The notes beneath the pieces were generated by a model. That model did not search any database, was not told the DNA's origin, and saw only the letters and a program-made list of their open reading frames with translations. Below, piece after piece: positions 1 through 64,000 of a DNA stretch of 64,000 nucleotides. The stretch is from Candidatus Multivorans sp. (GTDB taxonomy: Bacteria; Acidobacteriota; Thermoanaerobaculia; Multivoradales; Multivoraceae): contig OZ245033.1 in NCBI GenBank assembly GCA_965224025.1, positions 4,160,001 through 4,224,000 of the forward strand, written 5' to 3'. The translations under genes were made by a program, and so were the position numbers. Each line of letters opens with the position of its first letter. Positions within the stretch are counted from its first letter, which is position 1.

Positions 1-2
1 AG

Positions 3-1478
3 GCGGCCTGGCGGCCCGAGTTCTTCGAACAGGATCTGTTCATCGACCGCCTGATCGCGGAGAGCTTCGAACTGCGAATCGACGGCGTTCACTACCCGAT
101 CAACGAGCGCTTCCTGCACCGCGCCCTGACCGCCACGCCGACCGACCTGCAGACGATCAGCTTCCGCCAGGGGATCCTGCGCGAACTGGACGAGGACGAG
201 GAAGTCCTCGCCTCGGCCGAACGCCTCTACCGCGAGCTGTTCGGTCTGCTCTCGCTTCACCGCATGCCCCGCTACCACAGCGTCCTCGATACGGCGTCCC
301 ACAACCTGGACATCCTCAGGCAGAGCCGTCTCGTCATCGACCTGATGCACGATCGCTTCGAGACGGTCCGCTCGGGACTCCGACGACTGTACGAAGGGGC
401 AGTCGCGATCCGCGCGACCGAGGAGTACGCGACCCTTGCCGCCCTTCTCGACTACGAGAGCAAGCTCGCCGAACTGAACCTCGACATCACTCTCGGCGGC
501 GACGGGCGCATCCGCGGCCTCGAGGTGCGCTCCCTCGAGGAGTGCCGTGACAATCCGTTCTGGACCCGGCCGATCAAGCGGCTCTGGAGCCGCGCTCGGC
601 TCGGCCTCGGCGGCTACTCGATGGGCAACCGGGAACTCCTGAACCGGGTCGTCGAGCGGGTCTACGTCTCTCTGTCGCCCGCCCTGATACCCCTGATCCA
701 GATGCTCGGCCAACTGGAGCTCTACCTCGCCTCCCGCGCTCTCCGTGACCGCGCCGCCGAGCGCGGTCTCTCCATGTGCATTCCCGAGTTCCGGCCGGAA
801 CATGATGGCGACTCCGCAATCGAGTGTGAACACCTGTTCAACCCGCTGCTGCTGACCCAGGAGCTGGCGCCCGTGCCGTGTACGGTGAGAACGGTCGGTA
901 GCGTGCCGATCACCGTGGTCACCGGTCCGAACTCGGGAGGCAAGACGCGGCTGATCCAGGCCATCGCGCTGGCTCAACTGCTCGGTCAGTCCGGCCTCTA
1001 CGCGCCCTGCAGCCGCGCCCGGATGCGCGTCCGGCAGGGGCTGTTCGTGTCCCTGATCGAGCGCGAAAGCGCGGATCAGGTCGAGGGCCGCCTGGGGCGC
1101 GAACTCGTGCGCATCCGCACCCTCTTCGAAGAGATGGAGCATGGCTCGATGGTGGTCCTGGACGAGCTGTGCTCGGGCACCAACCCTTCGGAGGGAATCG
1201 AGGTCTTCACTCTCGTGCTCCAGCTCCTCCGGCGTGTCCAGCCCGTGGCCTACGTAACCACCCACTTCCTCGACCACGCCCGCGCCCTCCAGCAGAACCA
1301 CATGGAACTGGGCCTCGAGTTCCTCCAGGTACAGCTCGACGACGAGCGCCGGAGCACCTATCAGTTCAAGGGCGGCGTCGCCCGCACGTCCCTGGCGGCG
1401 CTCACCGCGGAGCGGCTCGGCGTCACCTTCGAGAACCTATCGGCAGCTGTCGACGAGCGCCGGGCGAAGGCCGGCTAG
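3..1478 (+). CDS. MutS-related ATPase (MutS domain V protein), 5'-truncated by window edge
   Basis: Frame is open from base 3 (AAWRPEFFEQDLF...) into the 264..1478 ORF. Walker A TGPNSGGKT, Walker B VVLDELCSGT and the TTH motif are typical of MutS domain V. Confidence 0.8.
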   Translation, partial: AAWRPEFFEQDLFIDRLIAESFELRIDGVHYPINERFLHRALTATPTDLQTISFRQGILRELDEDEEVLASAERLYRELFGLLSLHRMPRYHSVLDTASHNLDILRQSRLVIDLMHDRFETVRSGLRRLYEGAVAIRATEEYATLAALLDYESKLAELNLDITLGGDGRIRGLEVRSLEECRDNPFWTRPIKRLWSRARLGLGGYSMGNRELLNRVVERVYVSLSPALIPLIQMLGQLELYLASRALRDRAAERGLSMCIPEFRPEHDGDSAIECEHLFNPLLLTQELAPVPCTVRTVGSVPITVVTGPNSGGKTRLIQAIALAQLLGQSGLYAPCSRARMRVRQGLFVSLIERESADQVEGRLGRELVRIRTLFEEMEHGSMVVLDELCSGTNPSEGIEVFTLVLQLLRRVQPVAYVTTHFLDHARALQQNHMELGLEFLQVQLDDERRSTYQFKGGVARTSLAALTAERLGVTFENLSAAVDERRAKAG

Positions 1479-1529
1479 GAGTGTCCGCAGCGTTGTCGCT
1501 GCGCTGTCGCGCAGGGAACAGGCAGCGAG

Positions 1530-1730
1530 TAGCCAACGTTACAGCGGCGTCGTGGGTTCATAGAGTTGGCCGCGCTGGGCAGCGAGGCCGCGCAGGCACT
1601 GGTGTGTTGGCGCCCGACTAGGAGTTTGGCCCGGACCGTGATCGGCGCTCTGACGCTGGCGGCGCGGCTTGTGTCGCGACCCCGTATGCAAGATTGAGCT
1701 TTTCGCCGCGGTCTCTGCCCAGCGCGACGA
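1530..1730 (+). ncRNA. Candidate IS110 bridge/guide RNA in the left non-coding end
   Basis: A perfect 12-bp stem (1571-1582 with 1715-1726, extendable) encloses two hairpin arms with internal loops. The position matches IS110 bridge RNAs. Strand is inferred from G-U wobble pairs. Confidence 0.55.
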
Positions 1731-1759
1731 TTGGATTCCACATCTACGGGAGGCAGGGG

Positions 1760-3079
1760 ATGGCAAAGCGGAAGGCGGAGCGTCTGGAAGTCGTTCACCC
1801 GGATTGCGCCGGTGTGGACGTAGGCAAGCGCAAGCACTACGTGGCGGTGGCCCCGTCGCGTTTCGAGCGGCCGGTGCGCAATTTCTCGTCGTTCACGGAG
1901 GACCTCGAGGCGATGGCCTCGTGGCTTCAGGAGTGCGGCGTGCGTGAGGTGGCGCTGGAGTCGACGGGGGTGTACTGGATTCCGGTGTTCGAGGTGCTGG
2001 ACCGGGCGGGGTTCGAGGTGCATCTGGTGAATCCTCGGGCGACCAAGCAGGTGAGTGGCCGCAAGAGTGACGTTCTGGACTGCCAGTGGATCCGGCAGTT
2101 GATGAGCTACGGGCTCCTGCGCGGTGCGTTTCGCGCGCCGGACGAGTTGTGTCCGCTGCGTTCGTACACGCGGCAGCGCGCCCAGTTGGTCCGCGACCGC
2201 AGCCGCGCGGTGCAGCACATCCAGAAGGCTCTGGTGCAGATGAACGTGCAGTTGGACAACGTGCTGAGCGACATCATGGGCAAGACCGGCCAGTTGATCG
2301 TGCGCGCGATCGTCGCCGGCGAGCGCGACGGCGCGGCGCTGGCCCGTCACCGGGACGGTCGCTGCAAGGCTGGTCCGGCTGTGATCGCGGCGAGTTTGCA
2401 AGGCAACTGGCGAGACGAGCACCTGTTCGCTCTGGGCCAGGCGCTGGCCCGCTACGACATGCTGCAAGGCCAGATCGAGATGTGCGAGAAGCGCATCGAC
2501 GCCGAGCTCGACGGCCTGGCCCAAGACGGCGTCGAGGACGCGCCGCCGCCCGGTTCGAAGGCGCGCGAGCGCGCCCTGCGGAAGCGGCTGCATCGCATGC
2601 TCGGCGTGGACCTGGTCGCCATTCCGACGGTCGGCGTCGAAACCGCGCTGACCTTCGCCGCTGAGATCGGCCCGGACCTGTCCCGGTTTCCCTCGCAGGG
2701 CAACTTCTGCTCGTGGCTGTGTCTGGCTCCACCGACCAACATCAGCGGCGACAAACGGCTGAACGGCCCTCCCGTGAAGCAGACCAACCGGGTCGGCCAG
2801 ACGCTGCGCCAAGCCGCCACCACAGCCCGCAACAGCAAGACCGCCATCGGAGCCTCTCACCGCCGGCGTCTCCAGCACATGGAGAAGGCGAAGGCCATCA
2901 AGGCCACCGCTCATCAACTCGGCCGACTGATCTACGCCATGCTGACCCACGGCGAAGAGTACGTCGAGCGCGACCTCGCCGAAATGGAGGCCGTCCGACG
3001 CGAACGACAAATCAGAAACCTGCAGCGTCAGGCCCGCCGCCTGAATCTGGCTCTCGTGCCGACCGAACATGCCGCCTGA
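1760..3079 (+). CDS. IS110-family DEDD recombinase/transposase
   Basis: N-terminal RuvC-like motifs GVDVGK, ESTG and RKSDVLD. C-terminal Tnp domain IPTVG...EIGPDLSRF...ISGD. ATG at 1760 follows GGGAGG. Confidence 0.95.
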   Translation: MAKRKAERLEVVHPDCAGVDVGKRKHYVAVAPSRFERPVRNFSSFTEDLEAMASWLQECGVREVALESTGVYWIPVFEVLDRAGFEVHLVNPRATKQVSGRKSDVLDCQWIRQLMSYGLLRGAFRAPDELCPLRSYTRQRAQLVRDRSRAVQHIQKALVQMNVQLDNVLSDIMGKTGQLIVRAIVAGERDGAALARHRDGRCKAGPAVIAASLQGNWRDEHLFALGQALARYDMLQGQIEMCEKRIDAELDGLAQDGVEDAPPPGSKARERALRKRLHRMLGVDLVAIPTVGVETALTFAAEIGPDLSRFPSQGNFCSWLCLAPPTNISGDKRLNGPPVKQTNRVGQTLRQAATTARNSKTAIGASHRRRLQHMEKAKAIKATAHQLGRLIYAMLTHGEEYVERDLAEMEAVRRERQIRNLQRQARRLNLALVPTEHAA

Positions 3080-3400
3080 ATCGCGCAACCTGCGCTGCCA
3101 ACAAGGAACCCCTACCCGTTTGTTCCATGCAAGACTGCGCTGCGTCCGCGCAGCGCTGACTTGCATGGAACTGGTCGCCGACTGGGTGCGCGGGTCTTCT
3201 GACCCGCTGCCGCCGGAGGCGGCCAGAGATACGTGCCGGCCGTCAGGCCGGCTCCGCTTTGGCGGCCAGTTCCATACAAGCTTGCGCGACAGAACGATCT
3301 GACCTGGGAACCCGTGTGGCGCGCCCGCATCCGGACGCCGCGTCGTTCCCTGCGCGACAGCGCAGCGGACCGCCGCTGTGGATACTCCCAGGCGCCGGCT

Positions 3401-4092
3401 TCAGTATGGGACGCCGGTCGCCCGGCAGACGAAGCGCATCAGGGGGGACGCGGCCGCGCAGAGGCCGGTGAACTCGTCGAGGAAGCCGCGGCTTAGCAGG
3501 CGGGTCTGGTTCAGGTTGGCCACGGCCATGAACGACTTGCGCTTGATGTCGTCGATCCGCGGGTGACGGGCGTCGAATCCCCGCGGCGCCCGCTTCAGAC
3601 TCTCGCCGCCGAGTTCGAGCAAGTCGCCGAGCCCCGGGTCGACGGTCACCTCCCGCCAGCCCTCGCCATCGGCGACGATCTGCTGCCGGATCGCCCGCAG
3701 GGCCTCCGGATGCGGTCGCCACATTCCCCCGCCCATGAACACGCTGCCGGGCTCGATGTGGAGATAGAAGCCCGGCGCGTGGGCGTCCTTGTGCTGCTTG
3801 TGGCGGAAGTGAATGCCCACCTGGGTCTTGTAGGGGCTCTTGTCGCGCGAGAACCGGACGTCGCGGTGGATCCGGAACAGCGACCCGCCGACCTTCTTCG
3901 GCACTGCGTCGAAGTGCTTCGACACCTCGTCGAGCCGGGTCCCGAAGTCGCTGATGAACTGGAGCGCGGGCTCCCGCACCACGTCCTCGTAGCGCTCGCC
4001 GTTGGCCTTGAACCAGTCGCGGTCGTGTTCTCCACGAGGTCGCGCAGAAAGGCGAATGTCTCGCGCGAGAACGGGTTCTTCCATTGATCCAT
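3401..4092 (-). pseudogene. DUF2461 (TIGR02453-like) protein with a 1-bp deletion near 4026
   Basis: N-terminus MDQWKNPFSRETFAFLRDLVEN is in one frame and DRDWFKAN...RIHRDVRFSRDKSPYK in another. Adding one A restores ENNDRDWF. Confidence 0.75.
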
Positions 4093-4178
4093 CCGTTGCT
4101 CCGTGTGGTTCGGGATCAGGGGCAACTTGCCGGCGCGAAGTGTATTCTCGAAGGCGCTCAAACAGGGAGGGATCCGTA

Positions 4179-4928
4179 TTGGACATCTTCGTCGCCGAAC
4201 TGGTCGGCACCGCGCTCTTGATCATTCTCGGCGACGGCGTGGTCGCCAACGTCGTTCTGGCCCGCACCAAGGGGAACGACAGCGGCTGGATCGTCATCGC
4301 CACCGGCTGGGGACTGGCCGTCGCGCTCGCCGTCTACTGCGTCGGCCGGATCAGCGGCGCCCACATCAACCCGGCGGTCAGTGTCGGCATGTGGGCGATC
4401 GGCGAACTCGACGCCGCCCTGCTGCCGACCTACATCGGCGCCCAGATGCTCGGCGCGTTCCTTGGCGCGGTCGTCGTCTGGCTCACGTACCGTCCTCACT
4501 GGAGCGCCACCACTGACCAGGCGGCCAAGCTGGGCGTGTTCTGCACGGCGCCGGAAATCCCCGGACGCCGGGGCGCCAACTTCATCACCGAGGTGGTCGG
4601 CACCGCGGTGCTGGTGTTCGGCGTGCTCGCGATCGCCGCCAACGCCTCGGAGCTCTCAGGCGGCGGGATCGACCTGTCGGCCGTGTTCGCCACCGGCATC
4701 AACCCGCTGCTGGTCGGTTTCCTGGTCTGGGGCATCGGCCTGAGCCTGGGCGGTCCCACCGGCTACGCGATCAACCCGGCCCGCGACCTCGGTCCGCGCA
4801 TCGCCCACGCGGTACTGCCGATCCCCGGCAAGGGCGGCTCCGACTGGAGCTACGCGTGGGTACCGATCCTGGGTCCGTTGACCGGGGGCGTCCTCGGCGC
4901 CCTGGCCTTCCAGGGTCTCGGCTGGTAG
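4179..4928 (+). CDS. glpF: Glycerol uptake facilitator (MIP/aquaglyceroporin)
   Basis: SGAHINPAV and AINPARD motifs. TTG start after GGAGG. Lies directly upstream of glpK. Confidence 0.93.
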   Translation: MDIFVAELVGTALLIILGDGVVANVVLARTKGNDSGWIVIATGWGLAVALAVYCVGRISGAHINPAVSVGMWAIGELDAALLPTYIGAQMLGAFLGAVVVWLTYRPHWSATTDQAAKLGVFCTAPEIPGRRGANFITEVVGTAVLVFGVLAIAANASELSGGGIDLSAVFATGINPLLVGFLVWGIGLSLGGPTGYAINPARDLGPRIAHAVLPIPGKGGSDWSYAWVPILGPLTGGVLGALAFQGLGW

Positions 4929-4940
4929 ATCGCGGCGCCT

Positions 4941-6428
4941 ATGACCTACGTCCTCGCCCTGGACCAGGGCACCACGTCCAGCCGCTCCATCCTGTTCGAG
5001 CGCCGGGGAACCGCCGCTTCCTCCGCGCAGCAGGAGTTTCCGCAGCTCTACCCCTCACCCGGCCACGTCGAGCACGATCCCGAAGCGATCTGGACCACCC
5101 AACTCGACACGGCGCGCGCCGCCCTACGGAACGCCGGCGCGGACGTCTCGGACATCGAGGCCATCGGCATCGCCAACCAGCGCGAGACGGTCGTGCTGTG
5201 GGAGCGCGACAGCGGTAAGCCGGTCGACAACGCGATCGTCTGGCAGAGCCGCATCACCGCGCCGCTGTGCGAACAGTTGAAGGAGCAGGGCCACGAGGAC
5301 CTGTTCCGCGGCAAGACCGGCCTGGTGCTCGACCCCTACTTCTCCGGCACCAAGATCTCGCACCTGCTGGACAAGCACGACCTGCACGCGCGGGCGGCGC
5401 GCGGCGAGATCCTGGCTGGAACGATCGACAGCTTCCTGCTCTGGCGGCTGACTGGCGGCGAGGTCCACGCCACCGACGCGAGCAACGCCTCGCGCACCCT
5501 GCTCTTCGACATCCACAAACTGGACTGGGACGACGAGCTGCTCGGCATCCTGCGGGTGCCACGCGCCATGCTGCCCGAGGTCCGGGATTCGAGCGGCGAC
5601 TTCGGGCACACGGAGGAGAGTCTCTTCGGGCGGCGGATCCCGGTCGCCGGCATCGCCGGAGACCAGCAGGCGGCGACCTTCGGGCAGGCCTGCTTCGAAC
5701 CCGGAACGTGCAAGAACACCTACGGCACCGGCTGCTTCATCCTGATGAACACAGGCGACCGGGCGGTGGCCTCCGACAACGGCCTGCTCTCCACCGTCGG
5801 CTGGGTGCTCGACGGGCGGCCCACCTACTGCCTGGAGGGTTCGGTCTTCGTCGGCGGCGCGGCGGTGCAGTGGCTGCGCGACGGCCTGGGTCTGATCGAG
5901 AGGTCCGAACAGATCGAGGAGCTCGCCGCAAGCGAGGAGGACAGCGGCGGAGTCTACCTGGTACCCGCCTTCGTCGGCCTCGGCGCGCCGTACTGGGACC
6001 CCTACGCGCGCGGTCTGCTGATCGGCCTGGAGCGCTCGACCACCGCCGGCCACGTGGCGCGAGCCACCGTCGAATCGATGGCGTATCAGAGCCTCGACGT
6101 CGTGCGCGCCATGGAAGCCGACGCCGGTTCCGGCATGAGCGGCCTGCGGGTCGACGGCGGCGCGGCGGTCAACAACGACCTGATGCAGTTCCAGGCCGAC
6201 CTGCTGGGCACGCGGGTCCAGCGGCCGGTCGTCGCCGAGACCACGGCGCTCGGCGCCGCCTACCTGGCCGGTCTCGCGGTCGGCTTCTGGGCCGACCAGG
6301 CCGACGTGACCCGCAACTGGGCCCTCGACCGCGAGTTCGAACCGGAATCCTCATCGACCAAGCAGGAGCGCCTCGCCTCCGGCTGGCGACGCGCCGTCGA
6401 GAGATCGCGCGGCTGGGCGGAGATGTAG
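4941..6428 (+). CDS. glpK: Glycerol kinase
   Basis: [28 protein letters not shown] and VDGGA motifs. Confidence 0.97.
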
Positions 6429-6463
6429 GAACGCAGCGCTTCCTCGGTTCCGGTCGGCCGCCT

Positions 6464-9400
6464 CTATTCAGGCGTCGCGGCCTCCTGTACAGCAATCAGT
6501 TTCTCGCCTGCCGGCACCACGAGATCCACCGTTGACGAACCCACGACGCGGCCGCCAGGCCGCCGCACGATCACATGGTACGGAACTTCGAACAGTCCGT
6601 CGATCAAGAAGTCGCCGTCTTGAGCGCTCCGGGCAACCCCTGTCTGGCCCACGCGTTCCGCCACCTCGAGAGTCGCGTGAGCAGGAGCGGCCACCACTTC
6701 GAATCCCGCGGCCGGTCCACCGTTGTCCGCCCGCACGAGGCGGCCTGCAAGCACGGCGCTGCGCGCCCGGAAGTCGGCCCAGCTTTCGCCCTCCACGTTC
6801 ACGGTGCGGCGCTCTCCAACCGCCGCGATCTCGACGCGGCCACTGCGCAGACCGTCGATGACGTAGATGCCGCGATGGTCCGTTCGCACAGCCCAGGCAT
6901 CGCCGGCGCGCTCGTCGATCACGAACACCGGCGCGCCAGCCAGCGGACTGCCATCGACCGTGACCAGACCGGCCAGCCGACCGCTCGTCTCGGCGTCGTC
7001 GAACGTGATTTCGATCTCCGTCGCTCCGCGCGGTAGAACGTCTACGGTGCGGCGCTGCATGCGGTCCGAGGACCGCACCCCGGCCACAAGCACAACCGTC
7101 CCGATCGGAGGGTCGTGCTGCACGAAAACCGGAGCGCCTCCCAGTTGGTTCGGCGACCTCTTTAGTCGGCCGCCTCCACCCGGCGATAGGGGAGTGGGCT
7201 CGATCCCGACCTCGACCGTAGCGGCCTCCTCGGCCGTCAGACCCGCGACGCGCGCTCTGATTTCCCGTGCCGCGCCAAGCCTGAGCACGACATGGACCGG
7301 CTCGTTCGTGCCTACTTCGATTTCTCGCGACGTGGCAGCATAGCCGTCCACTTCGGCGCTCGCCCGGTAGAGCCCCGGAATCACATCGAGGCGAAACGAA
7401 CCGTCCGGCGCGCTTCGCTCTTCCCTGTCTGGCGCCAGCGGACGGCTGATCCGCACGGTGGCGCCGGCAACCGGCAAGCCAGCCGTGTCTTCGACCCACC
7501 CCTCAACCCGGACCGGCGTCAAGTCGAGAACCAACTCGGTGATACCCGGCTGAACATCGCGGTACCACATGATCGGTTGACCAGACTCCCCTCCAGGCGG
7601 CCAGCAGAACACCATGCTCTCGCCCATAGGGAGGCCAGACAGTTCAAACCGACCCGCGCCATCGGTCGTCGCGCGTTCCATCGTATTCATCTGGACTACT
7701 GCTCCCACGACCGGTGCGCCGCCCGAATTCACGACGCCCCGCACCGTGGCGTCTCCACGGCGAAGGACCAGCACGAGGCCGTCGCCGGTCGAGTACAACC
7801 CGTCGTCATCCGTGAGTTCACGTCGAAACGGCGCATAACCGAACGCCTCCACCTTCAGGACACCATTGAGCGAAGCCAGACCGCGAAGGAGGAACCTGCC
7901 CTCCGACCCGGTTCGTTCGAGCGCCAACTGCCGACGTTCCGCTTGGTCGAGTAGTTGAACACGAGTACCCTCAATGCCCTTGCCGGACGCTTCGTCCACG
8001 AGACGGCCGCGCAACTCGGCCGCCGGCTCCATGGCGATCTCGACCCTGCGGGGGTCAGCCGCGCGATCGACGTACACGCGAAGCCGTTCGGCCCTCACAT
8101 AGCCGGCGTGCTGCACGACGAGGTCCAGCAGATCGCCGTGCCGAAGCCCTCCGATTCGAAAACCGCCCTCCGCATCGGACCGAATCTCCCCTGTAGACCA
8201 CGCCACGGAATCGAGGCTCAGCGCACCCGTCACGTCCGGACTACGCCCGAACCCCACCACCGCGTCGGCAAAGGGAAGGCCGGCGCTATCCGTGACGATT
8301 CCCTCCACGGCCAGTTCCGGCTCCAATGCCACCTGCCCGAGGTCGTGCCAACCCGTCCACTCCGCAAGCAGCGCAGCAGATCCCGCGTTTGAGCGTAGGG
8401 GAACAAAGCGGGTCGCATAGCCCGGCGCGCCTACCGCGACCGAGCTGGCGGCGGGAGAGACATCGGGAAATCGGAACACTCCGTCTTCATCCGCCTGTGT
8501 CACATCGTGAAGACTGGGGTTCGACGCCAGAAAAAGATCGACTGGGCCGAGGGAAGGCGGCACGAAGAGACGCTGCTGACCGACCAGGGCAGCCAACCCT
8601 GCGACTCCCTCTCCCGAGGGCGAGACGATCCGGCCGAAAATCGACGCCGCACGCTCTAGGCGTACAACGATCGGCCCCGGGGCAAAGGCTCGCGAAGTTG
8701 CCGGTTCCAGGGCGACTCTCGCGGCCCGGTAGCCCTCCGCACGCACGACCAGACGCGGTGGGCTCTGCGCCTCGCTCGCTTCAATCCGAAACCCGCCGTT
8801 GGGAGCGGTCAAGGCGACGGGCGCCAGACGCCCTGTGTAGGCACCGTACAGCGCGACCTCAGCACCCTGCACGGGATCGCCCGTTTCGTCTGCCAGGACG
8901 ACACCTTCGATCGATCGAAACGGCGTCAGCTCGAGGTCCTCCTGATCGAGCAACCAATCGACGGTCTGCTTCTCGAAGCCTGGAGCGAGGATCGTCGTTT
9001 TCACTGCGCCCGCTGGCGGCCGGACGGTCCATGTCGTTCGGTGCCTAGTTCCAGGGGCCATGACTGTGGGGCCGAGCGTCTGCCTTGCCAGCAGGTCACC
9101 GGCTCTCGACCGGTGGATCGCAACAATCGTCGTAGCCAGCGCCTCCCCCGCATCGGCCGAGGCAAGGACTGTCACCGATCGCTCCGGCACGGCGAGTCTT
9201 CGCGTTCCCGCGTCCTCGACGCGAATCCGCCACTCGCCACCGGAAGGACCGAGAACACGGTACGCGCCGCGGGGCACAGCAACCTTGCCGGCTTCGTCCG
9301 CGACGCCGACCGGCCAACCGGCCGTGTCAACAAGAACAGCCGCCTGCAACGCCTCGCCAAGGGCATCGCCATCGCCCTTCGCGCCGTCAATGACCAGTCG

Positions 9401-10114
9401 CAGATCGAACAAGGGTTCGGAGCGCGGTTCCAACGACGCTTCGATCAGAGCTCCCGACGAACACTCGAAGCTGGACGGCGCATGACCCGGAGCTCCGATT
9501 CTGATCCCCAAAGGTTGGGGCGACGAACCCGGATCGGCTACCGGATCGAGCCAGTAGTGGCGGTCGGAACCGGCACGGTCGAGTCTGATCCACGGCCTCC
9601 AGACCTCCCAACGTGGAAAAGCGCCCGCGCCACCATCCACGTTGCCTGCCCTGCGGCTCGGCGCCACCCAGGCAACCGCCGGACCCAGCAGTCGCAACCG
9701 ACAGGACGATCCACGCTTCGGTTGAAACGGCGGCAACAACACATTCGAGAGCGGACCAATGAGTGGAAAAGCCATGTCGGGAGAAGCTAAGCCAGCGCGA
9801 GAACCCTGGACCACGACCCACCAGACGCCGGGTTGCGGCACATCCACGGCGAAATCCTTCTCTCCCGGCTGGATCAAAGCCTCACCAAAACCGAGCCGCT
9901 CCTCCTGGCCACTCGAAACGACCATCGCCATCTGCTCGTAGAGGGGACGTTCGGCCGCCAAGTGCAGAATCGCGCTATAGTCCGCAGGCTGGTTCGATAC
10001 ACTGCCGAACACAGTCGAGATCGATGTCTGCTGGGCCGTGGCAAGCGTTGATGCGCAGACGAGCAGAACCGCAACCATCGCCGAGGCGCTTTGCGCAACC
10101 AAGGCCATGCTCAC
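6464..10114 (-). CDS. Large secreted protein with tandem carboxypeptidase-regulatory-like (prealbumin/CnaB-type) beta domains
   Basis: Signal peptide. Repeated 'G.V.D..G.PV.GA.V...T...G.F' units across 1216 aa. Codon usage is visibly less GC3-biased than the neighbours. Confidence 0.75.
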   Translation of the reverse strand: MSMALVAQSASAMVAVLLVCASTLATAQQTSISTVFGSVSNQPADYSAILHLAAERPLYEQMAMVVSSGQEERLGFGEALIQPGEKDFAVDVPQPGVWWVVVQGSRAGLASPDMAFPLIGPLSNVLLPPFQPKRGSSCRLRLLGPAVAWVAPSRRAGNVDGGAGAFPRWEVWRPWIRLDRAGSDRHYWLDPVADPGSSPQPLGIRIGAPGHAPSSFECSSGALIEASLEPRSEPLFDLRLVIDGAKGDGDALGEALQAAVLVDTAGWPVGVADEAGKVAVPRGAYRVLGPSGGEWRIRVEDAGTRRLAVPERSVTVLASADAGEALATTIVAIHRSRAGDLLARQTLGPTVMAPGTRHRTTWTVRPPAGAVKTTILAPGFEKQTVDWLLDQEDLELTPFRSIEGVVLADETGDPVQGAEVALYGAYTGRLAPVALTAPNGGFRIEASEAQSPPRLVVRAEGYRAARVALEPATSRAFAPGPIVVRLERAASIFGRIVSPSGEGVAGLAALVGQQRLFVPPSLGPVDLFLASNPSLHDVTQADEDGVFRFPDVSPAASSVAVGAPGYATRFVPLRSNAGSAALLAEWTGWHDLGQVALEPELAVEGIVTDSAGLPFADAVVGFGRSPDVTGALSLDSVAWSTGEIRSDAEGGFRIGGLRHGDLLDLVVQHAGYVRAERLRVYVDRAADPRRVEIAMEPAAELRGRLVDEASGKGIEGTRVQLLDQAERRQLALERTGSEGRFLLRGLASLNGVLKVEAFGYAPFRRELTDDDGLYSTGDGLVLVLRRGDATVRGVVNSGGAPVVGAVVQMNTMERATTDGAGRFELSGLPMGESMVFCWPPGGESGQPIMWYRDVQPGITELVLDLTPVRVEGWVEDTAGLPVAGATVRISRPLAPDREERSAPDGSFRLDVIPGLYRASAEVDGYAATSREIEVGTNEPVHVVLRLGAAREIRARVAGLTAEEAATVEVGIEPTPLSPGGGGRLKRSPNQLGGAPVFVQHDPPIGTVVLVAGVRSSDRMQRRTVDVLPRGATEIEITFDDAETSGRLAGLVTVDGSPLAGAPVFVIDERAGDAWAVRTDHRGIYVIDGLRSGRVEIAAVGERRTVNVEGESWADFRARSAVLAGRLVRADNGGPAAGFEVVAAPAHATLEVAERVGQTGVARSAQDGDFLIDGLFEVPYHVIVRRPGGRVVGSSTVDLVVPAGEKLIAVQEAATPE

Positions 10115-10521
10115 CTGCAGGCGTCAGAGCTCAGCCCGGGACCAAAGCAGGAGACATACTTCTGCCCGTCCCCGTGGACGCCCGCAGTAGCTGACAGCGT
10201 ACCCTTGCAGGTAATGGGCGGCTTACCGGGGCCACACATGGCATACGCACGGAATACCGTGCCGCCCACATCGAATCCTCGGCTGGACCCATAGTCCGTT
10301 CCAGTACAGGAACCTCTGGAAGAACAGGTGTCATTCCCGTCCCCCATGAACCTATCGTAGCCCGTGAAGCACTAATACTCGTCGGTATCGGCCTCCTTCT
10401 TCGTCTGCGTGCACGAAGCAACCTCACTTCCACCTCCCCCACAGCCCGCGCACACGGCCAACACCAAGGCCAAGACGCCAACCCTACACATCCACTCGGC
10501 CTCCCGGTTCAAGCAACTCAT
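10111..10521 (-). pseudogene. Cys-rich lipoprotein interrupted by an in-frame TAG (10372-10374)
   Basis: GGAGG then ATG 10521. MSCLNREAEWMCRVGVLALVLAVCAGC (lipobox)...DEY*CFTGYDRFMGDG continues in frame into ORF 10111..10347. The terminal TGA overlaps the next gene's GTG. Confidence 0.65.
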
Positions 10522-10800
10522 GCGTCCTCCCCTCTACGCTGGCCACCGCGGGTCAGTCCGCAACAGCGGTCGTGGCAAGATCAACTTGCCTGTCAGCATA
10601 CGTCATGCTCATATCCCCTGTCCTCTGGTTGCGTTGAAACAGACGCCGCTGGACCGAGACGTGGCAGCCCCCGGCGCACTCCGACGTTCGGAGCGCCCGG
10701 CTGCGGTACGCTCTCGCTCTTTCGACAATCGAAGACCAGCCTCGAAGCGCCGCACACGGTCGGCGCCACGGCGAACACCAACAAGCACCCGGAGAGCACC

Positions 10801-11628
10801 ATGACCGAGATAGCCGCCCGCCCCCGCGTCACCGTCGAGATCGCAAACGGCGTCGCCGATGTCCGTCTCGACCGGCCCGACAAGCTGAATGCGCTGGACG
10901 GCGCGATGTTCGACGCGTTGGGCACGACCGGCCGCGAGCTGGCCGCCGACACGTCCGTGCGCGCCGTCGTTCTCTCCGGCAACGGTCGCGCCTTCTGCGC
11001 CGGCCTCGACTTCGGCAGCTTCCAGGCCATGAAGAGCCGTGCGGGCAGCAACTCGCTGGCCGATCAACTCCTGACACGAACGGACGACAACCCGGCCAAC
11101 CGCGGCCAGACCGCGGCCTGGGTCTGGCACGCGATGCCGGTACCGGTGATCGCCGCAGTCCATGGCGTGGCCTACGGCGGCGGCCTCCAGATCGCCCTCG
11201 GCGCCGACCTGCGGGTCGTCCACCCGGAGGCGAGACTCTCCGTGCGCGAAATCGTCTGGGGCCTCGTTCCCGACATGGCCGGCCCCCAGTTGTTGCGGCA
11301 CCTCGTGCGCGCCGACATCGCCAAGGAGCTCACCTTCACCGCTCGTGTGATCAGCGGCGTCGAGGCCGCGGAACTCGGTCTGGCCACGCGCCTCTCGGAG
11401 CAGCCGCTCGACGACGCCCTCGCCCTCGCGCGGGAGATGGCCAGCCGCTCGCCGCACGCAATCCGCGCTGCCAAGGAGTTGCTCGATGTGGCCCGGACCG
11501 CCAGCGTGCGCGACGGGCTCAAGACCGAGCACCGTCTGCAGGCGGGACTGATGGGTTCCCCGAATCAGGTCGAAGCGGTCACGGCGAACCTGCAGAAGCG
11601 GGCGCCCGATTTCGCCGACGTCGACTGA
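10801..11628 (+). CDS. Enoyl-CoA hydratase/isomerase (crotonase) family protein
   Basis: RPDKLNA, AFCAGLD, GGGLQIALGADLR and WGLVPDM motifs. Confidence 0.92.
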   Translation: MTEIAARPRVTVEIANGVADVRLDRPDKLNALDGAMFDALGTTGRELAADTSVRAVVLSGNGRAFCAGLDFGSFQAMKSRAGSNSLADQLLTRTDDNPANRGQTAAWVWHAMPVPVIAAVHGVAYGGGLQIALGADLRVVHPEARLSVREIVWGLVPDMAGPQLLRHLVRADIAKELTFTARVISGVEAAELGLATRLSEQPLDDALALAREMASRSPHAIRAAKELLDVARTASVRDGLKTEHRLQAGLMGSPNQVEAVTANLQKRAPDFADVD

Positions 11629-11640
11629 CGCCGCCCCGCG

Positions 11641-11740
11641 CCGGATGCGGGCGAGACGCCCGCGTGCCATCCGTGCGCCCGATGACGGGCGCACGGAGTG
11701 GTTCGCGTGTGGCGCGGAGCGCGCCACACGGGTTCCCAGG
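11641..11740 (-). repeat. Long REP-like repeat copy (three hairpins)
   Basis: Reverse complement of 59748-59847 and similar to 34164-34264. Lies between convergent genes. Confidence 0.85.
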
Positions 11741-11745
11741 ACTCT

Positions 11746-13947
11746 CTACTCCAGGTGCCAGCCGTGGTCGGGCTGGAGCAGGGCCCGCTGCGAGTCGAAC
11801 GGCGCACTCCGATCGTCGGGCTCGACCCGCGTGTAGCTGCCGTCCGATTCCAGACGGCGGCAGCTCGCCGTATCGACCAGGTGCGGCGCCAGGATGTCGC
11901 GCAACGCGGCCCGGCGCAGATCCTGATCGAGAATCGGACACAGCAGCTCGACGCGGCCGTTCAGGTTGCGCGGCATGATGTCCGCGCTGCCGGTGAACAG
12001 TTCTTCGTCGCCGCCGTTCCGGAAGTAGTAGAGACGCGAGTGTTCCAGGAACCGGCCGACGATCGAGGTCACCGAGATGTTCTCGGACAGGCCCGGGACG
12101 CCGGGTCGCAAACAGCAGATTCCCCGCACCTGGAGGAGGACCTCAACGCCCGCCTGGGACGCGAGGTAAAGCGCGTCGATGCACTCCCGGTCGACCAGTG
12201 AGTTCATCTTGAAGATCAGGCGGCCGCCGCCATGCCGCCGATGGCCCTCGATCTCCCGATCGATCCGCCGGATTAGTTCGCGGCGCATCTGCACGGGCGC
12301 GACCAGCAGCTTGCTGTAGCTCTCCTCGCGGGCATAGCCGGTGATCGAGTTGAACAGCTTGGCCACGTCCGAAGTGATTTCGTCGTCGTCGGTCAGGAGA
12401 CCGATGTCGGTGTAGATGCGCGCCGTGACCGGGTTGTAGTTACCGGTCGCCAGGTGGACGTACGAATGCAGCGTGCCTGCTTCGCGGCGGACGACGAGAC
12501 ACATCTTGGCGTGCGTCTTGAGCCCGAACACGCCGTAGACGACATGAACGCCAGCGGCTTCGAGCGCCCGGGCCCAACCGATGTTGTACTCCTCGTCGAA
12601 ACGGGCCTTCAGCTCGACCAGAACCGAGACCTGCTTCCCTTTCTCGCGCGCTTCCATCAAGGCCTCGACCACCGGTGAGTTGGCGCCCACCCGGTAGAGC
12701 GTCTGCTTGATCGCAATCACGTCCGGATCGGCGACCGCCTCGCGCAGCAGCCGCACCACCGGCGAGAAGCTGTCGTACGGGTGGTACAGCAGATGGTCGC
12801 GGCGCCGGATCGCGTGAAACAGGGATTCATCCCCCCGTAGCGCGGCGTGGCGAACCGGCCGGATGGCGCCGTCGCGCAGTTCCGGACGGTCCAGGAAGGC
12901 GACCTCGCTCAGGTCCGCCAGACCCAACGGCGAGGGCAGGGTATCGACCTGGAACGGGGCCAGCCCCATGTTCCGCTCCAGGATCGCCCGGATCTTCTTG
13001 GGCGTGTCCTCCCGCACTTCGAGCCGCACCACCGAGCCGAAGTGCCGCTGGCCGACGACCTCCACGATCGCGGTCAACAGATCGTCCGCCTCGTCGTCCT
13101 CGATCTCCAGGTCGGCATCGCGCGTGACGCGGAACGTGTAGGCGGCAACAACCTCGAAGCCAGGGAACAGCAGGTCGAGATTGGCGGCGATCAACTCCTC
13201 GATCCACACGAACTTCCCGCGCGCCGACTTGTCCAGCCCGAGTTCGTCCCGGCCGCCCCCCGGCGCGCGCACCAGACGCGGCAGCACCTGGGGCACCTTG
13301 ACGCGGGCGAAGCGCTGTCCCTGGCTCCCGTCGTCGATCACTACGGCCAGGTTCAGGCTCAGGTTCGAGACGTGGGGGAATGGATGGCTGGGGTCGAATG
13401 CGAGCGGCGTCAGGACCGGGAAGATCTCGCGTTCGAAGTAGGCGCGCAGCTTGCGCTTTTTCTTGGCCGAGAGGTCGTCGTAGGAGACGATCTCTATGCC
13501 TTCGTCCCTGAGCTTGGGCAGCAGATCGTCGTGCCAGCAGCCGTAGACGAGCTGGCGCTCGCGCTTCAGGTGGGACCGGGTGCCGGCCAACTGCTCCGAC
13601 GGCGTCATTCCGTCCGGCGGCGCCTCCAGGGCCCCGCGCTCCAACTGCCGGCACAGCCCCGAGATCCGCACCATGAAGAACTCGTCCAGGTTGCTGCCGT
13701 AGATCGACAGGAACTTCACCCGCTCCAGCAGCGGGTGGCGAGGATCGCGCGCTTCCTCCAGGACCCGGCTGTTGAACTGTAGCCAGCTCAACTCCCGGTT
13801 GATGTAGTGCTCGGGCAGCCCCGGCGCGATCGCCGCGGGCCGCGCTTCGGTCACCGTCTCGGGTTCCATCTCGCAAGCCGGCGCCGGAACCGGCGCAAGG
13901 GACGGCTCGATCAGATTCTCAGCGGCTGCGGACTCTGGGCTCGCCAC
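11746..13947 (-). CDS. ppk1: Polyphosphate kinase 1
   Basis: NRELSWLQFN, HPFP, YHPYDSF, ELKARFDE, KTHAK and RFLEHSR motifs. Start is uncertain (GTG 13947 or ATG 13869). Confidence 0.96.
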   Translation of the reverse strand: MASPESAAAENLIEPSLAPVPAPACEMEPETVTEARPAAIAPGLPEHYINRELSWLQFNSRVLEEARDPRHPLLERVKFLSIYGSNLDEFFMVRISGLCRQLERGALEAPPDGMTPSEQLAGTRSHLKRERQLVYGCWHDDLLPKLRDEGIEIVSYDDLSAKKKRKLRAYFEREIFPVLTPLAFDPSHPFPHVSNLSLNLAVVIDDGSQGQRFARVKVPQVLPRLVRAPGGGRDELGLDKSARGKFVWIEELIAANLDLLFPGFEVVAAYTFRVTRDADLEIEDDEADDLLTAIVEVVGQRHFGSVVRLEVREDTPKKIRAILERNMGLAPFQVDTLPSPLGLADLSEVAFLDRPELRDGAIRPVRHAALRGDESLFHAIRRRDHLLYHPYDSFSPVVRLLREAVADPDVIAIKQTLYRVGANSPVVEALMEAREKGKQVSVLVELKARFDEEYNIGWARALEAAGVHVVYGVFGLKTHAKMCLVVRREAGTLHSYVHLATGNYNPVTARIYTDIGLLTDDDEITSDVAKLFNSITGYAREESYSKLLVAPVQMRRELIRRIDREIEGHRRHGGGRLIFKMNSLVDRECIDALYLASQAGVEVLLQVRGICCLRPGVPGLSENISVTSIVGRFLEHSRLYYFRNGGDEELFTGSADIMPRNLNGRVELLCPILDQDLRRAALRDILAPHLVDTASCRRLESDGSYTRVEPDDRSAPFDSQRALLQPDHGWHLE

Positions 13948-14015
13948 GGTAACCGCTGATTCTACACCGCTTCCGGCTCCCGCGCAGCAGCCGAACGGTC
14001 TGCGGAACTCTAGGT

Positions 14016-15953
14016 CTAGGAGGCTGCGCGCCGCCGGACAACGACGAAGGTCACGTCGTCGGCCGGAACTCCACCGGGGGAGAGTTGCTCTACCCAGCGC
14101 TCGAACTCCGCGACCGCCTCCGCCGCGGGGAGCTGACCCACTTCGCACCAGCGGTCGGCAACAGCCGGGTAACTTACGGGCTCGCCGCTTGCATCCAGCA
14201 TCTCGGGCAAGCCGTCGCTCATCAGGAGCGCCGCGTCACCCGGATCGAGCCGGACCTCGTGGCCTTCGTACGAGGCATGGGCCATGGTGCCGAGCGGCAC
14301 GCCGGAACTCATGACCTCCTCGACCTCGCCGGATGGACAACGACTGACGAGCACCGGCGGCATGCCGGCAGAGGCGAGGTCGAGCACACCCTCGTGATAC
14401 CGCGCCAGGACCAACGCCATCGCCCGCCGGCCCAGGTTCATCGACCGGATGGCCGCCGTCGCATGGGAGAGGAAGGCCGCCAGGTCGAGGCCCAGGTCCG
14501 CGGACGCCAGCAGTGACTTGACCACCGTGACCATGGTGCCGGCGCGGGCGCCGTGCCCGGTGGCGTCGCCGACCGCGACGATCAGGGAACCGTCGTGCCG
14601 GGGCCTGAAGTCGTAGTAGTCGCCTCCAACTTCCGAGGCAGTGCGCAGGAACACGGCGATCTCGAGGTCGGGGTGCTCCGGCAGCGCCGCGGGCAGCAAC
14701 GAGAGCTGGAATCGCCGCGCCTCCTCCAACTCCACCGTCTGCCGCTCGTTTTCCGCCTCGAGCAGCCGGCGGTCGACCTCCTGCTGACGGCGGAGCCTTT
14801 CCTGCTCCAGCAACTGCCGCCGGTTCTTCTCCTGGTCGCGGGCCATGCGATTGAACGCCTCGCCCAGCTTGCCCACCTCGTCGCGCCCGCCCAGCCGCGC
14901 CCGGGCCGCGCCGTCGCCCTTGGCCAAACGGTCGACCTGTCTGGTCAGGTGACTGAGCCTGCGAGTGAGGCGATTGGCCAGCGGGGCGGCCGCGAACAAG
15001 GACAGGCTCATCAAGCCGACACCGACGCCGAAGTTCCGCAGCGAGGCGCTGCGCATCTCGGCCAGAGACGGGCCGATCGGACGGACGATGCCGTATACGA
15101 GGTCACCTTCAGACGCGGCCTGGGTCACCACCACCCAATCGCTCATGCGCCGCCACAGGTCCTCATCTCCGGCGACGAGAGCCTCGGGAAGGGGCTGCCC
15201 ATTCGGACAGCGCACGTCATTGAGCAGTTCCAGATCCTTCGGCTCGGAGGTGTAGATCTTGCCTTCCGCGTCGATCGCGAACGGCACCGCGCCGCCCGTC
15301 CGAGGAATCCGGCTCAGTACATTGCGCATCAACCTCTCGGGCCGGATGCCGGCGTGCAGCTCGCCGAGCAAGCTACCGTCCCGGCGAACGGGAGTCGAAA
15401 CCGGGCCGCCGAAGATCCGGGCCATACGATCCTGCGCCCTGCGAACCCATTCCGGGTCCTCCGGCCGGATGTCAGGCGCCCCGTCTCCCTCCGTCGTTTC
15501 CGACTGCTCCGGGCGGCCGAACCGCGACCACAGGAAGCGCCGGCCTGCCCTCCCCAGCCGCCCCGGGGCGCCGGGAGCGTCGCCGTCGAGCGCCTCGCCC
15601 GGAGGAACGGCTCTTCCGGGCCCAGGCGCGCCGGCGGGCACGAACTCGAGTACTTCGACGAAGTTCGCGCCATCGCCCTGGCTGCTCCAGAGAAACTCGG
15701 AGAGCGCCTCCGGGTCGGCGTACTGGGGGTCGTCGAAGGGCAGCGTCGTGCCGAGCCGCCCAACGTACCTCTGCAGATCCTCGCGGGTGCGCAGCAACCC
15801 AATCGAGATCTGCCTCGCGACTTCCACCGACTCGGCGCGCACCGCGGAACGGAACGCATTGGCCGACGAGAAGTACGAATAGCCGACGATGCCTGCCAGG
15901 GGCAGAACCGCCAGGACCAGGAAGGCAAGGATCAGTTGGCTACGCAGCTTCAT
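14016..15953 (-). CDS. Membrane sensor with HAMP and PP2C/SpoIIE (RsbU-like) phosphatase domains
   Basis: Two TM segments, HAMP (DEVGKLGEAFNRM), then VGGDYY, GDATGHG, SDG and DD motifs. Confidence 0.9.
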   Translation of the reverse strand: MKLRSQLILAFLVLAVLPLAGIVGYSYFSSANAFRSAVRAESVEVARQISIGLLRTREDLQRYVGRLGTTLPFDDPQYADPEALSEFLWSSQGDGANFVEVLEFVPAGAPGPGRAVPPGEALDGDAPGAPGRLGRAGRRFLWSRFGRPEQSETTEGDGAPDIRPEDPEWVRRAQDRMARIFGGPVSTPVRRDGSLLGELHAGIRPERLMRNVLSRIPRTGGAVPFAIDAEGKIYTSEPKDLELLNDVRCPNGQPLPEALVAGDEDLWRRMSDWVVVTQAASEGDLVYGIVRPIGPSLAEMRSASLRNFGVGVGLMSLSLFAAAPLANRLTRRLSHLTRQVDRLAKGDGAARARLGGRDEVGKLGEAFNRMARDQEKNRRQLLEQERLRRQQEVDRRLLEAENERQTVELEEARRFQLSLLPAALPEHPDLEIAVFLRTASEVGGDYYDFRPRHDGSLIVAVGDATGHGARAGTMVTVVKSLLASADLGLDLAAFLSHATAAIRSMNLGRRAMALVLARYHEGVLDLASAGMPPVLVSRCPSGEVEEVMSSGVPLGTMAHASYEGHEVRLDPGDAALLMSDGLPEMLDASGEPVSYPAVADRWCEVGQLPAAEAVAEFERWVEQLSPGGVPADDVTFVVVRRRAAS

Positions 15954-15961
15954 CGCAAGTA

Positions 15962-16831
15962 CTAACCGGAGTCGGGCTCCTGAGCTTCCCGGTCCGCCCC
16001 AGCCCCAAGGGTCGGCTGCCGCACCAACCCGCCATCCTTGCGCCGACCGACCAGCGAGCTGACCACACCGTGAAGCGCTCGCACCTCGTGCTCCCTGAGC
16101 TCCGCACGGTGCAGGATACTCCGCAGGTTGCGGACCATGATGCCGCGCTTCTCCGCCACGCGCAGGAACCCGGAGGCGTCGAGCTCCTGCTCCAGGTGCT
16201 CGAAGAAGTTGACGAGTTGCGCCGCGGTGGCGAGGGGCGTCGTCGACTTCGGGCCAGCGGAGGCCACCGAGCCGCCTGCCTCGGCCTCGAACCAAGCGTA
16301 GGCTACCAGCAGCACCGCCTGCGCCAGGTTGAGCGACGAGTACCCCGGATTGAGGGGAATGTGAACGATGTGCGACGCAAGGGCGACGTCGTCGTTGCCG
16401 AGGCCGGCCCGTTCAGGCCCGAACAGCACGCCCGAGCGAAGCTCCTGCGCGGCGCAATCCCTGATCTCCGCCGCCAGATCGCCCGGTCCCATTGCCGGCT
16501 TGAGCAGGTCGCGACGGCGCGCGGTCGTGGCGTAGACCCGGTGCAGATCGGCGACGGCCTCGGCCGTGGTCTCGAACACCGCTGCCCGGTCGACGATCTC
16601 ACGGGAAGCCCCGGTCGCCATCGCCCGCGCCCGCTCGTTGGGCCAGACGTCGCGCGGCGCCACCAGGCGCAGCTCGACGAGTCCGCAGTTCAGCATCGCG
16701 CGGGCCGCCGCCCCGATGTTCTCGCCCAACTGCGGGCCCACCAGGACGATCACCGGTTGCAGGGAGGCCCTCGGCGCGTCGTCCCGCGCGTCAGCCGCCC
16801 TGGCTGCTGCATCTGATCCTTGACTAGCCAT
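15962..16831 (-). CDS. trmJ: tRNA 2'-O-methyltransferase, TrmJ/LasT SPOUT family
   Basis: PQLGENIGAAARAM, FGPERAGL and SSLNLAQAV motifs. Confidence 0.9.
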   Translation of the reverse strand: MASQGSDAAARAADARDDAPRASLQPVIVLVGPQLGENIGAAARAMLNCGLVELRLVAPRDVWPNERARAMATGASREIVDRAAVFETTAEAVADLHRVYATTARRRDLLKPAMGPGDLAAEIRDCAAQELRSGVLFGPERAGLGNDDVALASHIVHIPLNPGYSSLNLAQAVLLVAYAWFEAEAGGSVASAGPKSTTPLATAAQLVNFFEHLEQELDASGFLRVAEKRGIMVRNLRSILHRAELREHEVRALHGVVSSLVGRRKDGGLVRQPTLGAGADREAQEPDSG

Positions 16832-16877
16832 TCTTCTCCGTAGCGTTGCGCGCGCGCAGAGTAGCTAGGCTACACAG

Positions 16878-19109
16878 GTGACTCCGGCGAACCTGGGGGA
16901 TCGCCTGCCCGAGACCCCGGGGACGATCTCTTCCGACGACATCATGACCCGCTTCCTCGACTGGGTCGCCGGGCTCGGCTTCGAGCTCTTTCCACCGCAG
17001 GAAGAGGCGCTGATCGAGCTGATGGCCGGGCGCCATGTGGTCCTCGACACGCCGACCGGTTCCGGCAAGTCCCTGGTCGCGATGGCCCTTCTGTTCAAGG
17101 GCCTCTGCGAAGGCCGGACCGGCTACTACACGGCGCCGGTCAAGGCACTCGCCTCGGAACAGTTCTTCCGCATGTGCGACGACTTCGGCGCCGAGCGCGT
17201 CGGCATGCTGACCGGCGACGCGAGCATCAACCCGGAGGCGCCGATCGTCTGCTGCACCGCCGAGGTGCTCGCGAACATGGCGCTCCGGCAGGGCGCGGCG
17301 CTGCCGGTCGACTACGTGGTCATGGACGAGTTCCACTACTACTCGGATCGGGAGCGCGGCGTCTCGTGGCAGGTGCCCCTGATCACCCTCCCCGGCACGA
17401 CCTTCCTGTTGATGTCGGCGACGCTGGGCAACATGGCAAGGGTAAGCGAGGCCCTCGAACGGGCCACCAGGCGGCCGGTCGCGCTCATCAGCAGCCGGAT
17501 CCGCCCGGTGCCGCTTGAGTACGAGTACCGCGAGACACCGATGGGTACGACGATCGACGAACTCGTCGCCGGCGGCAGGGCGCCGATCTATGTCGTCAAC
17601 TTCACCCAGCGCGACTGCGCCAGGCTGGCGCAGAGCCTGACCAGCCTGAGACTCTGCACCCGCGACGAGAAAAAGGCGATCTTCGAGGCCGTAGGAGACT
17701 TCCGTTTCGACACCGCCTACGGCAAACAGGTGCGCCGCTTCCTCAGCTTCGGAACCGGCATTCACCATGCCGGGCTGTTGCCGAAGTACCGCCTGCTGGT
17801 CGAAAAGCTGGCGCAACTCGGGCTGCTCAAGGTCATCGCCGGCACGGACACTCTCGGCGTCGGCGTCAACGTGCCCATACGCACCGTGCTCTTCAGCCAA
17901 CTCAGCAAGTACGACGGCCAGGACGTGGCCATTCTCAAGGTGCGGGACTTCCAGCAGATCGCCGGGCGGGCCGGCCGCAAGGGTTTCGACGAGCAGGGCT
18001 GGGTTGTCTGCCAGGCGCCGGAACACGAAATCGACAATCAGCGCCGCCGGATGAAAGCCCAGGCCTCGCCTCGCGGCAGGCGCCGTAGGCAGTATCGCAA
18101 GCGGCCTCCGCCCCGGGGTTTCGTGCCCTGGGACGAGCGGACGTTCCAGCGCCTGATCCACAGTCCACCGGAGACGCTCGAATCCCGATTCCGGCTCAGT
18201 CACGGCATGGTGTTCGACCTGATCCAGGCCGACGAAGCGACCGCGAACGGCAGCCCGCACCAGAACTTCACCTCGATCCGGCGGTTGATCGCCGCGTGCC
18301 ATGAGAAACCGGCCAGAAAGAAGCGTCTGATCGGCCAATCGGCGGAACTGATCCGGTCGCTCCACCGTGGCGGCATCGTGCGCATGGCGCCCTCGCGCGG
18401 CAACGGCTACCGGGTCGAGGCGGACCGGGACCTGCAGTTCGAGTTTTCGATGCACCAGAACCTGTCGCTCTACCTCGTCGCGACCCTGGAACTGCTCGAT
18501 CGGGAGGATCCCGACTACGGCCTGGACCTGCTCAGCCTGGTCGAGGCGATCCTGGAGAACCCCGAGATCGTGCTACGCCAACAGGCCCGCAAGCTGCGCG
18601 ACGAACTGGCCGCCCGGCTCAAGGCCGAGAGGGTGCCGTTCGAAGAGCGGATGGAGCGGCTACGCGAGGTCACCCATCCGAGACCGCTGGCCGATCTCAT
18701 CGAACCGACGTTCGCCGAGTTCCGCCGTTCCCACCCCTGGGTCCTCGGCGACTCGATCCGGCCGAAGCGGGTCGGCCGCGAGATCTTCGAGGACTTGCTG
18801 AGCTTCGACGAGTTCATCGGTCGCTACGGGCTGCAACGCTCCGAGGGTGTCGTTCTCCGGTACCTGAGCCGGTTGTTCAAGGTCCTGAGCCGCGGTGTCC
18901 CGGACCGTTTCAAGACGGAGGCCCTGTTCGACCAGCTCGGCTACTTCCACGCCCTGCTCACCCGGGTCGACCGCAGCCTCCTCGACGAGTGGAAGCGGCT
19001 GTGGTCACTCGAGGAAGCCCGCGGCGGGTTGGCCGCCCCTACCGGCTCCGCTCAACCCCCAGCTTCGGACACCACTCCTCCACCGGACAGCGCGAGCACC
19101 AGGGGCTGA
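16878..19109 (+). CDS. Ski2/HelY-like DEAD/DEAH helicase with DUF3516-type C-terminus
   Basis: TPTGSGKS, DEFH, MSAT, HHAG, GVN and GRAGR motifs. Confidence 0.9.
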   Translation: MTPANLGDRLPETPGTISSDDIMTRFLDWVAGLGFELFPPQEEALIELMAGRHVVLDTPTGSGKSLVAMALLFKGLCEGRTGYYTAPVKALASEQFFRMCDDFGAERVGMLTGDASINPEAPIVCCTAEVLANMALRQGAALPVDYVVMDEFHYYSDRERGVSWQVPLITLPGTTFLLMSATLGNMARVSEALERATRRPVALISSRIRPVPLEYEYRETPMGTTIDELVAGGRAPIYVVNFTQRDCARLAQSLTSLRLCTRDEKKAIFEAVGDFRFDTAYGKQVRRFLSFGTGIHHAGLLPKYRLLVEKLAQLGLLKVIAGTDTLGVGVNVPIRTVLFSQLSKYDGQDVAILKVRDFQQIAGRAGRKGFDEQGWVVCQAPEHEIDNQRRRMKAQASPRGRRRRQYRKRPPPRGFVPWDERTFQRLIHSPPETLESRFRLSHGMVFDLIQADEATANGSPHQNFTSIRRLIAACHEKPARKKRLIGQSAELIRSLHRGGIVRMAPSRGNGYRVEADRDLQFEFSMHQNLSLYLVATLELLDREDPDYGLDLLSLVEAILENPEIVLRQQARKLRDELAARLKAERVPFEERMERLREVTHPRPLADLIEPTFAEFRRSHPWVLGDSIRPKRVGREIFEDLLSFDEFIGRYGLQRSEGVVLRYLSRLFKVLSRGVPDRFKTEALFDQLGYFHALLTRVDRSLLDEWKRLWSLEEARGGLAAPTGSAQPPASDTTPPPDSASTRG

Positions 19110-19716
19110 CCGGCACACAGAGCTTCTGACCGAAACTGACCAACGTCTTGTTCAGACCGATCCACTGACTCCGCGGGAGCTTCGCGCGCAAGGCCGTTTC
19201 GGTCTCCAGAGGATTGCGGGTATCCACGTAGCCCCACAGGTTCGTGATCCGATGAACGTGGGTATCAACGCAGATGCCGGGCCGTCTGAAGCCCTCGGTA
19301 ACGACAAGGTTCGCCGTCTTGCGCCCGACGCCCGGCAGTTCGATCAGCTCCTCCACCGTCCGCGGCACTTCACCGCCGAACCGGTCGAGCAGCACTCCCA
19401 TCGCGCGCCGGAGGTTCTTCGCCTTCGTGCGGTAGAAGCCGACCGGAAAGATGAGACGCTCGAGCCCGGCAGCCGGCAAAGCCGCGATCTGTTCCGGGGT
19501 CGAGGCCGCGTCGAACAGACGCCGGGTCGCGGCGGCGGTCGCCTCGTCCTTGGTGCGCGCGCTCAGGATCGTCGACACGAGCACCTTGAACGGATCCTGC
19601 TCGGTCTCCGCGATCAGCGTCACGATCGGCAACTGGGTGCCGTCGAGGCGCCGCCGGATGCGCCGTAGCATCGCGGCTAGACGGCGGTTCGACGGCGGCG
19701 GCGGCGGAGGGGGCAC
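19039..19716 (-). CDS. nth: Endonuclease III (HhH-GPD, 4Fe-4S)
   Basis: LPGVGRKTA, VDTHV and C-x6-C-x2-C-x5-C motifs. Start is uncertain (GTG 19716 or ATG 19671). Confidence 0.92.
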   Translation of the reverse strand: MPPPPPPPSNRRLAAMLRRIRRRLDGTQLPIVTLIAETEQDPFKVLVSTILSARTKDEATAAATRRLFDAASTPEQIAALPAAGLERLIFPVGFYRTKAKNLRRAMGVLLDRFGGEVPRTVEELIELPGVGRKTANLVVTEGFRRPGICVDTHVHRITNLWGYVDTRNPLETETALRAKLPRSQWIGLNKTLVSFGQKLCVPVSPWCSRCPVEEWCPKLGVERSR

Positions 19717-19743
19717 GGTCGGGCGAGAATAGCGCTGCCACTC

Positions 19744-19800
19744 ACGGCTGTTACCTTGACCAACTGCTGCTACCTGCACCTACTGCTGTTACCTTGAGTT
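19744..19800. repeat. Three tandem 19-bp imperfect repeats in a divergent intergenic region
   Basis: acggctgttaccttgacca / actgctgctacctgcacct / actgctgttaccttgagtt. Confidence 0.75.
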
Positions 19801-19801
19801 G

Positions 19802-20686
19802 ATGAAGATCGCGGTGAGCGGCGCCTCGGGCCTGATCGGCAGCGCCCTGATTCAGGCTCTCGAGACGTCGGGTGACGACTGCAGCCGGCTGGTACGCCGC
19901 GCGCCGCGGAGCGCTGGTGAACTGGAGTGGCGCCCCGAGCGGGGTCTGGCCACACCCGCCGCCGCCCAGGGGTTCGACGCCCTCGTCCACCTGGCCGGCG
20001 AGAGCGTCGCCGGCGGGCGCTGGACGGTCGCCAAACGCCAGCGAATCCGGTCCTCTCGCGCCCCGGCGACCCGCCGCCTGGTGGAGTCCCTGAGCACGAT
20101 CGAGCGGCCGCCGCGCGTGTTCGTCTGCGCCTCCGCGGTCGGCTACTACGGCGATCGGGGCGACGAACTGCTGGACGAGGACTCCCGCGCGGGTAGCGGA
20201 TTCCTGGCCTCCGTATGCCGCGACTGGGAAGCCGCGGCCGCGACCGCGGCAACGGTCTGCGAACGGGTGGTGATGCTCCGATTCGGCGTCGTGCTCTCCA
20301 CCGCAGGCGGCGCCCTGCCCCGGATGCTGACGCCGTTTCGCTTCGGTCTCGGCGGCCGGCTCGGATCGGGCAAGCAGTACTTCCCGTGGATTCACCTCGA
20401 GGACGCGGTGGCCGCCATCCGCCATCTCATCGACCAAGGCGAAGGCCCCGTCAACCTCACCGCACCGGAACAGGCCACGAATGCGGACCTCACCCGCTCG
20501 TTGGCTCGCACTCTGCGCCGGCCGGCCCTGTTCCCGGCGCCGACTCCGGCGCTCGTCGCGGTCTTCGGCGCCATGGCGCGCGAGGCGCTGCTGGCCAGCG
20601 CCCGCGTGGTCCCGGCACGCCTTCCAAGCAGCGGCTTCGCCTACCGTTTCCCGACTCTCGACTCGGCGCTGGCTCACGAACTGTAG
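19802..20686 (+). CDS. TIGR01777/YfcH-like NAD-dependent epimerase family protein
   Basis: GASGLIG, HLAGE, ASAVGYYG and GSGKQYFPWIH motifs. Confidence 0.9.
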   Translation: MKIAVSGASGLIGSALIQALETSGDDCSRLVRRAPRSAGELEWRPERGLATPAAAQGFDALVHLAGESVAGGRWTVAKRQRIRSSRAPATRRLVESLSTIERPPRVFVCASAVGYYGDRGDELLDEDSRAGSGFLASVCRDWEAAAATAATVCERVVMLRFGVVLSTAGGALPRMLTPFRFGLGGRLGSGKQYFPWIHLEDAVAAIRHLIDQGEGPVNLTAPEQATNADLTRSLARTLRRPALFPAPTPALVAVFGAMAREALLASARVVPARLPSSGFAYRFPTLDSALAHEL

Positions 20687-20837
20687 AATCCGGGAAGCCC
20701 AGTGGCGCCCGGCGTGTTGGGATGGATGAGCGCTGCCGGCGGCCCACCCAGCCGGCGCCAGGACACGGCCGGCAGCGAGCGGAGATTTCACCCTTCTTCG
20801 CCGGTTTCCGCCAACGGACGAACAGCCCACCGCGAAC

Positions 20838-21563
20838 ATGGCCTTCGAACTCGAGAGACGCAAGACCTCCGGGTCCAAGTCCGCGACCTCATCCCTGCGC
20901 TTCGGAGGCGGGCCCTACGAACTGGAGCCGCAAAGCAGGACCCCGCTCCGAGTGGGCATCATCGTCACGATCGCTTTCCATGTCCTGCTGTTCCTGGTCA
21001 CCTTCCCCAAAGCGAAGCCCCGCGCTCTCCAGGCGGCGCAGGCGCCGAAGACCTTCATGGTCACGACGGTCCGTTTCAAGCCGCCGCCACCGGCGAGGGC
21101 GAAGCCCATCCCGAAACCCAAGACGCGGAAGATCCCGATCCCTGATCCGACCCCCAACGATCCCGAGCCGCTGATCGAAGAGGAGGTGTTCGAGGCGCCG
21201 GAGGTCGACTTCGACGGCATCAGCGACGTGCTGTTCGACATTCCCCCAGCCCCCTCGCCCGCCGGTCCGCCCGGAACCATCTGGGTCGAAGGCGATGTCC
21301 TGCCGCCGAAGAGAACCTACGGCCCCCGGCCCAACTACACCGAGGAAGCCCGCCGGGCACGGGTCCAGGGCGTCGTCATTCTCCAGGCCGTGGTCGACAG
21401 CGTGGGCAACGTGGGCTACGTCAAGGTCCTCAAGGGCCTGCCCGAAGGCCTCACCGAGTCCGCCGTCCAAGTCGTCGAGCAGTGGCGCTACGAGCCCGCG
21501 ACGTTGAACGGCGAGCCGGTCCCGGTCTACATCAACCTGACCGTCAACTTCTCGCTGCAGTAG
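20838..21563 (+). CDS. tonB: Energy transducer TonB family protein
   Basis: N-terminal TM with His, Pro-rich linker, TonB_C (YTEEARRARVQGVV...WRYEPA). Confidence 0.88.
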   Translation: MAFELERRKTSGSKSATSSLRFGGGPYELEPQSRTPLRVGIIVTIAFHVLLFLVTFPKAKPRALQAAQAPKTFMVTTVRFKPPPPARAKPIPKPKTRKIPIPDPTPNDPEPLIEEEVFEAPEVDFDGISDVLFDIPPAPSPAGPPGTIWVEGDVLPPKRTYGPRPNYTEEARRARVQGVVILQAVVDSVGNVGYVKVLKGLPEGLTESAVQVVEQWRYEPATLNGEPVPVYINLTVNFSLQ

Positions 21564-21587
21564 CCGGCGTCGGATCCGGCGGCGCTC

Positions 21588-21686
21588 TCCTTGTCTTGCA
21601 CCTATGCACGACAAACCGGTTTGTGCAACACTTTGGCCTCAAGTTCGTGACACAAACCAGTTTGTCGTACACAGGTGTCACACAAC
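21588..21686. repeat. Left arm of ~97-bp inverted repeat flanking the fic gene
   Basis: Ungapped match to the reverse complement of 22842-22938. Contains palindromes acaaaccggtttgt (21611-21624) and acaaaccagtttgt (21652-21665). Confidence 0.85.
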
Positions 21687-21713
21687 GAGCGATCGACTCC
21701 TCCAACGCCCCGT

Positions 21714-22829
21714 ATGCCCGCCGTCCACTACCAGCCTGGGAGCTTCCCGCCCGACGACCGACTCGACTGGGCCGACCTTGTGCCCGCGATCGGCCCGGCA
21801 ACGGCCGCCGTCGCTCGCTACGACGGCCTGCTTGAAGCCGTACCGAACCCGGACGTCCTGCTGGCGCCGCTCGGCGCCCAGGAAGCCGTGCTTTCCTCCC
21901 GCATCGAGGGCACGCAGGCGACGACGCGAGAAGTCCTCGAGTACCAGGCAGGCCAGGAGGCGCCGTCCCCGGAACGCCGCGACGACTTCGTCGAGGTGAT
22001 GAACTACCGTCGCGCCATGCGCGAGGCGCAGGCCCTGTTGAAAGACCTGCCCATCTGCCTGAAGGTCGTCCGTCGGGCGCACCGGATCCTCCTCCACGGC
22101 GCCCGGGGCCGGGGCCGGGCCCCGGGCGAGTTTCGCCGCATCCCGAACTGGATCGGCCCGCCCGGCTGCACGATCGACGAGGCCAGCTACGTCCCCATCG
22201 ACGCCGACAAGCTGGCCGACGGATTGAACCGATGGGAGAGATACCTGCACGAAGAGACCCGAGACCCGCTGGTGCAACTCGCGGCAATACACGCAGAGTT
22301 CGAGGCCCTCCACCCGTTTCTAGACGGCAATGGACGCCTGGGGCGCATGCTCGTGCCCCTCTACCTCTCGGAGAAGGGTCTCATCAAGCGGCCCATGTTC
22401 TACATCAGCGCCTTCCTCGAGGCGAACAGAGACGTCTACTACGAACGGCTCCTCGCCGTGTCCCGCGACGACGACTGGACCGGCTGGTGCCGGTTCTTCC
22501 TGGAGGCCGTGCGCGCCCAGGCCGAAGACAACATCGCCAAGGCAAGGCAGATTCTGAGTCTCCATGACCGGATGAAACGCCACGTCGCCGATCTCACCCA
22601 CTCGCAGTACGCCATCGCGGCACTGGACTTCATCTTCGAACTCCCTGTATTCCGCAGCACGGACTTCATCGCTCAGGACAACGTGCCCGCACCCGCGGCC
22701 CGCCGTATCCTGAACGTCCTCCGGGACGATGGCGTGTTGCGGACGGTGCGGCCGGCGAGGGGACGTCGCGCCGCCATCTTCGTGTTCGACGAGCTCCTCG
22801 ACATCGCCGAAGGGAGCGCGACCGAGTGA
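21714..22829 (+). CDS. Fic family protein (Fic_N/MloA type with C-terminal HTH)
   Basis: HPFLDGNGRLGR catalytic motif and N-terminal SSRIEG inhibitory motif. Confidence 0.93.
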   Translation: MPAVHYQPGSFPPDDRLDWADLVPAIGPATAAVARYDGLLEAVPNPDVLLAPLGAQEAVLSSRIEGTQATTREVLEYQAGQEAPSPERRDDFVEVMNYRRAMREAQALLKDLPICLKVVRRAHRILLHGARGRGRAPGEFRRIPNWIGPPGCTIDEASYVPIDADKLADGLNRWERYLHEETRDPLVQLAAIHAEFEALHPFLDGNGRLGRMLVPLYLSEKGLIKRPMFYISAFLEANRDVYYERLLAVSRDDDWTGWCRFFLEAVRAQAEDNIAKARQILSLHDRMKRHVADLTHSQYAIAALDFIFELPVFRSTDFIAQDNVPAPAARRILNVLRDDGVLRTVRPARGRRAAIFVFDELLDIAEGSATE

Positions 22830-22841
22830 CGATGACGCCGC

Positions 22842-22940
22842 TTGTCGCGCACAAGTGTTCGTCAAACTCCGTTGTGTGACGATTTGAGACCCGAAGTGCC
22901 CCACAAACCGGTTTGCCGCACAAAGGTGCGACACAAAGAG
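22842..22940. repeat. Right arm of ~97-bp inverted repeat flanking the fic gene
   Basis: Reverse complement aligns with 21589-21685. Contains acaaaccggtttgc at 22903-22916. Confidence 0.85.
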
Positions 22941-23005
22941 CCGCAACCGCTGGCCGCGGCTGACCCCTGCGCCGTGCTGGCCGACCTGATGCCGCCCCCC
23001 TGCCG

Positions 23006-25864
23006 ATGAGACTCTCGTGGAACGAGATCCGCCCCCGAGCCGCGTCGTTCGCCCGCGAATGGGCCGATGCCGGCTACGAGAAGGGCGAGACGCAGAGCTT
23101 CTACAACGACTTCTTCGAGATCTTCGGCTTCAAGCGGCGCAGCGTCGCCCGCTACGAGGAACACGTCAAGCGGCTCGACAACTCCCAGGGGTTCATCGAC
23201 CTCTTCTGGCCCGGCTGGTTGCTCGTCGAGCAGAAGAGCGCTGGCCGGGACCTGACCGAGGCGCGCCGCCAAGCGCTCTCCTACTTCGACGCACTCCCCA
23301 AACACAACCAGCCTCGCTACCTGTTGCTCTGCGACTTCCAGAACTTCGAGTTGCTCGACCTCGACGAAGGCGAGGAAAGCCGCTTCGCCCTCGCCGACTT
23401 GCCCGAGCACATAGAGAAGTTCGGTTTCATTCTGGGCGTCCAGCGCCGCACATTCCGCGACCAGGACCCGGTCAATGTAGAAGCCTCCGAGCTCATGGCC
23501 CAACTCCATGACCGCCTCCAGGAAACCGGCTACGGCGGTCACGATCTGGAGCTGTTCCTGGTACGGATGGTCTTCTGCCTGTTCGCCGACGACACCGGCA
23601 TCTTCGAGCCCCGAGACCAACTCCTGGAACTCCTTGAACAGCGGACTGCCGAAGACGGCAGTGACCTGGGCGGCTGGCTGGCCCGCCTCTTCCAGGTCCT
23701 GAACACTCCGGAAGACAATCGCCAAGCCACTCTGGACGAGGACCTGGCCCGTTTCCCGTACGTCAACGGCGAACTGTTCTCCGAGACGCTGTCGATCCCG
23801 GAGTTCGACGCCGGGATGCGCAAGGCCTTGCTCGACGCTTGCCGTTTCGACTGGGCCGCGATCTCGCCAGCCATCTTCGGAACGTTGTTCCAGTCGGTGA
23901 TGGAACCCGAAGAGCAGCGGATCAAGGGTAGCCACTACACCTCAGAGATGAATGTCCTCAAGGTCATCGAGCCGTTGTTCCTCGACGATCTGCGCGCCGA
24001 GTTGGAGAGGCTCAAGCGAAGTCGCGGTACGCGCCGCATCCCCAACCTCCATGCCTTCCGGCAGCGCCTGGGGAGTATGCGCTTCCTCGATCCTGCCTGC
24101 GGCTGCGGCAACTTCCTCGTTATCGCCTACCGTGAACTGCGCCAGCTCGAGATCGATGTGTTGAGGGAGCTCTACCCGGCGGGCCAGCTCGGCCTGCTCG
24201 CCGACGTGCTCTCCCTGGTCGACGTGGATCAGTTCTACGGCATCGACCTCGACGAGTTCCCCGCGCGAATCACGGAGGTCGCGCTGTGGATGATGGACCA
24301 CATCATGAACAACCGGCTCAGCCTGGAGTTCGGCGAGGCTTTCGCCCGCATCCCCATCAAGCGGTCGCCGCGGATCGTCTGCGCCGACGCCTTGAAGATC
24401 GACTGGACCGAAGTGCTGCCGCCGCAGGAGTGCGACTTCGTACTCGGCAATCCGCCATTCGGGGGCGCGAAGTACCAGTCGGATGAACAGCGAGAGCAGG
24501 TGCGCCGGATCGCCGGCCTAGGCAAAGGTGGCGGCACACTCGACTACGTCACCGCCTGGTTCCTGTGCGCCGGCAAGTACCTCCGCAAGGGTCTCCGCAC
24601 GTCAGAGAACGCATCAAACCAGGGAGCCGGAGCGTCAGCCCCCAAACCGATGAGAATCGGCTTCGTCGCCACGAACTCGATCACCCAAGGCGAGCAGGTG
24701 GCGCAGTTGTGGCCGCTGATCTTCGATCGATTGGGCCTGGAGATCGTATTCGCCCATCGGACGTTCTCCTGGCAGTCCGACATCCGCGGCATGGCGCACG
24801 TCCATGTCGTGATCATCGGCCTGACCCTGGCCACCGACGCGCCCGCCGACCGGAGGCTGTTCTCCTACACCGACCTCAAGGGCGATGCAGAGGAGAGCGT
24901 TCACGCTGCGATCTCGCCGTACCTGTTCGATGCCGGGGGCCTTGCCAACCCGCATGTCGTGGTGCGGGAGACCGCGCGGCCGCTCAACGGCTGGCCAAGG
25001 ATGATCATCGGCTCGAAACCCATAGACGGCGGCCACTACATCTTCAAGGCCGAAGAACGCGACGCTTTCCTGGAGCTGGAGTCCGACGCCAAGCCCTTCC
25101 TGCGCCCCTACATCGGCTCGCGGGAGTATCTGCAAGGCGGCGGCCGCTTCATCCTGGCTCTGCACGACGCTCCACCCGACGTTCTCAGCCGTCTGCCGCT
25201 GGTTCGCGAGCGCATCGCCGCCGTCCGAGCCTACCGCGCAGCAAGCAAGAGCAAGCCGACGCAGGCCCTTGCGCTGACGCCCAAGCTATACCACGTGAAC
25301 GTACTCCCCACCGAACCCTTCCTCGTCATCCCCGAAGTCAGTTCTGAACGCCGCGAGTACGTCCCCATCGGTTGGCTCGAACCGCCCACAATCCCCAGCA
25401 ATCTGGTCCGCATCGTCGAAGACGCCACCAAACCGCTCTTCGCCATCCTGACCTCCGCCATGCACATGGCCTGGCTCCGCCAGATCGGCGGCCGCCTCAA
25501 GAGCGACTACCGCTACTCGATCGGCCTCGTCTACAACACCTTCCCGCCGCCTCCGGCCGAACCGGAGGCGCTCGAACGCCTCGCGCCCCTCGCCGACGCC
25601 GTCCTCAAAGGCCGCGCCAACCACACCGGCGCCACCCTTGCCCAGCTATACGACCCCGACCTCATGCCCACAGATCTACGCCGTGCCCACAGGGCGATCG
25701 ACCGCGCCGTCGACCGCCTCTACCGCCCGCGCCGGTTCGAGACCGAGAGCGAACGCCTGGCCCACCTCCTGGCCGCCTACGAACGGCTGCAGGCACCGAT
25801 CGCCGCACAGGCCGCCGGCAAACCGAGGCGACATCGGCGAAGGAGACGGCGCGCCAAACGGTAG
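23006..25864 (+). CDS. MmeI-like Type IIG/IIL restriction-modification fusion (nuclease + m6A MTase + TRD)
   Basis: N-terminal ID...EQKS nuclease motif, HYT, DPACGCGNF, NPPF, and C-terminal GGRLKSDYRYS...LYDP. Confidence 0.92.
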   Translation: MRLSWNEIRPRAASFAREWADAGYEKGETQSFYNDFFEIFGFKRRSVARYEEHVKRLDNSQGFIDLFWPGWLLVEQKSAGRDLTEARRQALSYFDALPKHNQPRYLLLCDFQNFELLDLDEGEESRFALADLPEHIEKFGFILGVQRRTFRDQDPVNVEASELMAQLHDRLQETGYGGHDLELFLVRMVFCLFADDTGIFEPRDQLLELLEQRTAEDGSDLGGWLARLFQVLNTPEDNRQATLDEDLARFPYVNGELFSETLSIPEFDAGMRKALLDACRFDWAAISPAIFGTLFQSVMEPEEQRIKGSHYTSEMNVLKVIEPLFLDDLRAELERLKRSRGTRRIPNLHAFRQRLGSMRFLDPACGCGNFLVIAYRELRQLEIDVLRELYPAGQLGLLADVLSLVDVDQFYGIDLDEFPARITEVALWMMDHIMNNRLSLEFGEAFARIPIKRSPRIVCADALKIDWTEVLPPQECDFVLGNPPFGGAKYQSDEQREQVRRIAGLGKGGGTLDYVTAWFLCAGKYLRKGLRTSENASNQGAGASAPKPMRIGFVATNSITQGEQVAQLWPLIFDRLGLEIVFAHRTFSWQSDIRGMAHVHVVIIGLTLATDAPADRRLFSYTDLKGDAEESVHAAISPYLFDAGGLANPHVVVRETARPLNGWPRMIIGSKPIDGGHYIFKAEERDAFLELESDAKPFLRPYIGSREYLQGGGRFILALHDAPPDVLSRLPLVRERIAAVRAYRAASKSKPTQALALTPKLYHVNVLPTEPFLVIPEVSSERREYVPIGWLEPPTIPSNLVRIVEDATKPLFAILTSAMHMAWLRQIGGRLKSDYRYSIGLVYNTFPPPPAEPEALERLAPLADAVLKGRANHTGATLAQLYDPDLMPTDLRRAHRAIDRAVDRLYRPRRFETESERLAHLLAAYERLQAPIAAQAAGKPRRHRRRRRRAKR

Positions 25865-25893
25865 CGAGCGGAATCGACGCGCGAACTCGCGGC

Positions 25894-26406
25894 CTAACTT
25901 CGGTGGTCCCTGACCTGTGGCGGCGCAGAAGGCCGACCACCTCCGGTTCCCTTCCGTCGTTGCTCACTCCACTGGCCCCAGATGAACAGACCGACCAAGC
26001 CGACGAAGGGGCCGAACGCAGCCGCAGCGCCCCAGAGCGACTTGTCGTTCGCCAACAGATAGCCGCCCAGACCGAGTCCGGCCAACGCCACGACGAAGGC
26101 GAAGATCTGCCCTCGTCTTCCCATGGATACCTCGTATGCATGTGCCGCCTTCTGCATCGTATGGCCATGTTCTTGCTGCTTCTCGGCCATGACGATGATC
26201 CGTTCGGCAGCACCAGACGTCACTTCTTCGTATCCGGCGAGCGTCCATGGCGCTGGCAGCGGTCCGCTGTGCTCCTGGACAAGCAGCGTCTCCTGCTTGA
26301 CCAACCTGTCGTCTCCAGGGCGCGAGTTCGGAGGTTCGACGTCAGACGGCCGGCGACGGCGAAGCGGATCTGACCTTTTCGGAGGCCGCCTCTTCTTCCG
26401 GCTCAC
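25894..26406 (-). CDS. DUF2335-family membrane protein
   Basis: HSGPLP..LAGYE...AERIIVMAEKQQEH motif followed by two TM helices. Confidence 0.75.
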   Translation of the reverse strand: MSRKKRRPPKRSDPLRRRRPSDVEPPNSRPGDDRLVKQETLLVQEHSGPLPAPWTLAGYEEVTSGAAERIIVMAEKQQEHGHTMQKAAHAYEVSMGRRGQIFAFVVALAGLGLGGYLLANDKSLWGAAAAFGPFVGLVGLFIWGQWSEQRRKGTGGGRPSAPPQVRDHRS

Positions 26407-27032
26407 GAAGCCCCGTCACCACGGTCGGCGCGGGCCATCGCGTCGCGGAGATAACCCCCCACTGCGGCCCAGTGCCCCTCCAACGCGGCAGCGCCTGCTT
26501 GCCCATCACGTCCACGCCGACTGAAGGCCCCGCTCCAGTCCAGCGAACGGGCCATACCCCGCAGGAAGGGGTGCATCGAGTAGTGCGAGCGCGGCGAAGC
26601 GACGGCTTGGGGCAGGACGGACCTCACTGCCATGTCGGGCGCGTACTCGTAGATCGAGGCAATCAATTCCCGAAAATCGAGGGAGAAAAGCCAATCGGAA
26701 GCCGCAGCCATGTAGCGGCTTGCGTGTTCCGACAGAGATGCCGCCGCCCGCTTTCCCCGCTCCAAGCCCTCCTCCGTCAGACCGTAGAGCCGGTATCGCC
26801 GCGACTCGTCGACGACGGCAAGACCCTCTCCCACCAACTCGTCGAGTTGGACGTAAACGGCCCGGTCAAAGGGCCCGTAGTGGTACGGCCGAAAGTCGAA
26901 GTGCGGACAACCGCATTCACCCTCGAGCTCCCGATCGAGCAGGAAGAAGTACTTCTGCAGGCGCACCGGGTCGAAGCGCGCGTCCGCTCCCGCGGCGGCC
27001 ATTGCGGCCAAGACGAAGGTGGGTCGGTCCAT
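26403..27032 (-). CDS. SocA/Panacea-like winged-helix protein with a C-terminal extension
   Basis: RLQKYFFLL...FRPYHYGPF motif. The stop overlaps the GTG of the DUF2335 gene. Confidence 0.6.
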   Translation of the reverse strand: MDRPTFVLAAMAAAGADARFDPVRLQKYFFLLDRELEGECGCPHFDFRPYHYGPFDRAVYVQLDELVGEGLAVVDESRRYRLYGLTEEGLERGKRAAASLSEHASRYMAAASDWLFSLDFRELIASIYEYAPDMAVRSVLPQAVASPRSHYSMHPFLRGMARSLDWSGAFSRRGRDGQAGAAALEGHWAAVGGYLRDAMARADRGDGAS

Positions 27033-27150
27033 CACAGAGCGAATAGTGACACGCGAAGCGCCGTATGTCACACCCCGTCTCATCGCGGCAAGCTGGCCTG
27101 TTCGGCTCCAGATCCCGGAGACGCGAGGGTCACTTGGTCGTTGGGACCGC

Positions 27151-28236
27151 CTACTCCCGGCCCGACCCGGACCCGGTACTCGCCCCCTGGGCCTTCTTCT
27201 CGTAGTAGTCCGTCTCCAGCAGCCGGGCGCCGCGCAGGATGTTGCCCATCGCGTAGTTGCCCTCGTGGCAGGCGTACTCGTAGAGGAGGTCGTCGGTCGC
27301 CGGCCAGATGAACTCGCCGCTGTAGGGCGCGGCGTAGTCCGTGTCGTGGACGGTGAACCCGTAGAGGAGGTCCTTCGGGCCGTGACGGCTGAAGCGCTCG
27401 ACGACCTTCAGGCCGTCGCGGGGATCGCTCTGGCTGTCCAGGAAGTTCGTCGTCTCGACGACCAGGGCGTCGCCTTCCCACCAGCCGATCGAGTCGCCGC
27501 CCAGGGAGCGGTACTCGGGCGGCGCGTGCTCCGCGTTCAGCCACACGACCTTGGCCCAGTGCATCCACTCGACCAGGATGACGACCTGGTTCTCGGTCTG
27601 GGTGATCGTCTTCAGGTTGTTGTAGGGAAGGGAACGAACCGGCGTGGTGGCGACGCTCGTGTAGATGCAGCGGTCTCCGGGCGTCAGCGACTCGGGGCCG
27701 TCGTAAGGGTCGTCGCCGGCCTCGATCCACCAGGCGTCGCCGGTGTTGCGGTACAGGTACGGGTTGACCCTGGCTCTCCGCGCCTTGCCGGCCTCGGTCA
27801 GCTCCGGCATGCGGCCGTTGGGCGGGTCGGTGAGCACGGAGGTCCGGTACTGGCCGTCGATCGGGTAGGCCCTGCTGCCGAAGTCGAGCCAGAAGAAGTT
27901 GTAGCCACCGACCGCGCCGGCCGCGCCCGCGGAGCCGTCGCCGCCGGGCGGGGGCGCCTCGCGATCGGGGTCGCTCACCGCGCCGGCGCCCACGCTCGCC
28001 GCCGCCATCATCTTGGCGATGTTCTCCGCCTCCTCGACGGTCATATGCAGCTTGTCCCCGAAGCGGGAATCCCGCTCGAAGGGCGTCAGGTTGCCGACGT
28101 CGTAGTTGCCGGAGAGGTCGGGACGGCCGCTTGCCGTACGCGGAATGTCGTCGTCACCGGCGGCGGCCAGGGGCGCTGCCAGAAGCGACGCCAGGACGAG
28201 AGCGATGAACGCGGAGTTCGTGCTGCGGATGGACAT
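27151..28236 (-). CDS. Secreted hypothetical protein (PRT..GRPDLSG / YEYACHEGN family)
   Basis: Signal peptide. GDSIGWWEGDALVVETTNF and YEYACHEGN motifs. High-GC3 codons. Confidence 0.8.
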   Translation of the reverse strand: MSIRSTNSAFIALVLASLLAAPLAAAGDDDIPRTASGRPDLSGNYDVGNLTPFERDSRFGDKLHMTVEEAENIAKMMAAASVGAGAVSDPDREAPPPGGDGSAGAAGAVGGYNFFWLDFGSRAYPIDGQYRTSVLTDPPNGRMPELTEAGKARRARVNPYLYRNTGDAWWIEAGDDPYDGPESLTPGDRCIYTSVATTPVRSLPYNNLKTITQTENQVVILVEWMHWAKVVWLNAEHAPPEYRSLGGDSIGWWEGDALVVETTNFLDSQSDPRDGLKVVERFSRHGPKDLLYGFTVHDTDYAAPYSGEFIWPATDDLLYEYACHEGNYAMGNILRGARLLETDYYEKKAQGASTGSGSGRE

Positions 28237-28361
28237 GTCGACTCTCCTCGCAGAGGGTTCGCGTGTGTCGATTCTGTGGCGCTGAACGGGTACGAGAGTA
28301 CCGCATTGCCCGTGGCGCCTGCACGTTCCCGGCCGTGCGGTCTGCGCTCCCCTGAGGCGCT

Positions 28362-29732
28362 TCAGCGTGGCGGCAACCAACCGCGCGGAGGCCGGAAGTA
28401 GACCTTCAGGTTGGCTTCCCGCCGGCGCTCGGGAGACAGGTTCTCGAACACGCCGTAGACGAACGTGCCGTGCTCGTGCCGGTGGATGACGGGATTGCCC
28501 CGCCAGCGGGCGTCGCCGATGTCGCACGGCTGCTCCGGGAGGCAACCGCCCCGCGCGCTCGGATCGGCAGCCTCGTACTGGAAACCGACGAACCTCACGT
28601 CCCTCGGCAGCAGGATGCCGGCGACCTGACAGGAACGCTCCGGGTCGAGCACGGGGATCAGCAGCTCCTGGACATCGGCCCGGGTCGCCGGCGGCAACAG
28701 CCGCAACACGTCGTTGCCTTCGGGCGACGCTAGGGCGCCGGTGTAGGCGCGGAACTCTTCCGGCAACGACCGCTCAATGATCGCCGCCACCTGCTCCAAA
28801 CGCCCGGCGAGATCGGCCGCGCACGCCGTTGTCTCCCCGGTTCGGGCTTCCGCCGGCCAGTGGCTCGATACGGACCATTCACCGGGCGCGCATTCGGGGC
28901 AGGCGCCCGCGCGCAGCAGGGTGGGGTTCGCCAGCAGGCGGACCGCAACCGGTGCGGGTTCAGGCGCGGGTTCAGGCTCCGGTTCAGGCGCGGGCTGTTC
29001 CACCGCCGCGACCGGCTCGGGTTCGGGCACGGGCTGCTCCACGACTTCCGCCGGCTCAGGCGCGGGTGTCTCCACTACGGACGGCGGCTCTTCCGGCTGC
29101 GCCACCGCGACGACGGGTTCCGACGGGGCAGGCTCTTCCGCAGGCTCCTCCGCGGGCTCCTCCGCAGGCGACGCCGGTGGATCGGCCGGCGGCGTGTCAG
29201 TCGCCGGTGGCTCGACGACCCGGGCCGCATTCTCACGCCGAAGCCGACGCTCGCGCTGTTCGGCGCGCCGCTCCGCGCGGCGCTGCGCCCTGTTCATCGA
29301 CCTAGCCGAACCGGCGCTCGCCGCCTGAGTGGCCGCGCCAAGGCTCGAGTAGCTCACCTTCATGGGCGCCCAGAAAGGACCCGTCCGTTGACTCGAAGTG
29401 AACCCCACCTGGGGCCGCTTCCCATCCTCCAGCCTCAGGTAGGAGTTCACGATCATGAACCCTTGGCGCATGAGTTCGACTTCCCACTCGCCGGCCGCCA
29501 GGCCGGTCACTTCGACTACGCCCACGTCGTTCGTGAGCAGCGGCGGCGGGCCGCCGGAGCGGTCGGCCTCCGCGAGCTGGACGATGACCCTGACCTCCGG
29601 CACCGGCTGCCCGGCGTCGTCGGCCACGGTGACGCGGAATGCGTGGTCGCCGCTCCAGTCCTGGGCCGCCGCGACCACCGGCAGGGCCGCAAGCAGCGCC
29701 GCCAGAGTCAACGGGCGCCGGCGGACGCTCAT
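28362..29732 (-). CDS. Secreted protein with carboxypeptidase-regulatory-like domain, Pro/Glu linker and Cys-containing C-terminal domain
   Basis: Signal peptide, then 'V.DDAGQPV', then a PEPE/AEEP linker. ATG overlaps the upstream stop. Confidence 0.7.
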   Translation of the reverse strand: MSVRRRPLTLAALLAALPVVAAAQDWSGDHAFRVTVADDAGQPVPEVRVIVQLAEADRSGGPPPLLTNDVGVVEVTGLAAGEWEVELMRQGFMIVNSYLRLEDGKRPQVGFTSSQRTGPFWAPMKVSYSSLGAATQAASAGSARSMNRAQRRAERRAEQRERRLRRENAARVVEPPATDTPPADPPASPAEEPAEEPAEEPAPSEPVVAVAQPEEPPSVVETPAPEPAEVVEQPVPEPEPVAAVEQPAPEPEPEPAPEPAPVAVRLLANPTLLRAGACPECAPGEWSVSSHWPAEARTGETTACAADLAGRLEQVAAIIERSLPEEFRAYTGALASPEGNDVLRLLPPATRADVQELLIPVLDPERSCQVAGILLPRDVRFVGFQYEAADPSARGGCLPEQPCDIGDARWRGNPVIHRHEHGTFVYGVFENLSPERRREANLKVYFRPPRGWLPPR

Positions 29733-29986
29733 CCACGCGCCCCCGGCGGTGTCACGTTCTTCTCCGGAGGCTTGTCGGGCGGTGAGCGCCGGTCCCGCCA
29801 CATGCCCGTCATCAGGGTGAGCAGGCCCAGCACCGCCTCGTCGACGAAGGGCAGGAGATCGGGAACGAAGAGATCGACGAGGAAGATGATCGCCAGCACG
29901 ACGAAGAGCTGCGGGAAGCGCAACCCGCCCAGGAAGGAGAGCAGGGACGCGCCGCCGCCGCGCTGTGCCGGAGGCTGATCGGGCAT
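29729..29986 (-). CDS. Small membrane protein (DUF6116-like)
   Basis: LRFPQLF...DLFVPDLLPFVDE motif. Confidence 0.7.
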   Translation of the reverse strand: MPDQPPAQRGGGASLLSFLGGLRFPQLFVVLAIIFLVDLFVPDLLPFVDEAVLGLLTLMTGMWRDRRSPPDKPPEKNVTPPGARG

Positions 29987-30068
29987 CAACACGCATTCTA
30001 TCGCCGGAGTGCAGCGGCCCGGGAACCGCAAGCTGGAAACACAGGACGCCGCGCTAGGCTGCGCGGCG

Positions 30069-30833
30069 GTGACCGAGAACGTCATCTACTTCGACACAGC
30101 GGCTGTCGTCTACCCCGCCCTCGCGCTCGCCGGCTTCGTTGCCGGGGTCCTGAACGTGGTCGCGGGCGGCGGTTCTTTTCTGACCCTGCCGATCCTCATC
30201 TTCTTCGGACTGCCGCCCGGGGTCGCCAACGGCACCAACCGGGTGGCGATCCTGCTCCAGAACGTGGTCGCTTCCTGGGGCTTCCACCGCCATGGCGTGC
30301 TCGACCCCAAGGCCGTCCTGTGGGCAGCCCTGCCGGCGACGGCGGGCGCCGGTTTCGGCGCCTGGGCCGCGCTCTCGATCAGCGACGACGCCTTCCGCAG
30401 GCTGCTGGCGGCGCTGATGGTCGTGGTGACTCTCTGGACCCTGATCTCCCGCCGCTCGGAACCGAAGGAGCAGCCGGCGTCGCTGCGGGTCGGCATGCTG
30501 GCGGTCGGCTTCTTCGGCGTCGGCGTCTACGGCGGGTTCGTGCAGGCGGGGGTCGGCTTCTTCATCCTCGCCGCGACCTCCCTGGCGGGCCTCGACCTGG
30601 TGCGGGGAAACGCGGTCAAGGTACTGAGCATCCTGTGCTTCAGCACCCTCTCGCTGGCCCTGTTCGCGCTCTCGGGAAAGGTCGACTGGACTCTCGGCCT
30701 GGCGCTGGCGGTGGGCAACATGGCGGGCGGCTGGCTCGGCGTGCGGCTGACCGTGCTCAAGGGTCACGTCTGGATCGGCCGGGTGGTCACGATCACCGTG
30801 ATCGCGTTCGCGATCCGGCTGTGGTTCGGCTGA
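30069..30833 (+). CDS. TauE/SafE (TSUP) family permease
   Basis: AGGGSFLTLP, ANGTN and GVYGGFVQAGVG motifs. Multiple TM helices. Confidence 0.88.
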   Translation: MTENVIYFDTAAVVYPALALAGFVAGVLNVVAGGGSFLTLPILIFFGLPPGVANGTNRVAILLQNVVASWGFHRHGVLDPKAVLWAALPATAGAGFGAWAALSISDDAFRRLLAALMVVVTLWTLISRRSEPKEQPASLRVGMLAVGFFGVGVYGGFVQAGVGFFILAATSLAGLDLVRGNAVKVLSILCFSTLSLALFALSGKVDWTLGLALAVGNMAGGWLGVRLTVLKGHVWIGRVVTITVIAFAIRLWFG

Positions 30834-30949
30834 GCGCCTTGCGGCCTAGCGCGGCTATGCTCCGCGCCGCAATCTCAAACAGGAGTCGAGTCGCGGCGTC
30901 CGCGCCGCGCTGACGCACAGGAAACAGGGCCTATGCAAGGAGATCAACC

Positions 30950-31720
30950 GTGGCTTACGACGCATTCGACCTGAGCGGCACCGTGGCGCTGGTGACCGGC
31001 GGCAACTCCGGCATCGGACTGGGCTTCGCCGAGGGCCTGGCGCAGGCGGGCGCCGATGTCTGCATCTGGGGAACCAACGAGACGAAGAACGCGACTGCAA
31101 AGGAGCAGTTGGAGCGCCATGGCACGAAGGTCGAGGCCCTGCGCTGCGACGTCGGCGACGCCGACGCGGTGGCCGCATCGTTCGAGCGCACCATCGAACT
31201 GCTGGGCAAGGTCGATTCCTGCTTTGCCAACGCCGGCATCGGCGGCCGCGGCACGCCCTTCGTGGACATGTCGATGGAAGAGTGGCGCCGGATCTTCCAG
31301 GTCAACATGGAGGGCGTCTTTCAGACCTTCCAGCAGGCGATCCGGCACATGGTGGAGCGCGGCGAAGGCGGCGTCCTGGTCGCCACGAGCAGCCTGTCCG
31401 CCATCTTCGGCGCACCCCGCAGCGAGCACTACGCGTCGACCAAGGCAGGGCTCAACGCGATGGTCCGCGGTCTTTCGGTCGAGCACGCCCGCCACGGCAT
31501 CCGGGTCAACTCGATCCTGCCCGGCTGGATCGACACCGCGATGACCGAGCGGGCGATCAACACCGAGGCCTTCCAGACCAAGGTCCTGCGCCGCGTCCCG
31601 CTGCGTCGCTGGGGCGTCGGCTCGGACTTCAGTGGCATCGCCGTCTACCTGGCCAGCAACGCATCCAGCTACCACACAGGGGACGAGTTCGTGATCGACG
31701 GCGGCTACGCCTGTTTCTAG
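30950..31720 (+). CDS. Short-chain dehydrogenase/reductase
   Basis: TGGNSGIG, NAG, YASTK and PGWIDT motifs. GGAG RBS. Confidence 0.93.
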   Translation: MAYDAFDLSGTVALVTGGNSGIGLGFAEGLAQAGADVCIWGTNETKNATAKEQLERHGTKVEALRCDVGDADAVAASFERTIELLGKVDSCFANAGIGGRGTPFVDMSMEEWRRIFQVNMEGVFQTFQQAIRHMVERGEGGVLVATSSLSAIFGAPRSEHYASTKAGLNAMVRGLSVEHARHGIRVNSILPGWIDTAMTERAINTEAFQTKVLRRVPLRRWGVGSDFSGIAVYLASNASSYHTGDEFVIDGGYACF

Positions 31721-31847
31721 GAGCTTGCGCGGATGGAACGGGCCGCCCACTGGGTGCGCGGGTCTTCTGACCCGTTGCCGCCGCAGGCGGCCAGAAGAGT
31801 GCCGGCCGCCAGGCCGGATCCGCTTCGGCGGCCAGTTCCAGCCGCGC
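31718..31847. repeat. Palindromic repeat module (homologous to 3160-3280)
   Basis: Shares actgggtgcgcgggtcttctgacccg...ggcggccagttcca with the 3.2-kb copy. Begins taggagcttgc at the SDR stop codon. Confidence 0.85.
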
Positions 31848-32287
31848 TAGCCCCCCATCGACCGGAAGACCGGCACGACGACTTCGGGCATCCGGCAGTG
31901 GTTGCCGGTTTCCCTGTCGACCCAGACGTGGTCGGTCCGGCCCTCGACCAGGACCCGTTCATCGGTCTCCACGCGGTAGCCGAAGCTCATGGCGCGGCTC
32001 TTCAGGCGCTCAAGCCAGCAGCGGATACGGACCGGGTCGCCGTACTGCGCGGCGCCCCGGTACTTGAGCTGGACCCCGGTGACCATCAGCCAGTAGCCCT
32101 CGTCCTCCATGTTCCGGTAGGCCATGCCCGCAACGCGGCAGTGGTGGGTCCGGGCCAGCTCGAACCACACCAAGTAGTTCGAGTGATGGACCACTCCCAT
32201 CTGGTCCGTCTCCTTGTAGCGGACCTCGATGTCGACCTCGCTCGCCGGTACCTCGCGGCCAGTCGAATTCACTTCAGTGCCGGTCAT
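31847..32287 (-). CDS. Acyl-CoA thioesterase (YbgC/FadM hot-dog fold)
   Basis: VRYKETDQMGVVHHSNYLVWFE motif. Confidence 0.9.
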   Translation of the reverse strand: MTGTEVNSTGREVPASEVDIEVRYKETDQMGVVHHSNYLVWFELARTHHCRVAGMAYRNMEDEGYWLMVTGVQLKYRGAAQYGDPVRIRCWLERLKSRAMSFGYRVETDERVLVEGRTDHVWVDRETGNHCRMPEVVVPVFRSMGG

Positions 32288-33045
32288 TCCGTACATATCG
32301 GGCCGCGACTGTAGCGGAGAACGGTGGTGACGATCTTCCAGCCGGCGCGCACCGTACCGGTGACCGTGCCGGTGATCTTGGAAACGCCGGTACGGCGGCG
32401 GTAGCTGACCGGGACCTCCACCACGCGCAACCGGCGCCGCAGGGCCTTGACCTGCATCTCGGCCGTCCAGCCGAAGTTCGGGTCCCGCATCCGCAGCGAC
32501 TCCAGCGCCTGCCACGAGATGGCGCGGAAGGGACCCAGGTCGGTGTAGCGGTGGCCGTAGAGCAGACGCACGAGCAGGCAGGCGAACCGGTTGCCCCACC
32601 GTGCCTGCGGCAGCAGGGCGCCGGGCTCGGCGGTTCCCAGTACCCGCGAACCGATGACGAGGTCCGCCTCGCCGCGCGCGACCGGCTCGACGAGACCCGG
32701 CATCTCCTCGGGATGGTCCGAGTAGTCGGCGTCCAAGAACACGACGATCTGCGGCGGCCCGGTCCGGCGCATGTGATCGAGCGCCGCCAGGCAGGCGCTG
32801 CCGTAGCCCTGGACCGGCGCCGGCACGACGTCGGCGCCCACCCCCCGTGCCCGAACCGCCGTCGCGTCCCGCGAGTTGTTGTCGGCGACGACGACCCGGC
32901 GCACGAGGCCCGGCGGGATGTCCGCGAGCACCAGACCGATCGAATCCTCCTCGTTGTACGCCGGGACGACGACGTCGATCACGGCGGCGCCGGTCTCGGG
33001 CGCCGGCGCCGCGGCCTTCCGGGCGACCGGCGCGTCGCCGGTCAC
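32284..33045 (-). CDS. Glycosyltransferase family 2 (DPM-synthase-like)
   Basis: VPAYNEE, DNNSRD, GYG, DAD and TDLGPFRAI motifs. Confidence 0.9.
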   Translation of the reverse strand: MTGDAPVARKAAAPAPETGAAVIDVVVPAYNEEDSIGLVLADIPPGLVRRVVVADNNSRDATAVRARGVGADVVPAPVQGYGSACLAALDHMRRTGPPQIVVFLDADYSDHPEEMPGLVEPVARGEADLVIGSRVLGTAEPGALLPQARWGNRFACLLVRLLYGHRYTDLGPFRAISWQALESLRMRDPNFGWTAEMQVKALRRRLRVVEVPVSYRRRTGVSKITGTVTGTVRAGWKIVTTVLRYSRGPICTE

Positions 33046-33908
33046 AGTGTGACGCCGAAGCGGTTCCGCAGCGCGAACGCCAGCGCGATCGAGAGGACGA
33101 GGAACGCGATCAGCCAGTGGACGTGGAACAGGCCGAAGAACGAGATCGAGGCGGTGCGGTACTGGACATCGATCCGCTCGACGGGTCCGCCCCGGGGCAG
33201 CGACGGCTCCGCCGGATAGAGCAACTGGTCGAGAATCGCCGCCCGTCGCCGCGTCGGCGAACGGCGGACCCAGCACGCGCCGCCGTCCGGGGCCTCAACG
33301 AAGAGGCTCTTGGTGAACTCCTCGCCGCCAGTGCGTATTACCAGCTCGTGACGTCCCGGTTCAAGGGCGCGCAGCCGCCAGACGACCTGGCGCAGGCTCG
33401 GCACCCACACCGCCGGCGTCTCCACCGCGATGCCAGGCGGCGTCCCGAGGTCGACCTCAGGCCGCGGCACCGCTTCGCCGCCGACCGCCGGTTCCGAACC
33501 CGGCGCTGCCAGATCGACGGTCAGCACTGTGCGCTCGCCGACCTTGAGACCCTCGTAGCCGTAGTGAAACTGGAGTTGGGCGATCACCAGCACGAACGGC
33601 ACAATCATCCACAACAGCGGTACCAGGTTGAGCCGCAGGTAGGTCAGGTTCTCGCGCAGCAGCCGCAGTTGGGCCGCCAGTACCGCGCGCAGGTCGTCGT
33701 TGAACAGCCGCACTTCAAGCAGATGCGCGAACAGGCGCCGTTTGACCGCGGCGAGCGCCGCCTGGTTCGAGGTCCAGCGGTAGACCAAGAGCGCGAAAAT
33801 GCCCGACACCAGCGCAACAAGCGTCACCGGCACGATCGGCGGCAAGGCCGCGAAGGGGCCGAGCAGCAGGTCGAAGACGGCCCGGAGAGCGGCGTTGACG
33901 AAGGACAT
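33042..33908 (-). CDS. Conserved membrane protein (DUF106/EMC3-TMCO1-like N-terminus plus extracytoplasmic insert)
   Basis: TM - coiled segment - TM - soluble domain - C-terminal TM. Stop overlaps the GT2 start. Family assignment is tentative. Confidence 0.6.
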   Translation of the reverse strand: MSFVNAALRAVFDLLLGPFAALPPIVPVTLVALVSGIFALLVYRWTSNQAALAAVKRRLFAHLLEVRLFNDDLRAVLAAQLRLLRENLTYLRLNLVPLLWMIVPFVLVIAQLQFHYGYEGLKVGERTVLTVDLAAPGSEPAVGGEAVPRPEVDLGTPPGIAVETPAVWVPSLRQVVWRLRALEPGRHELVIRTGGEEFTKSLFVEAPDGGACWVRRSPTRRRAAILDQLLYPAEPSLPRGGPVERIDVQYRTASISFFGLFHVHWLIAFLVLSIALAFALRNRFGVTL

Positions 33909-33938
33909 TGGAAGGCGAGGCGGGACCGGTGACGGCCG

Positions 33939-34133
33939 CTAGGAGATGTACCCGAGGCCGCGGAGCCGCTTCTCGATCTCCTCCCTCGACTCGGCGCCCT
34001 CCAGCTTCGCCAGCTCCTTCTCCAACGCGTGGGTGATGAACTCCTCGACCGACGAGTAGCCAGCGATGTCGCTGTAGCGCTTCACCCGCGCGATGAGCTC
34101 CTTGTCGAGCTTGACTTTGCCGCCGCCGAACAT
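33939..34133 (-). CDS. 64-aa protein, RHH-like N-terminus with C-terminal RLRGLGYI motif
   Basis: AGGAG RBS. MFGGGKVKLDKELIARVK...EEIEKRLRGLGYIS. Typical codon usage. Confidence 0.8.
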   Translation of the reverse strand: MFGGGKVKLDKELIARVKRYSDIAGYSSVEEFITHALEKELAKLEGAESREEIEKRLRGLGYIS

Positions 34134-34153
34134 GCTTTCCTCCTTGTTTCCGG

Positions 34154-36241
34154 CTAGAAGCCGCCGGATGCGGGCGAGACGCCCGGGTGCCACTCCGCGC
34201 GCCCGAGGACGGGCGCGCGGAGTGGTTCGCGGGTGGCGCGGGTCGCGCCACCCGGGTTCCCAGGCTCGGATGCCGGCGGAAACGACGCAACGCCGTACTC
34301 GGCCAGGATCGAGGCCGCGAGGTCGGTGATGCCGCCGGCCGGCCGGCCGAGCGGGCGGCTGACCAGCAGCACCCCCGGCACGACCCGGTGATCCATCATG
34401 TGGTCGCCGCTCCAGGCGCTGTCGTTGTCCGTGAACACCTCGCCGACGACATCGCCCGACGCCGACTCCGTTGCCCCCCGGAAGCCCTTCGCGTAACCGA
34501 CGATCAAGTCGGGACCGATCGGGCTCTGATCCTGGAACGCGTAGTCGTCGCGCAGGTGAACCTCCGTTATCGCGTGCTCGCCGGTTTCCGGATCGACCGC
34601 CGCCAGCAGTTCCGTTCTCAGTTCCTCGATCAGCTCGAGCCGTTCCGCCGCCGTCACGACGCCGTCCCGCTCGCGGCCACGGAGATTCACGTAGAGACCC
34701 GAGAAGCCGATGCCGTAGGCCCGGGTGCGTTCCCAGTCGACGTTCGCCAGGAAACCGGGGTCGGCGTACGGATCCGTGCTCTTGGCCGCCAGGTAGCCCT
34801 TCTCGAGCAGCCAGCCATTCAGGTGGAACGCGCGGCGCCACGAGGCGAAGCCGTGGTCCGACATGACGACGAGGAGCGGTTCCTCTTCGCCGTCGCCGCC
34901 CAGAGCGGCCTCTGCTTCGAGACGGTCGAGCGTCTGCCCGACAATGGCGTCGAGCCCCTCGTAGAGGGTAGGAATCAGGTCGGCGTATGCCGCGTCGAGT
35001 TCCGGATCGTAGACCGGGTGCTCCGGATCGCGCGAGCGCCAGCGGACGTGGCCGATCTGGTCGACGTTGCCGAAGTAGTAGAAGAGAAAGCCTCCCGGCT
35101 GCTCCAGGTACCGATCCAGCACGTAGCCGTACTGCTCCACTACGTCGTCGCCGGCGATCTTCGCCTGGGCCAGGAACTCGGCGGGAGTAAACACGTCCTC
35201 AGTCAGGGTTTTCGTGTCCTCGGGCATCCCCTCCGTGTAGAAGCGATCCACCGCCCTGGCGAGCTCCGCGGCAAAGTCGGGTGGTGTCGAGATGGGTGCC
35301 GAGGGGGCCATCGGATCGTGGTCGATCGGGCTAACGTAGAGTTCGAACTCCGGCTCGAGTGCCCGCAGGTACATGCGGCAGATGCCGCGAAGGTGCTGGG
35401 TCGGCATCATCTCGAAGTCGACCTCAAGCCAGTCACTCCACTCGCCCACCCGGAGCACGATCTGTTGGTCGCCGAGTTCGATCTTGACGCTCTGAGCCTC
35501 TGGATCGATGTAGACGGTGAAAGGCGCGGTCAACTGCTCTGGTTCCCGCAGCAGCGGGTTGTCGGGCCCGAGCAACTCGGCCTCAACCACGTTGTCGTAG
35601 ACGTCGAGTTCGACGATGTCACCGCCGCCGATATCGCGGTCGGCGAACAGTTCCGAGGTGTAGAACGTGAAAGTGCCCTCCGTGCCGAGGACATCCGTCG
35701 TGCCCATGCCCGAGAGTTCCCGGCTCGCCGTGCCCGAGACGGGGAAATTCACCGGCATGCGGAAGACCTGCGTCCGCACGCCGTTCTCCTCCAACACCTC
35801 CCAGAACGGCGTGCCGTGACGGAGCTGCGTGTACTCGCCGCTCGTGAGTGGAAACTGCCAGCGTCCCAGCTTCAGGAACCGGCCGCCCTCCGACGCCCCC
35901 GCGGTGGACGTGTACGGGAACATCGTCGCCGGGTCACGGTGCAGGAAGTCGAAAATGCCGTGTCCGCCGGGGTCCATGCCGGTGACGAAACTCGACCAGG
36001 CGACCGGGCTTTGCGGCGGAATCGTCGTCTCGAGCGGCGTGAAGCTTCCCATCGCCTCCAGGCGCGCAAAGTTCGGCAGCCGACCCTCGTCGATCAACTG
36101 GCGCGTCAGTGCGTAGTCGAGGCCGTCGAAGCCGAGGACGACAACCTTCGGCCCTTCGGACGGGCCGACACCGTCGCCGCCGCACGAGCCGAAGAGGGCG
36201 GACAGGGCGACCGCAGCCGCTGCCGGATACGACCGTTTCAC
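34154..36241 (-). CDS. Alkaline-phosphatase-superfamily (type I phosphodiesterase/NPP) lipoprotein
   Basis: Lipobox FGSC. GFDG, SPVAW, SDHG and GDH metal/nucleophile motifs. Confidence 0.88.
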   Translation of the reverse strand: MKRSYPAAAAVALSALFGSCGGDGVGPSEGPKVVVLGFDGLDYALTRQLIDEGRLPNFARLEAMGSFTPLETTIPPQSPVAWSSFVTGMDPGGHGIFDFLHRDPATMFPYTSTAGASEGGRFLKLGRWQFPLTSGEYTQLRHGTPFWEVLEENGVRTQVFRMPVNFPVSGTASRELSGMGTTDVLGTEGTFTFYTSELFADRDIGGGDIVELDVYDNVVEAELLGPDNPLLREPEQLTAPFTVYIDPEAQSVKIELGDQQIVLRVGEWSDWLEVDFEMMPTQHLRGICRMYLRALEPEFELYVSPIDHDPMAPSAPISTPPDFAAELARAVDRFYTEGMPEDTKTLTEDVFTPAEFLAQAKIAGDDVVEQYGYVLDRYLEQPGGFLFYYFGNVDQIGHVRWRSRDPEHPVYDPELDAAYADLIPTLYEGLDAIVGQTLDRLEAEAALGGDGEEEPLLVVMSDHGFASWRRAFHLNGWLLEKGYLAAKSTDPYADPGFLANVDWERTRAYGIGFSGLYVNLRGRERDGVVTAAERLELIEELRTELLAAVDPETGEHAITEVHLRDDYAFQDQSPIGPDLIVGYAKGFRGATESASGDVVGEVFTDNDSAWSGDHMMDHRVVPGVLLVSRPLGRPAGGITDLAASILAEYGVASFPPASEPGNPGGATRATREPLRAPVLGRAEWHPGVSPASGGF
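34164..34264 (-). repeat. Long REP-like repeat copy within the 3' end of the AlkP CDS
   Basis: Homologous to 11641-11740. Translated as ...PGNPGGATRATREPLRAPVLGRAEWHPGVSPASGGF*. Confidence 0.85.
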
Positions 36242-38388
36242 GCCGCGGCTCCCACCGCACCGCCGATGCCGGATGCAGCCGGATCGAAGACGGACTCACC
36301 CTCCATGTAGCCCGGCTTGTCGACGCCGAACAGGGCCAGAGCGGTAGGCGCCATGTCGAGAAGGGAGAGGTCGTCATCCCGGTCGACCGGCCGGCTGCTG
36401 AAGAAGACGCCCGGCACCAGCCGCGGGTCGACGCAGTGGTCGCCGCTCCAGGCCTTCGTGTTGTCGGCGAATATCGGGCCCGCGACCACGCCGACGGCAC
36501 AGTCCCAGGACACGCGGTAGCCGTCGTTGTAGCCGATGATGAGGTCGGGGGCATTGCCCTTGTAGGGACCGGTGTACAGGTCCTCGGCGTCGAAGGCGGC
36601 ATTGATGCCGACCGCGGCCCGCTCCTCGTCGCGCAGACCGCTCCAGGCCGAGATGAGTTCGCGCTTGAGCGCCCGCGTCTGGTCGCCCGGCTCGACGATG
36701 CCTGAGGCCTCGCGGCCCTTGAGGTTCAGGAACACGCCGGCGAGACCGAGCGCGTAGGCCCGCGTGCGCGACCAGTCCACACCCTCCAGCCACTCCTCGC
36801 TGCCGTCGGCGTCCTCGCGCAGCACCAGGTAGCCGTGGTCGAGCAGCCAGCGGTTCAGGTTCACGCCGCGCCGGAAGGAGGCGAAGCCGTGGTCCGAGAG
36901 CACGATCAGGAGATCGTCGTCGCCGAGTTTCTCCATCACCCGCCCGACCAGGGCGTCGTTGTGGCGATAATGGTCCTCGATCGCGCGGCGGTGCTTGCCG
37001 CCGTTCCCGTTCGCCGCCGCCGGATGGCCGTTCTCCATGTAGCGCCAGAACATGTGCTGGATGCGGTCCGTGGCGTCGAAGACGCACGTCAGGCTGCCCC
37101 GCCGCAGGCGCTCCAGGGCCGCAAAGAACATCTCCTCGCGCTCGCGGTCGATGTCGTACGACTGCTGGAGGAAGGTCGCGTCGTCGGTCACGCCCTCGTT
37201 GAGCGCGGTGGTGTCCTCCGCGAGACCGAGAGTGGCGAAGTCGCCCAAGCGCTTGGCGAGATAAGGCGCGTAGTAGGAGGGATGCGAGATCGGCATTGCC
37301 GGCTTCTCGGGATCGATGTGAATCGCGGTCAGGTACAGGGACGTGTGCTTGCCGGCCTCGGTCAGCATCATCCGGGTCAGGCCGTGGACCTTGACTCCGG
37401 GCGCGGCCCGGAACGGAATCCGCACCCAGTCGGAGAGTTCCGCCCGCTTGAGCTCGACCGTATCGCCCGCCACCGTCACCGTGGCTGACTCCGCCTCGCG
37501 GTCGACCCGCACCGTCATCGGCACGCGCAGCGGCGGCGGCGGGTCACCATCGAGGAAGCTGTTCTCGGGCCCCTCGACCACGCAGTCGAAGTGGTCGGGG
37601 CCGGCGCCGTTGGAAGCGAGCGGCACGCGCACGCCGCCCTCCCGGATCGTCTCCGCCGCCGGACGCGTCGTGTAGTAGAGGAACGTGCCCTGACTGCCGA
37701 CCAGGTCCGGCACGCACATCGCCGCCAACTGGGCGCCGTAGAACCGGTCCGGCGGGAAGGTGATCGGAACCCGGAGCACCGTGCTCCAGACGTTGCGTTC
37801 GCCGAGCACGGTCCAGAACGGCTTTGAGCGCCGAAGCATGCGGATCTCGGGCTTCTGCAACGGAATCTTCCACTTGCCGAGCTTCAGGAACCGCTCCACG
37901 CGGCCGATGTGGGCCGACGACAGCTTCGGCAGGTAGCTACGCAAGTCGCGGTCCAGGAAGTCGAAGATGTTGTGCTTGCCCGGATTGGCCCCGGTCGCGA
38001 ACGTCGACCAGGCGACCGGCGACAGCGCCGGGTAGGTGCTCGCGATCCGCCGGTAGCTCCCTTGCTTGCTGAGGCGCTTGAAGTGAGGCAGCTTGCCCTC
38101 CTTCATCATCCTCTCCGTCAGGCGGGGATCCTGGCCGTCGAGACCGACGAAGACCAGCCGCTTGACGTGCGCCTTGGGCGGCTTCTTCCGCCTGACGACC
38201 CGCCACAGCGTCCGCACCGGCCAGGCCAGCAGCGAAGCAAAGGCCAGCGCCACCGTCGCCAGCAGCACCAGGAACGACGACATCAGCGCGAACCCGGCCC
38301 CGGGGCCGATGTAAGCGGCCGCCGGCGCCGCGGCGAAGAGCGCCGCGAGAAGTGCCAAGGCGGCGGTCCTTGGGTGGGAGGGTGACAT
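36238..38388 (-). CDS. Alkaline-phosphatase-superfamily (type I phosphodiesterase/NPP) membrane-anchored protein
   Basis: Signal peptide, AYIGPGAG and a TM helix. GLDG, SPVAW, DRIQH, SDHG and GDH motifs. Confidence 0.88.
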   Translation of the reverse strand: MSPSHPRTAALALLAALFAAAPAAAYIGPGAGFALMSSFLVLLATVALAFASLLAWPVRTLWRVVRRKKPPKAHVKRLVFVGLDGQDPRLTERMMKEGKLPHFKRLSKQGSYRRIASTYPALSPVAWSTFATGANPGKHNIFDFLDRDLRSYLPKLSSAHIGRVERFLKLGKWKIPLQKPEIRMLRRSKPFWTVLGERNVWSTVLRVPITFPPDRFYGAQLAAMCVPDLVGSQGTFLYYTTRPAAETIREGGVRVPLASNGAGPDHFDCVVEGPENSFLDGDPPPPLRVPMTVRVDREAESATVTVAGDTVELKRAELSDWVRIPFRAAPGVKVHGLTRMMLTEAGKHTSLYLTAIHIDPEKPAMPISHPSYYAPYLAKRLGDFATLGLAEDTTALNEGVTDDATFLQQSYDIDREREEMFFAALERLRRGSLTCVFDATDRIQHMFWRYMENGHPAAANGNGGKHRRAIEDHYRHNDALVGRVMEKLGDDDLLIVLSDHGFASFRRGVNLNRWLLDHGYLVLREDADGSEEWLEGVDWSRTRAYALGLAGVFLNLKGREASGIVEPGDQTRALKRELISAWSGLRDEERAAVGINAAFDAEDLYTGPYKGNAPDLIIGYNDGYRVSWDCAVGVVAGPIFADNTKAWSGDHCVDPRLVPGVFFSSRPVDRDDDLSLLDMAPTALALFGVDKPGYMEGESVFDPAASGIGGAVGAAA

Positions 38389-38528
38389 GCTTTCCGGATT
38401 CCAGGCCGTCTTGTCGGACACGGGAGAGACACCTCCCGATCGGTCGGCCCAGCGTGGCTCGACGCGGACCGGGATTCTATCCGCGCCGGGGGAATCCATC
38501 GCCCGGCCGTCACGCATGACCATCTTGC

Positions 38529-38556
38529 CCATACTGCACAGTATGGCTAGTATGGG
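38529..38556. promoter_or_regulatory. Putative VapBC operator overlapping a -10-like element
   Basis: Perfect IR ccatactg-ca-cagtatgg (38529-38546) plus an extra agtatgg half-site just upstream of ATG 38562. Confidence 0.6.
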
Positions 38557-38561
38557 TCACC

Positions 38562-38894
38562 ATGAAGACGACCGTCGAGATCCACGACGTGCTCCTGGAA
38601 CGCGCCAGGCGCCGCGCGAAGGAAACGGGCCAGCCACTACGAGCCGTCATCGAGGACGGCCTCCGGGACCTGTTGGCCAAACCGCTGCCGAAGACGAAGT
38701 ACAGGATGAGGGATCTGAGCTACGGCGACCCCAACGATCCCGATCCGCTGGCGCAGTACTCCTGGGAAGAGATCCGCGACTTCATCTACGAAGACAGGTC
38801 GCTAAGGCAGGTAAGGCCGCTTGATCGCCATCGACACGAACATCCTCGTCTACGCTCACCGCAACGAGAGTCCGGTTCACGCCGAGGCTCTTGA
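38562..38894 (+). CDS. vapB: VapB-type antitoxin (RHH, DUF2191-like)
   Basis: [19 protein letters not shown]...[10 protein letters not shown]. Upstream of the PIN toxin. The 3' end overlaps vapC by 74 bp. Confidence 0.8.
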
Positions 38895-39261
38895 CCTCCT
38901 CCGAGGCTATTGCGACGGCGACGAGCCGTGGGCCATCCCGTGGCATTGCTGCGTCGAGTTCCTGGGTATTGTCACGAACCGTCGTCTCTGGCGCCAGCGT
39001 GCGACGCCGATGGAAGACGCTTGGCGCCAGCTTGAGGAATGGGCTTCGTCGCCGTCGGTCCGGCTGCTGGCCGAAACGAAGGACTTCCTGCCCGTGTTCG
39101 GCCGGATCGCAGCCCAACCGAGGATCACGGGAGGCCGCGTCCACGACGCCCGCATCGCCGCGATCTGTTTCGCACACGGCGTGACGGAACTTCTGACCAG
39201 GGATCGCGACTTCGCCCACTTCCCCGAACTGCGCGTCCGCGATCCCCTCATCGCAGCGTGA
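38821..39261 (+). CDS. vapC: VapC PIN-domain ribonuclease toxin
   Basis: [19 protein letters not shown] and TRDRDF PIN motifs. Confidence 0.92.
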
Positions 39262-39872
39262 CAGCCTCCATCATCCGCCTTTGGCGACGGCTCCGCTACG
39301 GCCGGCCGATCGTCGTCGTCTCCGGCCTGCCGCGTTCCGGTACCTCGATGGCGATGAAGATGCTCGAAGCCGGGGGCATGGAGATCGTGACGGACGGCGA
39401 GCGCGAGGCCGACGAGGACAATCCGCGGGGCTACTACGAGGATGAGCGGGTCAAGGACCTGGCCAACACGCGGGACAAGATCTGGCTCAAGGCATCACGC
39501 GGCCGCGCGGTGAAGGTCATCTCCTTCCTGCTCAAGGACCTGCCTCCGAACCTGAACTACAGGGTCATCCTGATGCGGCGCGACCTGACCGAGGTACTCG
39601 CCTCGCAGCGCAAGATGCTCGACCGCCGCGGCGAGAGGGACGACACGCCCGACGACCGGATGATGGAGCTGTGGCGGGACCAGCTCTGGCGGGTGAACTA
39701 CCTGCTTCGCCACGCGCCGCAGTTCGAGTGGGTCGAGATCGAGTACGGAGAGGCGCTGCGGGACCCCGCGGCGGCCGCCACTCGAATCGCCAGTCTCGTG
39801 GACGGCCTGGACGAGGGGGCGATGGCCTTGGTGGTCGATCCGGCGCTGTACCGGAACCGGGCCGCCCCGTAG
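39258..39872 (+). CDS. Sulfotransferase family protein
   Basis: PAPS-binding VSGLPRSGTS and RR....LAS motifs. GTG overlaps the vapC stop (GTGA). Confidence 0.85.
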   Translation: MTASIIRLWRRLRYGRPIVVVSGLPRSGTSMAMKMLEAGGMEIVTDGEREADEDNPRGYYEDERVKDLANTRDKIWLKASRGRAVKVISFLLKDLPPNLNYRVILMRRDLTEVLASQRKMLDRRGERDDTPDDRMMELWRDQLWRVNYLLRHAPQFEWVEIEYGEALRDPAAAATRIASLVDGLDEGAMALVVDPALYRNRAAP

Positions 39873-39997
39873 CTCTCCAGTGCCGATCGCCGCGGATCGG
39901 ATGGCGCTCATAGCCGGTCTGCTATGTTGGTCCCCTCCCGCTAGCCGCCTTCCCAACAGGCGGTCAGCGAGACCGACCAACGAAGAGAAATACTCCA

Positions 39998-40756
39998 ATG
40001 CAGCACGGCATTGAACCCCGCTACCCTCTCGCGGAGGCGGCGAAGATCATCGGGATGCCCACCCCTACGCTGCGGACTTGGTTCTGCGGCTGGCCTACCG
40101 GCAAACCTCCCGTGCTGACTGCCGACGGAGGCGCCGACGCTCCGCTGATCCTCAGCTTCTTCAACGTCGTCGAAGCACGCTTCCTCGATGCGTATCGTCG
40201 AAGAGGCGTTTCCATGCAGCGAGTCCGCCTCGCGTTGGACTTCGTCAGTGAGCATCTGTCCGGTTTCGAGCGGCCGCTCCTAGAGCCCGACTTTGAGACC
40301 GACGGGAAGGCCCTGTTCATCGAACTGCAGGAGGCCAGCGACGCGCCCATGCTCCTGGGCGTCACCGGCGGCGGTCAACTCGTTTGGCCGGAGGCGGTCC
40401 AGGAACACTTCCAATCGCTCGTTTTCGACGATCACGGGGATCCTTCGAGGCTCTGGCTCGACGATCGCCACGACGTAATGCTGGATCCGCGTTTCGGCTG
40501 GGGTCTTCCGGTGATCGCGGGCTCCGGGGTCCGGACTGACGTCCTCTTCGAACGCCTGGAGGCCGGCGAAGGGCTCAATGCCATCGCCGAGGACTTCTCA
40601 CTGGAAACGTCCGAAGTCGAAACTGCCGTGGCCTGGGAACGAGCGGCCAGGCGAGCCGCGCAGCCTGTCCCAGCTGCGAGGCGAATGATCTCCGATGGCG
40701 GCTGGCCCCGTAGACGACTCTTGCCTGACGTTCTTCTTCGACCGCTCGATCGGTAA
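39998..40756 (+). CDS. DUF433-containing VapB45-like antitoxin (N-terminal HTH)
   Basis: AEAAKIIGMP..TLRTW HTH, SFFNVVEA, and DUF433 DPRFGWGLPVI...IAEDF. Confidence 0.85.
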   Translation: MQHGIEPRYPLAEAAKIIGMPTPTLRTWFCGWPTGKPPVLTADGGADAPLILSFFNVVEARFLDAYRRRGVSMQRVRLALDFVSEHLSGFERPLLEPDFETDGKALFIELQEASDAPMLLGVTGGGQLVWPEAVQEHFQSLVFDDHGDPSRLWLDDRHDVMLDPRFGWGLPVIAGSGVRTDVLFERLEAGEGLNAIAEDFSLETSEVETAVAWERAARRAAQPVPAARRMISDGGWPRRRLLPDVLLRPLDR

Positions 40757-41108
40757 GGCCGTGCCGTAGGCTCTCCGAGCCGTAGGTGTACACGCCGTCC
40801 CCCACGATGATCACTACCCGGCTCAGCGAAGAGTCCCGGACGAAACGTGGATTGCGGAACAGACCGAACTCGGGCATGTCCTGGTCACCAAGGACAAGGG
40901 GATCCAGCACCGAGTATCGGAAGTGGCGGCCATACGTTCAGCCGAAGCGCGACTCCTTGTACTCACCGATAGGCGCGCCACCCGACTCCGAATGTTGCGG
41001 GCGATGATGATCGCGTGGCCGAAGATCGAGAGCATCGTCGATCAAGAACTGGTCGGGCCATGGATCGTCACCATCAGCGCCGCCGGAGCGTTCAGGAAGG
41101 TGCTCTAA
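40695..41108 (+). pseudogene. VapC45-like PIN toxin with an in-frame TAG (40767-40769)
   Basis: MAAGPVDDSCLTFFFDRSIGKAVP*ALRAVG...PDETWI...LVTKDKGI continues in frame into ORF 40923..41108. Confidence 0.8.
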
Positions 41109-41168
41109 CCTCGCTGGCCCGCCGAACGGCTTGAGGAGGAGCCTGCGAGTCCTGGGTCACGCGGAGCG

Positions 41169-42463
41169 CTACTCTACAATCAGTTCCTTGCCGAACTCGA
41201 TGCCCGCGCACTCGCAGGCAGTTTGGATCCACTTCAGCTTCTGCTGGTTGCCGGAATGGACGTTCAGATACCAGCCACCCGGTAGCGACCTTATCGACCG
41301 CTCGCCCGAATCAGCCTCCCTGGGCGACTCGCCGATGTGAGAGCGCGTGTTCGTTGCTATCTCGTCTCGGAATCTCCTATAGAAGGAGACGCCGCCGTGA
41401 TCGTTGTACAGCTTCCCGACGATGTGCTCGTACATGTCGGCTGCGTTCTTCTCCGATCGATCCTCGCCAAGGTACGACCATCGAACCGCCCGAGGAGAAG
41501 AGCGACGCGCGCGCTTGACTGACGGTATCTTGGCATTGCCTTCGGGCTCTTCGGGAGGCCGTTGAGTCGCCCTCGAGACACTCTCGAACCGTTCGAAGTA
41601 CTCGCTGTCGATCGTTACGTCTTCGACGGTACGCTCCCTGACCACCACGCCCAAGCCGCGCTCCTTCAGGAGTTCACAGAGGTTGTCGCCATCGATGAGA
41701 TCGAGAGGAGTAGCCCCGTCTCGCGTGGCCTCGCGCTTGGCGTCAGAAGTGAATGAGCCTGTGGTGATGATGAGGCCCCTGTCGCTGCGTCCCGCCATGG
41801 CGCCTCGGAAGTCCCTCACGACAGGCGCCCCTATGGTCCCCTTGTGCCTCTTGCATTGGAAGTACACCGGAAAGGAGATGAGGGAGAAGCGGTACAGGGC
41901 CGTCCCATCAATGCCTCCGTCCTCGCTGCCTCCGATTACCTTGACGGCCTCGAAACCAGACGAGCGGAGAAGCTCTTGCGCAAGCCGCTCGAACGCTGCC
42001 GGCGACATCTTCAGAAGCCGAGCAAGAAGTTCGTCGCTCCAGGATCCGTTCCCGGTCTCATCATCCGGGACAGCACGCGCTGCAACGGCACCTTGCTGAT
42101 TCGTCGCTCGCCCGAGCTTCTCTTGACGACGGTCACGAAGGTACTCCGCCAAGCGCCGTTCAACCGTCTCCTCGCCCATATTGACGCCTTCCGAAGTCAG
42201 CCGCCAGTAGCCCGACGCTCGCTCTTCAGGGCACCGACGATCTTCAAGTGCGATCGGCAGAAACCCACTCGAAACGCGAGTTCCGACTTGGTTCCGTTGG
42301 CAGCTCGCACAGCGCGCTGAACCGGAGTCAGCTCCAGGTTCATCGCCACGGCCTCGTCGATTTCGTCGTTCGTCGCCGGCATGGGCAGGCGGCGTATCGC
42401 CTCCAGCGTCAGCGAGCGCAGTTCGCGATAGAGAGGAAGTCCCGCAGCCTCTCGTGAACTCAT
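41169..42463 (-). pseudogene. mrr: Mrr-family restriction endonuclease with a 1-bp deletion near 42212
   Basis: Mrr_N (42197..42463) and the catalytic DGGIDG...QCK domain are in different frames. Adding one G restores SERRGYWRLT. Confidence 0.8.
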
Positions 42464-42587
42464 CGTTGTCTCCTCCTTGCGACGATTCGGCCTCCGAGAC
42501 CTTCACGCCACAGGTCAAGCCACTGTAGCCAGGCGGCCAGGCAGCCCGACGCTGACCAGCCGCTCCGCCGCCGAATCTGCCGGCACG

Positions 42588-43682
42588 CTAGTACACCCCG
42601 ACCGTCGTCGCCGACGCCAACTGTGCGAACGGCCGCACCCCGCTGACGCCGTCCCACGGGTAGTCGACGTAGGGCTGTTCCCGCTCGCCCTCGTCCCGCT
42701 CAAGGAAGCCGGGGACGAAGAACTCGCGGGTCAGGGTCGTCAGGCGCACCCGGCCGGTGGCGCCGTAGTCGACCACCTGGTCCGGATCGTCGGGATCGAC
42801 GACTTCGAGCACGGCTCGCGGCTGGGGCGCGTAGTAGGCGATCGTGTAGCCCTCGGCCGCCGTCACCGGCCGCGAAGCCGCCAGGCCCATCAGGGTGTTG
42901 CCGTAGGTCGGGGTCATGTAGACGCCTTCGAGCAGTTCCTCGACCGCGAACCGCGTCCACTGCGGAGTGAACTCGGTGCCGCCGGAGAAGATGCCCTTGA
43001 TCCCGGTGTCGGCGAGGGTTTGGCCGCGGTCCTCGAGTGCCAGGCAGAGGCTCTCCAGCAGCTTCGGGGTCGCGAACATCGCCTGGATGTCGTGCCCGGC
43101 CGAGAGAACCGACAGCGCCTGGTCGATCACGTGGTCCTTGTAGGCCTCGAGGTGCTCCATCCAGCCCTTCTTGATCAGCTTGATCACCCACCGCGGGTCG
43201 AGGTCGACGCAGAAGCAGATGCCGCCCCGGTACTGGCAGAGGTGCTCTACGGCCAGACGCAGCCGGCGCGGGCCCGAGGGGCCCAGCATCAGCCAGTTGG
43301 AACCCGGCGGGAAGTGCTCGTCCGGCAGGCTGGCGCTGAACAGCTCGTAGTCCGTGCGGAAGTCGTTCAAGGCCACCCGGCTCTTCGGAATCCCCGTGGT
43401 GCCGCCGGTCTCGAATACGTAGATCGGATCGTCGGCCATCGCCTTCGGCACCCATCGGCGCACCGGTCCGCCGCGCAGCCACTCGTCCTCGAAGGGCGGA
43501 AACTTGCGCAGATCGGCGAACCCGGCGACATCGCTACACGGGTCGAAGTCGAGCTTCGAGGCGAAATCCAGCCAGAACGGCGTGCCGGTCTCCGGGTCGA
43601 AATGCCACTCCATCATGTCGCGGACGTGGGCGTCGAGCTTCTCCCTGGCCTGTGCCTTGGCCTCAGCGCTGGCGACTTCCAT
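42588..43682 (-). CDS. Short adenylate-forming enzyme, EhpF/GriC (LuxE/PaaK-like) type
   Basis: P-loop ETGGTTGIPK, HF..ETGTPFW, YGNT and ERD motifs. Lacks the C-terminal ANL subdomain. Confidence 0.75.
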   Translation of the reverse strand: MEVASAEAKAQAREKLDAHVRDMMEWHFDPETGTPFWLDFASKLDFDPCSDVAGFADLRKFPPFEDEWLRGGPVRRWVPKAMADDPIYVFETGGTTGIPKSRVALNDFRTDYELFSASLPDEHFPPGSNWLMLGPSGPRRLRLAVEHLCQYRGGICFCVDLDPRWVIKLIKKGWMEHLEAYKDHVIDQALSVLSAGHDIQAMFATPKLLESLCLALEDRGQTLADTGIKGIFSGGTEFTPQWTRFAVEELLEGVYMTPTYGNTLMGLAASRPVTAAEGYTIAYYAPQPRAVLEVVDPDDPDQVVDYGATGRVRLTTLTREFFVPGFLERDEGEREQPYVDYPWDGVSGVRPFAQLASATTVGVY

Positions 43683-43798
43683 CTGCGGACTCCAATCGAG
43701 TTTGTTCAAGGAGTGGAAGGGAACGGCGTCGCAGTCCCCACGGCGGCGGCAGATTACAGCACCGGCGCCTCGAACCGAGGCGGTCGGAGCGCGAGCCC

Positions 43799-45514
43799 TT
43801 ACTCAGGCAGCGCGAAGACCCAGAGCACGCCGCCCTGGGGCACATACGTCCTCGTGCCGATCGCGCCGTCCAGGTGGTTCGTGCCGCGCTGGGCGTCGAC
43901 TCCCCAGCCGGACTGCACGGCGACGTATTGCACGCCATCGACCTCGAAGGACGTGGGCACGCCCGTGATCCCGGAGTTCGTTCGCTGCTGCCACAACACC
44001 TCGCCGGTCGCGGCATCGAAGGCCCGAAAGTAGCGGTCGCTGGTGCCGCCCATGAACACCAGGCCGCCGGCCGTCGTCAGGACCGGGCCCCAGAGTGGTC
44101 GCTCGAAGTCGACCGTCCACACCTTCTCCCGCGTGTCGAGGTTCCATGCCTGCAGTTCGCCGTAGTGATCGGCGCCCTCTCGAGACACGAAGCCCCCCTC
44201 CATGCCCATGAAGGTTCGCCCCGGGCGGTAGTCCTCCTCGACACCCTCCAGGTAGGAGCAGGTGTACTCGTTGGCCGGGATGTAGAGCAGCTCCGTGTTC
44301 GGGTTGTAAGCGGCCGGAGGCCAGTTCTTGCCGCCCGACCAGGACGGGCAGAAGACGGCGCGCTCGCCGGTACCCGGAGTCTTCGCCGGGTCGTACTCGG
44401 GCCGGCCGGTGTCGGGATCGATCGACGTGAACACGTCCTGGTAGACGAAGCGGGTCGCGTCCAGGAAGTCGATCGAGTCCGCGCTCCGCTCCAGCACCCA
44501 GAGATAGGCGTTGCGTCCGGGGTGGACCAGCGCCTTGCGCATCCTGCCGTCGCGCTCGACGTCGATCAGGAGCGGCGGATCGACCTCGTCCCAGTCCCAA
44601 CTGTCGTTCCAGTGGTACTGGTGATGTGCTCGGATGTCCCCGGTGTCGACCTCGAGGGCCAGCACGGAGGTCGAGTACAGGTTGTCGCCGGGCCGCGCGT
44701 CGCCCATCCACGGGCCGCCGTTGCCCGTGCCCCAGAAGGTCAGGCGCAACTCCGGGTCGTAGACGCCGGTGACCCAGGCCGAGACGCCGCCAGTGCGCCA
44801 GGTGTCGCCGGGCCAAGTGTCGTGGCCGGGTTCTCCGGGGCCGGGAATCGTGTAGGTCTTCCAGACTTCGTCCCCGCTGTCCGCGTCGTACGCGGCGATG
44901 AAGCCGCGGATCCCCCACTCGCCGCCGGAGACCCCGACGATCACCTTGTCTTCCACCGCCAGCGGCGCCAGCGTCATGTAGTAGCCGCGGGCGTAGTCCT
45001 CCACCGCCGTCTCCCAGGCCACCCTGCCCGTCCTGGCGTCGAGGGCGAACAGACGCGCGTCGACGGTGGCGACGAACACCTTGTCTCCCCACAGCGCCAC
45101 GCCGCGGTTCGTCGGGTGCATCTGCTGCAGGTCCTCGGGCAGTTCGGGCACGAAGCGCCAGAGCAGTTCGCCCGTTCCGGCGTCGAGCGCCAGCACGCGG
45201 CTCCCGGGCGTGGTGATGAAGAGGGTGCCGTCGTTGACGATCGGCGGCGCCTGATGGCCCTCGTTGATGCTGGTCGAGAAGGTCCAGGCGGGGGCCAGCG
45301 AAGCGACGTTCGAGGTGTCGATCCGGTCCAGCGGGCTGTAACCCCAGCCGTCGTAGGTGCGCCGGTACATGAGCCAGTTTCCGGCTTCCGGCGACAGGAG
45401 CCGCTCCTGGGTCACGAGGCGGTAGGCGCGTTCCTGAGCCGCCATGGGCGCGATCGCCGCGCTGAGTGCGAGGAAGGCGGCAAAGCCTCGTGGGCCTGCG
45501 AGTCGCTTCGCCAT
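43799..45514 (-). CDS. PQQ-dependent dehydrogenase (methanol/ethanol family)
   Basis: Signal peptide, YSPLDRIDTSNV, NRG, GEWGIRG, WGTGN, WDWDE, and Trp-docking repeats. Confidence 0.9.
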   Translation of the reverse strand: MAKRLAGPRGFAAFLALSAAIAPMAAQERAYRLVTQERLLSPEAGNWLMYRRTYDGWGYSPLDRIDTSNVASLAPAWTFSTSINEGHQAPPIVNDGTLFITTPGSRVLALDAGTGELLWRFVPELPEDLQQMHPTNRGVALWGDKVFVATVDARLFALDARTGRVAWETAVEDYARGYYMTLAPLAVEDKVIVGVSGGEWGIRGFIAAYDADSGDEVWKTYTIPGPGEPGHDTWPGDTWRTGGVSAWVTGVYDPELRLTFWGTGNGGPWMGDARPGDNLYSTSVLALEVDTGDIRAHHQYHWNDSWDWDEVDPPLLIDVERDGRMRKALVHPGRNAYLWVLERSADSIDFLDATRFVYQDVFTSIDPDTGRPEYDPAKTPGTGERAVFCPSWSGGKNWPPAAYNPNTELLYIPANEYTCSYLEGVEEDYRPGRTFMGMEGGFVSREGADHYGELQAWNLDTREKVWTVDFERPLWGPVLTTAGGLVFMGGTSDRYFRAFDAATGEVLWQQRTNSGITGVPTSFEVDGVQYVAVQSGWGVDAQRGTNHLDGAIGTRTYVPQGGVLWVFALPE

Positions 45515-45516
45515 GG

Positions 45517-46080
45517 TCAGAACTCCTTCTGGAATCGGATCCTGGCGCTGAAACCGCCGGCGGCGACCAGCACGCCGTCCTCCAAACGCAGCGGCAGCGA
45601 CGGCAACCGCCGGGGCGCCGGTCCGGAGATCACTTCGGCGCCGTCCCTGGGGTCGAACTCCGAGTCGTGGCACCCACAAACCAGAAACTCCGTCTCCTCC
45701 GACCAATCCTCGATGTCGCAGCCGGTGTGGGTGCAGACGCCCGAATAGGCGACGACGCCGTCGGCGGACGCCTCTCTGGTCTCCGGCGCGAGCGACTGCG
45801 GGTCGAAACGCAGCAACAAGACCTGGTTCAGGCGCGACCCGTCGCGGACCGCTCCGCTGGCCGCATCCATCGCGTAGCAGATGAGCTGCTCGCTCGCGAG
45901 CGGCACGTCGGCGGCAAGGACTGTCTCGCCCTGGCGCGGACCGAAGGCGAACACGAACCGGTCGCCCTCCTGCGGCCGGGCCCTGCGTGCATCGTCCGCC
46001 TGCGCAGGAAGCACATCGAGGCCGCGCACGCCCAGACCCAGGGCCAGGGCCGACTTGAGAACAGTGCGACGGTTCTCCAT
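45517..46080 (-). CDS. Tat-exported Rieske [2Fe-2S] protein
   Basis: NRRTVLK twin-arginine signal. CTHTGC...CGCHDS and GPAPRRL motifs. Confidence 0.9.
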   Translation of the reverse strand: MENRRTVLKSALALGLGVRGLDVLPAQADDARRARPQEGDRFVFAFGPRQGETVLAADVPLASEQLICYAMDAASGAVRDGSRLNQVLLLRFDPQSLAPETREASADGVVAYSGVCTHTGCDIEDWSEETEFLVCGCHDSEFDPRDGAEVISGPAPRRLPSLPLRLEDGVLVAAGGFSARIRFQKEF

Positions 46081-46108
46081 TCGCCGACTGAGGCTAGCAG
46101 CCCGCACC

Positions 46109-46200
46109 CCTGGGAACGCGGGCATCCTGCCCGCATCCGGCGCACCGCAGGACGATACAGCCTCTGGGCCTGGGAACGCGGGCATCTTGCCCGCATCCGG
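46109..46200 (+). repeat. Two short REP units cctgggaacgcgggcatcYtgcccgcatccgg
   Basis: Direct copies at 46109-46140 and 46169-46200. Same core as 59850-59881. Confidence 0.88.
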
Positions 46201-46308
46201 CGCGCAGGGCCGGTCCGGTTGCAGGCGCCCGATGCTACGATTCCGCCTCTTCGCAACCGCCCGAATCCACCCTCCGGCCCCCCTGGGGACCGGCTACAGG
46301 TACCCAGA

Positions 46309-47739
46309 ATGATCGACATTCCCGCCATCCGTTGGGGCAAGCCCTACGAGTCGCTCGAGAAGGCGACGATCGTCCATTTCGAGACCGGCGAGGAGCTGGC
46401 GGCACTCCACCAGACCAACCCCGGCCTGGTCCAGCGCGACATGCGCCGCGCCCAGCGCGCCCGCGACATCCTGCGCGAAATCCCGTCCAACGAGCTGATC
46501 TCGATGGTGATCAAGGCCGCCGACTTCTACCTGAACGCGGACCTGCCGCTGGGTAACGGCACCCAGTCTCCCGAGGACTTCGTCCACTACCAGTCGGCGA
46601 CCACCGGGCTGCCCGAGCACATGTGCCGGGCGAACATGGACAAGAACCACTTCGTGCTGACGAACATGGGAGACGTGCTGGAGGCCCTGACCCGCGGTCT
46701 CGATCTCGACATCCTGGGCCGGGGGCACGGCGTCGAGGAGCGTGGCGTGCCCGTCAGCTACCAGGCGCAGGCGCCGGTGATCGGCCTCGTGCTGCCGTCC
46801 AACTCCCCAGGCGTGCACACGCTGTGGATGCCGGTGATTCCGCTTCAGGTCGGCCTCGTCTTCAAGCCCGGTCCCCAGGAACCCTGGACGCCCTACCGGA
46901 TGACCGAGGCCTTCGCCCAGGCCGGCGTACCCCGCGAAGCGATCTCGATCTACCCCGGCGAGGGCGACATCGGCGCCGCCGTCCTCGCCTCCTGCTCCCG
47001 GAGCATGATCTTCGGCGGCGCGGAGACCGTGGCCCGCTACCGGAACGACCCCCGGGTCCAGCCGCACGGCCCCGGTTTCAGCAAGATTCTGCTGGGCGAC
47101 GACGTCGTCGACGACTGGGAGAAGGTCCTCGACGTGGTGGTCGACAGCGTGCTGGTCAACAGCGGCCGGAGCTGCATCTCCTGCTCCGGCGTCTGGGCCT
47201 CGCGCCACACCGAGGAGATCGCCCAGGCACTTGCCGAGCGGCTGGCGCCGGTGCTGCCCAAGCCGGCCGACGACCCGGAATCGCCGCTCGCCGCCTTCAC
47301 CGTGCCGGGCATGGCGAAGGCGATCGACGGCATGATCGACGCCCAAGTGGACGTTCCCGGCGTCCGCGACCTGACCTCCGAGATTCGCGGCAACGGCCGG
47401 CTCGACGAGCGCGAGCGCTGCGACTACCTGTTGCCGACCGTGCTCCACTGCGCCGATGCCGACGTCCCTGCCGCGAACGTCGAGTACATGTTCCCGTTCG
47501 TCTCCGTCGTCGAGTGCCCGCAGGCCAGGATGCTCAGGTCGATCGGCGACACTCTCGTGTGCAGCGCGATCACGAACGACGAGCGGTGGCGCCGGCAACT
47601 GATCGACGCCATCCACGTCGACCGCCTGAACCTGGGGCCGGTGCCGACGATTCAGCTCAACTGGCTGCAGCCCCACGAGGGGAACATCATCGACTTCCTG
47701 TTCCGGGCGCGGGCGTTCCAGCAGGCGGAGGTGGCATGA
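46309..47739 (+). CDS. ALDH-superfamily reductase, EhpG/GriD (LuxC-like) type
   Basis: PSNSPGVH, KPG..EPWTP, HGPGFSK, catalytic Cys in NSGRSCISCS, and EYMFP. Confidence 0.78.
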   Translation: MIDIPAIRWGKPYESLEKATIVHFETGEELAALHQTNPGLVQRDMRRAQRARDILREIPSNELISMVIKAADFYLNADLPLGNGTQSPEDFVHYQSATTGLPEHMCRANMDKNHFVLTNMGDVLEALTRGLDLDILGRGHGVEERGVPVSYQAQAPVIGLVLPSNSPGVHTLWMPVIPLQVGLVFKPGPQEPWTPYRMTEAFAQAGVPREAISIYPGEGDIGAAVLASCSRSMIFGGAETVARYRNDPRVQPHGPGFSKILLGDDVVDDWEKVLDVVVDSVLVNSGRSCISCSGVWASRHTEEIAQALAERLAPVLPKPADDPESPLAAFTVPGMAKAIDGMIDAQVDVPGVRDLTSEIRGNGRLDERERCDYLLPTVLHCADADVPAANVEYMFPFVSVVECPQARMLRSIGDTLVCSAITNDERWRRQLIDAIHVDRLNLGPVPTIQLNWLQPHEGNIIDFLFRARAFQQAEVA

Positions 47740-47884
47740 TGGGTTCCCGCGCCAGCTGACTCAGCAATCGTCCAGCTAGCCACTTTGTTGCTGCTCTTTG
47801 TTCGAGCCAGTACTCAAGCCGTTCTAACAGCGTGGCGCCGCCCAGAATCCACTCGCATCTCGAAAGAGACAGTTTCTTGCCTCA

Positions 47885-47920
47885 TTGTGGAGGACCTCCG
47901 GTTGTGGAGGACCTCCGGTT
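47885..47920. repeat. 17-bp tandem duplication ttgtggaggacctccgg x2
   Basis: Exact copies at 47885-47901 and 47902-47918. Confidence 0.8.
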
Positions 47921-48112
47921 ATTGGGTGCGGGCGAGCTTGGCAGGCCGGTCAAGCTTGTCAACCACAAAGGCCAGAAGCGATGCGAGAGGCGACCGGGTC
48001 GCGCCGGACTCGCCCTTTGTAGTCAGTCGGGTACCGAGCCGTGGAGCGGTAACGGCGTGGCTTCCCACTACCGGCCGTGCCCACTGTGCAGACGCACCGG
48101 GGTCGTCTTCGG

Positions 48113-48526
48113 TCATCCGCCCAGCGCCTCCACGTCCACGGCCCGCGCTTCGGCCGCGAGCCGTCCGTCGAGAGTGGCCAGTGGCAGCCGCATACGCAGG
48201 GCGAGCTCCAGATACATCGCGTCATAGACGGAGATTCCGCGATCATGCGCGAGTTCGAGAACGGCGCTCCAGACACGAGTCGGGGATACGGAGTCGACCG
48301 CTATGGGCAGAGCTTCAAGGGAGTGACGAATCCACGGCCATTCGCCCGCCTCGAGTCGGCGCCGGCGCGTCGCCGCCAGGAACGCGTTCGCCACCTCGAT
48401 CGGCCAGAGTCCAGGCGCATACGCTTGGCGCTCCATCAGAGACTCCAACAATCGGTCGGTTGCCTCCGTCGCCTCGTCCGCGAAAACCCACGCCATCGTC
48501 ATCGAGGCATCCAGTACGAATACCAT
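48113..48526 (-). CDS. vapC: VapC PIN-domain toxin
   Basis: FVLDAS, EVAN, SVYDAMYLELA and LATLD motifs. TGATG coupling to the antitoxin. Confidence 0.92.
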   Translation of the reverse strand: MVFVLDASMTMAWVFADEATEATDRLLESLMERQAYAPGLWPIEVANAFLAATRRRRLEAGEWPWIRHSLEALPIAVDSVSPTRVWSAVLELAHDRGISVYDAMYLELALRMRLPLATLDGRLAAEARAVDVEALGG

Positions 48527-48768
48527 CAGTAGCGGCGCCCTTCCTCGATCAGTTCGCGAATCGACAGCCCACCCAGGCTGTGTGACTTGCGGAACTCCAT
48601 GAGGCTCTCGATCGCGGTGCGTACCTGAGCCGTGTCGGCGCCGCGGTAGGGAATCAGCTCGGCGACCGGGCGATCGTGCCGCGTAATCACGAACCTCTCG
48701 CCAGCCTGCACCCGCTTCAGCAGGCGCGGCAGGTGGGTCTTGGCCTCGAACACACCGATCTCTGACAT
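48526..48768 (-). CDS. Phd/YefM family antitoxin
   Basis: IGVFEAKTHLPRLL.RV..GE...ITRH..PVAEL motif. Confidence 0.92.
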   Translation of the reverse strand: MSEIGVFEAKTHLPRLLKRVQAGERFVITRHDRPVAELIPYRGADTAQVRTAIESLMEFRKSHSLGGLSIRELIEEGRRY

Positions 48769-48802
48769 GGGACGACTCCTTCCCGAACCGCACAGGTTCT
48801 AA

Positions 48803-48817
48803 CTAGTCTCAGACTAG
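48803..48817. promoter_or_regulatory. Putative Phd operator
   Basis: Perfect IR ctagtct-c-agactag about 35 bp upstream of the antitoxin start. Confidence 0.55.
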
Positions 48818-48906
48818 ACTGACAGCGGCCGAGGGTCAATGGGAGCCACGGGCTGACCGACGCCCGAGAGTCCGCTGGGCCTCCCGCGGCTGTACGATCG
48901 TGCACC

Positions 48907-49719
48907 ATGCGCAAGCAGCTTCCTTGCGGCGTCGAACTGCGGGACCTGGCCTCGGATGCGGACTACGAGGCGGTGATCGACCTGCAGCGTCAGACCTGGG
49001 GCGATCGCTTCGAGGACTCGGTGCCGGCCACCATCCTGATGATCTCGCGGAAGATGGCCGGGGTCCTCGTCGGCGCCTTCGACGAGGACGATCGGATGCT
49101 GGGCTTCCTCTACGGGTTGAGCGGCTTCCGCTACGGGCGGCGGGCGCACTGGTCGCACATGCTCGCGGTGACGCGCGAGGCGCGCGGCCGCGGACTGGGG
49201 CGTGAACTCAAGGTCTTCCAGCGCGAGATCCTGCTGCCGCTCGGCGTCGAGACGGTCTACTGGACCTACGACCCCCTGGTCGCCCGCAACGCGAACCTGA
49301 ACCTGAACCGGCTCGGCGCGCTGCCGATCGAGTACGTCGAGAACATGTACGGCGAGGACACGGGCAGTGTGCTCCACAGCGGACTCGGCACGGACCGCTT
49401 CGTGGTCGCGTGGCCGATTCTGAGTTCCCGGGTCGATTGGCTGGTGACCGGGGCGTCGGGTGCCAAGCCGACCCGCGCCGCGCCACCTTTCCCCGTGGAC
49501 GAGACGCTGCCGGAGACGGTGTGGGTCGAAGTGCCGCCGAACATCAGCGCCATCTTGCATTCGTTGGCTGAGACCGCCTTCGACTGGCGGCGGCGGACCC
49601 GGGCGCAGTTCCGAGAGCACCTGGGGGCCGGCTACGCGGTGACCGGGTTCACCTGGCGAGAAGACGGCGCCGGCGAACGCCGCTACTACTATCGGCTGGA
49701 ACGGACCGAGTCGACGTGA
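48907..49719 (+). CDS. GNAT-family N-acyl(succinyl)transferase
   Basis: SHMLAV...RGRGLG and WTYDPL..RNA.LN motifs. Coupled to the OSBS/NSAR gene. Confidence 0.82.
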   Translation: MRKQLPCGVELRDLASDADYEAVIDLQRQTWGDRFEDSVPATILMISRKMAGVLVGAFDEDDRMLGFLYGLSGFRYGRRAHWSHMLAVTREARGRGLGRELKVFQREILLPLGVETVYWTYDPLVARNANLNLNRLGALPIEYVENMYGEDTGSVLHSGLGTDRFVVAWPILSSRVDWLVTGASGAKPTRAAPPFPVDETLPETVWVEVPPNISAILHSLAETAFDWRRRTRAQFREHLGAGYAVTGFTWREDGAGERRYYYRLERTEST

Positions 49720-50840
49720 GCCTGCAGATCGAAACGATCACCCTGCGCGAAATCCGGCTGCCTCTGGTGGAGCCCTTCCGCATCTCGTCCGGCGTCACGA
49801 CGACGCGCCGCATTCTGCTGCTGGAACTCGTCGACGCGGACGGCGCCTCGACCTGGTCCGAGTGCGTCGCCGGCGACTTCCCGAACTACTCGCCGGAGAG
49901 CATCGACACCGCCACGCTGGCGATTCGCGCGTGGCTCGCACCGCGCGTCCTCGGCCGGCGCTTCGAAACGCCCCAGCAGGTGTCCGAGGCTCTGTCGGAG
50001 GACCTCCGCGGCCACGAAATGGCCCAGGCGGCGATCGAGATGGGGGCCTGGGCTCTGGCAGCGACAAAGGCCGGGTGCAGCCTCTCGTCGTTGCTTGGGG
50101 GCACACGGAAGCGGATCGGCACCGGCATCTCGATCGGCATTCAGAGCTCGCCCGAGGAACTGGCTACGAAGGCCGAGAAGGCGCTGGGCGCCGGCTACCG
50201 GAAGATCAAGCTGAAGATCAAGCCCGGGCAGGATCTGCCGTACCTGCTGGCCGTCCGCGACCGGCTCGGCCCCGACGCGCCGCTCATGGCCGACGCGAAC
50301 AACGCCTACACCCTGGACGACACGGAACACCTGCTCCAACTCGACGACTTCGACCTGGTCATGGTCGAACAGCCCCTGGCCTGGGACGATGTCGCGCGCC
50401 ACGCCGAACTCCAGCGCCGCATGCGGACGCCGATCTGCCTCGACGAGTCGATCACGAACATCGCCCGCGCCGAGGACATGATCCGGCTGCGGAGCGGTCG
50501 GATCATCAACATCAAGCCGGGCCGGGTGGCGGGCTTCACCGCCTCCAAGGCGATCCACGACCTGTGCGCCGCGAACGGCATCCCGGTCTGGTGCGGCGGC
50601 ATGCTCGAGAGCGGCATCGGCCGCGCCTACAACGTCGCGCTGGCCTCCTTGCCGAACTTCACGATTCCCGGCGACGTGAGCCCCAGCAACCGCTACTGGG
50701 CGCGCGACATCGTCTCGCCCGAGTGGACGATGGACGGCGACGGCTGGGTCGAAGTGCCGGACGGCCCCGGCCTCGGCGTCGACGTCGACCGCGAGCGGAT
50801 CGAAGCGTTGACGGTGCAGAAGGAACGGCTGACGGCGTAG
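49716..50840 (+). CDS. menC: o-succinylbenzoate synthase / N-succinylamino acid racemase (enolase superfamily)
   Basis: KLK, DAN, EQP, DES, NIKPGR and WCGGMLE motifs. Confidence 0.88.
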   Translation: MSLQIETITLREIRLPLVEPFRISSGVTTTRRILLLELVDADGASTWSECVAGDFPNYSPESIDTATLAIRAWLAPRVLGRRFETPQQVSEALSEDLRGHEMAQAAIEMGAWALAATKAGCSLSSLLGGTRKRIGTGISIGIQSSPEELATKAEKALGAGYRKIKLKIKPGQDLPYLLAVRDRLGPDAPLMADANNAYTLDDTEHLLQLDDFDLVMVEQPLAWDDVARHAELQRRMRTPICLDESITNIARAEDMIRLRSGRIINIKPGRVAGFTASKAIHDLCAANGIPVWCGGMLESGIGRAYNVALASLPNFTIPGDVSPSNRYWARDIVSPEWTMDGDGWVEVPDGPGLGVDVDRERIEALTVQKERLTA

Positions 50841-50851
50841 TCGGCCGGTAT

Positions 50852-51313
50852 CTACAGGCTCCAGCCGCCGTCGACGGTCACCGTGTGGCCGGTGACGAAC
50901 ACGTTGCGCTCGATCAGGGCGACGATCGCGTCGGCGCGGGTGCAGTTGAAGACGCCGCGCAGATTGGCGCCGAGGATGTCGTCCCAGACCTCGTCGGTCA
51001 CGCCCTCCAGATCACCGTGAGCGATGAAGTGGGTCATCCCCGCGTTGTTGACGAGAATCTGCAGGGCGCCGAACGCATCCACCGCCGAGTCGATCAGGCG
51101 CCGGCAGTCGGCGTCCCGCCGCATGTCGGCCTGCACCGCGACCGCTTTGCCGCCGGCTTCCCGGATGCCGCCGGCGATCCGCTCGGCGGCCTCGGCGCCG
51201 CTGTGGTAGTTGACCACCACGGACGCCCCCAGGCTCGCCAGCAGCTCCGCCGTCGCCTGGCCGACGCCCGACGACGAACCGGTGACGACGGCGACCTTGC
51301 CTGCGATCTCCAT
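50852..51313 (-). pseudogene. SDR with internal in-frame deletion (catalytic S/YxxxK region missing)
   Basis: TGSSSGVG, NNAG and NLRG are joined directly to C-terminal ADAIVAL...VTG...VDGG. Only 153 aa. Confidence 0.75.
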
Positions 51314-51343
51314 GCCGTAGCTCCCGCAGCGCCTTTCCGGGAC

Positions 51344-52135
51344 CTACCGGCCCTTCCAGTTCGGCGGCCGCTTCTCGGCGAACGCTCGCGGACCTTCGAC
51401 CAGATCCTCGGATGTGTTCATCGCGGCGGTCCACGGGAAAATCGAACCGGCGGCCTGCTCCAGCGCGATGCCGAGCCCCCTGTTCGCCGCCTCCTTGCTG
51501 GCCCGCACGGACAGCGGCGCGCATTCCAGGATCTGCGCCGCCCACGCCCGCGCCCGGTCGAGGAGTTCGTCGTGAGCGCAGACTTCGTTCACGATCCCGA
51601 GTTCCTTCGCCTCCTGGGGCGTGATGTGCCGCCCGGTGAGGAGCATGCCCATCGCCTGGTGGTAGGGAATCTGCCGCGGCAGCCGGTGAACGCCCAGCGC
51701 GCCCGCCATCAGACCGACCCGGGGTTCGGGAAGCCCAAAGGTCGCCTTCTCGGAGGCGAGGATGATGTCGCAGGCGAGCACCAGCTCGAACCCGCCGCCG
51801 AGCGCGAAGCCGTTGACCGCCGCGATCATCGGCTTGTGCAGGTCGAAGCGAGAGGTGATGCCGCCGAAGCCGCCCCGAACGCCCTTCATGCCGGCCCGCA
51901 CCGTCTTGCTGCCGTGCTCCGCCTGGTACTTCAGGTCGTTGCCGGCGGAGAACGCGCGGTCGCCGGCGCCGGTGAGGATCGCCACCCAGGCGGCGTCGTC
52001 CGCGGCGAAATCGTTGAACACCGAGTCGAGCTCCTGGCTCGTCGGCGGGTGGATGGCGTTCATGCGCTCGGGACGGTTGATCGTCACCGTCCAGACGTGA
52101 TCGTCCTTCGAAACCTCGAGAAACTCGTAGCTCAC
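51344..52135 (-). CDS. Enoyl-CoA hydratase (CaiD-like crotonase)
   Basis: NRPERMNA, AFSAGND, GGGFE and FGLPEP motifs. Confidence 0.92.
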   Translation of the reverse strand: MSYEFLEVSKDDHVWTVTINRPERMNAIHPPTSQELDSVFNDFAADDAAWVAILTGAGDRAFSAGNDLKYQAEHGSKTVRAGMKGVRGGFGGITSRFDLHKPMIAAVNGFALGGGFELVLACDIILASEKATFGLPEPRVGLMAGALGVHRLPRQIPYHQAMGMLLTGRHITPQEAKELGIVNEVCAHDELLDRARAWAAQILECAPLSVRASKEAANRGLGIALEQAAGSIFPWTAAMNTSEDLVEGPRAFAEKRPPNWKGR

Positions 52136-52282
52136 TTGCCTGCTCCTGTTGGCTGCGGGCCGTTTTCGACCCTTTCATGGAAGGCCGCGAGAGTAGCAGG
52201 CGGGGGCGCGCCAGCCCTCCTGAACCAACCTGCCTGGGGTTCCTTGACAAGCACTCGCGGGCGCTGGCAGCGTCCACTCACG

Positions 52283-53335
52283 ATGACCCTCTTGCCGCTG
52301 CCGGAGAGCTTCCACGAAAGCGCCGCCCGGGAGCGGAGCGGCGCCTGGTTCCACGACCCCGATCCCAACCGGATCGCCGCCGCTGCCGCGGACTGGCGCC
52401 AGCGCCACAACCTCCCTCCGGCAGCCTCGGACGAGGCCCGCCGTCTGCTGCTGCTGGTCGACGAGCAGCGCGACTTCTGCCTGCCCGAGGGCACGCTCTT
52501 CGTCGGTGGCCGTTCCGGCCGCGGCGCGCTCGAGGACACGGAGCGGCTGGTGCGCTTCATCTACCGCAATCTCGGCAACCTGACCGACATCGTCAGCAGC
52601 CTCGACACCCACTTGCCCCACCAGATCTTCTTCTCTTCGTTCTGGACTGACGCCGCGGGCCGCCCACTTGATCCCTACCGCGAAGTGACCGCGGAACAGG
52701 TAGCCGCCGGCAGCGCGGTTCCCAACCCCGACCTCGCCGGCTGGTTCGGAGACGGCAGCCCGGAATGGTTGCGCCGCCAAGCCGAGGACTACTGCCGGAG
52801 ACTGGAGGAAACCGGGCGTTACCGGCTCTACCTGTGGCCGCCGCACTGTCTGCTGGGCAGCCAGGGTCAGACCGTAGTCGGAACAGTCCAGGAAGCGCGC
52901 CTGTTCTTCGCCTACGCCCGACGGGCGCAGGCGCCGATGGAGGTCAAGGGCTCCGACTCGCTGACCGAGAACTACTCCGTGCTGTCGCCCGAGGTGCTCA
53001 CCGGCCACGATGGCCGGCCCCTCGGCGAGCGCAACACGGCGCTGCTCGATCGCCTACTGGCCGCCGACGCGGTGATCCTCGCCGGCCAGGCGGGCAGCCA
53101 TTGCGTGCGCAGCACCGTCGACGAGCTACTGACCGAGATGGACTCTCGCGGCGTCCCCGCCGGCCGCCTGCATCTGCTCGCCGACTGCATGTCCGCCGTC
53201 GCGGTGCCCGACCCGGACAACCCGGGCGAGTTCGTCGCCGACTTCACCAACGAGTTCGAAGCAGCCCTGAGCCGCTACCAGGCCGTCGGAGTCCACATCG
53301 CGAGTTCCGAGGACGACGCGGCCAACTGGGGCTGA
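52283..53335 (+). CDS. pncA: Nicotinamidase (cysteine hydrolase, long type)
   Basis: D.Q.DFC, DTH, WPPHC, KG and SHCV motifs. Adjacent to nadE/pncB. Confidence 0.8.
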   Translation: MTLLPLPESFHESAARERSGAWFHDPDPNRIAAAAADWRQRHNLPPAASDEARRLLLLVDEQRDFCLPEGTLFVGGRSGRGALEDTERLVRFIYRNLGNLTDIVSSLDTHLPHQIFFSSFWTDAAGRPLDPYREVTAEQVAAGSAVPNPDLAGWFGDGSPEWLRRQAEDYCRRLEETGRYRLYLWPPHCLLGSQGQTVVGTVQEARLFFAYARRAQAPMEVKGSDSLTENYSVLSPEVLTGHDGRPLGERNTALLDRLLAADAVILAGQAGSHCVRSTVDELLTEMDSRGVPAGRLHLLADCMSAVAVPDPDNPGEFVADFTNEFEAALSRYQAVGVHIASSEDDAANWG

Positions 53336-53337
53336 AG

Positions 53338-55431
<2,094 letters not shown>

Positions 55432-55505
55432 GCGCGATTATGAACGAGACTAGGGGCAAGCGCCTCAAGACCAAGCCACTTCGGCCCCGGAAGACCGCCG
55501 GCGAC

Positions 55506-56920
<1,415 letters not shown>

Positions 56921-56924
<4 letters not shown>

Positions 56925-58732
56925 GGCGAAGCCTCGACGAGCGGCGGCGCCGCCGGCCGGTGCTGGTACAGCTCGCCATCGGTGAAACCGAGCCGCCGGT
57001 AGTACACCCGCGTGCCGACCGAGGAGATGACCGCCATCTTCTCGAATCCGGCGTCCCCGGCGATCTTGAGGGCCTCGGCGACCAGGCGGCGGCCGAGACC
57101 GATGTGCTGCGACCTGCCGTCGCCCCGCTCGCCGAAGCCGACGACCGCACCGTAGACGTGGACCTCCCGGATGATCGCCTTGCCGGCCAGTTCCGCCGGG
57201 CGAACCTCAGCCGACCCGGACGCCGCCGGCAGGCGCAGCCTGAGGAACCCGGCGATCCGGTCGTCCGCGTCCACGAACTCCAGGAACGTCTCCCGACCCG
57301 AAGCCGCCTCGTAGTCCGTGCGCCGCATGCGGAGGCGGCGCGGATCGACGCGACGGCCGCCGATCTCCCGGGCACGGATGTCCCGGCAGACGACACTGCG
57401 CTCACCCGCCTCGGCTTCGGCCACCTGACGCAGGTTCGTGGTCCGGTTGCCGGTCACGATGTCGGTGCCGGGAATGTCGCGGATCACCCGCGTCAGCCGG
57501 CAGTAGCGCGGCGTGGCGCCGAGACTGTGGACGAGCACGTCCAGCAATTCGCCGCGCGTGTATGGCCGCCATGCGCCGCGGCGGTAGTAGGCCATGAGCT
57601 CGGCGCTCTCTATCAGCGAACAGGGGTAGACCTTGAGCTCGTCCGGCCGCAGATCCGGATCCCGGAACAGGCGGTCGAAGTCCTCGCGGTCCTTCGCCGG
57701 CGTCGAGCCGTAGAGGTTCGGCATCCAGTGCGCCTGGATCTTGAACCCCGCGCCGCGCAGCAGCCGGATCGCGCGCCGGGTTCGGGCGGTGTCGTGGCCG
57801 CGCTTGTTGAGGGCCAGCACCTCGTCGTCCATGCTCTGGATGCCGATCTGCACCTTCGTGGCGCCCAGCCGCCGCATCCGCAGAGCCTCCTCGCGGTCGA
57901 GTCGGTCCGGACGGGTCTCGAGCGACAGGCCCACGCAGCGGGTTGCCGCCGTCTCGTTTGCACGCTGCTCTGCCGCCAGTTCGGCCCAGTCGGCCGCCTG
58001 ACGCCGGGCCTGGTCCGCGGCCCGCGGATGCGCCGAAGTCCAATCGGAGACCACCTGGTTGTACTTGCGGTTCGCGGCATTCCCGTCGACCGTCTCGTCG
58101 AGCTCCCTGAAGTCGACCTCGGGCTCGAAGTGCGGGAGCGGGTCGCGGGCCGCCGGCATGGTGGCTGCGGAGAACCGGTTCATCGCCTCGAAGCATCGCT
58201 GAATGAACCAGATCTGGTACGCCTCCGGGTAACTCGACCAAGTGCCTCCGAGCACGATCAGCTCGACCTTGTCGGTCGGGTGACCGGTGTGATGAAACGA
58301 ACGGAGACGGGCAAGGGTCTGGCGGTAGGGATCGAACTGGTGCTCCGCGGCGCGCTGCGCCCCGGGTTCGGACGACAGATAGCTCTTCGGCATCCGCACG
58401 TCGCTGGGGCAGAAGATGCAGCGTCCGGGACACGGGAACGGCTTGGTCAGCACGGTGACGGGCGCCACGCCGCTGCGCGTCCGCACCGGCTTCATGCGAA
58501 CCCGCTCGACGAACGCCTGTTCGGCCGCCGAACCGGGCCGGAGCGCCCGGTAGCCGCGGATCAGCTCGCTCTTGGAGAAGAAGCCCCTGCCATCCTTCGG
58601 GTGGCGGCGGAGGAGGTCCTCCAGATCGCGCCCCTCGAACCGCGGCGCCCGTTCGATGGCGCCGATGATCGCCTCGAGTTCGGCCGCGTACTCCTCCGGC
58701 TCGAACGGGTACGCGCCGCCGACCGTGTTCAT
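56921..58732 (-). CDS. elp3: Elp3 radical SAM / KAT tRNA U34 carboxymethyltransferase
   Basis: KPVRTRSGV, CPGRCIFCP, ETRPD, LKVYP, RDIP, REVHVYG, QHIGLG and YYRRLG motifs. Confidence 0.9.
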
Positions 58733-58891
58733 CGACCGGATACTCCACGAAGCAGCCGAGCACGAGCGCCAGGCGACCGGCGCAGAGAGTCGGAGGCGCA
58801 CGCAAGGCGTTTCGGGGCTATTGTCGCCGCCATGACGGGAACCTACTACGGTCGGGTCAGGCCCTTGCGCCCCTGAGGGCGGGTGAAGACG

Positions 58892-59722
58892 ATGGCGACG
58901 GAAACGGCGCCGGCGACGCGCTTCGAGGGCCGCGCGGCCCTGGTCACCGGCGGCGGCAGCGGCATCGGACTCGCGGTGGCCCGCACCCTCGCTTCGGGCG
59001 GTTGCCGCGTTGCGATCTGCGGCCGTCGGCGGAGCGTGGTCGAGGCGGCTGCCGACGAACTGAGGGAAGAGGGCCTCAACTGCCTGGCCGTCGCCGGCGA
59101 CATCGCCGGCGCCGACAGCGCGCGGGAGATGGTGGACGATGCGGCTTGCAAACTGGACGGGCTCGGCATCCTCGTCAACTGCGCGGGCGTCTACCACACG
59201 GGGCCGCTGGCAGCGGAGGGCGCCGGCGCGGCCGAGCCGGGAGCGACCGGCGAACCGGACCCAGTCGACCTGGTGATCGACATCGATCTGAAGGGCGTGC
59301 TGTTCGCCATCCGCGCCGCCATTCCCCACCTGCGCGCCAACGCCGGCACGGGCGGAGCGTCGATCGTCAACATCTCTTCGTCCGTCACCCAGTCGCCGCT
59401 CGCCAACTGCTCCGTCTACTCCGCCGCCAAGGCCGGGGTCGACGCGTTGACCCGCAGCCTCGCCCTCGAACTCGCCGGCGACCGCATTCGCGTCAACGCC
59501 GTGCTGCCCGGCGTCGTGCGCACGCCGATCTTCGAGACCGTCATGCCGCCGGACGAGGCCGCCGCGTTCCTCGACGGCTTCGGCGGCCAGGTGCCCCTCG
59601 GCCGCATCGGCGAACCGGACGATGTGGCGCGCGCGGTCGTTTTCCTGTGCGATCCCGAGAACGACTGGATCACCGGCGCGCTGCTCGCCGTCGACGGCGG
59701 CCTGAGCCTGGGCTCCGTGTAG
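58892..59722 (+). CDS. Short-chain dehydrogenase/reductase
   Basis: TGGGSGIG, NCAG, YSAAK and VDGG motifs. Confidence 0.92.
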   Translation: MATETAPATRFEGRAALVTGGGSGIGLAVARTLASGGCRVAICGRRRSVVEAAADELREEGLNCLAVAGDIAGADSAREMVDDAACKLDGLGILVNCAGVYHTGPLAAEGAGAAEPGATGEPDPVDLVIDIDLKGVLFAIRAAIPHLRANAGTGGASIVNISSSVTQSPLANCSVYSAAKAGVDALTRSLALELAGDRIRVNAVLPGVVRTPIFETVMPPDEAAAFLDGFGGQVPLGRIGEPDDVARAVVFLCDPENDWITGALLAVDGGLSLGSV

Positions 59723-59881
59723 GAGCTTGCGCGGCAGAACGATCTGACCTGGGAACCCGTGTGGCGCGACCCGCGCCACACGCGAACCACTCCGTGCGCC
59801 CGTCATCGGGCGCGCGGATGGCACGCGGGCATCCTGCCCGCATCCGGACCCTGGGAACGCGGGCGTCTCGCCCGTATCCGG
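59720..59881 (+). repeat. Long REP-like copy plus short REP unit
   Basis: Starts taggagcttgc at the SDR stop. 59725-59768 matches 3279-3323. 59748-59847 is the long form and 59850-59881 the short form. Confidence 0.85.
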
Positions 59882-59911
59882 TGCAAAGCACCGGCCATAC
59901 TCGCCTCCACC

Positions 59912-60712
59912 ATGCACCCTTCAACCCAAGCCGCCCTCCGGCGCATCAATCGCGAGTTCTACAGCCGCCACGCCGCCGACTTCGACCGCGCCCGCCACCC
60001 CGGCGGCTGGCCGGGCTGGCGCCGCGTCCTCGAAGCCGCAACGGTTCGGCTACAGGCCGCGGACACCACCGAAGCCAGCGAAGCCCGCCGTCCACTCCGC
60101 GTCCTGGACCTCGGCTGCGGCAACGGCCGCTTCGCCCTCTTCCTCGACCGCCATCCCGACCTCCGCTCCGAACGGCCATCCGACTACTTCGGTATCGACT
60201 CCAGCGCCGAGCTGATCGAGCGCGCCCGCTCCGCCTGCGCCGATCGCGGACTCATCCGCTTCGAGGTCGCCGATCTCCAAGCCGCCAACCACGAACCCGC
60301 CTTCGACCTCGTCACGCTGTTCGGCGTCGTCCACCACCTGCCTGGCTTCGACAACCGGCGCCGCGCCCTCAAACGAGCTGCCGCGGCCCTGGCGCCCGGT
60401 GGCCTGCTCGCCGTCACCTGCTGGCAGTTCGCTGACGACGCCCGGTTCGAAAGCCGCCGCCTCGACTGGGGTCTGGAAGCAGGCGTCAACCCGGCTGAAC
60501 TCGAACCCGGAGACCACCTGCTGCGCTGGGGACCGGGCGACTGCGGAGCCCGCCGCTACTGCCACCACACCGACGAGCGGGAACTCGACCGTCTCGTCGG
60601 CGGCCTGCCGCTGACCGAGACTGCCCGCTACCGCGCCGACGGCGCCGGCGACCGGCAGAACCTGTACTGGCTGGGTGCCCGAGGGCTCAGACAGAACCGC
60701 GGACACTGCTGA
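59912..60712 (+). CDS. Class I SAM-dependent methyltransferase
   Basis: VLDLGCGNG, GIDSS and LAPGG motifs. Confidence 0.85.
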   Translation: MHPSTQAALRRINREFYSRHAADFDRARHPGGWPGWRRVLEAATVRLQAADTTEASEARRPLRVLDLGCGNGRFALFLDRHPDLRSERPSDYFGIDSSAELIERARSACADRGLIRFEVADLQAANHEPAFDLVTLFGVVHHLPGFDNRRRALKRAAAALAPGGLLAVTCWQFADDARFESRRLDWGLEAGVNPAELEPGDHLLRWGPGDCGARRYCHHTDERELDRLVGGLPLTETARYRADGAGDRQNLYWLGARGLRQNRGHC

Positions 60713-61745
60713 GGAAGTCGTCCGCGTCCCGGCACTCCCACGCCAACCGGATGAGCGGCGCGGGGTCCGCGACGTGGTCGAGTTGCTCAAACCACGAGCG
60801 CAAGGCCGGCGTCGTCGCCAGACCGCGAGCCGCGAGCGCCTCCGACACGGCGACGCGAACGATCTCCAGACGCTCCTCTGCACGGCCCTCGACACGGCCC
60901 TCTGCACGGCCCTCGACACGGCCCTCTGCACGGCCCTCGACACGGCCCTCCGCTCGACCCTCTGCTCGGCCCTCCGCGCGGCCCTCCGCGCGCTCCCGGC
61001 GCAGAAGAGGATCGTCGTCGGGGCCGGTGCCTTCCGCGGCGGCAAGTGCGTCGGCCACGCGGCGAAGCATGTCCACCGTTTCCAGCGAAGCCTCGTGCTC
61101 GTTCAGGGCCGAGTGAATCGCCTCCGCGGTCCAGCCCGGGAAAGCCCTGCTCGACAGCGTTTCGATGTAGCGCTCCCCCTCCAGAACGTAGATCGTGAGG
61201 GCGGACCGGCGAGACTTCGGCCGGTAGTGCCAGCTCGCGTTCGGGACTTCCACCCAGACCTCCGGGAAGCCCCACGATTCATAAATGCCGAGCTTGCGGC
61301 GCCGCACGTCGGTGCTGTAGTCGACCTCCAGGAGCACATCCGGCAGCGCATTCACGCCGCGTTCGATCTCCGGGCCGCTGGGCCGCGTCTCAGCCGGATG
61401 CAGATAGGCGACCTGGTCCGCGGCCAGGAGTCTCAGCCGTTCGCCGCTCTCTCCGCGCACAACGAGCCACGTACCGCCGATCACGTCGATCGGCGAGCCG
61501 CGCCGCATGGCGATCATCTTCATGCAGGCGGCGAAGCGTTGCGCCCCGTACTCGTGATAGCTGGTGGCCGGCTCCGCCACGATCGCGATCTGGTTGCGCG
61601 CGTCCCAGTACTCGATGCGGCCATCGTAGTCGTCGAGTTCCTCGTCCGGAATCGGCACCGCGCGGCAACCCGGGAACTCGTGAGCCTGGGGCGGCGCACC
61701 TTCGTCGGGAAGCTGGTCGGCTCTTCTGGCGATCGGTTCAGCCAT
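60687..61745 (-). CDS. Uma2-family PD-(D/E)xK endonuclease with EGRA/EGRV repeat tail
   Basis: HE, ADQ, PDVLLEVD, KLGIY...GFPEVW motifs. Confidence 0.82.
   Translation of the reverse strand: MAEPIARRADQLPDEGAPPQAHEFPGCRAVPIPDEELDDYDGRIEYWDARNQIAIVAEPATSYHEYGAQRFAACMKMIAMRRGSPIDVIGGTWLVVRGESGERLRLLAADQVAYLHPAETRPSGPEIERGVNALPDVLLEVDYSTDVRRRKLGIYESWGFPEVWVEVPNASWHYRPKSRRSALTIYVLEGERYIETLSSRAFPGWTAEAIHSALNEHEASLETVDMLRRVADALAAAEGTGPDDDPLLRRERAEGRAEGRAEGRAEGRVEGRAEGRVEGRAEGRVEGRAEERLEIVRVAVSEALAARGLATTPALRSWFEQLDHVADPAPLIRLAWECRDADDFLSSVRGSV
60875..60994. repeat. 12-bp-period coding tandem repeat (3 exact 24-mers plus degenerate units)
   Basis: cctctgcacggccctcgacacggc x3 at 60875-60946. Encodes (R)AEGR/VEGR on the minus strand. 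Confidence 0.9.
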
Positions 61746-61826
61746 GCGGTCGATTCTAGACCCCACAGACAACGAGCGGGGCAGCGGAGCGGCTGGTAAT
61801 TTGCGATGGAAGGAGGATCGCCACCG

Positions 61827-63290
61827 ATGAAGCCCTCGTCCCTCGCACTTGTCGCGTCCGCGCTGCTGACCGCCCTCCCCGCCGATGCACAGCGGGAGGA
61901 GACGTACGACTACTGGCAACCGCAGCGGCGGATGGTCCGGCTGGGCCAGCAGGCGATCTTCATGTGCAACGGCCTGTTCACGTCGAACCGGACCATCGAG
62001 CAGGTGTTCGGGCAGGAACTGGCCTTCCTGCCGGAGCCCGTCGGCACCGCGGACGGCGGTGACTACGAGGTCGACTGGGATCGCAAGGCGGTGACGATCG
62101 GTTCCGGCCACGGCGCGCCGAAGATGCGGGCGGCCTTCCGCGAGGGCATCGGCTGCATCATCCTTGCGCCCGATCAGACGTTCGATGACATCGACGATCT
62201 GCCCGCCATCGGAATGCCGCCCGCGCCCGGCGTTGCCGCGGAGATCCTCTGGCCCGACGGCGACCTGACGGCTCAGACCGCCCTGCCGCCCGATGTCGAC
62301 GCGACGGCCCTCCAGGCCGCCTCGGACTGGAGCTTCGACCGCGAATCCGCGGAACAGGTCACCCTGAGCCTGCTCGTCGTCCACCGCGGCCAGATCGTCC
62401 ACGAGCGCTACGCGGAGGGCGTCGACCGGACGACCCGCACACGGACCTGGTCCACGGCCAAGAGCATCGCCTCAACGCTCATCGGCATGCTCGTCGACGA
62501 AGGCAAGCTGTCCCTCGACGCCCCGCTCGGCTTCGACTTCCTGCCCGATTTCCCGGCAGAAGCCGCCGCGCCCGAAGCCGACCCGCGATCCGCGATCACC
62601 CTCCGGCACGTCCTGAACATGTCGAGCGGCCTCCAAACCGTCGACAACGGCGGCCTCGAGTACGCCGTCGGCTCCGGCATGTCCTACTGGGCCGGCACCA
62701 GCTCCACAGGCGGCGCCCGGCGCCGCGCCCTGATCCGCGAGCCCGGCACGAACTGGGACTACGAGAACTACGACACCCTGCTCGCCGTCTACGCGATGAA
62801 GCTCGCCCTCGGCAGCGAGAAGAAGTACCACCAGTTCCCCCGCAAGCGCCTGCTCGACCCCATCGGCATGCGGAACACCCTCCTCAGCACCGACCGCTTC
62901 GGCGACTTCATCCTCAGCAGTCACGTCTACACCAACGCCCGCGACCTCGCCCGCTTCGGCCTCCTCTACCTTCAGAACGGCCTTTGGAACGGTGAACGCC
63001 TCCTATCCGAAGAGTGGATCGACTTCGTCCGCACCCCGGCCCCCGCCACCCACAACCGCGGCAACTTCTACGGCGGCCAGTTCTGGCTCGTCCCCGACGA
63101 ACGCACCGACGTCCCCAAGGGCGGCTACTCCACCGCCGGCAACCGCGGCCAGTTCGTCGTCATCGTCCCCTCCCACGACCTCGTCATCGTCCGCCGCGGC
63201 CTCGACTGGGGACGGCAGGGCTTCGACCGCTGGGACATGACGCGGGAGGTGATCAAGGCGTTCCCTGCTGTCGCTGCCGAGGCGGACTGA
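61827..63290 (+). CDS. Secreted serine hydrolase (AmpC/beta-lactamase-related family)
   Basis: Signal peptide. SxxK (STAK), YEN, LNMSSG and ARDLARFG motifs. Confidence 0.88.
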   Translation: MKPSSLALVASALLTALPADAQREETYDYWQPQRRMVRLGQQAIFMCNGLFTSNRTIEQVFGQELAFLPEPVGTADGGDYEVDWDRKAVTIGSGHGAPKMRAAFREGIGCIILAPDQTFDDIDDLPAIGMPPAPGVAAEILWPDGDLTAQTALPPDVDATALQAASDWSFDRESAEQVTLSLLVVHRGQIVHERYAEGVDRTTRTRTWSTAKSIASTLIGMLVDEGKLSLDAPLGFDFLPDFPAEAAAPEADPRSAITLRHVLNMSSGLQTVDNGGLEYAVGSGMSYWAGTSSTGGARRRALIREPGTNWDYENYDTLLAVYAMKLALGSEKKYHQFPRKRLLDPIGMRNTLLSTDRFGDFILSSHVYTNARDLARFGLLYLQNGLWNGERLLSEEWIDFVRTPAPATHNRGNFYGGQFWLVPDERTDVPKGGYSTAGNRGQFVVIVPSHDLVIVRRGLDWGRQGFDRWDMTREVIKAFPAVAAEAD

Positions 63291-63596
63291 GGCGGAGCCG
63301 GCGCCGGCGCCGGAGCCGGAGCCGAAGCCGGAACGGCGAGGCGGATTGCATCGGTTACACCCGCCTGCCCTGGGCAGGCTGGAGGTTGTCGGGCTACAAG
63401 CTGCCGGATCGCGCGAGCGCTCGTGTGGTCTTACCGGTAAGAGGAGACGCAGCGCAAACCTCCCACTTGTCCGAGAAAGCGCGAGCGGCCGCTGGGACCC
63501 CTCCCCCTGAGCCCCGCCGCGGGCAGGTGTCTCCGACAAGCCTCGGCCAGCTCGTCGCCCGTCGGCTAGGATCGCCCGGTCCAAACGGGGGGTGCG

Positions 63597-63899
63597 ATGA
63601 CGATCGATGAAATCGTGGCCGACATGGCGGCGAAGGCGGCAGCAATCGACCCCCTCGGGAAGACACTGCTCTTCCATTTCGACGAGGAGCGGATGCTGAT
63701 CGACGGGACGGGTGAGGTGAACGTCGTCTCGAACGTGTCCAGGGAGGAGGTCGACTCGGACTGCACGGTGCGGATGTCGATCGACACCTTCATCAAGTTG
63801 CAGCGCAAGCAGATCAAGCCCTTCATGGCCGTGGTCTCGGGGAAGATCAAGGTCAAGGGCGACATGTCGATTGCCGCCAAGCTGAAGAAGCTGACCTGA
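63597..63899 (+). CDS. SCP2 sterol/lipid-binding domain protein
   Basis: DCTV...PFMAVVSGKIKVKGDM motif. Confidence 0.85.
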   Translation: MTIDEIVADMAAKAAAIDPLGKTLLFHFDEERMLIDGTGEVNVVSNVSREEVDSDCTVRMSIDTFIKLQRKQIKPFMAVVSGKIKVKGDMSIAAKLKKLT

Positions 63900-64000
63900 G
63901 TTTGGCGAGTCCGTCGATCCGGATCCGGCAGCCGGTCGCCCTCAAGGCCGTCAACCGTGTCGGGGCGGCAGCCCGGTGGTGCGGGCTGAAGCCCTTCGCG

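Follow-up and report, generated by a model that had tools for sequence, protein, structure and literature searches.

A multicopy IS110-family element of the ISPpu9 kind in Candidatus Multivorans with a putative bridge RNA whose three guides co-vary with target and donor DNA

Thousands of bridge RNAs have been predicted in the IS110 family of insertion sequences. Their structures are diverse among the IS110 subfamilies, as stated in the accessible part of PMC11208160. In IS621, a loop of the bridge RNA consists of a stem, a 5' guide, a stem-loop, a 3' guide, and two handshake bases, and the recombinase combines an N-terminal DEDD RuvC-like domain with a C-terminal Tnp domain that bears the catalytic serine (accessible part of PMC11208158). 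A second described element, ISPpu9, recombines at an AG. Its left box measures 43 bp and contains a palindrome, its right box measures 16 bp, a MITE-like derivative of it exists, and the junction has no promoter; minicircles of this derivative, MITEPpu9, form when the transposase is supplied (accessible part of PMC12288879). ISPpu10 has a CT core, the pairing logic of IS621, and a junction promoter, and a stem-loop in its target, beside the half that pairs with the 5' guide, aids recombination (10.64898/2026.03.19.712850, as far as the accessible text goes). Finally, tandem noncoding units beside IS110 genes keep mostly the left-donor match, according to the accessible part of 10.64898/2026.08.14.744561. 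We found no guide map for ISPpu9 or for the AG-core branch in the portions of the literature available to us; the inverted arrangement that is described below may already be recorded among the guide maps of ISPpu10 and other ISfinder elements that accompany PMC11208160.

We analyzed a stretch of 64,000 nucleotides of Candidatus Multivorans sp. (assembly GCA_965224025.1, contig OZ245033.1, positions 4,160,001 to 4,224,000), referred to here as the window. An earlier note on this DNA had recognized an intact IS110-family recombinase, and this assignment was borne out: the protein matched the Pfam models PF01548 (DEDD_Tnp_IS110, 1.1e-25) and PF02371 (Transposase_20, 2.9e-11). The sole solved relative is the IS621 transposase, with which the protein shares weak similarity (E of 1.1e-8), and the D (in GVDVGK), E (in ALESTG), D..D (in KSDVLDC), and S (in NISGD) of our protein aligned to the D, E, D..D, and S of IS621. 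Both domains, together with the aligned catalytic residues, place the predicted recombinase in the IS110 family. Homologous proteins were named only "IS110 family transposase" or "transposase," and the nearest named relative that we obtained, from a Pseudomonas sp. contig, shows 57% identity and the same layout.

The genome contains 14 copies of the element, all of them 1652 bp long, with 0 to 2 base differences and with the 439-aa frame open in each. Identity among the copies spans 1475/1476 to 3133 in 14 of 14; every copy is preceded by CTAGGAG, and the sequence farther left is unique to each. The mobile unit is thus positions 1482 to 3133 of the window, between the AG at 1480-1481 and the element's own terminal AG at 3132-3133. 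At 23 loci from other genera, the left-end match begins at base 1 or 2 of a query started at 1476, the right ends in other genera terminate at GTTCCATGCAAG or a variant of it, and contigs from a public run break at 1475 and 3133. An unfilled site exists in two related genomes (G026 and G016), where CTAGGAG is directly followed by CTTGCGCC beside the same unique flank. At the locus of the window itself, five relatives carry 0 to 30 nt in place of the stretch from ~1472 to 3388, which represents a cluster of insertions and not a precise empty site. The terminal sequences, TGTCC... and ...GCAAG, are not inverted repeats, and AG stands at both junctions. The unit therefore lacks long terminal inverted repeats, inserts site specifically, and has a short core common to both junctions, as is typical of IS110 elements; it is an intact, recently multiplied element of the IS110 type.

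These limits lie outside those given in the earlier note, which had placed the element at 1517 to 3103, with AACA as a duplicated core, inserted in the loop of a REP hairpin of the host, which excision would restore. The AACA at 1517-1520 and at 3100-3103 is indeed present (as is a further AACA at 3066), GGCAGCG follows the first and CGCTGCC precedes the second, and recombinase-free repeats of the form ...GCGCAGGGAACAG-TA-GTTCCATGCAAG in a related genome resemble such an emptied hairpin. However, aligning other copies and empty sites, the very check that had been proposed, gave different ends. All 14 copies remain identical beyond the AACA-based boundaries, for 41-42 nt on the left side and 30 nt on the right, whereas divergence in the rest of the repeat family is 5-20%; the junctions fall at AG (1480-81 and 3132-33), so that the true ends are 35 and 30 bases farther out. 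The palindromic circle junction that had been predicted would not arise with AG ends. The predicted empty site, expected as ...GCAGGGAACA-AGGAACCCC..., is not found in the genome, in which BLAST gave no hit across the joint of the joined flanks. Nor is the flanking 7-bp inverted repeat remarkable, since one of at least 7 bp arose in 718 of 2000 base shuffles when the first 119 nt of the element were compared with the 54 nt after the stop codon. In other genera and orders, too, the outer stretches are found together with the recombinase gene, and the guides of the RNA match the outer ends, not AACA. Because both arms of the supposed host hairpin (GCAGGGAAC...GTTCCATGC) accompany the recombinase gene in other genera, we assign them to the element, of which they are the two ends. 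The AACA-bounded model consequently has, in our judgment, virtually no chance of being right. The features of the element in its AG-bounded form are collected in Table 1.

Table 1. Features of the IS110-family element and its flanks (positions in the window)
Feature	Position	Strand	Remarks
Left target flank CTAGGAG	1475-1481	+	Last two bases, AG (1480-1481), are the crossover dinucleotide
Mobile element, 1652 bp	1482-3133	+	Delimited by copies, contig breaks, and limits of homology in other genera
Left terminal box	1482-1519	+	Conserved, ends in GGGAAC; comparable to the A box of ISPpu9 as described in the accessible part of PMC12288879
Candidate internal promoter GTTACA-17 nt-TAGAGT	1538-1566	+	Sigma-70-like, 8/12, weak
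Putative bridge RNA core	1568-1729	+	Closing stem 1568-1582 with 1715-1729; target arm 1584-1632; donor arm 1633-1714
Putative target-loop 5' guide GCGCAGG(C)	1590-1597	+	Complementary to right flank CCTGCGC plus G of the core
Putative target-loop 3' guide CUAGGAG	1618-1624	+	Same sequence as left flank plus core; 14/14 copies
Putative donor guide AUGCAAG	1686-1692	+	3' side of donor arm; same sequence as the element's last 7 bases
Recombinase gene, 439 aa	1760-3079	+	Preceded by GGAGG at 1749-1753; frame open in 14/14 copies
Right terminal box GTTCCATGCAAG	3122-3133	+	Ends in the element's own AG; kept in relatives, variants follow the donor guide
Right target flank ACTGCGC	3134-3140	+	Start of a repeat cluster (3134 to ~3390) that is missing from five related genomes

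Both ends of the element are boxes of recognizable design. The left box contains two small hairpins, 1489-1492 with 1497-1500 and 1501-1504 with 1509-1512, for which relatives from other genera show compensatory changes at 3 of 4 and 2 of 4 pairs, respectively. GTTCC of the right box forms an inverted pair with GGAAC at 1515-1519, and the genome holds 37 exact copies of the right box against 0.28 expected. This anatomy, with an AG crossover at both ends, a long left box of ~40 bp with a palindrome, and a short right box of ~16 bp, is that of ISPpu9 as the accessible part of PMC12288879 describes it, the comparison being one of descriptions and not of sequences. The likeness extends to insertion into a genomic repeat, to a small palindrome in the left box that resembles one in the right target, to a small derivative with the same boxes, and to the lack of a promoter at the circle joint, judged here by sequence. 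The two differ in the palindrome itself (GCCC-N4-GGGC in ISPpu9 versus GCAGCG-N4-CGCTGC here), in the derivatives, which here lack an sRNA gene and are only ~56-110 nt long, unlike that of ISPpu9, and in the target, which is the tip of an inverted-repeat element duplicating CTAG here and a Pseudomonas REP for ISPpu9, again as far as the accessible description goes.

To characterize the noncoding left end, we computed a consensus fold with RNAalifold from 17 related left ends. Compensatory changes on both sides were found at 16 of 56 pairs, a number that none of 500 shuffles reached and that compares with 2-3 in slid controls; the closing stem contributes 4 of its 13 pairs. A broader set of 15 sequences gave compensatory changes at 19 of 34 pairs, and conserved G-U pairs fix the strand of the RNA as plus. 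Folds of the single sequence were no more stable than those of shuffled sequences (z of 0.34 for 1483-1760 and of -1.43 for 1560-1740), so we relied on covariation. In window positions 1 to 8000, no Rfam family matched at E up to 1. The left end thus appears to encode a conserved, structured, closed two-arm RNA, a putative bridge RNA. Two arms within a closing stem had been proposed before, and the closed multibranch shape is indeed real in the consensus; the long-range stem 1568-1582/1715-1729 held, whereas the upper part of the stem as then drawn (~1584-1592 with 1707-1714) is replaced in the consensus by pairs of 1584-1589 with 1628-1632 and of 1633-1640 with 1707-1714, the latter helix with compensatory changes. 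Within the donor arm, the consensus folds of the 17- and 15-sequence sets disagree on the inner layout. The earlier note had suggested that this shape may depart from characterized RNAs; structural diversity among the bridge RNAs of IS110 subfamilies has, however, already been stated in the literature (accessible part of PMC11208160).

The candidate promoter of Table 1, a weak match, is the only sigma-70-like match of at least 8/12 in 1482-1760, and relatives have a TATAAA-like box at its alignment columns; a stricter promoter scan found none. We suggest, from sequence alone, that 1538-1566 might act as an internal promoter. No sigma-70-like match of at least 8/12 spans the computed joint between right end and left end. 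A terminator scan returned one terminator-like site, on the minus strand within the gene, which is as many as chance alone would give. Among 24 public runs listed, none is recorded as RNA.

The RNA had also been expected to carry segments matching target and donor DNA, and three such segments co-vary with the DNA across relatives; hence, the proposed check of covariation among orthologous left ends and between guides and targets came out positive for both the structure and the three guides. The first arm contains a putative target-binding loop, both strands of which match opposite halves of the target, including the core, and co-vary with the flanks. Its 5' guide is the most variable block of the alignment; over 18 rows, 70 of 126 pairs between this guide and the right flank were of the Watson-Crick type versus 52.5 after shuffling, and only 4 of 20000 shuffles reached this value. 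At the second core position, this guide has an A, not a U. Among the 14 copies, the right flank is at most one mismatch from CCTGCGC in 10 and matches poorly (3-5 mismatches) in 3. The 3' guide was identical to the left flank in 34 of 37 loci and had one mismatch in the other three, and it exists in 10 variants (CTAGGAG, CCAGGAG, CTAGCAG, ATGCAAG, ATGAAAG, ATGCGAG, ATGGAAG, GAGGGAG, ATAGGAG, and ATTCTAG). By analogy with IS621, the UU at 1625-1626 that follows this guide could possibly be the handshake position.

In the putative donor-binding loop, the right-end guide alone was identified. Its sequence agreed fully with the right end in 35 of 36 readable loci, the exception being a single base in the copy of G026, and each of its eight variants matches its own right end. 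Given that many of these loci are copies of one element in one genome, the independent evidence lies in the number of variants and not in the number of loci. A 6-mer scan against the core plus left end for a fourth guide, on the left-box side of the donor, revealed no column common to the relatives. The two best candidates, GGCGCU (1644-1649) and GACGCU (1652-1657), need wobble pairs to fit AG+TGTC and show no covariation among relatives, and the variable 4-nt block at 1648-1651, tried as a guide or a looped-out bulge, fitted only this element.

The structured left end could instead serve mainly as a 5' leader that controls translation of the recombinase, its matches to flank and end being by-products. 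The structure does lie 30 nt upstream of the start codon, and in ISPpu9 a leader structure inhibits translation and an antisense RNA counters this effect (accessible part of PMC12288879). Such a role does not predict, however, that 7-nt segments change with the left flank in 10 variants and with the right end in 8, and we regard it as very improbable as the main explanation; a leader role and a guide role are not exclusive.

Taken together, window positions 1482 to 3133 very probably represent one copy of an active insertion sequence of the IS110 family and of the ISPpu9 kind with an RNA-guided mechanism, for which the ends, copy number, intactness, conservation of RNA structure, and three guide-DNA correspondences with covariation are observations and in which we infer transcription, circle formation, the chemistry, and the handshake positions. 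In this mechanism, the recombinase, with its DEDD nuclease-like domain and serine-bearing Tnp domain, would join both element ends at AG to give a predicted circle joint in which the right end ...CCATGCAAG is directly followed by TGTCCGCAG..., and the joined ends would then recombine with the AG in the target CTAGGAG|CCTGCGC. In contigs of four public runs, which would not reveal rare forms, none of the 8 joints listed linked 3133 to 1482. The site would be chosen by an RNA of ~160 nt, transcribed from the left end in the direction of the gene. In the first arm of this RNA, the 5' strand of the loop would pair with the right half of the target and the 3' strand would repeat the target's left half plus AG; in its second arm, the 3' strand would repeat the right-end sequence of the element plus AG.

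The element resembles IS621 in both protein domains and the aligned catalytic residues, in an RNA encoded ahead of the gene in the same orientation, in the targeting of a repeat, and in stem-closed loops whose 5' guide is the longer one and whose 3' guide terminates in AG, with two bases after it. Compared with the accessible description of IS621, it differs in its core on the gene strand (AG versus CT), in having the same-sense guides on the 3' sides of the loops, in its two arms within a common stem instead of in a row after a 5' stem-loop, in a 3' target guide of 7 nt instead of 4, and in the lack, by sequence, of a junction promoter. On the strand of the gene, the guide order of IS621 is not seen here; read on the opposite strand, the core would be CT and the guides would follow the order described for IS621. 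Since only the opposite strand shows this order, the cassette of RNA and gene would be reversed relative to the recombination site in comparison with IS621. If this inversion holds, guide finders that assume the IS621 order will misplace ends in the AG-core branch, as the earlier note did. With ISPpu10, the element has in common a bridge RNA-guided insertion into a repeat and, on the corresponding side, small palindromes in the right target and left box, whereas the CT core, IS621-type pairing, and junction promoter of ISPpu10 set it apart, as far as the accessible text of 10.64898/2026.03.19.712850 allows. As a member of a known RNA-guided family, the element is ordinary; its value is that of a clean natural example of the AG-core, ISPpu9-like type, with ends, target, and three guides readable from one genome and its relatives.

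The earlier proposal of a recombinase directed at one of this genome's repeat families also stands, although the repeat is a different one from the hairpin then named. The target is CTAGGAG followed by a CCTGCGC-like sequence and lies at the tip of a small, CTAG-duplicating inverted-repeat element, which an insertion polymorphism displays together with its duplicated CTAG. Nineteen unoccupied sites consist of CTAGGAG plus a 7-mer at most one mismatch from CCTGCGC.

Repeats of ~56-110 nt share the ends and the target of the element. Outside the IS copies, 23 exact right-end motifs were counted, and one miniature family comprises ~23 units. Since recombinase-free units with the same two ends thus outnumber the IS, one could imagine a composite, in which an IS110 element landed in a REP-like unit and the whole unit was then copied by a REP-spreading machinery and not by its own recombinase. 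Against this, the RNA beside the recombinase gene carries both the outer right-end sequence and the outer left-flank sequence, and they co-vary, as expected of the element's own bridge RNA; moreover, in ISPpu9, whose anatomy is the same, circle formation at the outer AG requires an intact transposase of its own (accessible part of PMC12288879). We consider such a composite very improbable and retain the reading of a single element moved by its own recombinase.

As a tentative extension of that reading, to which we assign slightly less than an even chance, the REP-like repeats of ~56-110 nt in this genus would be cargo-less IS110 miniatures, consisting of left box and right box only, that are spread in trans to CTAGGAG|CCTGCGC by the bridge RNA and recombinase of a lineage in which the cassette of RNA and gene is flipped with respect to the recombination core when IS621 is taken as the reference. 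Their mobilization would parallel that of MITEPpu9, yet in comparison with MITEPpu9 and the tandem units, the repeats found here are much shorter, lack cargo, and are scattered over the genome at the target of the element itself. We found no description of cargo-less miniatures of ~56-110 nt in those portions of the IS110 literature that were accessible. Because a double-stranded circle of 59 bp is implausible, the miniatures may use a half-match or single-strand route. A route of this kind has reportedly been proposed recently for IS621. If the extension is true, an RNA-guided recombinase maintains a whole family of intergenic repeats, and the miniature units suggest that some "REP" families could be by-products of RNA-guided recombinases, which bears on the origin of intergenic repeats. 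Separately, we observed that the 14 full-length copies also mark rearrangement breakpoints in the genome.

The IS110 element in the window is genuine and intact, has been active recently and carries a conserved predicted bridge RNA. The element spans 1482-3133, with the dinucleotide AG shared by both junctions (1480-1481 and 3132-3133), and these ends follow from five concordant lines of evidence: genomic copies, an unfilled site, homologues in other genera, contig breaks and guide matches. All 14 copies in the source genome are 1,652 bp long, run from TGTCC... to ...GCAAG with 0 to 2 differences, keep the reading frame open and are preceded by CTAGGAG, and in every one of them identity stops sharply at 1475/1476 and 3133. 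The copy at genome position 4987824 has unique DNA on its left, and in two related genomes (G026 and G016) this DNA runs into CTAGGAG and from there directly into CTTGCGCC..., the type of sequence found beyond the right end of other copies; the repeat on the right of this unfilled site has diverged, and its two flanks now adjoin different copies in the source genome. We also fetched 59 loci from other genera encoding relatives of the recombinase (44-86% identity). At 23 of the 59, the left-end match starts at base 1 or 2 of a query begun at 1476, and right ends in other genera terminate at GTTCCATGCAAG or a one-base variant, with the sequence beyond differing per copy. Contigs of a public sequencing run break at 1475 and 3133, and the guide-DNA matches in the left-end RNA likewise locate the ends at 1482 and 3133.

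The earlier note had placed the recombination junction at AACA (1517-1520 and 3100-3103), flanked by a 7-bp inverted repeat. Both features are present, and AACA occurs at 3066 as well, but the repeat is at chance level, at least 7 bp being reached in 718 of 2,000 shuffles of the two end regions. All 14 copies stay identical for 41-42 nt further left and 30 nt further right than these ends, and the empty site predicted from them is found nowhere in the source genome. The junction and target proposed there were wrong, the ends lying at AG and the target being the tip of what looks like a CTAG-duplicating element; the general idea of an IS110 element with a left-end RNA was right, the predicted RNA having a conserved structure and three guide-DNA correspondences.

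The recombinase matches the Pfam models DEDD_Tnp_IS110 (1.1e-25) and Transposase_20 (2.9e-11), the two domains of IS110-family recombinases. The IS621 transposase (E 1.1e-8) is its one relative with a solved structure; the acidic residues and serine of that protein, with functional roles taken from excerpts of PMC11208158, face D, E, D, D and S of the recombinase in the alignment. Besides the 14 copies, which are at least 99.87% identical, the source genome contains one gene-only copy at 85% and two left-end fragments. The neighbors of the element are convergent genes for a MutS domain V protein and a DUF2461 protein. Nested repeat units cluster between the IS and the DUF2461 gene (3134-3390), one of them a minus-strand unit with an element-like left box, and in five related genomes 1472-3388 is replaced by 0-30 nt.

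Predicted features of the IS110 element (window positions)
Feature	Position	Strand	Description
Two small hairpins	first 31 nt of element		RNAalifold consensus
Closing stem	1568-1582 with 1715-1729	+	RNAalifold consensus
First arm	closed by 1584-1589 with 1628-1632	+	internal loop and hairpin 1600-1606 with 1611-1616
Right-flank guide GCGCAGG	1590-1596	+	first loop, 5' strand; complementary to right flank CCTGCGC
Left-flank guide CUAGGAG	1618-1624	+	first loop, 3' strand; sequence of left flank plus AG
Second arm	closed by 1633-1640 with 1707-1714	+	hairpins and long single strand
Donor guide AUGCAAG	1686-1692	+	second arm, 3' strand; sequence of the element's last 7 bases
Recombinase ORF	1760-3079	+	439 aa; open frame, GGAGG just upstream

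The structure of the left-end RNA was predicted from an alignment of 17 distinct left ends using the RNAalifold consensus. Compensatory, both-side changes that keep the pairing were seen at 16 of 56 pairs, a count matched by 0 of 500 shuffles, and control structures slid by 1-3 columns gave only 2-3 such pairs. Widening the alignment to relatives with 46-58% protein identity gave compensatory changes at 19 of 34 predicted pairs, the first-arm closing stem now among them; the inner layout of the second arm differs between the two consensus folds. A number of G-U pairs recur in every or almost every aligned left end, placing the predicted RNA on the plus strand because they would be C-A mismatches on the opposite one. 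The single-sequence fold of the left end was no more stable than shuffles. The closing stem with two arms previously proposed holds in outline, its upper third being replaced in the consensus fold by two arm-closing stems. Such a closed two-arm shape is not new in itself, because Durrant et al. already state, in excerpts of PMC11208160, that bridge RNA structure is diverse across IS110 subfamilies.

Three segments of this RNA correspond to DNA at the junctions. The left-flank guide changes together with the flank in relatives, and in 37 readable loci the two were identical in 34 and one base off in 3; a distant relative beyond these (L106) has guide CTAAGAG versus flank CTAGGAG. Since many loci are copies of one element, the weight of this evidence is that of 10 variants, which besides CTAGGAG are CCAGGAG, CTAGCAG, ATGCAAG, ATGAAAG, ATGCGAG, ATGGAAG, GAGGGAG, ATAGGAG and ATTCTAG. 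The donor guide equals the right end in 35 of 36 loci, the exception being one base in the G026 copy, and its 8 variants each equal their own right end. The right-flank guide is the most variable block of the left-end alignment, and the base after it, C, is able to pair with the G of the core. Of the 14 copies, 10 have a right flank that differs from CCTGCGC at no more than one position, one has two mismatches and three have three to five. In 18 guide/flank rows from different but mutually related elements, picked for having both parts readable, 70 of 126 positions form Watson-Crick pairs, versus a mean of 52.5 with guides dealt randomly (4 of 20,000 shuffles reach 70); counting wobble, the numbers are 89 versus 70.3 (0 of 20,000). 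Scanning the RNAs of the element and its relatives yielded no guide for the element's left end.

In the IS621 loops, as described in excerpts of PMC11208160 and PMC11208158, 8-9 nt of the 5' strand, same-sense to the top DNA strand, pair with the bottom one; 4-7 nt of the 3' strand pair with the top DNA strand and end opposite the CT core, with two handshake bases coming next. Compared with that description and with the gene's strand as top, the pairing order is reversed here and the core is AG instead of CT. Read on the other strand, the target is GCGCAGG-CT-CCTAG; viewed this way, the 5' guide GCGCAGGC has the target's sense, and the 3' guide CUAGG-AG complements CT-CCTAG and has UU after it, which is the IS621 layout of those excerpts. 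The simplest reading of these sequences would be that the gene-RNA cassette is inverted relative to the recombination site and that RNA and protein would meet the DNA as in IS621.

The tetranucleotide CTAG is ∼6.7-fold underrepresented on the source contig (2,277 observed versus 15,153 expected from base composition). Counting both strands, the genome has 136 CTAGGAG sites, including 14 left junctions and 14 in the guide-coding DNA of copies; 19 are unoccupied, and the 7-mer after each of these differs from CCTGCGC at one position at most. An insertion polymorphism between two related genomes (L150, L151) shows the nature of the target: G034:C1 ∼3181020-3181090 has a ∼50-nt element with inverted ends CAGCGTGCGC... 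and ...GCGCACGCTC between two CTAGs, while G064:C1 ∼3263020 has ...CTAGcgg.... The ∼50-nt element resembles a MITE belonging to a CTAG-duplicating transposon family. From this polymorphism we infer an IS110 target made up of the duplicated CTAG and the opening bases of the ∼50-nt element's inverted repeat. The guide variants CTAGGAG and CTAGCAG follow the two tip variants of this repeat. The ∼50-nt inverted-repeat element is also present at many places in the source genome.

According to excerpts of PMC12288879, ISPpu9 of Pseudomonas putida recombines at an AG found at both ends, targets REP sequences, has a 43-bp left box with a palindrome that also occurs in the right target, a 16-bp right box and a native rather than junction-formed promoter, and has a MITE-like derivative with the same bounding boxes. 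Our element shows the same anatomy, with a hairpin-containing left box at 1482-1519 and a right box ending at 3133. Its single sigma-70-like match is internal (GTTACA-17-TAGAGT, 1538-1566, 8 of 12), and none was found across the joined element ends. Placed by anatomy, not by sequence comparison, it would belong to the ISPpu9-like kind as those excerpts portray it.

Exact copies of GTTCCATGCAAG number 37 in the source genome versus 0.28 expected; 14 lie in IS copies, and most of those outside terminate short units. The commonest family is ∼59 nt long (26 matches to a 20-nt probe with up to 2 mismatches, of which 23 are units of the family) and consists of a hairpin and GGAAAC box like the element's left box, with the right box directly after. 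Nine of these units have CTAGGAG as their left flank (CTAGGAGGAG once among these), five have CCAGGAG and two abut the right end of another unit; the rest follow various sequences, mostly ending in GAG or TAG. Right flanks often read nnTGCGCC.... At one locus where the small inverted-repeat element stands by itself in G034, G026 carries the same element with a 59-nt unit exactly between (CTAG)GAG and CGTGCGCC; the units are therefore discrete insertions with IS-like target and ends. A second family, in a related genome, is arranged in tandem and comprises 41 nt (95% identical to the left box), two bases and the right box. We read the short units as putative non-autonomous derivatives, moved in trans by the recombinase and RNA, with the nearest precedents being MITEPpu9, a derivative of ISPpu9 (excerpts of PMC12288879), and tandem non-coding repeat units beside IS110 genes (excerpts of preprint 10.64898/2026.08.14.744561). 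It is difficult to picture a double-stranded circle of 59 bp, and the initial bases of the units are unlike those of the IS. The history may also have run in reverse, the IS lineage having acquired its boxes from an older repeat. Similarity is ∼90% among these units versus 99.9% among IS copies.

Identical IS copies seem to be sites of chromosomal rearrangement. The flanks of one copy (L002, G000:C1:110017-114693) lie far apart or on different contigs in G016, G019, G025, G026 and G027, and G026 has the left flank of the 4987824 copy next to the right flank of the 111554 copy. At loci L084 (∼2505-2640), L126 (∼960-1060) and a relic at G000:C1 ∼4134210-4134334 (L017), the right-end box is joined directly to left-end sequence lying beyond the left-flank guide (...CATGCAAG followed by T(T/A)TGGCCCGG...). 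The guide-coding DNA is the same sequence as the target's left half, and it appears to be used as a half-matching insertion site, destroying the RNA of the hit copy. A second IS110 relative in the source genome, 85-86% related (gene 85% DNA identity), lies in halves 1.2 Mb apart, with only the left end at G000:C1 909043-909275 (L016) and only the gene and right end at 2129243-2130584 (L015). Its left-flank guide, ATGCAAG, is the right-end box of its sisters. The break points have ATTTGAAT in common and adjoin inverted ends GGATTATA... and ...TATAATCC, which suggests that another insertion sequence landed inside and that the halves were separated afterwards. A further relative, L097 (1041-1129, 2922-3010), has ATGAAAG as left-flank guide, as donor guide and as right end, and beyond the element its left end occurs a second time. 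Elements of this lineage appear to use the right ends of their own copies as targets, generating tandem arrays.
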